A stretch of DNA of 37,245 bases from a virus (taxonomy: Duplodnaviria > Caudoviricetes), in the IMG/VR virus record IMGVR_UViG_3300004241_000114, positions 1 through 37,245 of that record; one strand, written 5' to 3'. The stretch's first letter is position 1. Each line of letters begins with the position of its first letter. The translations under genes were made by a program, and so were the position numbers. Below are positions 1 to 37,245 of the stretch, piece by piece. The notes beneath the pieces are model-generated. The model had not been told where the DNA came from and searched no databases. It was given only the letters and a program-made list of their open reading frames with translations.

Positions 1-216
1 CCTGTTGCTCTAATGGAATATTTAATCAATATGGTAAGTAGAGAAGGACAAGTTATACTAGACCCTTTTATGGGTTCAGGAACAACTGGTATGGCTTGTA
101 AGAAACTTAATAGAGAGTTCGTAGGAATAGAAATGATGCCAGAGTATATGGAAATAGCTAGAGCTAGGATAGAGGGTGTTAAGAAAGAGGAGCAATTGAG
201 GATTGAAGGTAGCTGA
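1..216 (+). CDS. C-terminal part of beta-class N4/N6 DNA methyltransferase (5' truncated)
   Basis: Open from base 1 (PVALMEYL...); SAM-binding motif I ILDPFMGSGTTG. Complements the DPPY-containing N-terminus at 37024-37245. Confidence 0.9.
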   Translation, partial: PVALMEYLINMVSREGQVILDPFMGSGTTGMACKKLNREFVGIEMMPEYMEIARARIEGVKKEEQLRIEGS

Positions 217-288
217 AAGGGTTCATCAGCTACATTGAGTCTTTAATAGCTCGTTAAATAGGGACTAAGTCCCAAAGGAAGGTGTTTT

Positions 289-543
289 GTGAGTTCTTGC
301 GAATGGAAGAAACTCGTTCACGATAGAGATGTTGTATGCCAGATTTGTGGAAGCGAAGGAAGCAAAAGAAACCCCCTCACTGTGCATCACATCTTTCCAA
401 AATGTTTAGGAGGTTCTAATTCTTTGGACAACCTTATTCTCCTTTGTTCAGAGTGCCATATCAAACTGCACGAGTTCTATGGCTATCCTGAGTCAAACAA
501 GGTAAGAGTTCCAAGAAGAAAGAAACGAAAGAAAAGACACTAA
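289..543 (+). CDS. Small HNH endonuclease
   Basis: RD..CQIC, TVHHIFP..GG.N..DNL.LLC..CH...H; basic tail; GTG start with SD-like AAGGAAGGT at 275-283. Confidence 0.85.
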   Translation: MSSCEWKKLVHDRDVVCQICGSEGSKRNPLTVHHIFPKCLGGSNSLDNLILLCSECHIKLHEFYGYPESNKVRVPRRKKRKKRH

Positions 544-550
544 CCTAAGA

Positions 551-587
551 GGAGGGGTAACAACGATTTTATATCAGTTACCCTTCC
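551..587 (+). other. G-rich hairpin 3' of HNH gene (possible terminator or stability element)
   Basis: GGAGGGGTAAC (551-561) pairs with GTTACCCTTCC (577-587), one G.U; similar to the hairpin at 6368-6407; no U-tract. Confidence 0.6.
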
Positions 588-596
588 GTATCTCTA

Positions 597-644
597 TAGT
601 AATTACTAGAACCCTTTGACTTTATTTTTAGATTTGTTTATATT
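597..644 (+). promoter_or_regulatory. Sigma70-type promoter with upstream palindrome
   Basis: TTGACT 616-621, 17-bp spacer, TATATT 639-644; perfect palindrome TAGTAATTACTA at 597-608. Confidence 0.75.
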
Positions 645-649
645 GAAAT

Positions 650-727
650 ATGCAAGATTCTAAGGTTAATACAATTAAGTTTGGGAACAGATTTAATCAA
701 GTAGCTTTTGAATCGAGCATCGCATAA
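650..727 (+). CDS. Possible leaderless 25-aa peptide MQDSKVNTIKFGNRFNQVAFESSIA
   Basis: ATG 5 nt after the -10 box, the same spacing as at 1388, 12486 and 16304; stop lies inside the UUCG hairpin. May be incidental. Confidence 0.3.
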   Translation: MQDSKVNTIKFGNRFNQVAFESSIA

Positions 728-749
728 CCCCTTCGGGGGTTTTTGCGTT
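721..749 (+). terminator. UUCG hairpin, possible intrinsic terminator or attenuator
   Basis: AACCCC-TTCG-GGGGTT followed by TTTGCGTT; extended by CGCA/TGCG. Confidence 0.55.
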
Positions 750-1153
750 ATCTTGGGTATTGCATAGGGTTTGGTGATCTTATGGAGTACCTAAGGGTCT
801 CAGAGACATACTTTAATTTACCTTCTGACTTACAGGTTGGTAAACCATAGGTAGTATGTTAATCGAAAGGTTAAAGAACTGTAAGTAAATGGAAACTACA
901 CGGATACCTCAAAAAACAGGTTGGTGTTAAGTTTGTATATACGATAGCTCTTTTAGGAAATGTACATTCCTATAACTAAAGAAATTATTGCTTTAAGTCT
1001 TTATTTTTGTTCTTTATGAATGAAATATTTAGAAAGATTTGTTTTCTGTTTTTCATACAATCAACAAGAACAGAGAAGAACTTTATGTTTCTAGCCGTTT
1101 CCTTAAAAACAGGTTATAGAACAGAGATATTGAATATGAATTAAAGAAAATAT

Positions 1154-1381
1154 ATGAATAACAAAATACAAATAAAACCATATGGATTAGTTTTAAAAGA
1201 TAGGTTAGATCTGTTTACTAAATACAAACTTGTTAAACAAATCTCACCTATGTTTTATGTTCCTACAAGTAAATGTACAGAGAATTACGATATGATAGGA
1301 GAATATTTAAGAGGAGAGATAGAGAAGCCTAAAAAAGTAGATAAAAGGACTAAATCTTTAGAAAACCTGTTCGTGTTATAA
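1154..1381 (+). CDS. Hypothetical protein
   Basis: 75-aa ORF with ATG after an A-rich leader; no motif recognised. Confidence 0.6.
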   Translation: MNNKIQIKPYGLVLKDRLDLFTKYKLVKQISPMFYVPTSKCTENYDMIGEYLRGEIEKPKKVDKRTKSLENLFVL

Positions 1382-1387
1382 TGGATT

Positions 1388-2581
1388 ATGTTTACAGGAA
1401 TAATACTAGCAAGTGGTAAGAGTGAGAGGTTTAAATCTTCAATACCTAAGCAGTTTATGAGTTTAAATGGTAAGCCTGTACTTCAATATTCAATAGATGT
1501 TATAGAGCCTTTGGTAGATGAGCTTATAATAGTTTCAGATATTCAGTATAAGGATTATAAGTGTGTTCCAGGTGGTAAAACCAGAAACGAGAGCGTTGAG
1601 AATGGTTTGAAAGCAAGTCATGGGGATTTTATAATTATTCATGATGGAGCGAGACCTTTTTTAAGACCAGAAACAGTAAAAAAACATAAAAAGATGTTAC
1701 TTGCAGGGTATCAGTATGTTGATACAAGGAGTGAGATATTAGATGGTTTTGTAGTTAATGGGGTGTGTGAGAGCAAGAAAGGTAAGTTTCTTGGTTTAAC
1801 ACCAGAGAGTTTTAGAAGAGAGATATTACAAGAGGCTTTCAACGAGACGGACAAAAGGGGTTGGCAAGACGAAACAAGTATGGTTCAAGAAGTTTTAGGT
1901 ATTTACACAAGTGCATGGGTAGAAGGACAATCTTTTAATTCAAAGATTACATTTAGAGAAGACCTAGCGTTTGCAGAAGGGCTTATGAGGTTTTGGAATA
2001 GATCAATAGAGACAAAGCCAGACCTCTCTAAGAAAACACTTGTATTTGGTGGGAGTGGAGATATAGCAAAATCTTGTATAGAAAAACTAGAGAATTGTTA
2101 TGCACCAACGAGACAAGAAATAGATCTCTCCAAGAAATGGGATATAGATCTAAAAGATTATGAGTCAATTATTTATTCAGCAGGAGAGTATAACGATGAG
2201 AAGAAGATAATGAAAGTCAATTTTGATAGTTGTGTAAGACTTATAAAACTTGCAGAGAAACAGGATTGGACTGGCAATATCGTGTTTTTATCCTCAACTG
2301 CATCTACATACGGAAGAAAAGGAATACCACTTTACAGTGCGTCTAAATCAGCACTCAACGCTTATATAGAAGCAAGACATGAAGAATTAGCAGAAAAGGG
2401 TATATATATAAACGCTATTGCACCAGCTAAAGTGTGGGGTAAATTACAACAAGCTATCAATCCAGGAGTCAAAAGAGGAGATACAATAGAACCAGATTAT
2501 GTAGCAGACTTTATTCTTAGATATACAGACACAAAAGTATCAGGACATATTATTTACTTAAGAAAAGGATTTGATGTTTGA
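1388..2581 (+). CDS. Bifunctional IspD/TarI-like cytidylyltransferase + SDR reductase (Bcs1-like CDP-ribitol synthase)
   Basis: N-term IILASG..ERF....PKQF, GG.TRNESV.NGL, IIIHDGARPF, N.KIT..EDL; C-term LVFGGSGDIA, IVFLSS, YSASK (YxxxK), INAIAP. Confidence 0.85.
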   Translation: MFTGIILASGKSERFKSSIPKQFMSLNGKPVLQYSIDVIEPLVDELIIVSDIQYKDYKCVPGGKTRNESVENGLKASHGDFIIIHDGARPFLRPETVKKHKKMLLAGYQYVDTRSEILDGFVVNGVCESKKGKFLGLTPESFRREILQEAFNETDKRGWQDETSMVQEVLGIYTSAWVEGQSFNSKITFREDLAFAEGLMRFWNRSIETKPDLSKKTLVFGGSGDIAKSCIEKLENCYAPTRQEIDLSKKWDIDLKDYESIIYSAGEYNDEKKIMKVNFDSCVRLIKLAEKQDWTGNIVFLSSTASTYGRKGIPLYSASKSALNAYIEARHEELAEKGIYINAIAPAKVWGKLQQAINPGVKRGDTIEPDYVADFILRYTDTKVSGHIIYLRKGFDV

Positions 2582-3827
2582 CGAAGCTCTTAGCCACGAT
2601 TTAAAACAACTAATCTTAGAGCTAGAACAACTAGACATTAAACCTTTTCTCTGGGCTGGTACGCTACTTGGGGCTGTCAGAGAGGGTACTTTTATCAAGC
2701 ATGATGACGATGTTGATATTGCATATATAAGCAAGTATGAAAACCCTAATGATGTTATGAAGGAAGCTGTGGATCTATATAAAGCTCTACACGAAAAGGG
2801 GCTACTTTTAGATTACTATGATATTAGCTGGAACAAAGGAGACCTAAACAATATTCAAACAGCCTTTGGACAGTGTCATATAACAATCAACAAGGAACAC
2901 CCAAGAGATTACACAGCAGACTTATTCACAATGTGGACAAGAGACGGAAAATTTTTTGATCCATGGTTTGGACATATAGGGAACTCAGAAGACTTTGTCT
3001 ATGAAAATGACTCATGTGAATTAGACGGAGTGAAGTTTCCAGGTCTTGAAAAGTCTGAAAGTATATTCCTTGTACTTTACGGAGAGAATTGGAAAACCCC
3101 TATAAAGGGTGAGAAAGGTACTAATAGAAACACCTTTAGACATGCCCTCAAGGAAGATAAGGGTGGCCTATATAAAGATAATTTTATTAAAAATAACATG
3201 TACAACAAGTGGGAAGATGTAAAAGAAGAAGATACAAACCGGTATATTGCGTGTTTGTCAGGGGAGGAAACCTTTAAGGTAAGTGGGCTTATAGATGCTG
3301 GTTTATTAACCAAAACAATTAGATCTTTTATGGAATATGGCTTTTTGGGTAAGGATATTCTTGAGTTTGGTTGTGGGAGTGGTCGTATGACACAGTATAT
3401 AAGGGAGTTTTTTGGCAACTATTTTGTAGCAGATATTTCAGATGTAATGCTTGGGTTGACAAGTAAAAAAACAAATGTAAAGTGCTTGAAAACAGATGGT
3501 TCTAAAATACCACTTAAACAGAAAAGTGTTGATATAGTTTTTACATTTACTGTGCTTATGCATAATAAAAAAGGGGATGTCCCTGCTATTATTTCTGAGT
3601 TTAAAAGAGTTCTCAGGACCGGTGGTTATTTATTTATGCAATTACCATGCTATACAGATAAGAACGAAGGGAAAAAGTTTAACGATGTTAGTATTTGGAA
3701 TAAAGAAGAAATATTAGAGCTTATGAATGGTTGGGAGGTTATAGATATTGTAGATAGTAATAGACCAATGGGTGGACAGATATCACCAGAGCATTTTCAA
3801 TACCATGTGTTTAGAGTTGTAAAATAA
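2574..3827 (+). CDS. licD: LicD-family phosphotransferase fused to class I SAM methyltransferase
   Basis: GTLLGAVR..TFI.HDDDVDI and YG.NW.TP; C-term ILEFGCGSGRM, DIVFTFTVLMH, RVLRTGG. Overlaps the upstream stop (ATG 2574 preferred to TTG 2571). Confidence 0.85.
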   Translation: MFDEALSHDLKQLILELEQLDIKPFLWAGTLLGAVREGTFIKHDDDVDIAYISKYENPNDVMKEAVDLYKALHEKGLLLDYYDISWNKGDLNNIQTAFGQCHITINKEHPRDYTADLFTMWTRDGKFFDPWFGHIGNSEDFVYENDSCELDGVKFPGLEKSESIFLVLYGENWKTPIKGEKGTNRNTFRHALKEDKGGLYKDNFIKNNMYNKWEDVKEEDTNRYIACLSGEETFKVSGLIDAGLLTKTIRSFMEYGFLGKDILEFGCGSGRMTQYIREFFGNYFVADISDVMLGLTSKKTNVKCLKTDGSKIPLKQKSVDIVFTFTVLMHNKKGDVPAIISEFKRVLRTGGYLFMQLPCYTDKNEGKKFNDVSIWNKEEILELMNGWEVIDIVDSNRPMGGQISPEHFQYHVFRVVK

Positions 3828-3837
3828 AGACTCCTAA

Positions 3838-3886
3838 TAATAATTACTATAACTTATTGACAATCTTGAGAATCATATTATATAAT
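3838..3886 (+). promoter_or_regulatory. Sigma70-type early promoter with two candidate operators
   Basis: TTGACA 3857-3862, 18-bp spacer, TATAAT 3881-3886; TAATAATTACTA 3838-3849; TCTTGAGA in the spacer. Confidence 0.75.
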
Positions 3887-3917
3887 TAGTTATAAATAAA
3901 TTATATATATCAATAAA

Positions 3918-4424
3918 ATGATTAAAAGAGGGGATATAAAGTTTCGTGTTGGATCTACATCCAAACCAGGAAACGAGAAACCTTGGGCTATGGCACTTGT
4001 TTATATAGATGCCAGAACAGCACAAGAAGAATTAGATTCACAGTTCGGAAAAGATGGTTGGCACTTCACATGGAGTGAAGTTGTTGGACACCCATACGCA
4101 GTTCATGGTGTTCTTAAATGTAAGTTTGAGGACAGTAAATGGATCGTAAGAGAAGATGTAGGATATCCACAAGCTAATAAAATGACAGAGGATGTCAATG
4201 ATAGTGAGTCTTTAAAGGATGCAGTAAGTGATGCGTTGAAAAGATGTGCAGTCCAGTTTGGAATAGGAAGATTTTTATATGATGCACCTACACTCTTTAC
4301 ATACAATGTAAAGGTAAATGTAAAGGGTTATGTTTCGGGATTTACTCTAGATGGAGACAAAGAGTTAACTGCTAAAGTAGACACTTGGTATAAATTAGTA
4401 GAAAAAGAAAATGAGAACAGTTAA
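3918..4424 (+). CDS. Rad52/Sak-like single-strand annealing protein
   Basis: YIDAR....LD..FG...W and K.AVSDALKRCAVQFGIGRFLY motifs of the Rad52/22 family. Confidence 0.85.
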   Translation: MIKRGDIKFRVGSTSKPGNEKPWAMALVYIDARTAQEELDSQFGKDGWHFTWSEVVGHPYAVHGVLKCKFEDSKWIVREDVGYPQANKMTEDVNDSESLKDAVSDALKRCAVQFGIGRFLYDAPTLFTYNVKVNVKGYVSGFTLDGDKELTAKVDTWYKLVEKENENS

Positions 4425-4641
4425 AAATAAACTACTAGTAGGTACATTTATAGCAAAGTGTGATAAGTGCAGTGGTGATATTGTAGTTAAAGAAGGTAAG
4501 TATGGAAAGTTTTATGCTTGTAATCAATATCCAAAGTGCGATAGGGTATGGGGTTTTTACGAAATAAGATCTCATACATACGCACAAAGAGAAGAAGAAC
4601 TTAAATTAAAGAAAAAAGAAAATGAAAACAATAACAATTAA
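4411..4641 (+). CDS. Topoisomerase-type C4 zinc-finger protein
   Basis: CDKC...VVKEGKYGKFYAC..YPKC. Confidence 0.8.
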   Translation: MRTVKNKLLVGTFIAKCDKCSGDIVVKEGKYGKFYACNQYPKCDRVWGFYEIRSHTYAQREEELKLKKKENENNNN

Positions 4642-4780
4642 ACATCAGGAGTTTGAAGAAACTATGAATAAAGATATAGACAGAATAATTATAGCAAGTA
4701 TTGCAAGTGTTGTAGCTATATCAGTAATTATGTTCGGAGTCTTATACATAATTTTTGAAGTTGTTAATCATGGAAATTAA
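4622..4780 (+). CDS. Small membrane protein (52 aa, not in ORF track)
   Basis: MKTITIK...IIIASIASVVAISVIMFGVLYIIF...; overlaps both neighbours and fills the gap between them. Confidence 0.65.
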   Translation: MKTITIKHQEFEETMNKDIDRIIIASIASVVAISVIMFGVLYIIFEVVNHGN

Positions 4781-4994
4781 AACAGTTTCAAGTAAGATCT
4801 ACGAATTAAGTAATAAGTTTGGAGGTCAAACATTAAGATTTACAGTTGAAAATATAAATGGCAAAGAGATTTATATTATGGAGTACGATGGAATAGAACT
4901 ACACTTTTATAGTGAGTATGAATTATATGATTTTGTAGAAATGATAAAAGCTGTATATAAACTAACTGTCCAAAAAAATGAAGAGTTTTTATAA
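4770..4994 (+). CDS. Hypothetical protein
   Basis: ATG 4770 (MEIKTVSS) is in frame with track ORF 4755..4994 and overlaps the upstream gene. Confidence 0.6.
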   Translation: MEIKTVSSKIYELSNKFGGQTLRFTVENINGKEIYIMEYDGIELHFYSEYELYDFVEMIKAVYKLTVQKNEEFL

Positions 4995-5283
4995 CACAAT
5001 CAATCTAACAGGTAGAACATTATTTGATGCAGACAATCAAGCTATTAAACAAGAGGATATTATTCTTGAAATACTCAAAGACGGAAAAGAAAGAACACCT
5101 TTTGAAGTAGAAGAACAACTCCTTGTTAGAGGATATAAATATCCAATCACAAGTATCAGAAGAGCAATGACAAATCTAACTAAAGAAGGAAAGATCATAA
5201 AAACAAACACCAAAAAAGATGGTGAATACGGCAAATTAAATTACTGTTGGAAAATACTTGACAATCTCGAGAATATATATTAA
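4978..5283 (+). CDS. Winged helix-turn-helix DNA-binding protein
   Basis: ILEIL....RTPFEV....YPITSIRRAMTNLTKEGKI pattern. Confidence 0.7.
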   Translation: MKSFYNTINLTGRTLFDADNQAIKQEDIILEILKDGKERTPFEVEEQLLVRGYKYPITSIRRAMTNLTKEGKIIKTNTKKDGEYGKLNYCWKILDNLENIY

Positions 5284-5286
5284 ACT
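5258..5286 (+). promoter_or_regulatory. Sigma70-type promoter with palindrome in spacer
   Basis: TTGACA 5258-5263, 17 bp, TAAACT 5281-5286; TCTCGAGA palindrome; 16/17 identical to 3857-3873. Confidence 0.65.
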
Positions 5287-5314
5287 ATATTATATAAATT
5301 AAATAACTAAAAAA

Positions 5315-5968
5315 ATGGTTTTAGGCAAAATAAAAAAATCCATCAAGTCCGTAAACCTTTTAGATGGTCAGTCAAGAGGAGAGGTTATATTTAGAAGGGT
5401 TAGTGTAGTAATCATAGGTTACTTGCTAATAGTTCTAATGGGTAATGTTCTTATTAACAAGGAGCAGGTTGTGGATCAGGTTGAAGCAAGAACTCCAGTA
5501 GTAGAGGTTAAGACAGGAGATATTTATAATGGTCAAGAGGTAGAAATAGATGAGAATGGAAAGGTCTGGTATTTACAGGATTACACACCTACACCAGAGC
5601 CAGAAGTAGAAGACAAGGTAAGTTCTTTTATTAAAAGCTATGGGGGTAGAATAGACAGTGAATATTTAGGATATCTTAGACTTTACTGTAATCAGGAAGC
5701 ACTAGAAACAGTTGTAGCTATATCAGTAGCTGAGACAAGTATGGGGAAGAATACAACTAGAAACACAAACTTTTATGGTTGGTTTAAGGGTGGAAATAGA
5801 AACTATGATCCAAGTAAGGAAGAAATGGCACAAGAGATATGTACAGGAATTGAAAGAAGTTATATAGGAATAGGATCAAACGACAAGGTTGCAAGTAAAT
5901 ATACAGGAGGAGATAGTACAAGTAACTGGATGAAAAACTATAACTGGGCTAGAAGCCAGATGAGATAA
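5315..5968 (+). CDS. Membrane-anchored lysozyme-fold (glucosaminidase-like) protein
   Basis: N-terminal TM segment, Pro/Glu linker, VAISVAETSMGK...NFYGW catalytic-like motif. Confidence 0.6.
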   Translation: MVLGKIKKSIKSVNLLDGQSRGEVIFRRVSVVIIGYLLIVLMGNVLINKEQVVDQVEARTPVVEVKTGDIYNGQEVEIDENGKVWYLQDYTPTPEPEVEDKVSSFIKSYGGRIDSEYLGYLRLYCNQEALETVVAISVAETSMGKNTTRNTNFYGWFKGGNRNYDPSKEEMAQEICTGIERSYIGIGSNDKVASKYTGGDSTSNWMKNYNWARSQMR

Positions 5969-5987
5969 TAGCTCTTTATAATTTGAA

Positions 5988-6118
5988 GTAGTGCATCATG
6001 GGTTCTGGGCAGTGCCTCTGGTGTGCTACTCCCTGTCTCTGGTTCTGAGAGGATACTGGGGATAAGGAGTAGCATTTGCTACAGCTCGTAAAAAGTGGTT
6101 TTCCCAACATTGAAAACT
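5988..6118 (+). ncRNA. Structured leader or ncRNA with overlapping alternative hairpins
   Basis: 5988-5998 pairs with 6019-6029; 6024-6074 forms a long G.U-rich hairpin with GAGA tetraloop; TATAAT at 5977-5982. Confidence 0.55.
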
Positions 6119-6131
6119 TAGGAGGTTTATC

Positions 6132-6347
6132 ATGTCATGGGATAAGAAAACTACAAAGGAAAGTGGTTCTGGTAACGACAATCTGTCAGGGTCAAATTGG
6201 ACTCGGCACATCACCACAGAAACCTACGACAATGGTTCAAAGCACACAACCGAGTCATTCACCAATGACAACGGAAGCTGGAGAACTTCGTGGGACACCG
6301 ACAAAGGTGGAAATGTGAGTGATATGCACATCAGCAAGAACGACTAG
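6132..6347 (+). CDS. Small hydrophilic hypothetical protein (moron-like)
   Basis: Canonical SD AGGAGGT at 6120-6126; visibly more GC-rich than neighbours; S/T/D/N/G-rich. Confidence 0.7.
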   Translation: MSWDKKTTKESGSGNDNLSGSNWTRHITTETYDNGSKHTTESFTNDNGSWRTSWDTDKGGNVSDMHISKND

Positions 6348-6367
6348 CTGACAAGCTACCAGACCAC

Positions 6368-6407
6368 AGGGGAGGGGGACATTGTTTTTATACAGTCTCC
6401 TTCCCCT
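6368..6407 (+). other. G-rich hairpin 3' of ORF 6132-6347
   Basis: GGGGAGGGGGAC (6369-6380) pairs with GTCTCCTTCCCC (6395-6406), two G.U; apical TTTTAT loop. Confidence 0.65.
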
Positions 6408-6419
6408 TCTGTTCGTTAT

Positions 6420-6525
6420 GCAGGGGTTTTATCAGTTTGAAGAAACTGGTCATTGCTAAAGGTGGTATGGGGAATAATTAGCTTTAGCGTTCTCCATGCA
6501 ACAGGGTGCAACTCCCTACCTTGCT
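6420..6525 (+). ncRNA. tRNA-like RNA (acceptor stem and T-arm) without a canonical anticodon arm
   Basis: GCAGGG/CCTTGC closing stem; AGGG-TGCAACT-CCCT T-arm; 8-bp hairpin 6431-6450; crossed helices 6455-6461/6482-6488 and 6465-6475/6489-6499. Confidence 0.6.
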
Positions 6526-6557
6526 TGATCCTAATATAAATTATCTAAACAAATAAA

Positions 6558-6734
6558 ATGGGAAGTATGAATATATGCCCTAACTGTAAAGGAATAAATG
6601 TAAAAGTTAAAAGAGAAGTAGGTTGCTTCTGGATAGTCTTCTTCTTTGTATCCTGTGGACTAGGACTCATAATGTATCCATTTTTACCAAGAGTCGCACA
6701 ATGTAAGGACTGTGGTAATAAATGGAAGATATAA
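6558..6734 (+). CDS. LITAF-like zinc ribbon with hydrophobic insert (58 aa, not in ORF track)
   Basis: MGSMNICPNC...GCFWIVFFFVSCGLGLIMYPFLP..AQCKDCGNKW: two CxxC motifs flanking a hydrophobic segment. Confidence 0.75.
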   Translation: MGSMNICPNCKGINVKVKREVGCFWIVFFFVSCGLGLIMYPFLPRVAQCKDCGNKWKI

Positions 6735-6754
6735 ATTAAAATCCAATAAGTAAT

Positions 6755-6922
6755 ATGGAGAACCTAGGGGAAAGTATTTATACTAGAGATATTAAGAAAC
6801 TAAAAGATTACATTGAGTGGGAGTTAGAAAATAACAGTTATGATTGGCAACAAAGAAGTGGAAGGGACAAGAACGATATAATAAGATTGTTGTCCGAGTA
6901 TATAATTTTAACAAATAAGTAA
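6755..6922 (+). CDS. Hypothetical protein (55 aa, not in ORF track)
   Basis: MENLGESIY...IILTNK; starts and ends in array junction motifs. Confidence 0.65.
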   Translation: MENLGESIYTRDIKKLKDYIEWELENNSYDWQQRSGRDKNDIIRLLSEYIILTNK

Positions 6923-6924
6923 TC

Positions 6925-7266
6925 ATGGAGAAGAGAAGTAATTATGAAAAAGAAATAGTCAAAATTGCAGGGATTGTGGAGAAGGAAATGAAGTTGAGTG
7001 GGCTTACTTCTGGGGTTTACATAGAGTGGTTACTAAAGACTTGTAAAAGAGTTGTTGAGAACGAAATGAGTCGTGTGAGAACACAATTAAATCAAGAACT
7101 ATCCAAGGCAAGGGAAGAAGGGAAAATGGAAGTGCTAGAGGAAATGATAAAAGAAAACGGAGGAAATATTATACCAAGCCCAGAAGCCATACCGACACTA
7201 ATGTTTAGAAGAGAAATAAGAGAGTACCTTAATAACAAATTATCTAAATTAAAAGACAATAAGTAA
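6925..7266 (+). CDS. Array hypothetical protein
   Basis: MEK...ELSKAREEG...LSKLKDNK. Confidence 0.75.
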   Translation: MEKRSNYEKEIVKIAGIVEKEMKLSGLTSGVYIEWLLKTCKRVVENEMSRVRTQLNQELSKAREEGKMEVLEEMIKENGGNIIPSPEAIPTLMFRREIREYLNNKLSKLKDNK

Positions 7267-7267
7267 T

Positions 7268-7537
7268 ATGGAAAAGAAAGAAGAACAATTAGCAAGGTTA
7301 TTCCACAACACATATGAGAGATTAGCACCAGAGTTTGGATATACAACAAGGGGAGATACAAAACAGTTTGATAAGAATAGTCCTAATGGAAAGTTAATGG
7401 TAGCAGTATGTAGAGAAGTTATGATTGAAGAACTAGACAAAGCAAGGGAAGAGGGGATGCTAAGTGCAGTCAAGGAGCTTCTCTCCAAAGAGGAATATAG
7501 GGAATTAGAAAAGAAAATATCTAAATTAAAACAATAA
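7268..7537 (+). CDS. Array hypothetical protein
   Basis: MEKKE...ELDKAREEGM...ISKLKQ. Confidence 0.75.
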   Translation: MEKKEEQLARLFHNTYERLAPEFGYTTRGDTKQFDKNSPNGKLMVAVCREVMIEELDKAREEGMLSAVKELLSKEEYRELEKKISKLKQ

Positions 7538-7542
7538 GAGAT

Positions 7543-8001
7543 ATGGAGAAGAAAGAATCAGAACTTATTAGGGCTTTAAGAGAGGATTATGAGAAACTAT
7601 ATGTTAAAGAATATACTACTGGGTGGAGAGAACAGAGGTTAATAAGAAACATTGAACTAGGAATTATGTCGTTGGAAAATACAGAAAGATACATCTCAAG
7701 AGAACTAGACAAAGCAAGGGAAGAGGGGATGAGAGAAGTTTTGGAGAATGAGTTATTTATAGGTGATTATGATGTATTAAAACAAGGATTAAGGATAAGG
7801 ACTGTTGATAGGGAGAACTTTCTAGCACAAATATATAAAACAGTTAAGGAAAAATATAGCTGGGCATTTGGAACTGCTACCTATAAACAAGCACTGAAGA
7901 TGATAGAGAACAGTTTAACATCACAATTAACTCCCTATGTAGGATTGGATGCAATGGTAGATGAAGCAAGGATTGAGGAGTTATCTAAATTAAAACAATA
8001 A
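7543..8001 (+). CDS. Array hypothetical protein
   Basis: MEKKE...ELDKAREEGM...LSKLKQ. Confidence 0.75.
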   Translation: MEKKESELIRALREDYEKLYVKEYTTGWREQRLIRNIELGIMSLENTERYISRELDKAREEGMREVLENELFIGDYDVLKQGLRIRTVDRENFLAQIYKTVKEKYSWAFGTATYKQALKMIENSLTSQLTPYVGLDAMVDEARIEELSKLKQ

Positions 8002-8006
8002 GTAAT

Positions 8007-8402
8007 ATGGAGAAGATAAAAAGATGTTCAAAATGTGGCACAGTATATAACTGCGCATTTTTTGATACACACTTTTGCTTATATGATGATACAGAATTAG
8101 AATTAGTAAAAGATAGTAAAGCACAGGACACCCCAGAGGAGAAAGTATTAGACAGGGATTGTGGGCAAAAGCTTGTTGAAAGAACTCTAGAAGACGGGAC
8201 AAAGGAAATGCAATGGGTTTCGGAATCTCAAGTTAAGGACACTACAGAGGAATGGAAGGAAGGGCTTATGGAAATATGGAACAAAGCTTTGCCATTCAAT
8301 TTTGTCAAATACACAATATTAGAAAATTATGTTAAACAACTCCTAGAAGAGAAAGGAAAAGATATTTATGCCAAGATATTAGATAAACTAAACGATAAGT
8401 AG
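8007..8402 (+). CDS. Array hypothetical protein with N-terminal Cys cluster
   Basis: MEKIKRCSKCG...FC..D; internal QDTPEE/KDTTEE repeat; ends LDKLNDK. Confidence 0.7.
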   Translation: MEKIKRCSKCGTVYNCAFFDTHFCLYDDTELELVKDSKAQDTPEEKVLDRDCGQKLVERTLEDGTKEMQWVSESQVKDTTEEWKEGLMEIWNKALPFNFVKYTILENYVKQLLEEKGKDIYAKILDKLNDK

Positions 8403-8404
8403 AA

Positions 8405-8785
8405 ATGAAAGTAATACATACAGAACTAAAGAACTATAACAGAAGGGCTGATAACTCTGTATCTCTTAAAGTGGACTCTTTAACAGAACTATCAAGTAAA
8501 GCAATAGGTGAAATAGATAGTTATAGAGGTAATATAGCAATAGTAGTCCTAACAGATAGCTTAATAGGAAATGAAATTGATATAAATGTTGATGATATAT
8601 TAGAAGGACTACCAGAAGCAGATCTATATGATAACCACAAAACACCAAGCCAAAGACTTAGAAATGTTTTGTATGTACAGTGTGAACAGAAACTAGGACA
8701 CAAACCTACTAACGAAGAGTTTGCAGATTACTATAAAAGAAAAATGGATGCATTGATAGGTAAAATAAAAGAAACATTAAATTAA
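8405..8785 (+). CDS. Hypothetical phage protein
   Basis: 126-aa tightly packed ORF; KTPSQRLRNVLY segment; function not assigned. Confidence 0.7.
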   Translation: MKVIHTELKNYNRRADNSVSLKVDSLTELSSKAIGEIDSYRGNIAIVVLTDSLIGNEIDINVDDILEGLPEADLYDNHKTPSQRLRNVLYVQCEQKLGHKPTNEEFADYYKRKMDALIGKIKETLN

Positions 8786-8797
8786 ATAAACAAACAA

Positions 8798-9040
8798 ATG
8801 ATTAACAAAAACAAATACTATACATTCCCAGAAATAGCAGAGATATTAGGAGTAGCAAAGAAAACTGTTTATGGAAGATTTTATGCAAACCAAACAGGTC
8901 TTGGTGTTGTCATTAAAGACGGGGATTATGCAGTAATAGGAAAGGATCTTGAGTTATGGAAACCTAAGAAAACAGGAACCAAAACAAAAGAAGAGAAACT
9001 AGAACAAGCAAAGAAACTTGGTATCAAGGTTATTGAGTAG
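8798..9040 (+). CDS. Helix-turn-helix DNA-binding protein (excisionase-like)
   Basis: YYTFPEIAEILGVAKKTVY. Confidence 0.75.
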   Translation: MINKNKYYTFPEIAEILGVAKKTVYGRFYANQTGLGVVIKDGDYAVIGKDLELWKPKKTGTKTKEEKLEQAKKLGIKVIE

Positions 9041-9042
9041 TA

Positions 9043-9071
9043 TTGACAGACTTATAAAGCCCTTATATACT
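9043..9071 (+). promoter_or_regulatory. Sigma70-type promoter
   Basis: TTGACA 9043-9048, 17 bp, TATACT 9066-9071. Confidence 0.75.
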
Positions 9072-9096
9072 ACTTAATAATTCGAGTTGCTATGAA

Positions 9097-9420
9097 ATGC
9101 CCCAAACTACAGCAAGAGGAGAAGCAAAGTATTGTACATCCAGCATAGGACAGATATCTTTTCTACTATGGGAAAACATATATCCAGACGACTTAACGAT
9201 TGAACCAGTAGCCTGTCTTTACTTTGGTAAACAAGACTTCGGAAACGCACTCTCTAAATACTGGGAAGGTTATACAGTACCTATGTGTGAAATAGCTGAG
9301 TGTATAAATATAGCAAACAAGATCGTTAAACAAAAAGCAATCAAAAAAGAGTGGTTCTCTGAATTAAAAGAAGCTATAGAAGAACTCAGAGAGGACTATA
9401 TAGTACCTAAAATGTTTTAA
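9097..9420 (+). CDS. Hypothetical protein
   Basis: 107-aa ORF downstream of the promoter. Confidence 0.65.
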   Translation: MPQTTARGEAKYCTSSIGQISFLLWENIYPDDLTIEPVACLYFGKQDFGNALSKYWEGYTVPMCEIAECINIANKIVKQKAIKKEWFSELKEAIEELREDYIVPKMF

Positions 9421-9427
9421 CAAACTA

Positions 9428-10288
9428 ATGAACAATGTTCTCGTTGTAGGTGGTGCAGGATACATAGGAAGACATACAGTCCTATACCTTCATGAACACG
9501 GAATTAAAGTTACTGTAGTAGATAACTACTCTAACAGTTATGCAGACTTTACTATTCCAGGAGTCAGCTATGTAGAAACAGATATATCCCAAGTAGATAC
9601 TAAATACTTAAACAAGTTCTCAGGTGTTATATATCTAGCAGCAGATAAGAGCGTTCTTAATAGTGAACAACACCCTTCTAAGTACCTTGATAACCTTACA
9701 ACCTTAAGAGACTTCCTAGAAAGGTTGGATGGGAGCATACCTCTTATGTATGCATCAAGTGCAGCTGCTATTAACCCTGTTAATACTTACGGACTCGTTA
9801 AAGCTATGAGTGAAAAGATAATCAACGAACTACACCCTAAACACACAATACTCAGGTACCAAAACGTAGCAGGTGCAGATCCTAAAGGTAGAACAGGTCC
9901 AGACCCAAGAATTATTGATAGCTTCATAGACAAAACCTTCCTACAAAAAGACCTTAAACTAAGAAAAGGTTTTATCTTCCCAAGAAGAGATTATGTCCAT
10001 GTCTGGGATGTAGCTATGTGTAATATCTTTGCACTTATTAAAGCAGAAACAGCAAAGGGAAATAAAATATTCAATGTAGCTTCAGGAAAGACTACAAGCG
10101 TTAAACAAATTGCAAACCTAGTAGGTAGAAAATGTAATGTAGAACCTATCTCTAAAAGCGAAGTCCTTATATCCAGAGGTAAACCAGACAAATACTTTTA
10201 TGTTACAATGAATATGAAAGATATTATAAAAGATGTATCTAATTGGTATCGTAACTTAGGAGTTCCAACCTATGAGAAAACCAAGTAA
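9428..10288 (+). CDS. galE: NAD-dependent NDP-sugar epimerase (GalE-like)
   Basis: VLVVGGAGYIG, SSAA, YGLVK (YxxxK), LRYQNVAGADP, RDYVHV.DVA. Confidence 0.8.
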   Translation: MNNVLVVGGAGYIGRHTVLYLHEHGIKVTVVDNYSNSYADFTIPGVSYVETDISQVDTKYLNKFSGVIYLAADKSVLNSEQHPSKYLDNLTTLRDFLERLDGSIPLMYASSAAAINPVNTYGLVKAMSEKIINELHPKHTILRYQNVAGADPKGRTGPDPRIIDSFIDKTFLQKDLKLRKGFIFPRRDYVHVWDVAMCNIFALIKAETAKGNKIFNVASGKTTSVKQIANLVGRKCNVEPISKSEVLISRGKPDKYFYVTMNMKDIIKDVSNWYRNLGVPTYEKTK

Positions 10289-10649
10289 GAAAACACTAAC
10301 AATTAAACTGGACAACGCATGGAGTAAAGCTGTTAGACTTAAAGCTAAAAACAAATGTGAGGTATGTGGGAAAACAGAATCACTCAACTCTCACCATATA
10401 GAAGGAAGAAGAAACTATGCTCTACGCTGGGACATACAAAACGGCGTGTGCCTTTGTAGTGGTTGTCATGTATTCAAAAAAGAATCAGCACACCAGTCTC
10501 CAGAATGGTTCCACTTCTGGTTGGAAGATAATAAATGGCAGGATCTACAATATGTTATGAATAATAGAAACGATATTAAAAAATGGACTATTGAAGATAT
10601 GCAAGATAAACTAACTGAATTAAATGATATAATAAAGAAATGGGAGTAA
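10272..10649 (+). CDS. NinG/Rap-like HNH endonuclease
   Basis: LD..WS..VR...CEVCG...SHH...RR....RW...NG.CLC..CH. Confidence 0.75.
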   Translation: MRKPSKKTLTIKLDNAWSKAVRLKAKNKCEVCGKTESLNSHHIEGRRNYALRWDIQNGVCLCSGCHVFKKESAHQSPEWFHFWLEDNKWQDLQYVMNNRNDIKKWTIEDMQDKLTELNDIIKKWE

Positions 10650-10759
10650 GCAAACCTTACACAAACGATATGGCTGACCCAGAAAGAATGAAAAGATACG
10701 CTGAAAACTGGGAAAGAATATTCGGTAAAAACAAGGAGAATAAAAAGAAAAAGAAATAG
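10640..10759 (+). CDS. Small basic protein (39 aa, not in ORF track)
   Basis: MGVSKPYT...YAENWERIFGK...KKKKK; overlaps the upstream stop. Confidence 0.55.
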   Translation: MGVSKPYTNDMADPERMKRYAENWERIFGKNKENKKKKK

Positions 10760-10806
10760 TGCTATAATATAGTATATAAACCTATAAAACGTAACATTTA
10801 CGTAAC

Positions 10807-11106
10807 ATGAATAAGTCAAGAACAGCAACAGTAAGGGAAAGTGAGAACAAAGCTATTATACAAATGAACAGCTACGAAGACCTAATGATTGTATATGAAG
10901 AATTAGCAGTCTTAGACTCTGCATTAAGAGGTTTATGGGCCACAACTATAGGAACACAAGACGAAAGACTAAAAAGTGATAACTTCAAGTGGTTAATAGA
11001 AATGGGAATAGGTAAAGCCTCTCAGAGAGTAGATATGACAAGTAAGGGAGAAAAGATAGTTGCAGGTATATTCATAGAGGGACTAGACGATGATAAAGAC
11101 GTATAA
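10807..11106 (+). CDS. Putative terminase small subunit
   Basis: Directly upstream of and overlapping TerL; C-terminal GKA.QRVD.TSKGEKI. Confidence 0.55.
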   Translation: MNKSRTATVRESENKAIIQMNSYEDLMIVYEELAVLDSALRGLWATTIGTQDERLKSDNFKWLIEMGIGKASQRVDMTSKGEKIVAGIFIEGLDDDKDV

Positions 11107-12469
11107 GCCTCACAAATATCAGAAAGATTTTCATAATAGTCCAGCAAGATTTAGAACACTCATAGCAGGAAGACGTGGTGGTAAATCTCTTTCAGGGACT
11201 ATTGAAGCACTTAGGTATGCAGACATCAAAGCACAGGAAATAGGAAGACCAACAAAGGGTATGATAGTTGCTCCTACCTATCCTATGTTAAAGGATGTAA
11301 ATATACCTATGTTTATGGACTGGTGTCCTCTTGATAGTATAAAGAGTTGGAATAAAGTAGATACAAGGGTTGAACTTATAAATGGAAGCTCTATAACATT
11401 CAGGTCAGGAGACAATCCAGACAGACTAAGAGGTGTTGGATTAGACTGGATATGGTTAGACGAGGCCTGTTTTATGGATCGCTCTGTATGGGAAGTTGTT
11501 TATCCTACTTTAACAGACAACAGAGGTGTTGCTTGGATTACTACTACGCCACAGGGTTATGACTGGGTTTACAAGATGTTTTATCAACCTGCTACAAAGG
11601 GAAATCCTGACTATGCTGCATGGAGGTATGCTACCGAAGAGAATCCTTACATTGACAAAGACCTTATAATGAAAGCTAAGGAGGATATGAGTGATATTAT
11701 GTTCAAGCAGGAGTATATGGCTAGTTTTGAGAAGTTTGAGGGTATGATATATCCAGACTTTGAAGAGGATAGACATGTTATTAGTGTACCTGAAAGAGAA
11801 TTAACAGATATATTCTTTGTTGGTTTAGATGTAGGTTGGAATCACCCAACTGCTGTATTGTTAGCTAAGGAGGACGTAAAGCACAACATCTATATAATTG
11901 ACGAAATAAGGGAGCAGTATTTAACATCAAAAGATATCTCTAACAATCTCAAAGCATTGCTAATAAGGAATGGACTTACACAGGATGATATAACTGCTTT
12001 TGTAGTAGATCCTGCAAGTAAAGGAACACAACAGACAAGTGGAATGAGTATGAAAGACCAACTAGCAGAAGAGGGCTGGGGTTTTATATCTGCTAACAAC
12101 GATGTAATGGCTGGTATCAACAGGGTTACAAGACTTCTAAGAGAGAATAAGTTATTCATAAGTAAAAGGTGTCCAAAGCTAACTAGTGAAGTTAAAGACT
12201 ATCACTGGAGGAAATGGAAAGAAGACACAGACGCACAGAGAGTTAAACCATTTAAGATGGGTGATGACCTGTGTGATGTTCTTAGATACCTAGCAATGAG
12301 TAGGCCAGACTACTTTGAACACCCAGAGCTTGATATGTACGGAAGAGTGGTAGAAGAAGGAGGAGATCCTATTACTGGCTATGTTAAACCAGCAGGAACA
12401 GAGATAGATGATATGGAGGACTCGATAGAAACATTATCTGGTGGGTTTGATGTAGATGATTTGTTTTAG
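11090..12469 (+). CDS. terL: Terminase large subunit
   Basis: Walker A AGRRGGKS, Walker B WIWLDEA, motif III TTTP, nuclease GLDVG and DDLCDVLRY. Confidence 0.95.
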   Translation: MIKTYKPHKYQKDFHNSPARFRTLIAGRRGGKSLSGTIEALRYADIKAQEIGRPTKGMIVAPTYPMLKDVNIPMFMDWCPLDSIKSWNKVDTRVELINGSSITFRSGDNPDRLRGVGLDWIWLDEACFMDRSVWEVVYPTLTDNRGVAWITTTPQGYDWVYKMFYQPATKGNPDYAAWRYATEENPYIDKDLIMKAKEDMSDIMFKQEYMASFEKFEGMIYPDFEEDRHVISVPERELTDIFFVGLDVGWNHPTAVLLAKEDVKHNIYIIDEIREQYLTSKDISNNLKALLIRNGLTQDDITAFVVDPASKGTQQTSGMSMKDQLAEEGWGFISANNDVMAGINRVTRLLRENKLFISKRCPKLTSEVKDYHWRKWKEDTDAQRVKPFKMGDDLCDVLRYLAMSRPDYFEHPELDMYGRVVEEGGDPITGYVKPAGTEIDDMEDSIETLSGGFDVDDLF

Positions 12470-12485
12470 TGTGTTATAATTAAAT

Positions 12486-12740
12486 ATGAATATTGAGGTA
12501 ATAGTTTTAGCAATTCTTTTAGGTCTTGCTATTATAATAAATGGGGTTGTGTCTGTTGTACAGGTTATAACCAACTCTAAAGACAGGAAAGAGCTAGAGA
12601 AGATGGTCAAAGCTAGTAGTTTACAAGAATATACTATGTATCAACCAGAGGAGAAAGAGGAGGAAGAGGTTGAGGATGATAGGTATGTTTCATTAGAAGA
12701 TATAGGTTCAGTCATAGGAGAAGAGGGGGCATTAAAATAG
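12486..12740 (+). CDS. Small single-TM protein with acidic tail
   Basis: N-terminal hydrophobic helix; ATG 5 nt after TGTTATAAT. Confidence 0.7.
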   Translation: MNIEVIVLAILLGLAIIINGVVSVVQVITNSKDRKELEKMVKASSLQEYTMYQPEEKEEEEVEDDRYVSLEDIGSVIGEEGALK

Positions 12741-12752
12741 TAACACTTAAAA

Positions 12753-14429
12753 ATGAAGAGTAATGCTCAAATCTCTGAGGAGAAAGTAAAAGGGGAGAAA
12801 TACAGTAGTACATACTGGACAAAGTATGTTGACGAGAAGTTTGAAGAGAGTAAGAACTGGAGGGGTTCTAATGTAGAGCTTCAGTGGTTTGTTAACTACA
12901 TGTATTATATGGGTTTTCAAAACCTGAAGTTTGATAAACAGACAAAGACATTCACCAATTCAAATAGAAATCCACTAACGTTCTATATTAACTATACCTA
13001 TATGATTGTTAGGGCAGTTAGAAACGCTGTAGTAAGAACACAGCCACAATGGGATGTTGACGCTTTACCATACGGAAAGATAGATGTTGTTGAAAGCCAG
13101 GTACTTGGGGAGTATTTAGCCTTTGAGTTTGACAAATTACAAATGGAAGAGAAGGTAAACAAGTTAGTCTTGTATGGACTTTTGTATGGACTTGGTATCT
13201 TCCAGTATGGATATGATGATATGGCTGACAATGGGGAAGGTAATGTTTGGGTAGATGTACTAGACCCATTTGACACATACATTGATCCTTTTGCTATGAC
13301 AGCAGACGATGCCAGGTATGTTATTAAGATAATGAGTAAACCTTTAGAGCTTGTTAAGCAGAATCCTAACTACGACAAAAAAGCATTGGAGAACTTGGCT
13401 TCTTCAGAGAAAATGAGTGAGAGTGATTATAAAGACTTGATACTCAATAACCTACACGATACAGGATATGTTAAAGGGAATGTACTTCTAAAGGAAGCAT
13501 GGTGCTTAACAGAAGAAGGTGTGAGGGTTATAACTATGTGTGATGGTGAAATACTAAGAAACGAGCTAACAGAGTTTAAGAAGCTACCTTTCATTTTCTA
13601 TCACCCAGATATTAACCTTAACACAGTATATGGAGAAGGTTGGGTTAAGAATATTGTTAACATTAACAAAGCTCTCAACTATCTTGAAACTAGCAGACTT
13701 GAGTACAATATATTGTTTAATAAAGGAAAGATACTTGCACCTAAGGGTAGTTCTATAAAGAACATAACAAACGCTAATGGTCAAGTTATACAGTATAAAC
13801 CAGGGTTTAAACCTGAGGTAATGGATATGAAGCCAATGGGTAGTGATGTAGAAAGACAGATATCAGCACTTGGTGGTTATATGCAACAGATTGGTGCAGC
13901 AAACGAAGCCTTCCTGGGTCAAACACCAGCAGGGGTTAAGAGTGGTGTAGCTATTGAAACACTTGTAGCTAATAACTATGTCAACCTAACAGATTTAATA
14001 AATAACCTTGCTAATTGTTTAGAGGACCTAGGAAAAGCAATACTAGGACTTGGGTATCAGTATCAGAATCTTATGAAGCCATTTAGAAACGACACAGGAG
14101 ATTTAATGGGTATTATTGGTGGTGATATAAACCCAGAAGAATTAGAAGGGTTTGACATACCAGTAGTTCCAATACCAGAGAACCCAGAGGTTAAGGTTAG
14201 AATTACAAGTGGTACAGCTTACACGAAAGAAGGAAAGAAAGAGATTATGCAGAACCTTAGAGCAATGGGAGCAGTATCTAACAGGACATTACTTGAAGCA
14301 TTTGATATAGACCCAGAAGAAGAAGAAACTAGAATGAAAGAAGAAATGGCAGCAATGCAACCAGAGCCTCCTCTTGAAGGAATGGATCCAAACGCACCAC
14401 TACCAGAAGGTATGCAATTAGAGATTTAA
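12753..14429 (+). CDS. Portal protein (podovirus-like)
   Basis: 558 aa after terL; DPFDTYIDP and PF......YGEG motifs; helical composition. Confidence 0.8.
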   Translation: MKSNAQISEEKVKGEKYSSTYWTKYVDEKFEESKNWRGSNVELQWFVNYMYYMGFQNLKFDKQTKTFTNSNRNPLTFYINYTYMIVRAVRNAVVRTQPQWDVDALPYGKIDVVESQVLGEYLAFEFDKLQMEEKVNKLVLYGLLYGLGIFQYGYDDMADNGEGNVWVDVLDPFDTYIDPFAMTADDARYVIKIMSKPLELVKQNPNYDKKALENLASSEKMSESDYKDLILNNLHDTGYVKGNVLLKEAWCLTEEGVRVITMCDGEILRNELTEFKKLPFIFYHPDINLNTVYGEGWVKNIVNINKALNYLETSRLEYNILFNKGKILAPKGSSIKNITNANGQVIQYKPGFKPEVMDMKPMGSDVERQISALGGYMQQIGAANEAFLGQTPAGVKSGVAIETLVANNYVNLTDLINNLANCLEDLGKAILGLGYQYQNLMKPFRNDTGDLMGIIGGDINPEELEGFDIPVVPIPENPEVKVRITSGTAYTKEGKKEIMQNLRAMGAVSNRTLLEAFDIDPEEEETRMKEEMAAMQPEPPLEGMDPNAPLPEGMQLEI

Positions 14430-14449
14430 AAATGTATGGTACAATAAAA

Positions 14450-14515
14450 TAGTGCTTAGATATGGAGACAGAGGATAAAGTCCCCTCTTGCCACTGTCTC
14501 CTTATGTGAGTATTA
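14450..14515 (+). ncRNA. Hairpin RNA with C-rich loop (candidate sRNA or leader element)
   Basis: TAGTGCTTA/TGAGTATTA, ATA/TAT and GGAGACAG/CTGTCTCC stems; loop contains TCCCCTCTTG; TGGTACAAT at 14437-14445. Confidence 0.6.
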
Positions 14516-14583
14516 GCTCTTTAAATATATAAATTGTTTAATCCCGTACGACACAGAAGTCGTTAAAATGTGGGAACTACAAA

Positions 14584-15330
14584 ATGGAAGAAGTAGTAAA
14601 CGCTGTAAATACAACGGAAGCACCCGTTACTGAGTCAGCATCGGTAGAAGAAAGCACTGTACAAGAATCTATGGACACGTCAGAGAAGACGGAAATCTCT
14701 CAGGATGACAAACAGGTTGATTCAGGAGTTTCTAAACCAGTCGAGAAAGAGTCTAGGGTAATCCCTTATGACAGATTTCAAGAAAAGGTACAGGAAGCCA
14801 ATGAATACAAAGCCAGACTTGAAGCTATAGAAGCTGATAGGATGGAGCAGGAAAGACTTGCTAATTTGGAGCCAGAAGAAAGAGCAAAGGAGGGTCAGCT
14901 ACAAAAAGCTAAAGAGACCTTGCGAAAGCTAGGTTTTGTTACTCAAGAAGAGCAACAAGCAATAGTGGAACAGAAACTCCAGGAAGAAAAAGCTCGTAAC
15001 TGGTTTGTTAGTGAAATGAATCGTCTTGAGTCAAAGTATGACGGAAAAGACGGATCACCAGCTTTCAGATCAACAGAAATAGCTGAGTTTATGGATGAGC
15101 AGATGTCTAAGGGTCAACATATTACAGACCCCGAGACAGCATACAAACTCATGAACTATGACGCTATAGTTGACGCAAAAGCAAAGTCCCAAAGAAGCTC
15201 TGCCTATTCAGAAAAGCAGTCTGGAGGAGTTCAGCAAATGACAGACAGTAGGAGTGCAGACTTAGAAGCTGCAGCCCAATCTGGAGACATTAGAAGTTTC
15301 TTAAAGAAATACGCTGGACCAAAACAATAG
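14584..15330 (+). CDS. Capsid scaffolding protein
   Basis: Acidic N-terminus, IPYDRF.E motif, coiled coil, position before the capsid gene. Confidence 0.75.
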   Translation: MEEVVNAVNTTEAPVTESASVEESTVQESMDTSEKTEISQDDKQVDSGVSKPVEKESRVIPYDRFQEKVQEANEYKARLEAIEADRMEQERLANLEPEERAKEGQLQKAKETLRKLGFVTQEEQQAIVEQKLQEEKARNWFVSEMNRLESKYDGKDGSPAFRSTEIAEFMDEQMSKGQHITDPETAYKLMNYDAIVDAKAKSQRSSAYSEKQSGGVQQMTDSRSADLEAAAQSGDIRSFLKKYAGPKQ

Positions 15331-15358
15331 AGGGATTTTAATTTGATTAAATATAGAA

Positions 15359-16237
15359 ATGGCAGTATATCAAACATACGATGCAGCTACAAATCATGAA
15401 GATTTGACAGATGTCTTAACAAAGCTCGGTCAGATGGACACACCAGTTTACGCTGGTTTGAGAAAAGTAGCAGCAAAGAATACTCTACACGAGTGGAGTA
15501 CATACGACTACGCAACAGCAACAGCTAATGCACAAGTCGAAGGAGCAACTTTCTCTTATGGAACACTAACAGCTCCATCAAGACTAAGTAACTACACCCA
15601 GATTTTCAGTAAAACCTTTCAGGTATCTGAGACTCAACAGGCTGTAGATCCAGCAGGAATGGAAGACGAGTATGCTTTCAGAGTAGAAGTAGCACTTAAA
15701 GAGATTGGTAGAGATATCGAGAAAGCTCTTGTAGATGGTACAGGAAACTCAGGAGCATCTGGAACAGCAAGAGAACTTAAAGGTATTCTTGCTTACATCA
15801 CAAACAATATATCTACTGGTACGGGTACTGGTAGGGCATTGACAGAAAGTGAATTGAACGGATTACTCCAAGATGTTCACTCTGATGGTGGAAACCCAGA
15901 CTGGTTACTTGGTTCCTTCAGACAGAAGAGAGCAGTAGCAGAATTAGCTTCAGCTAACAGAAGATATGTAGATGGTCAAAAGACATTTACTTCAGCTGTT
16001 GACGTTTACGAATCACCATTCGGACTCATGAGAGTTGATGGAGATAGTCAAATGGACTCAGACACACTATGTGCTTTATCAAAAGACATGTGGGCTGTAG
16101 CTCAACTAAGACCTGTTGCTAAGATGGACACACCAAAGACAGCAGACGCAAAGAACGGAGTTGTAATAGGTGAGTTGACACTTGAGTCAAGAGCAGACTC
16201 TTACAATGGTAAGATAACTGGACTTAAAGCAACTTAG
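15359..16237 (+). CDS. Major capsid protein (DUF5309/SU10-like)
   Basis: EDL.D.L....DTP, HEW, NYTQIF.K...VS.TQ, R.L.GI, GE.TLE motifs; followed by a terminator. Confidence 0.85.
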   Translation: MAVYQTYDAATNHEDLTDVLTKLGQMDTPVYAGLRKVAAKNTLHEWSTYDYATATANAQVEGATFSYGTLTAPSRLSNYTQIFSKTFQVSETQQAVDPAGMEDEYAFRVEVALKEIGRDIEKALVDGTGNSGASGTARELKGILAYITNNISTGTGTGRALTESELNGLLQDVHSDGGNPDWLLGSFRQKRAVAELASANRRYVDGQKTFTSAVDVYESPFGLMRVDGDSQMDSDTLCALSKDMWAVAQLRPVAKMDTPKTADAKNGVVIGELTLESRADSYNGKITGLKAT

Positions 16238-16262
16238 TTTTAGGACAATTCTTAACAGAAAG

Positions 16263-16284
16263 GAGGACTTCGGTCCTCTTTTTT
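16263..16284 (+). terminator. Rho-independent terminator
   Basis: GAGGAC-TTCG-GTCCTC followed by TTTTTT. Confidence 0.9.
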
Positions 16285-16303
16285 GTTTGTGTTATAATTT
16301 CAT

Positions 16304-16708
16304 ATGCTAGTAGATGACACAGGAAAACCCTTAGAGGGGTCAAAGAGTAAAGACGAAGTTATGAAAATACTTGAAAAACTTGCTCCAAAGAATAAAGAAG
16401 AGGAGAGAATACTGGCTCAAAAGATAGGGCAGAGTATAGAAGCTAATAGAAAGGCTAAAGTAGGTAAGGGAATAGAGACTGGCTTTGATGGTTTATTCCA
16501 GGAGAACCTACAAGAGAGAGTTAAAGGGGACAGTTTCACCAAAGAGAGAACTATGAGAAGAATTGCAAGTATTCCAAGAGAAATGGTATATATTGCAGAG
16601 AGTATTTGGGGACCTAATGTTCTTACAGACCCTGTATTATTCAGAGAGGCGTTTGTAAAAGACGAAACAGGACAGTTTTGTTTAACAGTAGATCCTAAAA
16701 CTATATAA
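16304..16708 (+). CDS. Hypothetical protein
   Basis: 134 aa; ATG 5 nt after TGTTATAAT; RRIASIP segment. Confidence 0.7.
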   Translation: MLVDDTGKPLEGSKSKDEVMKILEKLAPKNKEEERILAQKIGQSIEANRKAKVGKGIETGFDGLFQENLQERVKGDSFTKERTMRRIASIPREMVYIAESIWGPNVLTDPVLFREAFVKDETGQFCLTVDPKTI

Positions 16709-16724
16709 ATTGAGGGGAAAACCC

Positions 16725-17891
16725 ATGAAAAAGAGACCTTTAAGAGTGTTATTTCTACCTGTAGATGATGGTGGTTGTGGTTGGTATCGTGTTCGTATAT
16801 GGCACAAAATGTTCAAGAAAATGGATAATGTTGAGAGTTTAATCATAGAAACCAAAGATAAACCCTCAGAAAAACAACAACATGAAGCTATTGCTAACGC
16901 AGACGTGGTTGTTGCAAGACTTTCAGGTATTCCTTACATAAGAGTAATCAAAGAAGATATAGACCCTCATAAACCCATAGTGTTTGACCATGACGATAAT
17001 ACAATGGAGATACTTCCTTCAAGTGAGCATTATAGAGATTTTGGCACACAGGATGCTTATGCTTATATAGACGGAACAGCAAAGCCAATATGGGTAACAG
17101 GGGAGGGTGATTTTAACAGGTTTAAAAACTTATGGAATCAAATGACCCTAATATATGCCTTGGGTAGTGCAGACTTAATTACAGCCCCTGTACAGAGTCT
17201 TGTGGACTTCTATATGCAGTATGGATCTAAAGAAACAAAAGGTGCAGTCCTTCCTAATAGTTTAGATTTTAATATGTGGCCAGAAGGTAAGTTTAAATGG
17301 GATAAAAGACCAGAGAATGAAATACGTATCGGTTGGCAAGGTGGGATTTCTCACTTGGCTGATTGGAATGAAATAGGAAAGACTATGGGTAAGGTGCTTA
17401 AGGATTATCCAGAGGTTACTGTTCATATAATGGGCAGTTACTTTGACAATCAGTTTAAGAGTTTTGAGGATAGGATTACATTTTACGACTGGGTTCCTTT
17501 TGAAGGATATCCAGCAAGACTAGCAACTTTGGGTCTTGATGCTGCTATTATTCCACTTGAGGACAAAACATTTAACAGGTTTAAAAGCGAGGTTAAGTTT
17601 ACAGAGTTTAGTAAAATGGGGGTACCGGTTCTTGTTAAAGATATACCTCCGTACAATGCAGTATGTAAGAATAAATACACAGCATACACATATAAAGATA
17701 ATAAGGAGTTTGAAGTTAGATTAAGAGAGATGTTAGACGATTTAAAGGGCAGTAAAGAGATGGCAAACAAGGTAGTTAAGAACGCTCAGAAGTGGGTTAA
17801 AAAGGAGAGAAATGCAGTAGAAACAGCCAAGAAAGTAGTTGAAGCATACAAATCTATATTACCTGAAGAAGTCCAAGAAGAATTACTCTAG
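16725..17891 (+). CDS. GT-B fold (GT4-like) glycosyltransferase
   Basis: GGCGWYR, VFDHDD, LPNSLD, IGWQGG.SH..D, IIPL....FN..KSEVK..E. ATG 16725 preferred to TTG 16710. Confidence 0.85.
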   Translation: MKKRPLRVLFLPVDDGGCGWYRVRIWHKMFKKMDNVESLIIETKDKPSEKQQHEAIANADVVVARLSGIPYIRVIKEDIDPHKPIVFDHDDNTMEILPSSEHYRDFGTQDAYAYIDGTAKPIWVTGEGDFNRFKNLWNQMTLIYALGSADLITAPVQSLVDFYMQYGSKETKGAVLPNSLDFNMWPEGKFKWDKRPENEIRIGWQGGISHLADWNEIGKTMGKVLKDYPEVTVHIMGSYFDNQFKSFEDRITFYDWVPFEGYPARLATLGLDAAIIPLEDKTFNRFKSEVKFTEFSKMGVPVLVKDIPPYNAVCKNKYTAYTYKDNKEFEVRLREMLDDLKGSKEMANKVVKNAQKWVKKERNAVETAKKVVEAYKSILPEEVQEELL

Positions 17892-17943
17892 TGTGTTATA
17901 ATTAAATAGATAAGAGGGGGAAGTTATTTGATTATTAAAAAAA

Positions 17944-18606
17944 ATGACATTCCTTGAAATGCAGACAGAGGTTGGAGATCTTCTTAATTATGCAGTTGCT
18001 TCTGGAAGTACAATAACAACAACTCAGGTTAAGAGGGATTTAAACACGGCAAAGGATATTGTTTTCAATAGACTCGTTTCACTAGGACAAGATTATAATG
18101 CAAGGCTTACTAAAGCCAATTTAGTTGCAAACCAATCTTTGTATGGGTTGCCAAGCGATTGTAGAAAGATTTTAAGAGTAGAAGTAGGTTATGAGACTAG
18201 CAGTGATAGGTTTAAAGCTAGAAGAATGGATGGAAACGAAGAGAATGATCCTGTTTATACTACTTATGTAGAAACTTCACCAAGATATGTTGTAAGAGGT
18301 AGTAATATAGAGTTAAAACCAACACCAAGTAGCAATGTTACAGACGGATTACAACTTCTTTATGTAGAAGATTTAGCAGACATGACAGATAATACAGATA
18401 CCTCAGGGCTTCCTTTTGAGTATGATTACCTTTTAACGTTGTATTCAGCAGGAAAAGGTAAGTATAAACTAGGACTAGCAGAAGAAGGTAACAACTATAT
18501 GGCACAGTTTAGGTTAGGTTTGGATGATATGGAGCAGCAAGTTATAGAAAGGAATATGGATGACAGTCCTTCTATAATTATAAGAGATGAGTATGGTGGA
18601 TTATAA
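17944..18606 (+). CDS. Head-tail adaptor protein
   Basis: MTF.EM...V, YGLPSD, I.L.PTP, LP..Y pattern of podoviral adaptors; position. Confidence 0.65.
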   Translation: MTFLEMQTEVGDLLNYAVASGSTITTTQVKRDLNTAKDIVFNRLVSLGQDYNARLTKANLVANQSLYGLPSDCRKILRVEVGYETSSDRFKARRMDGNEENDPVYTTYVETSPRYVVRGSNIELKPTPSSNVTDGLQLLYVEDLADMTDNTDTSGLPFEYDYLLTLYSAGKGKYKLGLAEEGNNYMAQFRLGLDDMEQQVIERNMDDSPSIIIRDEYGGL

Positions 18607-18872
18607 TGACAAACTATACAAAAGTAGGAGATGCAACGACAACATATACAAAAACGGGGGATTCTAGCTCTTCATACACGAAAGTTTCAGACATTCAAAC
18701 ACAATACAAGTCTTTTGGTGGTTTGATATATCTAGTAACTGAAGGGAGTAGGGATATAATAACAAACGAAGACAGTTCTACTTATATTGTTGTAAGTAAG
18801 GGGGTTGAAAGTGATACATATACAAAGGTTGGGGACTCAACGACTAATTATACTAAAGTAATAGACGCATAG
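18606..18872 (+). CDS. Small Thr-rich protein with YTKxxD repeats
   Basis: Five YTK(V/T)(G/S/I)D units at 10-aa spacing, in two clusters. Confidence 0.7.
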
Positions 18873-18873
18873 T

Positions 18874-21777
18874 ATGGCCAACACAAAAACAATTACAGAA
18901 TTAACAACACTGGCTACAATAGAAACAGGGAAAGACTGGTTACCAGTTGTAGATACAAGTGATACAACAGAGAGTTCACTAGGTACAACAAAGAGGGCTG
19001 TGGTAGATCAGTTCATTGGAGCTACCGGTCCTACAGGTGCAACTGGGGCCACTGGGAGTACTGGTGCTACAGGACCCACAGGAAGTACCGGGCCAACTGG
19101 GCCAACTGGTGCTACTGGAGCAGACAGTACAGTTGCAGGTCCTACCGGGCCAACTGGGCCAACTGGTCCTACGGGAGCAACTGGAGCTGATAGTACAGTC
19201 GCAGGTCCGACAGGAGCCACTGGTTCTACAGGACCAACTGGTCCAACTGGTTCTACAGGACCACAAGGAATACAAGGAATACAGGGTGTACAAGGTATCA
19301 CAGGTCCGACAGGAGCTACAGGAGCCACAGGACCACAAGGTGTGCAAGGAGAGGTCGGCCCTACGGGACCAACAGGACCTACAGGAGCTACGGGTGCAGA
19401 TTCAACAGTAGCAGGTCCGACTGGTCCTACTGGTCCTCAAGGTGATATAGGTCCTACTGGTCCAACAGGTCCAACCGGAGACGAAGGAGATCCAGGAGAT
19501 ATATATGCTACAACCTCTACAACGACAATAGATTTAGATACAGTAACAGGAGAGAATAGTGTAACAGTTGATAGTGGACTTGCTTATACAGCAGCACAAT
19601 CAATTATTATTGCTTATGATTCTAGTAATTATATAGAAGCTACAGTTGTATCTTATGCAACAACAACACTTACATACAATGCAGTTACAGTACATGGAAC
19701 AGGAGAATATTCAAGCTGGGATGTTAACCTAGCTGGTGCGCCTGGACCTCAAGGACCAACTGGTGCTACTGGAGCTACTGGTCCAACAGGTGCCACAGGT
19801 GCTACTGGTCCAGACAATATAACAACAGCAACAGATACGAACTTGACGGGGTTTCTTAAAGGGAATGGGAGCAAAGTTTTAGTAAGTACAACAGCTGTGG
19901 TTCAAGGAACTTCTACAACAGCAAGGACAACAGTAGCAAAGACCTGTACCATATCAGGATATACATTAACAGCAGGGGATATGTTGGCGATAACGTTTAC
20001 AGACGGGTTTTCAGTTAATAGTGCAACATTAAATATCAATAGTGGTGGTGCAGTAGCAATTTATGTAGGAGGTGTGGCAATAACAACTACACTTTTAAGT
20101 GTAGCAGCAGGAACTACTTTCACATTACCTTTGTATTATGACGGTACATATTTCTATGCTTATGGGAGTTCTCTTAACACAAATACGACTTATACAGAAA
20201 TATCTGAGGCTGAGATAACGGCAGGAACTGCTACAACTTTAAGGTCATTATCAGGTCGTAGGGCAGGATATATTGTAGGTAAATCAATTCCAGCAGTAAC
20301 CCCTGGAACTTCTGGCAATCTTTTAACCTCTGATGGTTCAGCTTGGACAAGTACTGCACCAGCTGCAGAAACTGATCCTGTTTGGGAAAGTGAAAAAACT
20401 GGTTATGTTAAGATACAAGATGAGGAGGGAACACCAGTTGACTCTATAAGCTCAGCACTTAGACTTCTTTATAATGGCTCGGGAAGTGAGGTTTATAGCT
20501 GGGGGACAGGTATATTTAAAGATGCTGCAGGTAATACAGTTATAGACTTAGAGAACAGACAATTATGGACATTAGACGGGGCAACCAATAATTATATAGC
20601 TAACTGGGAAAACGGAAAGTTTGGGGTAAGTTCTTTAGGTGGATATAAAGGTTCTTTTGACGCAGATAGCCTAACTGAAGCAAGAGGTTTTGTACTTCCT
20701 GATAAGGATGGAACTATTGCATTATTAGATGATGTTGTTACAGGTCCTACGGGACCAACTGGGCCTACGGGAGCAGATAGCACTGTAGCTGGGCCTACAG
20801 GAGATACTGGGCCTACAGGAGCAACTGGTGCAGATGGAGTAACTTATACGTGGAAAGGGGCTTGGGCTACCTCAACAGGATATGACTTAAACGATACAGT
20901 TGAAAATAATGGTTCGGGATATGTATGTACATCAGGACACACATCAGGAGCTTCAACAGAGCCTGGTGTAGGTGTAGATTGGGCAACAGTATGGGATTTG
21001 TTTGTAGAAGGAACGGATAAGGATATGCCTACAGGGGATATAGTAGGAACAACAGATACCCAAATCCTTACCAACAAGACATTGACTCTTCCCCAGATAA
21101 ACGATACTTCGTCTGACCATCAATATATACTTGCAGTTAGCGAATTAACAGCAGATAGAACAACTACCCTTCCATTATTAATTGGTAATGATGAGTTTGT
21201 GTTTAAAGACCATACTCAAACATTAACAAATAAAACAATAAATGGTAGTGATAATACACTGGTTAACGTAATACCCTCTGGTACTGTTAGTATGTATGCA
21301 GGTTCTTCAGCACCAACAGGATACTTAATGTGTGATGGAAGTGCAGTAAGTAGAACTACTTATGCAGCTTTATTTACAGCAATATCAACAACTTGGGGTG
21401 TAGGGGATAATAGTACGACTTTTAATATACCTGATATGAGAGGTATATTCCCTAAGGGAGCTGGAACGACTAATAGAGCAGCAGGTGTTGATGGGAATGG
21501 TGGGGCTTATGCAGCCACATTAGGAACTTACTATCAGGATAAACTACAAGGGCATAGGCATAACTTTGTACTAACAGGAGCTGATGGTACTGGAAGTGCT
21601 TATGGGGAAACATCTCATGGAGGTGTTGCTGGAGGAGACAGAATAGTAACGACATCTTCTGCAGCACAGAGCCAGTATAGGGTTGGAGATGCAAGAACTG
21701 GAGACAATGGTACATTAAGAGAAGGTAATTTAACAGAACCTCAGAGTGCAGGTATAAACTATATTATTAAAACATAG
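18874..21777 (+). CDS. Collagen-like tail fibre with CBM-like module and C-terminal tail-collar domain
   Basis: Three G-X-T triplet blocks; WKGAW...Y..ND.V..NG..YVC; TQTLTNKT repeats; P.G.V..YAG..AP.GYL.CDG..VSR..YA.LF...FN.PD.RG. Confidence 0.85.
19018..19500 (+). repeat. Collagen-coding 9-bp periodic repeat
   Basis: GG(N)-CC(N)/GC(N)-AC(N) units with repeated [14 protein letters not shown] blocks. Confidence 0.9.
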
Positions 21778-22391
21778 TGGCAAAAATAAGTACATTACAA
21801 GATAGCTTCAATAATGGGTTTAATACAGACCTATGGACTAGAACTAATGATACAAACATCACTATTGAGAACAACAGGCTTAAAATGGAAACAAGTCTTT
21901 CTCCTGCTTATTATGAACTAGAGAGTAAGGCTAAGTACGATTTAAGTGATTCTTTTATACAGGTACACGCAATTACAAGTGGAGCTTTAACTTCTAGTGA
22001 AAATTATTTTATTCAGTTAATAAAGGATAGTAACAACTGGTACAAGTTATACCAAGCAGGAAGCACAATATATTTTTCTAAGAGAGTTGGTGGATCTACA
22101 ACGACAGTAGATTCGGATACATTTACTTCAGGTATGACAGAGTTTTATATATATGATACGGGAGAGGAACTGTTATCTTTTGCAGCTAATTCCACAGAGT
22201 CTCTTTTTCTTATATCAACTGCTAATGATGATTTTGATATTACAGAGCTTACAGTCAGTATCTCCATAGGTACATGGGACACAGAAACGGAAACAGTTTC
22301 TATGCTTGTAGATAATATAAATACCAGTTCTCCATATCTTCCTAATGTTGGACAGAAGTATGCCTTACCTGCATTTACTAATATAGTATAA
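21777..22391 (+). CDS. Beta-rich virion-associated hypothetical protein
   Basis: GTG start overlaps the fibre stop; L.DSFN...W N-terminus; beta-sandwich-like composition. Confidence 0.6.
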   Translation: MAKISTLQDSFNNGFNTDLWTRTNDTNITIENNRLKMETSLSPAYYELESKAKYDLSDSFIQVHAITSGALTSSENYFIQLIKDSNNWYKLYQAGSTIYFSKRVGGSTTTVDSDTFTSGMTEFYIYDTGEELLSFAANSTESLFLISTANDDFDITELTVSISIGTWDTETETVSMLVDNINTSSPYLPNVGQKYALPAFTNIV

Positions 22392-22398
22392 TAAAACA

Positions 22399-23268
22399 AT
22401 GAAAATATCTGCTGTTTTAATAGTAAAGAATGAAGAGAAAATACTTTCTCGTTGTCTTGATTCTTTAAATGGTTTTGAAGAGATTGTAGTGGTTGATACA
22501 GGATCTGAAGACAAAACAATAGAGATTGCTAGAAGATATGATGTAAAAATAGGACACTTTAAATGGGTTGATGACTTTTCCAAAGCAAGAAACTATGCAA
22601 AGCAATTAGCAACAGGAGATTGGATACTTAGTATAGACGCAGACGAGGTACTCAAGACCCCGTACAACGCTCTTAGCGACATTCTAAAACAAGAGAAAGA
22701 TAAAAAGGTATTAGGAGTGCATATGGTTGCAGAAGGTACAAATCAGGAGCATATTTTAGGAAGACTTTTCAAAAACGACAAAGATATTAAATGGGTTGGT
22801 GCTATACATGAAGTCTTAAATAAGCCAATAGAAAAAGATGCTGATGTTACTGTAGAGTATGGTTATTCCCCTGCTCATCAGTTAGACCCTGATATAGACT
22901 TTAGAATACTTAAAAAACAGGTTGTGGACAACCCTAAACTTGTAAGAGAAAGATACTATCTAGCAAGAGAATATTATTATAAAAGAGACTGGCAAGAAGC
23001 TATTGACGAAATAGATAGGTATTTAAAGGTAGCCACTTGGAGACCAGAGATAAATGACGCTTGGTTAATGAGGGCAAGGTGTTTATCAGAGCAAAAGAAG
23101 TTCGAAGAAGCATGTGATTGTGCATGGGAGGCTCTTAAATACAACGCTAACTTCAAAGAAGCGTTAGATTTTCTTTCAAAGCATATGGATCCTGTAAATG
23201 CAAATAGGTGGGCTAGTTTCAGAGATCTTGCAGACAATAGTAATGTACTTTTCAAAAGGACAGAGTAA
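22399..23268 (+). CDS. GT2 glycosyltransferase with C-terminal TPR
   Basis: IVKNEE, VVDTGSEDKT, DDFSKARN, WILSIDADE, W.G.IHE; YYLAREY TPR-like helices. Confidence 0.9.
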   Translation: MKISAVLIVKNEEKILSRCLDSLNGFEEIVVVDTGSEDKTIEIARRYDVKIGHFKWVDDFSKARNYAKQLATGDWILSIDADEVLKTPYNALSDILKQEKDKKVLGVHMVAEGTNQEHILGRLFKNDKDIKWVGAIHEVLNKPIEKDADVTVEYGYSPAHQLDPDIDFRILKKQVVDNPKLVRERYYLAREYYYKRDWQEAIDEIDRYLKVATWRPEINDAWLMRARCLSEQKKFEEACDCAWEALKYNANFKEALDFLSKHMDPVNANRWASFRDLADNSNVLFKRTE

Positions 23269-23309
23269 ATCAATGGTATAATTAAATAGATTAGTTAATA
23301 GGTACTATT

Positions 23310-24791
23310 ATGCCAAGATCAAAAAGGATAAACCAAGAATATATGGATTTTAGTGGTGGTGTACAGGATTTTACTTCACCTTTACTACTAAATGAAAGTG
23401 AGTCTCCTCTTTCATACAATGTTGATATACGAAGACCAGGAAAGCTAGAAAAAGCTCTTGGTTATGCTCAATTAGGAAGTGGAGTAGGAAGTGGTTACAA
23501 CAGAGGGGTTTTTTCATGGGACAAAGAAAATGGAACTACAGAGTTATATCATGTTTACGATGATGATCTATATAAATACACGGGAACGGCTAGTGGTTGG
23601 TCTTCTGTTGGTGATATGGGTACGGGTGGTGCAGACCCTGTCGAGTGGGTTGTACACTTTGTAAACACGGGAACAGGAGTAGGAAGTGCAGCAGATAGTT
23701 TTGCAGAGAGACTTTATATATCACAGGGCTTGGATTTAGGGACTATTAAATACACAACAGGAAGTTCTATATCAGAAATAGCTAATGTATATGCCAGACA
23801 CTTAGAACTTTACAAGGGAAGGTTGTATGCAGGAAATGTTAAACAAGGAAGTAATACACACCCAACAAGGGTTATATACTCAGATGTTTCAGGAGAGGAT
23901 TTTCCTACAGATAACTATTTAGACGATATGGGAGAGCCAATATCAGCACTTAGAGAGTTTTCAGGAGCATTATTCATATTTACAGAGAACAAAGCAGCTT
24001 ATTACGATGGGTATGCTTTAACCTTTCTTAACGCAAATGGAGGTACTACAAACGCAGAAACAGTAAGGGTAACAGAAAGCAGATTGTTTTGGTACAACAG
24101 AGGAGGTGTTTATATATATGCAGGTGGTACAGAAGCAACCTTGATATCAAGACCAGTTTCTACATGGCTAGAACAAATCTCAGACGCAACAGCAGTAACA
24201 GCAGGACTAGATACTCAAGGAAGATACTGCTTGTATATAGGAGATGTAACAGTCAATAGTGTTTCTTATAGTGATGTAGTTCTTGTTTATGATGTTTTGA
24301 TAAACGCTTGGACTATTCTTAAAGACAGACCTTTTAAGTATTGGACAAGAAACAAAGCAGGTGGTGTTTATGAGTTGTATGTAACTAACCCAGACGGGCA
24401 AGAAGTATGGCAAGGAGACTTTGAGTATTCGTTAAATGGTTCTACACAAGCGTCTTTATTCCAAACAGCTAAGTTATACGGAGATCCAGAGCATGTTGAC
24501 GATATAAAAACTGCTTATAAGGTAGAGGTTGTTTACAAACCAACAAATCAGAGTGAATACATTACAGTTAAATACAGACTTAATGGTACTGGGAATTGGA
24601 ATCAAATAGAAGCAACAAACAACAATATAAACCTTTCAGGAACAGACGAGATTAAGATTGAAGAATTGGTTTTACCAGAATACAGTACAGGAAAGTTTTT
24701 GGAATTACAGCTTTCTCACAGTTCGACTGTTAGTGGTTTTGAAATATACTGTATCAATCTAAAGTATGACGTTGTAAGAGAACATGAATAA
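23310..24791 (+). CDS. Tail nozzle / head stabilisation protein (beta-propeller)
   Basis: DFSGG start, YKGRLY, RV.YSD, VYD....WT blade-like motifs; size and position. Confidence 0.7.
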   Translation: MPRSKRINQEYMDFSGGVQDFTSPLLLNESESPLSYNVDIRRPGKLEKALGYAQLGSGVGSGYNRGVFSWDKENGTTELYHVYDDDLYKYTGTASGWSSVGDMGTGGADPVEWVVHFVNTGTGVGSAADSFAERLYISQGLDLGTIKYTTGSSISEIANVYARHLELYKGRLYAGNVKQGSNTHPTRVIYSDVSGEDFPTDNYLDDMGEPISALREFSGALFIFTENKAAYYDGYALTFLNANGGTTNAETVRVTESRLFWYNRGGVYIYAGGTEATLISRPVSTWLEQISDATAVTAGLDTQGRYCLYIGDVTVNSVSYSDVVLVYDVLINAWTILKDRPFKYWTRNKAGGVYELYVTNPDGQEVWQGDFEYSLNGSTQASLFQTAKLYGDPEHVDDIKTAYKVEVVYKPTNQSEYITVKYRLNGTGNWNQIEATNNNINLSGTDEIKIEELVLPEYSTGKFLELQLSHSSTVSGFEIYCINLKYDVVREHE

Positions 24792-24996
24792 GACAGTAAA
24801 AGACTTAAGAAGCCAATTAGGGGCATATCTAACAAAGCCCTTGGCTGTTAGTAGTGGAAATATGAGTACACAACAAAACATATCAGCAACTTCTTTATCT
24901 CAAGGAGGGTTAACAGGTCAGTTTGTAATAGGAGATAAAGGGGCTATTATTATAACAGATAAGGTTTTAATAGGGTACCAATTAAATGGCTTCTAA
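24784..24996 (+). CDS. Small tail-associated protein
   Basis: Overlaps both neighbours; ends VLIGY..NGF. Confidence 0.6.
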   Translation: MNKTVKDLRSQLGAYLTKPLAVSSGNMSTQQNISATSLSQGGLTGQFVIGDKGAIIITDKVLIGYQLNGF

Positions 24997-25306
24997 TTAC
25001 GGGGTTAAAGTAATACAAGATGGTAAAACTTTAGACCTAGAGCTAACAAACGATAATATACAGTTTTTAAACTTTTTCTCAAGAGACTCTACTTTGATGA
25101 TAGTAAAAACAGCTCTCGTAAGTGGTGGAACTTATACACACAACCTTGGTTACAAACCCTTCTTTATTGCTTTTTCAGTTGACAGTACAACTACACCAAC
25201 ACAGTATATAAGAAATCTCTTAGTTGTTGGAGCTACTGCAAACACAACACAGATTACGGGGCTTCCAACTAATGCGTATGTTATATTATTTACAAAGAAT
25301 TATTAA
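24986..25306 (+). CDS. Minor tail protein, paralogue 1
   Basis: NYGVKV start; HNLGYKPF motif. Confidence 0.65.
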   Translation: MASNYGVKVIQDGKTLDLELTNDNIQFLNFFSRDSTLMIVKTALVSGGTYTHNLGYKPFFIAFSVDSTTTPTQYIRNLLVVGATANTTQITGLPTNAYVILFTKNY

Positions 25307-25732
25307 ATGGGAAACTATGGTATAAAAATAGCTAAAGAAAACAGTGATATTCAAAGTGAGAATCTTAAGGATTATGAACTTTGGAGTAAATATCCTATGG
25401 TTAAAGTTAAAAAGAGTGGTAGTGGAACACAAAGTTTAGTGGTTAGTAGTGGGTCTGGAAGCTTCTCTATTGAAATAGACGATTCTACGCTGTCTTTTGT
25501 TCCTATTGTTTTCGCAACCAGTGATGTTTATGATCCAACAATAGATGGTGTTATAAGCGATACCCAAATACCCTTTCGCACACAAAGTTCTACAGCATTG
25601 TTAAACTGTAGGTATTATTTTGAACAAAGTAGTGGAAAAATGTATTTTAAGGGGGATGTGCAGGGTGGTACAGATGGAACCTATAGTTTAGATTATGAGT
25701 ATATTATTTTGTATGACAAGTTTGATGAATAA
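25307..25732 (+). CDS. Minor tail protein, paralogue 2
   Basis: MGNYGIKIAKENSDI...DYELWSKY. Confidence 0.65.
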   Translation: MGNYGIKIAKENSDIQSENLKDYELWSKYPMVKVKKSGSGTQSLVVSSGSGSFSIEIDDSTLSFVPIVFATSDVYDPTIDGVISDTQIPFRTQSSTALLNCRYYFEQSSGKMYFKGDVQGGTDGTYSLDYEYIILYDKFDE

Positions 25733-26243
25733 TTGGGGTATAAAAATAGCTAAAGATAATTCTGATATAAACTCTAGTAACCCTAATGACTACAAGTTTT
25801 GGAGTAGATATAATTCTTTAACCCTTGTAAATACAGTAGATATAACTTTTAATGTAGAAGGTAGTTCTTCTGGAACAGAAAGTTTTGCTCATGGACAAGA
25901 TTATACACCTTTTGTTTTTGTTAAATACACAGGTACAAGTTTTAGTAATTCATTGCTACCAAGTGAGGAGGTTTTACCAGTTAGTTTTTCAGATGGTTTA
26001 TCTGAGGGTGGAACAATAACGGCATATGACCCATTTTTTGACACATCTTTTGAACCTATTTTTGGTAGTTTGGTTTTGACATATAGTGTAGATGATACAA
26101 ATATAAATATTTCTTGGAGTGTATCTGGGTTTGAAGGTGGTGGTGGTTATTCTGGTTATTTTACAGGGTGGGACCTTAAAGATATAACATTTACAGTAAC
26201 GGCTTCTATATATTCTTTTGACCTGTCTAGGATAATTAGTTAA
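25725..26243 (+). CDS. Minor tail protein, paralogue 3
   Basis: MNNWGIKIAKDNSDI...DYKFWSRY; HG.DYTPF; start 25725 chosen by paralogy. Confidence 0.65.
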   Translation: MNNWGIKIAKDNSDINSSNPNDYKFWSRYNSLTLVNTVDITFNVEGSSSGTESFAHGQDYTPFVFVKYTGTSFSNSLLPSEEVLPVSFSDGLSEGGTITAYDPFFDTSFEPIFGSLVLTYSVDDTNINISWSVSGFEGGGGYSGYFTGWDLKDITFTVTASIYSFDLSRIIS

Positions 26244-26296
26244 TGTGTTATAATATTATTAGATAAAAGAGGGGTATTTATTTGAATACCTATGAA

Positions 26297-26968
26297 ATGA
26301 CATATACAGTTCAAAGGGATGATAGTTTGAGTAAAATAGCTGCTAAGTATGGTCTTAAATGGCAGGACTTATACAATGCTAATAAGTCTGTCGTAGGAGG
26401 CAATCCTAACCTTATATATGCAGGACAGGTTTATAACATACCTGGTCAATCTCCAGCACCAGCTCCTACTCCAGCTCCTACTCCAGTACCAACAGTTTCA
26501 GCAGGAGCAGCAGCAGGATCTTCAGCAGGAGCAGCAGTTAACAAGACTCCTTTTTCACAGGTTCTTCCTTGGGAGCAGTATTTTGACGAAAGCCTTGCAC
26601 AAAGTGATATAGAAAAGAGAATGGCTGCGTATTATGCACCAATAGCAGAGAAATCAAGACAGGGACTTGAGAGTGAATATGCAAACAGAGGACTTACAAG
26701 GAGTGGTTTAAGAGGTACAGCAGTAAGTGATGCTTACAGAGACTTAGGAACACAACAAAGAGGACAAATAGAGCAGGAAATGGTTACACAAAAAGGTTAT
26801 GCTCAAGACGAACTATCAAGGATGCAAGAGTTATACGAGCAGAGCGAAGGAGATTACAAACCAGCATCTACAAGTTACAAAGGATATTCATACCAGGCAC
26901 CAGAAATAAGTGCAGGTAGGTATGGTTCAACATATCAACAATGGTTAAATAATGTGTTAAAGGTTTAA
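26297..26968 (+). CDS. LysM-domain virion/ejection-associated protein
   Basis: YTV...DSLSKIAAKYG..WQDLY.AN.....NPNLIYAGQ...IP; PAPT linker; A.RGL.RSG helical part; ATG 26297. Confidence 0.8.
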   Translation: MTYTVQRDDSLSKIAAKYGLKWQDLYNANKSVVGGNPNLIYAGQVYNIPGQSPAPAPTPAPTPVPTVSAGAAAGSSAGAAVNKTPFSQVLPWEQYFDESLAQSDIEKRMAAYYAPIAEKSRQGLESEYANRGLTRSGLRGTAVSDAYRDLGTQQRGQIEQEMVTQKGYAQDELSRMQELYEQSEGDYKPASTSYKGYSYQAPEISAGRYGSTYQQWLNNVLKV

Positions 26969-26970
26969 AT

Positions 26971-27681
26971 ATGACAAGTGCAGAAAGATTGGCTCAGTAT
27001 GAAGATTTGTTTAACAAGTCTCAAAGCTATGACACTTCAAGATTTCAAACAGATTTTGAGAAATCATACGGAGAAGCAACAAACTACAATAAGGATTTGA
27101 TAGAACAGCAGTCAAATGCTATGGGAAAACTACAAGCAGTTGCTCCAGAAATGTCTCAGAGGTATTCTCAAGGTCTTATAATGGATCCAACAACACAGAG
27201 AAATCTTATAGCACAAGCAAGACAAACTCCTATAGCAGACTATAGTACAGCAGTTGGTCTTTTAGGACAGAGAGGGCAAAGATATTCAGACATATTAGGT
27301 AAATCACTAGGTGGTTATGAAAGTGAAGCTCAAAGAGCTGGAACAGCAGCAGAGAACGCTTGGAGACTATACCAGGATATACTTGCACAGGAAGAAGCAT
27401 CAAGAGCAAGGGCTTCAAGTGGAGGTGGTTCTAGTATTGCAGACTTAATAGGTGCTTTATATGGTGGACAATCTACACAGACTCAACAACAAGTACAACC
27501 ACAAGCAACAACAACACCAAAATACTGGAATACACTAACTAAGGCAGCACAATGGGAGCCAGAGAATAAGACACTTGCAAACCTTTATAACAATTTTACA
27601 AATACAACAGGGAAGTTTATATATGAAAATCCTTCTCCAATAGCATATATTAAAAACTTGTTTAATAGAGATAAAAAGTAA
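26971..27681 (+). CDS. Putative ejection (internal virion) protein
   Basis: Q/A/S-rich helical protein without Cys; position after tail genes. Confidence 0.55.
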   Translation: MTSAERLAQYEDLFNKSQSYDTSRFQTDFEKSYGEATNYNKDLIEQQSNAMGKLQAVAPEMSQRYSQGLIMDPTTQRNLIAQARQTPIADYSTAVGLLGQRGQRYSDILGKSLGGYESEAQRAGTAAENAWRLYQDILAQEEASRARASSGGGSSIADLIGALYGGQSTQTQQQVQPQATTTPKYWNTLTKAAQWEPENKTLANLYNNFTNTTGKFIYENPSPIAYIKNLFNRDKK

Positions 27682-27697
27682 ATTAAAAGACAATATT

Positions 27698-29554
27698 ATG
27701 GGATTATTAGCAGACATATTAAAAGGGGTAACAAAACCAGGTAGAGACATAGCAGAGCTTGGCAGACTTGTTAACCAGGTTAGAATGGCTGACCCTGAAA
27801 TAAACAGAGAATTAAAAACACTTGAGGACAGACAAAGAGCTATGAGTTCTTTACAAGAGTATCAACCTTTGTACCAGTCTCAAGAAGAGCAATTAGGAAC
27901 ATTTTTAAGACCAGTTGAAACTACATTGAGAAATGCTGCAACAGTTGGAGCTTTAGCTGCTCCAGTAGGAGTAGTAGGAAAGATTGGTAGCAGAGCAGCT
28001 GCTGGAGCATTAGGAGGTGGTTTAAGTAGTTATGGTATGACACCAATTACTGAAGATACAGACCTTTTAAAGGTTTTAGGTGGTGCAGCAGTAGGTGGTA
28101 CAGTAGGTGCAGCTATTGGAGGTCTTGAGAAAGGTTTAATGAGTAAAGCTAAAAAAGCGGCACCTTCTAAGGTTTCAGAGTTTGGGGTAGAAACAAGAGG
28201 GAAAGCAATAGGTTTAGACTCAAACAAGTTAGCAAGTAAAAGAGGTACGAATGTATCTTCTACAACACAAGGAAAAAAAGTTATAAAAAGTTATTTTGAT
28301 ACAATGGACGAATTGGGTCTTCCAACGAATACGTCAGAATTAGCTTCTCAAAGCTCAGACGAAGCATTAAAAATATTAAACGATCAGTTTGGTGGTGCGT
28401 TAACTGGAGCTGATGATGCAGTTAGATTTACAAGTAAAGACACAGCAAAACTTGTCAGTAAAATAGAAAGTGCATTTAAGAACAACCCAAAGATTAAGAG
28501 TAATGCACAATACCAGGAATTGGTTGGTGATTTACTCTCATTGGGTGACAATTATTCTCCAAGTCAACTTAATATGGTAAGAGAAAAGGCCAGAGAATTG
28601 ATAAACTGGTCAACAACATCAAAAGCAGCAGTAAGTCAAAGGGCTACAAATCAAATATTTAGTGTTATAGATGACTTCTTTAAGTCTAAAATAGGAGGAA
28701 CTAGCGAGGTTCTAAGTAAAATGAAAGATATTTATACAGTAAGACCAATATTCCAATCAAAGGCACCTCTTGCAGGTTCTATTAAGGTTGGGACTGCGTC
28801 AACAAATATTGCAGTACCAAGTGGAGCTTTACAAGAAAGAATACCAGAAGCTGTGGGAAAGACATTACAAAAAGGTATTAAAATGCCACAAGTTTCTCCA
28901 GAAGTTTTATCTAAGTTGGGAACTGCTGGTATATATGGAACAAGACTAGGACAAGCAATAGGTTATGAAGAGCCAGATATGGAACAACAGGCTATAGATA
29001 GCATAATTCCACAAGAAAGCTATCAACAACCACAAGAAAGTGAAGATATACGATCTCTAAAGTTCTTACTAGCAAATGAAATAATGTCGGGGAATATAAG
29101 TTCTACTGATGCAGAGGCTGTACTTAGTTTAATAGGTGGCGGTATGGGTGTAACTGAAGAGGCAAGTGCAGGTGAAGCAGATGCACAAAACGCAGTAGAT
29201 ATGGTAAGTAGGCTTTCTCAGAGATTGTCAGAATCACAATTAACAGGACCTATTAAAGGTATAGGATCTATAAATCCTTATGCTACAGAGCAGAAAGATT
29301 TACAGTCAGAAATAGACCTTGCAAGACAGGTTATAGGTAAGTTCTTAGAGGGTGGTGTACTTAGAAAAGAAGACGAAGAGAAGTATAAAAAGATATTACC
29401 AACTATGTTTGATACCCAAGAGGTTGCACAAAGGAAATTGGAGAACCTATTTATAGAATTACAAAACAGAATGAGTCAGTATCAGACAACTGGTTATGAG
29501 GGTTATGGACAAGGGGTTGACGAAGGGGCTTTAATTGATATGCTCGGACTGTAA
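27698..29554 (+). CDS. Putative ejection / DNA transfer protein
   Basis: Gly-zipper (GALGGG, GAAVGGTVGAAIGG); C-terminal IG...EGGVLR.EDE.KY...LP. Confidence 0.6.
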   Translation: MGLLADILKGVTKPGRDIAELGRLVNQVRMADPEINRELKTLEDRQRAMSSLQEYQPLYQSQEEQLGTFLRPVETTLRNAATVGALAAPVGVVGKIGSRAAAGALGGGLSSYGMTPITEDTDLLKVLGGAAVGGTVGAAIGGLEKGLMSKAKKAAPSKVSEFGVETRGKAIGLDSNKLASKRGTNVSSTTQGKKVIKSYFDTMDELGLPTNTSELASQSSDEALKILNDQFGGALTGADDAVRFTSKDTAKLVSKIESAFKNNPKIKSNAQYQELVGDLLSLGDNYSPSQLNMVREKARELINWSTTSKAAVSQRATNQIFSVIDDFFKSKIGGTSEVLSKMKDIYTVRPIFQSKAPLAGSIKVGTASTNIAVPSGALQERIPEAVGKTLQKGIKMPQVSPEVLSKLGTAGIYGTRLGQAIGYEEPDMEQQAIDSIIPQESYQQPQESEDIRSLKFLLANEIMSGNISSTDAEAVLSLIGGGMGVTEEASAGEADAQNAVDMVSRLSQRLSESQLTGPIKGIGSINPYATEQKDLQSEIDLARQVIGKFLEGGVLRKEDEEKYKKILPTMFDTQEVAQRKLENLFIELQNRMSQYQTTGYEGYGQGVDEGALIDMLGL

Positions 29555-31365
29555 TGGATGAGATATTTAAGACACTTCTTTTAGGAGGTGATTTAACCAA
29601 ACTAAGAGGGCAGGACATGGGGAATAAGATAGCAACCCTCTCTAGTTTAATAAACCCTATGACTTACGCAAGAACAGGGTATTCTCAATTACAAAACAAG
29701 GGTCAAGGAGATGCTTTAGCAGGTTTCTCTAGTGTAATTGCAGATGCTCTTAAACCTTTTAGAATGGGTGCAGGGGTTTTTGCTAAAGGTTACTCAGACT
29801 TAGCAAGGGGAGTTTCGGGAGACCTAGACAGGGAGTATGCTTTAGAGGAGTTTATTAAAAGTGGTCTTACACCAGAAGAGCTTGATTATATAGAAAGAAA
29901 ACCTTATATGGCTATGCTTAAGAGTGGTGTAGGAATGGCAGGAACGCTTATGCCTTTTGCAAGTAGGGCTGTACCAGCAGCAACATTAGGAGCAAGAACT
30001 ATGCAGGTTGGAGGTAGGGGTCTTACAGAAGGTACTCTAAGTGGACTTGGTTATAGTAGGGAAGGGAAAGAGCTTCAAGACACCTTATTAGGTGCTTTAC
30101 TGGGGACCGGAGGAGAGTTAGTAGGAGAATATGCAATGAACCCTTCATACAGACAAATGGTAAAAGAAGCTGTAGATGCAGACGCAGGGAGACCTGGATA
30201 TTATGGTGGTTCTATGAAACTGAATATAACAGACAAGGATATTAAAAAACCAATGACAGAAGAAGAGTGGAAGATATATCAAGATAATAAGAAGAGGATG
30301 TATAGGGGGGATAATTATGAAGAGATTGAGGTTGTTGGTGGAGATATTGCTGAACCAGTAGATCCTGACAACCCAGTAATAAACTTTGAAGATCCATATG
30401 CTGACCAATATTCAAAAATGGTAGCTGAGTCAAAGAGTGATCCTAAGGTTTATTACAAAGGAGAAGAGTTGAGAGATGAGAATGTTCAGGGTGTTGTAGA
30501 TAATTTTTCTTCTAAATGGGGAAGTTTAGAAGGAAAAAACCTAGAACCTTTTGAAGTAAAGATTAAACAGGGTGGGGATAAGTTATTAAACGCAGAAAGT
30601 GAATGGATTATGCAAAGTTTTGATAAAATGTCTCCAGAAAAACAGAAACTTGCGGTGAGTAGAATAGACGAAATAATAAATACTATACAAGATCCAGGAC
30701 AAAGGTCTCAGATTGAAATGATTAAAAAGTATTTACCAGCACAGGTAGAAATAAAGCAAACATATCAGAAGGCAGGAATATTGACAGGCGAAGCAAAGAA
30801 TATGTCTCAAAATGATAGTTTTGTAGATATTCTTAATTCTAATAAAAATGATATAAGCCCACTAGAAGCTCTTAAAAAGGAAGCTATAAAATACGATAGC
30901 CCTGAGGAGTTTGTAAGAAGTAAGTTTGATGAAAAACCTGAATATGCCATGTCCCATAGGCCTACCTGGGAGGGGAGTCCTCCTTCTTATGATTTGTTGG
31001 AGGGGGATATGTTGCCACGGGATGTTTATGACAAACCAGAGTGGTCTATAGCCAGTGGTAGAAGGATGACTGACCCAGAGGTAAGGGAAAGTTTTGAGGC
31101 TCTTAAAAGAATTAGAAATAATCCAGAGGCAGAGATTACTGTATATCGTTCATCCCCAAAAAATGAGTTAAACATAGGAGATTGGGTTACGTTCTCAAAG
31201 ACGTATGCAGAAAACGAGGGCCTTGTTGAGGGGTCTAAAGTATTTAAGCATAAGGTTAAGGCGAAAGATGTCTTATTTGCTGGGGATGATATAAACGAGT
31301 TTGGTTACTTCCCAAAATCCCAACTAACGGACATCTGGAATAAGGCAAAGGGTATTTTAAAGTAG
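29554..31365 (+). CDS. Putative ejection protein with C-terminal ADP-ribosyltransferase-like domain
   Basis: Gly-rich N-terminus; C-terminal ITVYRS....N.GDWVTFSK.YA...KVKAKD.....INEFGY. Confidence 0.55.
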   Translation: MDEIFKTLLLGGDLTKLRGQDMGNKIATLSSLINPMTYARTGYSQLQNKGQGDALAGFSSVIADALKPFRMGAGVFAKGYSDLARGVSGDLDREYALEEFIKSGLTPEELDYIERKPYMAMLKSGVGMAGTLMPFASRAVPAATLGARTMQVGGRGLTEGTLSGLGYSREGKELQDTLLGALLGTGGELVGEYAMNPSYRQMVKEAVDADAGRPGYYGGSMKLNITDKDIKKPMTEEEWKIYQDNKKRMYRGDNYEEIEVVGGDIAEPVDPDNPVINFEDPYADQYSKMVAESKSDPKVYYKGEELRDENVQGVVDNFSSKWGSLEGKNLEPFEVKIKQGGDKLLNAESEWIMQSFDKMSPEKQKLAVSRIDEIINTIQDPGQRSQIEMIKKYLPAQVEIKQTYQKAGILTGEAKNMSQNDSFVDILNSNKNDISPLEALKKEAIKYDSPEEFVRSKFDEKPEYAMSHRPTWEGSPPSYDLLEGDMLPRDVYDKPEWSIASGRRMTDPEVRESFEALKRIRNNPEAEITVYRSSPKNELNIGDWVTFSKTYAENEGLVEGSKVFKHKVKAKDVLFAGDDINEFGYFPKSQLTDIWNKAKGILK

Positions 31366-31400
31366 TGATATAATGAAATATTAAGTTAACCAAGAGGGGT

Positions 31401-32036
31401 ATGAAACCCATTGTTTACACAGCTATATATGGAGGGTATGACAACCCAAAGGATCAACCTGATATAGGAGTTGATTATATATGTTATACAGACAATCCAG
31501 ACCTCAAGTCTAACACTTGGCAAGTAAGATACGAACCGATATTCCCTAAATTACACCCAAGAATGAGGGCTAAATACTGGAAGTTAGTATGCCCTTTTGA
31601 TTCTCTTTCTTTGTGGATAGACGGAAGCATAGAAATAGTTGATAGAAATATTATAGACAGACTTTCAAAGTATTTAGATAACGGATGGGCTACATACAAA
31701 CACCCTTCACCAAGAGATTGTATAAAAGAAGAGCTTGAGGCCTCACTTCCTATGGAAAAGTACAGAGATGTCCCTGTTAAAGAACAGGTTGAATATTACT
31801 TTGCACAAGGTATGCCAGAACATTTTGGATTGTGGGCTTGTGGGGTTATGTTAAGAGATGGAAGATTTGAAGATTTTGGTAATAAATGGTTTATAGAAAA
31901 CCTTGCTTGGACATACCAGGATCAAATAAGCCTTCCTTACTTAGTATGGAAAGAGAAGTTTCCTATTGACACTATTGAACTAGATCAATATTCTGGAGAG
32001 TTATTTAAAATACATGGACATAATAGAGATGACTAA
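31401..32036 (+). CDS. DUF616/TOD1-MUCI70-like glycosyltransferase
   Basis: VYTAIYGGYD, ICYTD, SLWIDG, HP..RDCI.EE, DQISLPY..W. Confidence 0.8.
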   Translation: MKPIVYTAIYGGYDNPKDQPDIGVDYICYTDNPDLKSNTWQVRYEPIFPKLHPRMRAKYWKLVCPFDSLSLWIDGSIEIVDRNIIDRLSKYLDNGWATYKHPSPRDCIKEELEASLPMEKYRDVPVKEQVEYYFAQGMPEHFGLWACGVMLRDGRFEDFGNKWFIENLAWTYQDQISLPYLVWKEKFPIDTIELDQYSGELFKIHGHNRDD

Positions 32037-33336
32037 GCAAACATGGTGGCAAGAAAATGCAGAAAATATGATGAGTAATTTTGCGTTGTGGATAGGAAAT
32101 GAAAATGCGACCTCAAGGGTTCAAATAGCACAATATATACAGGAAAATAACTTTGAGAGTGTTTTAGATGTTGCCTGTGGTCTTGGAGACGATTTTGTAT
32201 CTATTACAACAGCTTGTCCTACAATAATGTACACAGGAGTTGACAGTGCAATACCTTTTTTGGAAAAAGCAAAAGAAAAAGGTGCTGAGGTTGTATGCTC
32301 AGATATTCACCAGATGCCATTTAGTGATAGTTCGATGGATGTTGTGTATGGTAGGCACATACTTGAGCATTTACCAGATGGATTTGAAACTGTACTTGGT
32401 GAAATGATACGTATTGCAAGACTTGAAGCCCTGATTGTTTTCTTTCTAACACCAACTATACAGGAAAAACTAGGAACAGACCCCAACCTTGGGGAAGATG
32501 TTACGTTAAATACCTATTCTAGGGCTAAAATAGAAGATTTCCTTAAGAATCATAACAAAGTAGAAAGTTGGGAGTGGATTAGTGTTAACGGAAGTCCTAT
32601 AGGAGAGATAATTCTGAGAGTAAAAAAAAAAGAGAAACAACCTAAAGTAGCTATTTGTTTTGGAACTTATAATGGGGCAGAGTATCTTCCAGAACTTTTA
32701 GATAGTATAAAGGCACAAACATACAAGAATTACACTGTTTATATCTGGAATGACGGATCTACGGACAACACAAGGGAGATAATAGAAAAATATTCCAAAG
32801 ATATGCCAATAAAGTATAGAAATCACAAAGGTTCTCATGTTATAGGCACTGTTAAAAACTGGGTTATTAAGTTTGCACTCAAAGACAATCCAGATTTTAT
32901 CCAGATAATAGACCATGATGATAGGTTAGAACCTCATATGATACAGAGGATGGTTAACCGAATGGTATCAACAAAGGCAGACTTTGCGTGTTGTTTTGCT
33001 AAGATGTTTGGAGAAGCAAATAGTTTACTCACAAGTTGTAAAGCAACCAAGAAAACGATTCTTAGAGTTAACTCGTATCTTAGCTGGGGGATGTTTAAAG
33101 CTAGTGTTGTTAAGAAATATAATTACAGGGTTGGTTTAAAACATTTTGAGGACTGGGATTTATGGGTCAGACTTACCTATGCCAACAAAAAGCCTGAAAT
33201 AGTTGGAGATGTTTTATATAACTATCGTATGCACACAGGACAGTTTCATAACGAAACAAATAAATACTGGGAAAGCCATTATAAGAAGCTACTAGAGATC
33301 AACGGATTTAACTACAAAGAAATTGTTAAGGCTTAG
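32014..33336 (+). CDS. SAM methyltransferase fused to GT2 glycosyltransferase
   Basis: VLDVACGLG, PF.D.SMD.V..RHILEHL; YN...YL...LDSI.AQTY, NDGSTD, IDHDD, EDWDLW.R. Confidence 0.85.
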   Translation: MDIIEMTKQTWWQENAENMMSNFALWIGNENATSRVQIAQYIQENNFESVLDVACGLGDDFVSITTACPTIMYTGVDSAIPFLEKAKEKGAEVVCSDIHQMPFSDSSMDVVYGRHILEHLPDGFETVLGEMIRIARLEALIVFFLTPTIQEKLGTDPNLGEDVTLNTYSRAKIEDFLKNHNKVESWEWISVNGSPIGEIILRVKKKEKQPKVAICFGTYNGAEYLPELLDSIKAQTYKNYTVYIWNDGSTDNTREIIEKYSKDMPIKYRNHKGSHVIGTVKNWVIKFALKDNPDFIQIIDHDDRLEPHMIQRMVNRMVSTKADFACCFAKMFGEANSLLTSCKATKKTILRVNSYLSWGMFKASVVKKYNYRVGLKHFEDWDLWVRLTYANKKPEIVGDVLYNYRMHTGQFHNETNKYWESHYKKLLEINGFNYKEIVKA

Positions 33337-33389
33337 TAATTTCGCTATATGGTAGAATATATATATAAGAAAATTGTTATTGACTCTGT

Positions 33390-33623
33390 ATGACTATAAG
33401 TGAAATCTGCAAAGAATTAGAAGTTTTTAAAGAAAATATCCTTGGTAGGATAATGGCTGTTGATAAAATGGCAACAGATAATGCTAAAGATATAGAAGAA
33501 GTTAAGAAAAGTTTTGTAACTAGAGTAGAGTTTGACCCTATAAAAACGATAGTATATAGTTTAGTAGGTATGATATTAACAGCAGCGATAGCTGCATTAC
33601 TTAGGTTGATTTTAAAGCAATGA
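33390..33623 (+). CDS. Small coiled-coil protein with C-terminal TM (lysis-associated?)
   Basis: FVTR.EF.PIK then a hydrophobic helix; upstream of the endolysin. Confidence 0.6.
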   Translation: MTISEICKELEVFKENILGRIMAVDKMATDNAKDIEEVKKSFVTRVEFDPIKTIVYSLVGMILTAAIAALLRLILKQ

Positions 33624-34060
33624 AAATAATGACAAAAATAGAATACCTTTATGCGTATGGCTCACTAGCAATATTTGCAGGAATACTCTCTCTTTTGGGT
33701 TTTTGGTGGTTGTACCCATACAATGTACTAGAAGCAAGAGAGGGCAACTTTTCTCTTTCTAAGCAGGTGTATGAACAGGGGGAGATATTAGATGTTCAAC
33801 TTATTTTGTGTAAGAACATGGAGGTAAGTGAGCATGTACTTGGAAGATTTATAGACGGGATTATATACACAATACCTGACAAAGTATCAGATTTAGAAGG
33901 GGGTTGTTATAAAACAACACTTGTTTCAGTTAAGATACCTGATAACTTACCAAGTGGTAAATACATCTATACAGAAGAAGTAGTGTATCAAGTAAACCCT
34001 ATACGACAGGTTAAATACCATTTTGAAACTCCAGAGTTTGAAGTCGTAGAGTCAGAGTGA
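33620..34060 (+). CDS. Single-TM protein with beta-rich domain
   Basis: ATGA overlap; N-terminal TM; IP..LPSG.Y...V.Y.VNPIR. Confidence 0.65.
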   Translation: MKIMTKIEYLYAYGSLAIFAGILSLLGFWWLYPYNVLEAREGNFSLSKQVYEQGEILDVQLILCKNMEVSEHVLGRFIDGIIYTIPDKVSDLEGGCYKTTLVSVKIPDNLPSGKYIYTEEVVYQVNPIRQVKYHFETPEFEVVESE

Positions 34061-34092
34061 TAAGATAGTAAATAATCTGTCAAAGATTAAAT

Positions 34093-35004
34093 ATGGCAAC
34101 AATTCAAACATCTTTGTTCAAACAAGATGTAAGAGTAACACAGGTATATAAAGGAACTTCACACAAGGGATTGGACTTATCTACTGGAGTAGTAGAACAA
34201 CCTGTTTACCTACCAACAAGAGCAGTAGAGGGGTATGTTTGGAAGATACTAGCAGGGTATTCTTACGGGGGAAAGTACTACGCTAATGCTCCAATCATTT
34301 ACATTAAACACAAAGACGGCTCAGGGAGTAGATATATACACTCCTACACAAAAAATGTTAAGGTAAAAGTAGGAGATACAATTAAAGCAGGTACTCAAGT
34401 ATGTGCTACTGGAAACTCTGGATATAGCTTTGGAGATCATTTACATTTCGAGTGGTTAAAGAAATGGGACGACTTAAACAGTCATACAGACCCTATTCCA
34501 TATATAACTTCAGAAGACAATCAAATGTTCAAAAAAGGAGATAGAATTATATATACAGGAGTGCAGAATATAAGGACGGGAAACGGAGAACAATACCCTG
34601 TTCAATCACAAAGTATTCCAGGACAAACTGGTACGATTAAAGACAATCCAAGAGAAGCTGACGGATACACTTGGTATGATATTTTGGTAGATGGTGGTGG
34701 TTCAGGTTGGAACGCTGATGTAGGGAAGTTCAAACTCTATGTAGCACCAGTAGAGCCACCTGTGGTTACTGACCCTTGTGCAGATATTAAAAAAGAACTA
34801 GAACTCGTCAGAGAGGAGCTAAGGGCTTCACAAGCCCAAGTAAAGAGTCTAGTAGTAGAGTGTGATAGACTTAAAGCAGAGAATGAGATATTGAAAGCAA
34901 GGATAGTTGAATTAGAGAAGGAGTTAAACGAGAAGGTACCTTTATTAGAATATAGTAGTCAGGAGTTGTGTGCTGAAGTTGGTAAAAGGATTGATTCCAA
35001 GTAA
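34093..35004 (+). CDS. M23 peptidase endolysin with SH3-like domain and coiled coil
   Basis: HKGLD (HxxxD), VKVGD.I.AG...TGNSG.S.GDHLHFE (HxH); NIR.G.G...DGYTWY. Confidence 0.85.
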   Translation: MATIQTSLFKQDVRVTQVYKGTSHKGLDLSTGVVEQPVYLPTRAVEGYVWKILAGYSYGGKYYANAPIIYIKHKDGSGSRYIHSYTKNVKVKVGDTIKAGTQVCATGNSGYSFGDHLHFEWLKKWDDLNSHTDPIPYITSEDNQMFKKGDRIIYTGVQNIRTGNGEQYPVQSQSIPGQTGTIKDNPREADGYTWYDILVDGGGSGWNADVGKFKLYVAPVEPPVVTDPCADIKKELELVREELRASQAQVKSLVVECDRLKAENEILKARIVELEKELNEKVPLLEYSSQELCAEVGKRIDSK

Positions 35005-35037
35005 CCACAAGTCAGCTTAAATTATTAGTTCTTTTAT

Positions 35038-35181
35038 ATGAAGTACAACCCAAGTTGGAGTGTAGTTCGTGAGGAGAGTGAGTGGTATGCGTGGAAAGGG
35101 AAAATGATAGACTACTTTGTAGTTTTCATTACAGCAGGTTCACTTGGAATCTGGATAATATTTAAGTTGTTTGGTGTGTAA
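35038..35181 (+). CDS. Small TM protein (47 aa, not in ORF track)
   Basis: MKYNPSW...YFVVFITAGSLGIWIIFKLFGV; stop 1 nt before the next ATG. Confidence 0.55.
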   Translation: MKYNPSWSVVREESEWYAWKGKMIDYFVVFITAGSLGIWIIFKLFGV

Positions 35182-35182
35182 A

Positions 35183-35449
35183 ATGATAGAACAATTATTT
35201 GATAAAATTGAAAGTCCATACTGGAGAGCATTTCTCTATCGTGTATACAACACTTTCATGGCAGTCATATTCCCCGTAATGCTACCTTTGATAGCTTTAG
35301 AGTTAGCTAACAATCCTAATGATATTAGTTGTTTGCTAGAGTGGAGCTTTTGGAGTAAGGTAGTTTATAGTGTGGTTGTTGCTCTTGTAGGTGCTGCTAT
35401 TGCAGGACTTGATAAGGTAAGAAGATTAAATAAGGAGTTAATGGGTTAA
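35183..35449 (+). CDS. Putative holin
   Basis: Two TM segments, basic C-terminus, next to the endolysin; ATG 35183. Confidence 0.6.
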   Translation: MIEQLFDKIESPYWRAFLYRVYNTFMAVIFPVMLPLIALELANNPNDISCLLEWSFWSKVVYSVVVALVGAAIAGLDKVRRLNKELMG

Positions 35450-35450
35450 C

Positions 35451-35588
35451 ATGGATAATATAAAGAAGTTCATACAAATAGCGATTTACTTTTTAGTATT
35501 TGCTATTACCTTCTTTGTTTTGGTTAATTGGAAGTCTATCATGTTATTGATAGGATCGTTTTATATTTATTTATACTTAAAACTATGA
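35451..35588 (+). CDS. Small hydrophobic protein (45 aa, not in ORF track)
   Basis: MDNIKKFIQIAIYFLVFAITFFVLVNWKSIMLLIGSFYIYLYLKL; ATGA overlap with the next gene. Confidence 0.6.
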   Translation: MDNIKKFIQIAIYFLVFAITFFVLVNWKSIMLLIGSFYIYLYLKL

Positions 35589-35872
35589 GTAGCAATTCAT
35601 ACATTCTAATCAAGGAAAAGAGAAACGGGCATGGTGGGTTTAAGTTTGAAGTATCTGTAAGGGATATAGAGAACTACAAAATGGTTACTGATAAATCCAA
35701 CTTTGATGGTTTGAGAGAAGCTGTAATGGAAGCTAATGACTTGATTAACTGGTATTGGGAAAGTGGAATGCCAATCGAGTATGGACTGCAAATAGATTTA
35801 TATGGAGGACAAGATGAAGGAAACGCTAAACGAGAAGCGAACAATCGAAGAAGGAAACTTTCAACAGATTAG
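35585..35872 (+). CDS. Hypothetical protein
   Basis: MSSNSYILI...IEYGL; start chosen at the ATGA overlap. Confidence 0.6.
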   Translation: MSSNSYILIKEKRNGHGGFKFEVSVRDIENYKMVTDKSNFDGLREAVMEANDLINWYWESGMPIEYGLQIDLYGGQDEGNAKREANNRRRKLSTD

Positions 35873-36020
35873 GGAAGCTATAATAGAAAGTTATATAGAA
35901 GCATTTAGTGGCGTATTAGAGCCATACGAGATAATGAGCTTGGTTGAACAGAGAATATGTGAGTTACTAGAGGAAGACGAAACTTGGGAAGATGGGGAAG
36001 AATACCCTGACTTTGACTAG
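35802..36020 (+). CDS. Acidic hypothetical protein
   Basis: 72-aa, strongly Glu/Asp-rich ORF. Confidence 0.55.
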   Translation: MEDKMKETLNEKRTIEEGNFQQIREAIIESYIEAFSGVLEPYEIMSLVEQRICELLEEDETWEDGEEYPDFD

Positions 36021-36050
36021 AGCAAGATTAAATTAAAATAAAAAACTGCT

Positions 36051-37013
36051 ATGAACGACCCTCAAGGTATATATACTGGAGCGAGTGAGAGTGATTTTAA
36101 GGACATTAGAGAGATAAAAGCCGAGCAATCTCCTATAAGAAAAGAGTGGGACAATCCTTTTGATAAGTTGTCTTTTGATGACATGATAGAGGAAGCTACT
36201 AGGAGAGCCGAGTGGAGAAAAGAGTTTGATAGAATACCTGAAGTTGCAGAAGTAACTATATATTCTGAAAAACCTATAGCTGTTTGTGTGTTGTCAGACC
36301 AGCATTTAGGTTCTAAGGAAACAGATTACGATTATTACCAATATGTTATAGAAACGATTAAATATAATGACAATGCTTTTGCTGTTCTTGGAGGAGATTT
36401 TCTTAATTTATTGTCTTGGAATCCAGGACAGAACGAAGATATATTAAACTTCGAGGAGCAGTATGTAACTATGTATAAATCCTTGTACGAGATAAAAGAC
36501 AAAGTAATAGCAGGAGTTAAAGGAAATCACAGGTGGCAGAATAAGAAAGGTGTAGACCAATACATGGAGTTTCTTACTACAATGGATTGTCCTTTATTTG
36601 ATAATCTTGGGTATTTATATCTAAAAGTAACTCCAGATGACACATACGAGAATCCTCCTGTGTATAACATGGTTCTTGCTCACAAGCTAAAAGGTTTGAG
36701 TTATATGAATGACAATCACCCACAGGGAAGGTTTAGCAGGGAAACAGAGGGGGCTGATATTATTGTAAGTTGTCATACACACGACGGGGCAAATCAATCT
36801 ACTTCTAAGTCGTTATTTGGTGGGGGAAGAAAACCATTGACCTTTGTTAATGGGAAAACATTTAAGAAGAACGACGGATTTCTAAGAGGAGAAGGAGAAA
36901 CTAATTTTGATGTAGGTGCTAACTGGTTGTATTTGAATCCTTATACAAAGCGACACATGGCAATTCCTACAACAGAGTTGGCTTATGAAGTTATGGATTG
37001 GAAATTAGATTGA
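36051..37013 (+). CDS. Calcineurin-like metallophosphoesterase
   Basis: SDQH, GGD, GNH, H and CHTH metal-ligand motifs in the expected order. Confidence 0.85.
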   Translation: MNDPQGIYTGASESDFKDIREIKAEQSPIRKEWDNPFDKLSFDDMIEEATRRAEWRKEFDRIPEVAEVTIYSEKPIAVCVLSDQHLGSKETDYDYYQYVIETIKYNDNAFAVLGGDFLNLLSWNPGQNEDILNFEEQYVTMYKSLYEIKDKVIAGVKGNHRWQNKKGVDQYMEFLTTMDCPLFDNLGYLYLKVTPDDTYENPPVYNMVLAHKLKGLSYMNDNHPQGRFSRETEGADIIVSCHTHDGANQSTSKSLFGGGRKPLTFVNGKTFKKNDGFLRGEGETNFDVGANWLYLNPYTKRHMAIPTTELAYEVMDWKLD

Positions 37014-37023
37014 TATAAAAACA

Positions 37024-37245
37024 ATGAAACTACTATTAGGAGATTGTTTAGAAAAGTTAAAAGAACTAGAAGACAATAGTATAGATGCTATTGTAACTGA
37101 TCCTCCTTATGAATTAGGGTTTATGGGTAAATCTTGGGATAACACAGGAATAGCTAACGACCCAGAGATGTGGGGTGAGTGTTTGAGGGTGTTGAAGTCT
37201 GGAGGATACTTACTAGCATTTAGTGGAACAAGAACCTATCACCGA
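37024..37245 (+). CDS. N-terminal part of beta-class DNA methyltransferase (3' truncated)
   Basis: MKLLLGDCLEKLKELEDNSIDAIVTDPPYELGFMGKSWD...LRVLKSGG...RTYHR; open to the window end. Confidence 0.9.
   Translation, partial: MKLLLGDCLEKLKELEDNSIDAIVTDPPYELGFMGKSWDNTGIANDPEMWGECLRVLKSGGYLLAFSGTRTYHR

What the first reader, a model, noticed from the sequence alone, without database searches (positions are those of the whole stretch)
6420..6525. tRNA-like RNA with pseudoknot-type pairing in place of the anticodon arm
Seen: acceptor-like stem GCAGGG (6420-6425)/CCTTGC (6519-6524) next to a T-arm AGGG-TGCAACT-CCCT (6503-6517), and an 8-bp hairpin in the D-arm position. Two crossed helices follow: 7 bp GCTAAAG/CTTTAGC and 11 bp GTATGGGGAAT/GTTCTCCATGC (3 G.U). 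The linkers are too short for both to form at full length, so this is a trimmed pseudoknot or a switch. There is no CCA, anticodon loop or alanine G3.U70 pair. Inference: a tRNA mimic, such as a decoy for anticodon nucleases or an RNase P/Z processing signal.
Basis: partly seen in the sequence, partly recalled or inferred. Interest (0 to 1): 0.7.

Follow-up and report, generated by a model that had tools for sequence, protein, structure and literature searches.

The report
Self-locked serine-tRNA look-alike in phage
An uncultured phage carries a 106-base non-coding stretch with the outer frame of a tRNA but no proper codon-reading arm, whose serine-type anticodon loop is predicted to be locked by pairing to a neighbouring loop, so it is likely one more non-decoding tRNA look-alike of the kind long known, and still unexplained, from phages T4 and T5.

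Summary
The helices are real and at the stated coordinates. The element is intergenic in a 37-kb phage contig, probably of a Patescibacteria host. The tRNA-like frame is well defined (pair probabilities 0.84-1.0); a T-arm with a closing stem arose in 5 of 200 shuffled genomes. The crossing 7-bp pairing is unlikely by chance (p 0.004-0.007), but no homologue was found, so there is no covariation and no expression data. A tRNA-Ser(GCU)-type loop (UUGCUAA) is present, only without a proper stem. A second register lets both crossed helices form at full length. It is not a canonical, intron-containing or allo-tRNA, tmRNA, Y RNA, C4 RNA or FMN riboswitch. It fits the loose class of phage tRNA look-alikes (T4 RNA C, T5 RNA1/RNA2). 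T4 RNA C also has two complementary loops, invariant in 5 of 5 aligned homologues. Related phages carry other look-alikes at the same genome slot (7 of 30 loci); one family shows covariation. The scan noted this class before on other genomes. Function is untested; a decoy is most likely, a decaying pseudogene the main rival.

The parts
6420..6525 (+). tRNA look-alike RNA gene (whole element, intergenic)
6420..6425 (+). 5' strand of acceptor-like closing stem (pairs with 6519-6524; U6419.U6525 and G6426.A6518 flank it as mismatches)
6431..6450 (+). D-position hairpin, 8 bp with GAAG tetraloop; no GG for a normal elbow
6453..6459 (+). tRNA-Ser(GCU)-type anticodon-loop heptamer UUGCUAA on a weak 4-5 bp stem (6450/1-6454 with 6461-6464/5)
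6455..6461 (+). 5' strand of the crossing (loop-loop) helix; pairs with 6482-6488 (7 bp) or 6478-6482 (5 bp)
6465..6499 (+). long variable-arm-like hairpin, 11 bp, with a 13-nt loop (6476-6488) holding two tandem partners of the GCU loop
6503..6517 (+). T-arm, 4 bp plus C6502.A6518 mismatch, T-loop UGCAACU (G at position 55)
6519..6524 (+). 3' strand of closing stem; followed by UUGAU, no CCA
6360..6411 (+). strong upstream hairpin (-27.7 kcal/mol, z -5.5); folds separately and leaves the closing stem free; terminator or processing hairpin not decided
5315..5968 (+). neighbouring membrane-anchored, glucosaminidase-like gene; in relatives it marks the slot where tRNAs and tRNA look-alikes lie
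6132..6347 (+). 71-aa orphan ORF upstream
6558..6734 (+). 58-aa ORF downstream; replaced by another gene in a strain that keeps the RNA

Best explanation
This is a phage non-coding element with the closing stem and T-arm of a tRNA and a long variable-arm hairpin but no proper anticodon stem; it is likely transcribed, likely cut out by host tRNA-processing enzymes as a stable RNA, its serine-type anticodon loop is predicted to be locked by pairing to the variable-arm loop so that it would not decode, and it likely serves as a tRNA-shaped decoy for host proteins that recognise the class II (serine) tRNA body. Shown from sequence: the helices, the intergenic position, the lack of an anticodon stem and CCA, and the complementarity of the two loops. 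Inferred: transcription from the promoter-like site at 5258-5286, 5' cutting by RNase P at the stacked acceptor/T helix, formation of the loop-loop helix, descent from a serine tRNA, and the decoy role. From established knowledge (PMC5389517): seryl-tRNA synthetase reads the long variable arm and discriminator base, so such a body could bind serine-tRNA partners without reading codons.
For: Well-defined fold, strand-specific. Frame rare in shuffles, 5 of 200. Loop complement p 0.004-0.007. 8 of 30 loci around the homologous neighbour gene carry a T-arm-framed RNA on the gene's strand and 0 of 30 on the other strand; 7 of the 8 include an oversized one that ARAGORN misses, of which two loci share one element. 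One such family (4 members) keeps its fold with 19 of 35 pairs changed on both sides (alignment fitted to the model). T4 RNA C and T5 RNA1/RNA2 are annotated stable RNAs of unknown function with a closing stem and T-arm. T4 RNA C has two complementary loops (p 0.017) that are invariant in 5 of 5 aligned homologues while the arms diverge in two of them. Ser(GCT) tRNAs took the top 10 places among 77 tRNAs in pairwise alignment.
Against: No homologue was found by patterns, BLAST or covariance models, so nothing about this element is supported by covariation. The frame is weaker than in relatives' look-alikes: 6 + 4 pairs with mismatches, against 7-8 + 5. The serine ancestry is weak. The Ser(GCT) set was picked with the same motif, the lead over Ser(GGA) vanishes when the loop is masked (mean z 2.43 vs 2.47), and a Ser(GCT) profile does not find the element. 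None of 8 look-alikes from related phages, nor T5 RNA1 or RNA2, showed a significant loop-loop helix. A strong hairpin just upstream could stop transcription. No test of function was possible.
Confidence: 0.45

Rival explanations
1. A decaying relic of a tRNA-Ser(GCU) or of an older look-alike. The stems are left-overs, the loop complement comes from a small duplication or chance, and there is no present function.
For: Mismatches at both ends of the acceptor and in the T-stem. At 80% threshold ARAGORN calls exactly 6420-6525 a 'possible pseudogene' tRNA-Ser(gct). No homologues. The region is variable between strains.
Against: The D-position and variable-arm helices are longer and more stable than in a normal tRNA, which decay does not produce. 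Loop complement p below 0.01 with a second tandem copy. 0 of 9 strain differences fall in the element, but this is not significant (P 0.21).
Confidence: 0.25
2. A cis-acting processing and stability element. The acceptor/T helix directs RNase P and 3' trimming to cut the phage's polycistronic transcript, and the released RNA has no job of its own.
For: Lies between genes on the transcribed strand, 33 nt before the next start codon. The frame is what the relatives' look-alikes share while their inserts differ.
Against: A strain keeps the element in front of a different downstream gene, so it is not tied to one mRNA. A processing signal does not need a serine-type loop locked to a variable arm.
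Confidence: 0.15
3. A C4/CI-like antisense RNA on a tRNA scaffold, whose loops pair with a phage or host mRNA.
For: The insert of a relative's look-alike (L177) scores against Rfam c4-2 at 35.1 bits, E 0.001, below the 41-bit cut-off.
Against: The element itself has no c4 hit and does not fit that family. Its loops have no complement in its own genome beyond chance (161-500 of 500 shuffles as good). The two loops complement each other. The host genome was not available.
Confidence: 0.06
4. A working serine tRNA: an (8/4) allo-tRNA, or an intron-containing tRNA-Ser(GCU).
For: 4-bp T-stem, long D-stem with tetraloop, long variable arm and U73 match features of allo-tRNAs (PMC5389517). A relaxed ARAGORN run proposes a 19-nt intron.
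Against: Only 2 nt lie between the D hairpin and the loop, so there is no anticodon stem. The acceptor has 6 of 8 pairs. The proposed intron removes half of the strongest helix and leaves poor stems, and the same threshold gives 55 calls in the window.
Confidence: 0.05
5. Chance folding of G+C-richer intergenic DNA.
For: Folding z-score is only -2.8; no homologue.
Against: Frame in 5 of 200 shuffled genomes before counting the two inner hairpins and the intergenic position; same slot and strand as tRNAs and look-alikes of relatives.
Confidence: 0.04

Closest known systems
Phage T4 RNA C (rnaC, species 1 RNA; NC_000866 70908-71046)
   Same: Closing stem, T-arm at the 3' end, a hairpin just before the T-arm whose loop is complementary to a loop further 5', no decoding arm. 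Described as of unknown function in PMC9697503 and PMC3014915 (passages read).
   Different: No sequence homology: 7.3 bits, E 0.23 in 3 kb, against 152 bits for T4. RNA C's invariant loop hexamers are absent. RNA C has one very long 5' arm; here there is an 8-bp hairpin and a short, nearly unstemmed loop.
Phage T5 RNA1 and RNA2 (AY543070, annotated 'tRNA-like stable RNA with unknown functions')
   Same: tRNA frame with extra arms in place of a decoding arm, 125-144 nt.
   Different: They lie in a tRNA cluster, keep a 5-bp T-stem with UUC loop, and show no significant loop-loop helix. This phage has no tRNA gene.
(8/4) allo-tRNA and (8/4) tRNA-Ser (Mukai et al., PMC5389517)
   Same: 4-bp T-stem, long D-stem with tetraloop, long variable arm, GCU loop, U at the discriminator position; the paper also reports inactive forms with five-stem junctions.
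   Different: No anticodon stem, only 6 of 8 acceptor pairs, longer arms, G55 in the T-loop, and a loop-loop lock.
Canonical tRNA-Ser(GCU)
   Same: Colinear order of arms; UUGCUAA loop followed after 5-6 nt by a variable arm that begins GUA.
   Different: No anticodon stem, no D-loop GG, no Rfam or ARAGORN hit; ancestry not significant once the loop is masked.
Bacterial Y RNA YrlA (Chen et al., PMC4201824)
   Same: Non-decoding RNA with a T-arm; found in phages.
   Different: In YrlA the acceptor-like stem-loop lies between the T and D arms and the gene lies next to Ro60; here the order is that of a normal tRNA and no Ro60 domain was found among 50 window proteins.

Membership tests
canonical tRNA (RF00005) | scores with tRNA models at normal thresholds | tested here: not met
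canonical tRNA (RF00005) | 5-bp anticodon stem closing a 7-nt loop | tested here: not met
   only a 4-5 bp stem with 3 G.U around a 6-nt loop, probability about 0.5
canonical tRNA (RF00005) | 7/5 acceptor/T branch | tested here: not met
   6 + 4 pairs with U.U and C.A mismatches
intron-containing tRNA | removal of an insert restores a good cloverleaf | tested here: not met
   no call at default threshold; the 80% call leaves poor stems and is one of 55 at that threshold
(8/4) allo-tRNA / tRNA-Ser | 8-bp acceptor with 4-bp T-stem | tested here: inconclusive
   4-bp T-stem present; 6 of 8 acceptor positions pair
(8/4) allo-tRNA / tRNA-Ser | long D-stem with tetraloop and long variable arm | tested here: met
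   8 bp + GAAG; 11-bp arm (features)
(8/4) allo-tRNA / tRNA-Ser | full anticodon stem-loop | tested here: not met
   2 nt between D hairpin and loop
(8/4) allo-tRNA / tRNA-Ser | aminoacylation and decoding | not testable with these tools
   needs assay
tRNA-Sec (RF01852) | model score and UCA anticodon | tested here: not met
T4 RNA C family | sequence/structure homology to rnaC | tested here: not met
   7.3 bits vs 152.4
phage tRNA look-alikes (T4 RNA C, T5 RNA1/2; loose class) | closing stem stacked on a 3' T-arm, non-canonical inner arms, no decoding arm, phage-encoded | tested here: met
phage tRNA look-alikes (T4 RNA C, T5 RNA1/2; loose class) | accumulates as a discrete stable RNA | not testable with these tools
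   no RNA run was available to lay
four-member look-alike family of related phages (model R2) | scores with the family model; three-way junction in the variable region | tested here: not met
   T-arm only, 5.5 bits
tmRNA | G3.U70 acceptor, tag ORF, model score | tested here: not met
Y RNA (YrlA) | adjacent Ro60 gene and permuted tRNA-like domain | tested here: not met
C4 / c4-2 antisense RNA | model score and complementary target sites in the phage | tested here: not met
FMN riboswitch (RF00050) | full aptamer around the T-loop hairpin | tested here: not met
   shares an 18-mer T-loop hairpin (15 of 20 tested metagenome hits were FMN) but has no Rfam hit

The most novel reading that the evidence does not exclude
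A serine tRNA remodelled into a self-locked decoy: it keeps the long variable arm that serine-tRNA partners read, and hides its GCU anticodon loop by pairing it to the variable-arm loop. Tip-to-tip locking would then be a recurring design of phage tRNA look-alikes, shared by convergence with T4 RNA C, used to soak up host tRNA-targeting defence enzymes or synthetases without entering translation.
Probability: 0.2. Interest if true: 0.75.

Novelty: new variant of a known kind. Interest (0 to 1): 0.42.

Why it matters
T4 RNA C and T5 RNA1/RNA2 are long-known stable RNAs with no assigned role. This element is a compact (106 nt) version in which the anticodon loop appears to be hidden on purpose, which gives a simple test: break and restore the loop-loop pairing and ask whether stability, charging, toxicity or protection changes. 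The session also shows that small phages of probable Patescibacteria hosts carry a varied set of such RNAs that annotation tools miss, and that T4 RNA C itself has a conserved pair of complementary loops that can be tested in a laboratory phage. As a single copy without homologues or expression data, this element alone proves little.

Tried and rejected
Homologue searches that found only identical copies or unrelated hits: viral pattern scans, metagenome scan with the T-arm 18-mer (76 loci; 1 identical copy, most FMN riboswitches, a few unrelated T-arm RNAs), BLAST in phages and plasmids, single-sequence model R1 over 45 loci and 40 records. R1 is a weak model and had no positive control among those 40 records. 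The element at L008 1502-1616 first looked like a homologue with the same pseudoknot; it belongs to another family whose model does not score this element, and its 7-bp complement is not kept in that family. A 10-mer shared with L177 was used as a search motif and gave no homologue. Serine ancestry by profile HMM: no hit. Antisense targets in the own genome: chance level. Terminator-like hairpin 6406-6426 flagged: outcompeted by the upstream hairpin in the fold. Sequencing runs: no RNA holder listed; runs X12 and X13 did not cover the element; a 35-nt contig join at 6526 in run X11 is too short to rely on. Host: no close isolate phage; two genome-bin hits are probably mis-binned contigs. Literature: no paper held all five terms; searches showed no description of this element or of a loop-loop pairing in T4 RNA C. 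The library lacks most older subscription papers, so that pairing may be in print. The supplement of PMC5737381, which describes c4-2, could not be read.

Full report
Setting. The window is a whole 37,245-base virus record, 95% complete. It encodes a terminase, a P22/SU10-type portal and an SU10-type capsid protein. The host is probably a Patescibacterium. This rests on thin evidence: look-alike clusters of the 5315-5968 protein are led by Doudnabacteria and Minisyncoccota, and one of 120 listed homologues is named from a Patescibacteria bin. The element lies between ORFs 6132-6347 and 6558-6734 and overlaps no ORF of 40 aa or more. The phage has no tRNA gene.

Observation. The + strand folds at z -2.79 and the - strand at z -0.54. 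The four nested helices have pair probabilities of 0.84-1.0, and stay at 0.83-1.0 when the upstream hairpin is included. A T-arm followed by a closing stem appeared in 5 of 200 block-shuffled genomes. The 7-bp crossing helix joins two segments that the nested fold leaves free; shuffling free bases reproduced it in 0.4-0.7% of trials. Without that restriction a 7-bp helix is common, 21%. The 5' strand of the crossing helix is the heptamer UUGCUAA, the anticodon-loop sequence of tRNA-Ser(GCU) in the supplement rows of PMC5389517 and in the genome matches. And the 13-nt loop holds two tandem partners, so a 5-bp register with linkers of 5, 2 and 6 nt allows the 11-bp helix to stay whole; the 7-bp register (3, 6, 0 nt) needs trimming. 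I did not compute pseudoknot energies.

What it is not. Rfam gave no meaningful hit on the window or the element; the only local match is the T-arm to a viral tRNA-like family at 12.7 bits against a cut-off of 40. tRNA and tRNA-Sec models found nothing, while ringing in 14 of 14 control genomes. ARAGORN with introns finds nothing at default. At 80% it calls 6420-6525 a possible pseudogene tRNA-Ser(gct) with a 19-nt intron, but that setting gives 55 calls in the window and the spliced form has poor stems. The T-arm 18-mer is shared with FMN riboswitches (15 of 20 tested loci) as a generic T-loop hairpin. No Ro60 domain was found among 50 proteins, and the arm order is not that of YrlA (PMC4201824, passages). 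Allo-tRNAs (PMC5389517, parts 1-3 of 5 of the text and parts of the supplement read; review PMC7609411, passages) share the 4-bp T-stem, long D-stem with tetraloop and long variable arm, but they have a full anticodon stem, which this element lacks.

Homologues. None was found. Identical copies lie in L001/L005 and L053. A strain in run X5 differs at 9 places in 5900-6556 and at none in the element (contig depth 3.8, but most differences recur in other runs); this is not significant (P 0.21). That strain, also seen in run X7 of the same study, joins the element to a different downstream gene. Other searches are listed under Tried and rejected.

Relatives. Loci around homologues of the 5315-5968 gene were collected (30 loci). 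Eight carry a T-arm-framed RNA on the gene's strand and none on the other strand. One of the eight holds only a normal tRNA. Seven hold 117-164 nt RNAs that ARAGORN misses; two of these seven share one element. The scan missed one real tRNA that ARAGORN found (L149), so it undercounts. Four of these RNAs form a family with a full cloverleaf and a branched variable region: 94% of cells pair and 19 of 35 pairs change on both sides, above all 500 shuffles and all slid controls (the alignment was fitted to the model). The element of this report is not in that family, but it lies in the same slot, 450 nt behind the gene and on the same strand. Real tRNAs of these phages also lack an encoded CCA, so its absence here says nothing. 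G at T-loop position 55 is common among the look-alikes.

Known counterparts. Earlier notes of this scan pointed to T4 RNA C and T5 RNA1. I checked both. They are annotated as stable RNAs, the T5 ones as tRNA-like and of unknown function, and fold with a closing stem and T-arm. Two papers call T4 RNA C's role unknown (PMC9697503, PMC3014915; passages). In a test of 12 RNAs for helices between free segments, only this element (p 0.007) and T4 RNA C (6 bp, p 0.017) stood out. In five aligned RNA C homologues, chosen from 748 BLAST records as T4 plus the four most distant of 40 listed, both loop hexamers are invariant although the long arm diverges in two, and one homologue extends the pairing to 12 or more pairs. 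Invariant pairs are conservation, not covariation. A model built from these five gives this element 7.3 bits: it works like RNA C in layout but is not a member. A later note (e1-5706418) describes a serine-type look-alike with tip-to-tip pairing in another phage; I could not see its sequence.

Origin. Pairwise alignment to 77 tRNAs put Ser(GCT) in the top 10 places, with colinear arms. The set was enriched for Ser(GCT) by a pattern taken from the element, the lead disappears when the loop is masked, and a profile does not detect the element. Descent from a class II serine tRNA is therefore likely but not shown. No Patescibacteria tRNAs were available for comparison.

Mechanism. Most likely (0.45) the element is transcribed with its neighbours from the promoter-like site at 5258-5286, cut out through its stacked acceptor/T helix, and accumulates as a stable RNA that cannot decode because its GCU loop has no stem and is paired to the variable-arm loop. 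It would act as a tRNA-shaped decoy for host proteins that read the class II body. Each of these steps is inference; RNase P recognition of acceptor/T helices is recalled knowledge, supported by the YrlA passages. The main rivals are a decaying relic (0.25) and a cis processing signal (0.15). I put the chance that the crossing helix forms in vivo at about one half.

Verdict. A real, well-folded phage tRNA look-alike; a new variant of a known, unexplained kind; single copy, no expression data. Interest 0.42. Searches (listings only, apart from the papers named above and PMC10690425 and PMC5737381, passages) found no description of it.

Noticed in passing
L159 3744-3874 (=L008 about 1487-1616), L164 1541-1671, L177 8263-8389, L196 3588-3721: Uncatalogued four-member family of 125-131 nt tRNA look-alikes: full cloverleaf frame, 8-nt non-anticodon loop, three-way junction with GAAA tetraloop in the variable region; strong covariation; the L177 insert scores 35.1 bits against Rfam c4-2.
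   Followed up: partly
L224 309-447 (T4 rnaC) and L264-L267: T4 RNA C has two complementary loop hexamers, invariant in 5 of 5 aligned homologues, which suggests a kissing-loop or pseudoknot.
   Followed up: partly
L150 3106-3228, L155 5381-5533, L159 4856-5017, L166 3103-3221, L142 about 1430-1540: Further ARAGORN-negative RNAs with tRNA acceptor and T arms and unrelated inserts, several with leucine-type D-loops.
   Followed up: partly
L008 2953-4134: A related 39-kb phage encodes RtcB RNA ligase among two tRNAs and two tRNA look-alikes.
   Followed up: no
window 5985-6125: Structured G+C-rich intergenic stretch behind the glucosaminidase-like gene (z -3.7); the same slot in L002 (5622-5765) holds a different structured stretch (z -3.4). 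Strain differences fall at 5999, 6000 and 6014.
   Followed up: partly
window 6360-6411: Strong hairpin (z -5.5) whose 3' strand could instead pair with the element's 5' strand; terminator or processing role open.
   Followed up: partly
window 6132-6347: 71-aa Ser/Thr/Asn-rich orphan protein with no homologue beyond its own record.
   Followed up: partly
window 1388-3827, 9428-10288, 16710-17891, 22399-23268, 31401-33336: The phage carries many sugar-handling genes: IspD-dehydrogenase fusion, nucleotidyltransferase-like/methyltransferase fusion, epimerase and several glycosyltransferases.
   Followed up: no
window 6925-8402: Run of short ORFs with similar starts (MEK...) and ends, which may act as recombination points; a strain joins position 6556 to such a start.
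   Followed up: no
L083 470-628, L057, L079, L080, L088, L117: Other non-FMN metagenome RNAs ending in the same T-arm, one inside a tRNA array.
   Followed up: no

Follow-up and report, generated by a model that had tools for sequence, protein, structure and literature searches.

A conserved hairpin RNA of an SU10-like podophage, complementary to tags in leaders of its own virion genes: a candidate trans-acting regulator

The gap between the portal and scaffold genes of an SU10-like podophage encodes a long hairpin with a C-rich loop, which is apparently a real, conserved and undescribed phage regulatory RNA. Judged from complementarity and covariation, the loop very probably pairs in trans with leaders of the phage's own mRNAs. 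In the full reading that we prefer (probability about 0.55, based on folding predictions), the hairpin would be a trans-acting RNA that activates the translation of virion genes, and near-AUG targets are probably also blocked by it. An earlier note on this DNA had proposed a phage RNA that coordinates virion genes in trans, and loop-tag covariation, the predicted exposure of the seed and the spacing of one class of sites (class I, below) lend support to this proposal.

The window, i.e. the whole stretch of DNA analysed here (37,245 bp), is the complete record of the source phage. Its landmarks are as follows:

Terminase gene, 11090
Portal gene, 12753-14429
Putative scaffold gene, 14584-15330
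Major capsid gene (PF17236), ATG at 15359
SU10 adaptor gene, ATG at 17944

A tail fibre, a LysM protein and several glycosyl- and methyltransferases are also encoded. Two scans, covering 41 and 30 proteins of the window, revealed neither a polymerase nor a sigma factor, and no tyrosine integrase was found in 5/5 relatives. Late-gene control in phages is usually explained by proteins, namely phage polymerases, sigma factors and antiterminators; the virion operons of this phage family appear to use host-type promoters. Among GenBank phages, capsid identity was at most 39% in the 15 matches listed and below 60% in all 309. A scan of species genomes for the host yielded four loci, one a close match (4.4-kb contig) and three distant, and did not identify the host; a search of the Atlas with the scaffold protein returned viral clusters only, and the small-subunit rRNA end pattern was found at two loci in viral contigs, both unrelated. 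Methanofastidiosa, a single MAG label among the cluster names, was rejected as host and taken as a likely misbin. The promoter and leader style is reminiscent of Patescibacteria, a candidate host group on style only. The anti-Shine-Dalgarno (SD) sequence is described as frequently absent in part of Parcubacteria in PMC9297842.

In six genomes, 28/249 ORFs look leaderless (TATAAT-like hexamer 3-8 nt 5' of the ATG), and on this count the idea that the phage genes are mostly leaderless was rejected. An SD-like 5-mer is present in only 20/221 of the remaining, non-leaderless ORFs, and the commonest leader signal is an A/U-rich element that peaks at -21..-15. As to gene content, sugar-modifying genes are numerous for a 37-kb phage (1388-3827, 9428-10288, 16725-17891, 22399-23268 and 31401-33336); the set consists of an IspD-like/dehydrogenase fusion, a LicD/methyltransferase, an epimerase and four glycosyltransferase-like genes, and virion or host-surface glycosylation is a possible role. 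Small early ORFs lie in a row at 6925-8785; their leaders (ATCTAAATTAAAA...AATAAG) are nearly identical, and the stretch ELDKAREEG recurs in their coding sequence.

The hairpin and the elements around it are the following:

14437..14445, + strand: promoter-like extended -10 (TG-N-TACAAT), TGGTACAAT, recognized by sequence
14450..14515, + strand: putative anti-leader RNA hairpin with a 20-bp core, 3 G.U pairs and two 1x1 mismatches (fold z, pairs and covariation)
14479..14490, + strand: apical segment containing CCCCTCTT, which is complementary to the leader tag and would serve for recognition (sole - strand match, accessibility and covariation)
14516..14541, + strand: conserved linker, GCTCTTT followed by an A/U-rich TAAATT element
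14542..14575, + strand: second conserved stem-loop, in the scaffold leader, retained in a relative (L235) that lacks the anti-leader hairpin

The 66-nt hairpin at 14450-14515 after TGGTACAAT, previously described as having about 20 bp with 3 G.U pairs, was borne out: the core has 20 bp including exactly 3 G.U, the apex adds 5 weak pairs, and the fold (-29 kcal/mol, z -4.26) was matched in stability by 0/200 shuffles. It begins 4 nt 3' of the extended -10, and the predicted transcription start (~14451-14453) is at its foot. Concerning a discrete small RNA, this promoter-like site is present; no intrinsic terminator was called behind the hairpin or in the window, where just three T follow the stem, and the hairpin may therefore be the 5' end of the scaffold-capsid mRNA and not a free sRNA. 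The loop does carry the motif reported at 14482-14489, and its CCCC is well exposed (unpaired probability 0.99-1.00 at 14482-14484 and 0.68 at 14485), but the CTT part is weakly paired, giving a probability of 0.016 that all 8 nt are free and an opening cost of 2.5 kcal/mol. Occlusion of the loop is not predicted in the family: the seed is exposed in the folds of all relatives folded, and partly exposed in the window.

At the gathering score, no Rfam family (RsaE/RoxS, RNAIII and c4 included) matched the window, and six relatives searched at E<=1 gave one chance match only (E 0.64, elsewhere in the locus). The literature searched contained no description of the hairpin, and an unnamed entry is possible in the supplements of RNA-motif surveys or in subscription papers. 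The stem-loop at 14542-14575, which carries a GTTAAAATGT motif just 5' of the scaffold start, occurs in all close relatives and in L235; because it is retained in that hairpin-less relative, it is regarded as a separate element. It is a candidate site of scaffold autoregulation, by analogy with the scaffold autoregulation of P22.

Relatives were obtained from capsid and portal scans of viral and metagenome contigs, in which many loci represent one contig found twice. When the portal-scaffold gap was folded in 76 loci, 72 showed one long hairpin whose tip is C-rich; the remaining four are distant, truncated or outgroup loci, and two further hairpins were located by hand. The covariation count given below omits L033 as distant, L074 and L091 because they are interrupted or cut short at the gap, and L131 for lack of a hairpin; it includes the hand-added L128 and L133. 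The metagenome loci with a gap (n=50) comprise 44 with known tips, four with new C-rich tips and two without (distant; portal 38% and 29%). In 19 aligned copies of the stem, 93.6% of the cells are paired and 14/18 consensus pairs show compensatory changes, a covariation that exceeds 500/500 shuffles and every slid control; the internal-loop positions are also conserved. A model built from these copies finds one match per genome, at the portal-scaffold junction (18 matches in 42 sources; 4/5 records), and also recovers clade C loci and L129/L130/L133, none of which was used to build it. It missed L028 and L128.

In clades A and B, the hairpin lies 3' of the promoter and directly 5' of the scaffold A/U element, and in clade C it directly follows the portal stop codon, 5' of the promoter. 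The promoter-like motif TGnTA[T/C/A]AAT was found 5' of the hairpin in 20/39 distinct relative contexts, 3' in 12 (clade C) and on neither side in seven. At the edge of the family, L235 (portal 38%; one 4.7-kb contig) has neither hairpin nor tag and keeps the A/U element and the scaffold stem-loop. G008/L131 (portal 42%, 91% complete) contains tag-like stretches 5' of the portal and capsid genes, and no hairpin was found in its 35.9 kb; low-complexity GGC(T/G)ATGGC repeats are also present in this outgroup phage (G008 34211-34543). Other variants of the gap were observed. In L010-L012 and L040, the hairpin is separated from the scaffold leader by an extra insertion of ~90 nt whose arms are self-complementary. 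In clade C (L103:1725-1850 and others), the first bases after the internal promoter are complementary to the 5' foot of the hairpin and could form an alternative helix (10 bp, 94.9% of cells paired, only 2 compensatory pairs, 15/500 shuffles), and L103, L110, L111 and L126 have a tag in the scaffold leader as well.

The complement of the loop, AAGAGGGG, is present at all seven + strand places listed in the earlier note. It has 8 matches in the window against 2.16+/-1.52 expected, a number reached in 1/100 shuffles, which is a modest enrichment for the AAGAGGGG count alone. Its single - strand match is the hairpin loop itself, and among 8-mers with at least 4 G/C, no other is common to at least 3 of the 42 leaders of the window. 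The sites are listed below; class I and class II are defined by their distance from the start codon, and cis-lock denotes a predicted pairing of the tag with its own start region.

3926..3935, + strand: candidate site at +9 to +18 of an Erf/Rad52-like gene
12721..12730, + strand: class I tag of the portal gene (ATG 12753), within the end of an 84-aa ORF; predicted cis partner 12761-12768
15329..15336, + strand: weaker class I tag ahead of the major capsid ATG (15359); folding predicts no cis-lock
16712..16718, + strand: class II (near-AUG) tag of a 388-aa glycosyltransferase gene (ATG 16725), at -13..-7
17894..17955, + strand: leader of the SU10-type adaptor gene (ATG 17944), with promoter-like TGTTATAAT at 17894-17902 and a class I tag at 17912-17921
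17917-17929 with 17942-17955, + strand: adaptor cis-lock over the AUG, predicted by folding
26267..26291, + strand: class I tag of the LysM gene, whose start was moved to ATG 26297; predicted cis hairpin 26272-26279/26284-26291
31391..31399, + strand: class II tag of a DUF616/TOD1_MUCI70 glycosyltransferase-like gene (ATG 31401), 1 nt before the ATG

The partial tag previously seen before the capsid gene (15329) thus corresponds to the weaker class I tag, and the site of the 388-aa glycosyltransferase gene (ATG 16725, -13..-7) had been overlooked. The matches at 7449 and 7721 were rejected as targets; both belong to the recurring ELDKAREEG coding stretch (GAA GAG GGG) and appear incidental. 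The window's own copy of a 493-aa virion gene has no tag. Ranking by duplex energy alone, genome-wide, did not single out the leaders, many coding sites being equally high.

Distances between tag and ATG, earlier given as 1 to ~25 nt, are not scattered but fall into two classes. Class I tags of the window lie 24 nt (portal, capsid and adaptor) or 22 nt (LysM, from ATG 26297) from the ATG. Across relatives, the class I spacer from the end of the G core to the ATG is 22-26 nt in 52/52 distinct portal leaders, 23-26 nt in 37/39 capsid leaders and 21-26 nt in 21/21 adaptor leaders, and the LysM gene and the 493-aa virion gene carry a class I tag in most relatives. The class I duplex ends where the A/U-rich element (-21..-15) begins. 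In adaptor leaders, the promoter distance ranges from -46 to -60 while the tag-ATG distance is constant. Class II tags, which belong to glycosyltransferase genes and some early genes, are at most 14 nt away from the ATG, and in G002/G003 the sites overlap the ATG. Exact 7-mer complements of the loops, hand-picked from the loops of 15 related sequences, fall within -36..-1 of an ATG in 33/70 cases against 3.4 expected, a tenfold enrichment. In the same window of positions, control genes score 9.9-11.9 for complementarity compared with 17-20; the mean best score is lowest for capsid sites (17.5) and highest for adaptor sites (20.3). Other observations concern neighbouring leaders. The 134-aa gene after the capsid terminator (16304-16708 and homologues) is leaderless in clades A/B, but in clade C and L070 it lacks a promoter and carries a near-AUG tag. 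In the capsid leaders of L002, L003, L013 and L213, the tag is duplicated, and the upstream copy is predicted to form part of a 10-12 bp hairpin covering the A/U element, possibly a second type of lock.

The view that the tag is not the host SD sequence holds for class I, whose spacer of 21-26 nt is too long compared with an SD spacer of about 5-10 nt. It does not hold throughout class II: of the glycosyltransferase sites, 30/36 have an SD-like spacer of 5-10 nt and 5/36 a spacer of 0-3 nt, and some class II sites may double as ordinary SD sequences while some cannot. It was considered whether both tag and loop follow an element of the host (16S tail, sRNA or protein), with the hairpin as a decoy or mimic that has no direct action on mRNAs. 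The CCUC/GAGG core resembles the anti-SD/SD pair, class II spacing is SD-like, and G008 has tag-like stretches where no hairpin was found; PMC10783764 describes a CCUCC core. However, the lineage-specific flanks differ between sisters separated by 0.08 substitutions per site, a pace well beyond that of a 16S tail, the L071 tag GAGAGC is not SD-like, and L235 is without both hairpin and tag. A search with a narrow pattern for clade B leaders also revealed no other phage family that uses it (25 non-family loci of 29 inspected), which is a weak test. Tracking of a host element thus appears very improbable.

The loop and the leader tag covary across relatives, as far as sequence comparison can tell. 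The loop/tag pairs are as follows:

Window: CCCCTCTT/AAGAGGGG
Relatives: AACCCC/GGGGTT; ATCCTCG/CGAGGAT; TTCCTCGA/TCGAGGAA; CTCCTCGA/TCGAGGAG
Relatives: TTCCTCGG/CCGAGG; TTCCTCTAT/ATAGAGGAA; ACCTCTCGT/ACGAGAGGT
L071: TTGCTCTCGTT/AACGAGAGCAA

For L070 and L071, the portal leaders were seen before the loops, and the loops then matched; the L070 loop has a perfect 9-nt complement in its own adaptor tag. When cognate and swapped loops were compared for 21 loop types from 74 loci, 0/100,000 permutations were as good as the cognate arrangement by two scoring methods. Independent variation of loop and leader, named at the outset as an outcome that would speak against trans pairing, was not the general pattern, and the clearest single event is in the sisters L028/L209 (0.08 substitutions per site), in which one seed base of the loop differs (CCTC-TA to CCTC-GA) and the tags change in parallel (TA-GAGG to TC-GAGG) in the portal, capsid and glycosyltransferase leaders. 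Exceptions are L018, in which the tags of adaptor, capsid and glycosyltransferase match the clade B loop instead of its own, and G008, whose tag-like stretches stand in a genome where no hairpin was found.

Because the 21 loop types are related, the portal tree was used for tree-aware tests. The swap sign test on 12 branch-independent pairs was not significant (5 plus/4 minus/3 ties; 8 plus/3 minus, p 0.23). Five large contrasts in these pairs are all positive (+16 to +50), and the negative ones range from -1 to -4 and mostly share the same loop core. A single loop position followed on the tree gave ~2/4 concordant pairs and 0 opposite (p 0.5). This outcome would suit a hairpin that is only a 5' stabiliser, an RNase III site or a terminator, the complementarity reflecting shared ancestry and purine-rich strand bias, as would the position of the long stem at the predicted transcript 5' end or just past the portal stop (clade C). 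Such a hairpin does not account for base-specific parallel changes in three unlinked leaders, or for the tenfold positional enrichment and fixed spacing, and we consider this explanation extremely improbable.

The direction of the effect was approached by folding. It revealed a feature of adaptor mRNAs that is absent from the earlier note, namely a predicted pairing of the tag with codons 2-4, which closes the AUG in a stem. With shuffled spacers and synonymous codons as controls, this cis-lock is above control in 30/34 leaders, with p<=0.05 in 23/34, and swapped leader-codon pairs equalled the cognate ones in 12/20,000 trials. When the tag is held single-stranded, the unpaired probability of +1..+12 rises from 0.21 to 0.47, with a gain of >0.1 in 15/18. 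LysM leaders form short hairpins with lineage-matched partners (5/5 above control, 1 significant; a thin sample), and the lock of the 493-aa gene is above control in 7/9 (3 significant). The portal lock is at chance level (28/58 above control) and that of the capsid is absent (10/45). According to these models, unlocking accounts well for the adaptor and not at all for the capsid; because the capsid site is conserved without a lock, the capsid gene would need another benefit, such as 5' protection or ribosome positioning, or else the site would be repressive. The net trans-binding energy, with loop-geometry penalties ignored, averages -4.6 kcal/mol (range +0.9 to -12.7), and because these energies are modest, co-transcriptional capture or a helper protein may be needed. 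RNAcofold, which cannot represent loop-strand pairing, returned no interaction.

The preferred reading, activation in trans, can be set out as follows. The RNA would be transcribed from the promoter-like element at 14437-14445, likely as the leading segment of the scaffold-capsid transcript (in clade C, as the 3' UTR of portal), and possibly be released by processing. Adaptor mRNA is predicted to conceal its own start through pairing between the tag and the start region, and the mRNAs of LysM, the 493-aa virion gene and some portals are predicted to do so less clearly. Capture of the tag by the loop would then free the start, as in an anti-antisense riboregulator. In the lock-less capsid and most portal mRNAs, the duplex may shield the 5' side from exonucleases or place the stem beside the 30S subunit, and sites within 14 nt of the AUG (glycosyltransferases and some early genes) would be blocked. 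Because two RNAs are needed, output would rise steeply with phage copy number, which could provide late timing from host-type promoters.

The same pairing might instead repress both site classes, the RNA beside the A/U enhancer hindering S1/30S loading as in SgrS-manY, so that low-copy virion proteins with strong sites are damped relative to the capsid with its weak site. The scores run in this direction (capsid 17.5, adaptor 20.3), near-AUG sites with a 0-3 nt spacer (5/36) or overlapping the ATG (G002/G003) can hardly activate, and SgrS-manY provides a precedent, as far as described in bioRxiv 10.1101/808485. Yet the class I duplex stops at the edge of the A/U element and does not cover it, and in the predicted fold of adaptor leaders it is the tag that conceals the AUG, so that its capture should expose the start. 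General repression is thus rather unlikely. A likeness to the staphylococcal RNAs RsaE and RNAIII, suggested earlier, is apt for a C-rich loop facing a G-rich leader, but that likeness suggests repression, and the adaptor cis-lock points to activation.

It is also conceivable that the hairpin is a ribosome-positioning adaptor or trans enhancer, with the stem contacting 30S or a protein while the loop grips the mRNA at a set distance from the P site; it would replace the SD interaction in a host that makes scant use of it, and help the scaffold mRNA likewise in cis. The tightness of the spacer (about +/-2 nt), which equals that of SD spacing, is consistent with such a role, as are the conservation of the capsid site with no cis-lock to open, the presence of SD-like 5-mers in only 20/221 non-leaderless ORFs and the conserved internal-loop positions. 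The hairpin of clades A/B is immediately 5' of the scaffold A/U element, and where it precedes the promoter, several scaffold leaders contain a tag or can pair over 10 bp with the foot of the hairpin. The analysis yielded no binding partner, though, the near-AUG class differs in geometry, and tight spacing could equally mark the nearest free position outside the ribosome footprint; positioning as the primary function seems distinctly unlikely. A bolder version, which we hold to be doubtful, is a lineage-specific "trans anti-SD" adaptor that holds virion mRNAs at a constant spacing from the start codon, positions or delivers the ribosome in a host with hardly any SD pairing and locks out near-AUG targets. 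If so, the phage would have an RNA-only late-gene switch with an orthogonal key for each lineage, and a hairpin still on the scaffold-capsid mRNA could gather virion mRNAs for co-translational head assembly.

If activation in trans is correct, one RNA that unlocks virion mRNAs and perhaps blocks others would be a post-transcriptional late switch. The approximately nine natural loop classes with matched tags are ready-made compensatory mutants, and the system bears on how translation is tuned in bacteria with little SD use.

By analogy, the hairpin would work like C-rich-seed activators (RoxS and FasX) and anti-antisense RNAs, outside any Rfam family. It has the conserved structure and exposed seed of a trans base-pairing RNA, and the seed is complementary to several unlinked targets with compensatory change (the tree-aware sign test not being significant). 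In DsrA/RprA-rpoS, RNAIII-hla and engineered riboregulators, a trans RNA captures the strand that otherwise hides the start region. Similarly, the adaptor target site is predicted to pair in cis with the initiation region (23/34 leaders at p<=0.05); this pairing is weak for the portal and not found for the capsid, which has a site without a lock. Unlike these activators, the phage RNA has a seed that is a 7-9 nt hairpin loop with many targets, and the lock often uses codons 2-4. Among phages, the c4 RNA of P1/P7 is phage-encoded and acts by base pairing. So do sar, OOP, aQ, 24B_1, VpdS and PreS, which pair with phage or host mRNAs and control lysogeny, replication, lysis or exclusion; in the available text of PMC12197685, none is described as activating several virion-gene leaders. 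In SgrS-manY, pairing likewise occurs 5' of the initiation region, near a U/A-rich enhancer and in an upstream-gene tail or spacer, but SgrS covers the enhancer and represses with Hfq, whereas the phage duplex abuts the A/U element (10.1101/808485, as far as that source describes it). RoxS of B. subtilis and FasX of Streptococcus also pair through a C-rich seed with a G-rich stretch near the mRNA 5' end, and RoxS shields yflS against RNase J1 and promotes 30S binding, according to PMC5419742. The phage adaptor and LysM tags are similarly near predicted 5' ends, and the portal and capsid tags are internal. In contrast to RoxS and FasX as portrayed there, the phage RNA is one long hairpin aimed at its own virion regulon through a lineage-specific seed, its tag-AUG distance is fixed more tightly than its tag-promoter distance, and there is no sequence kinship (no Rfam match). 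If the preferred reading is true, the hairpin is a natural, multi-target counterpart of engineered riboregulators.
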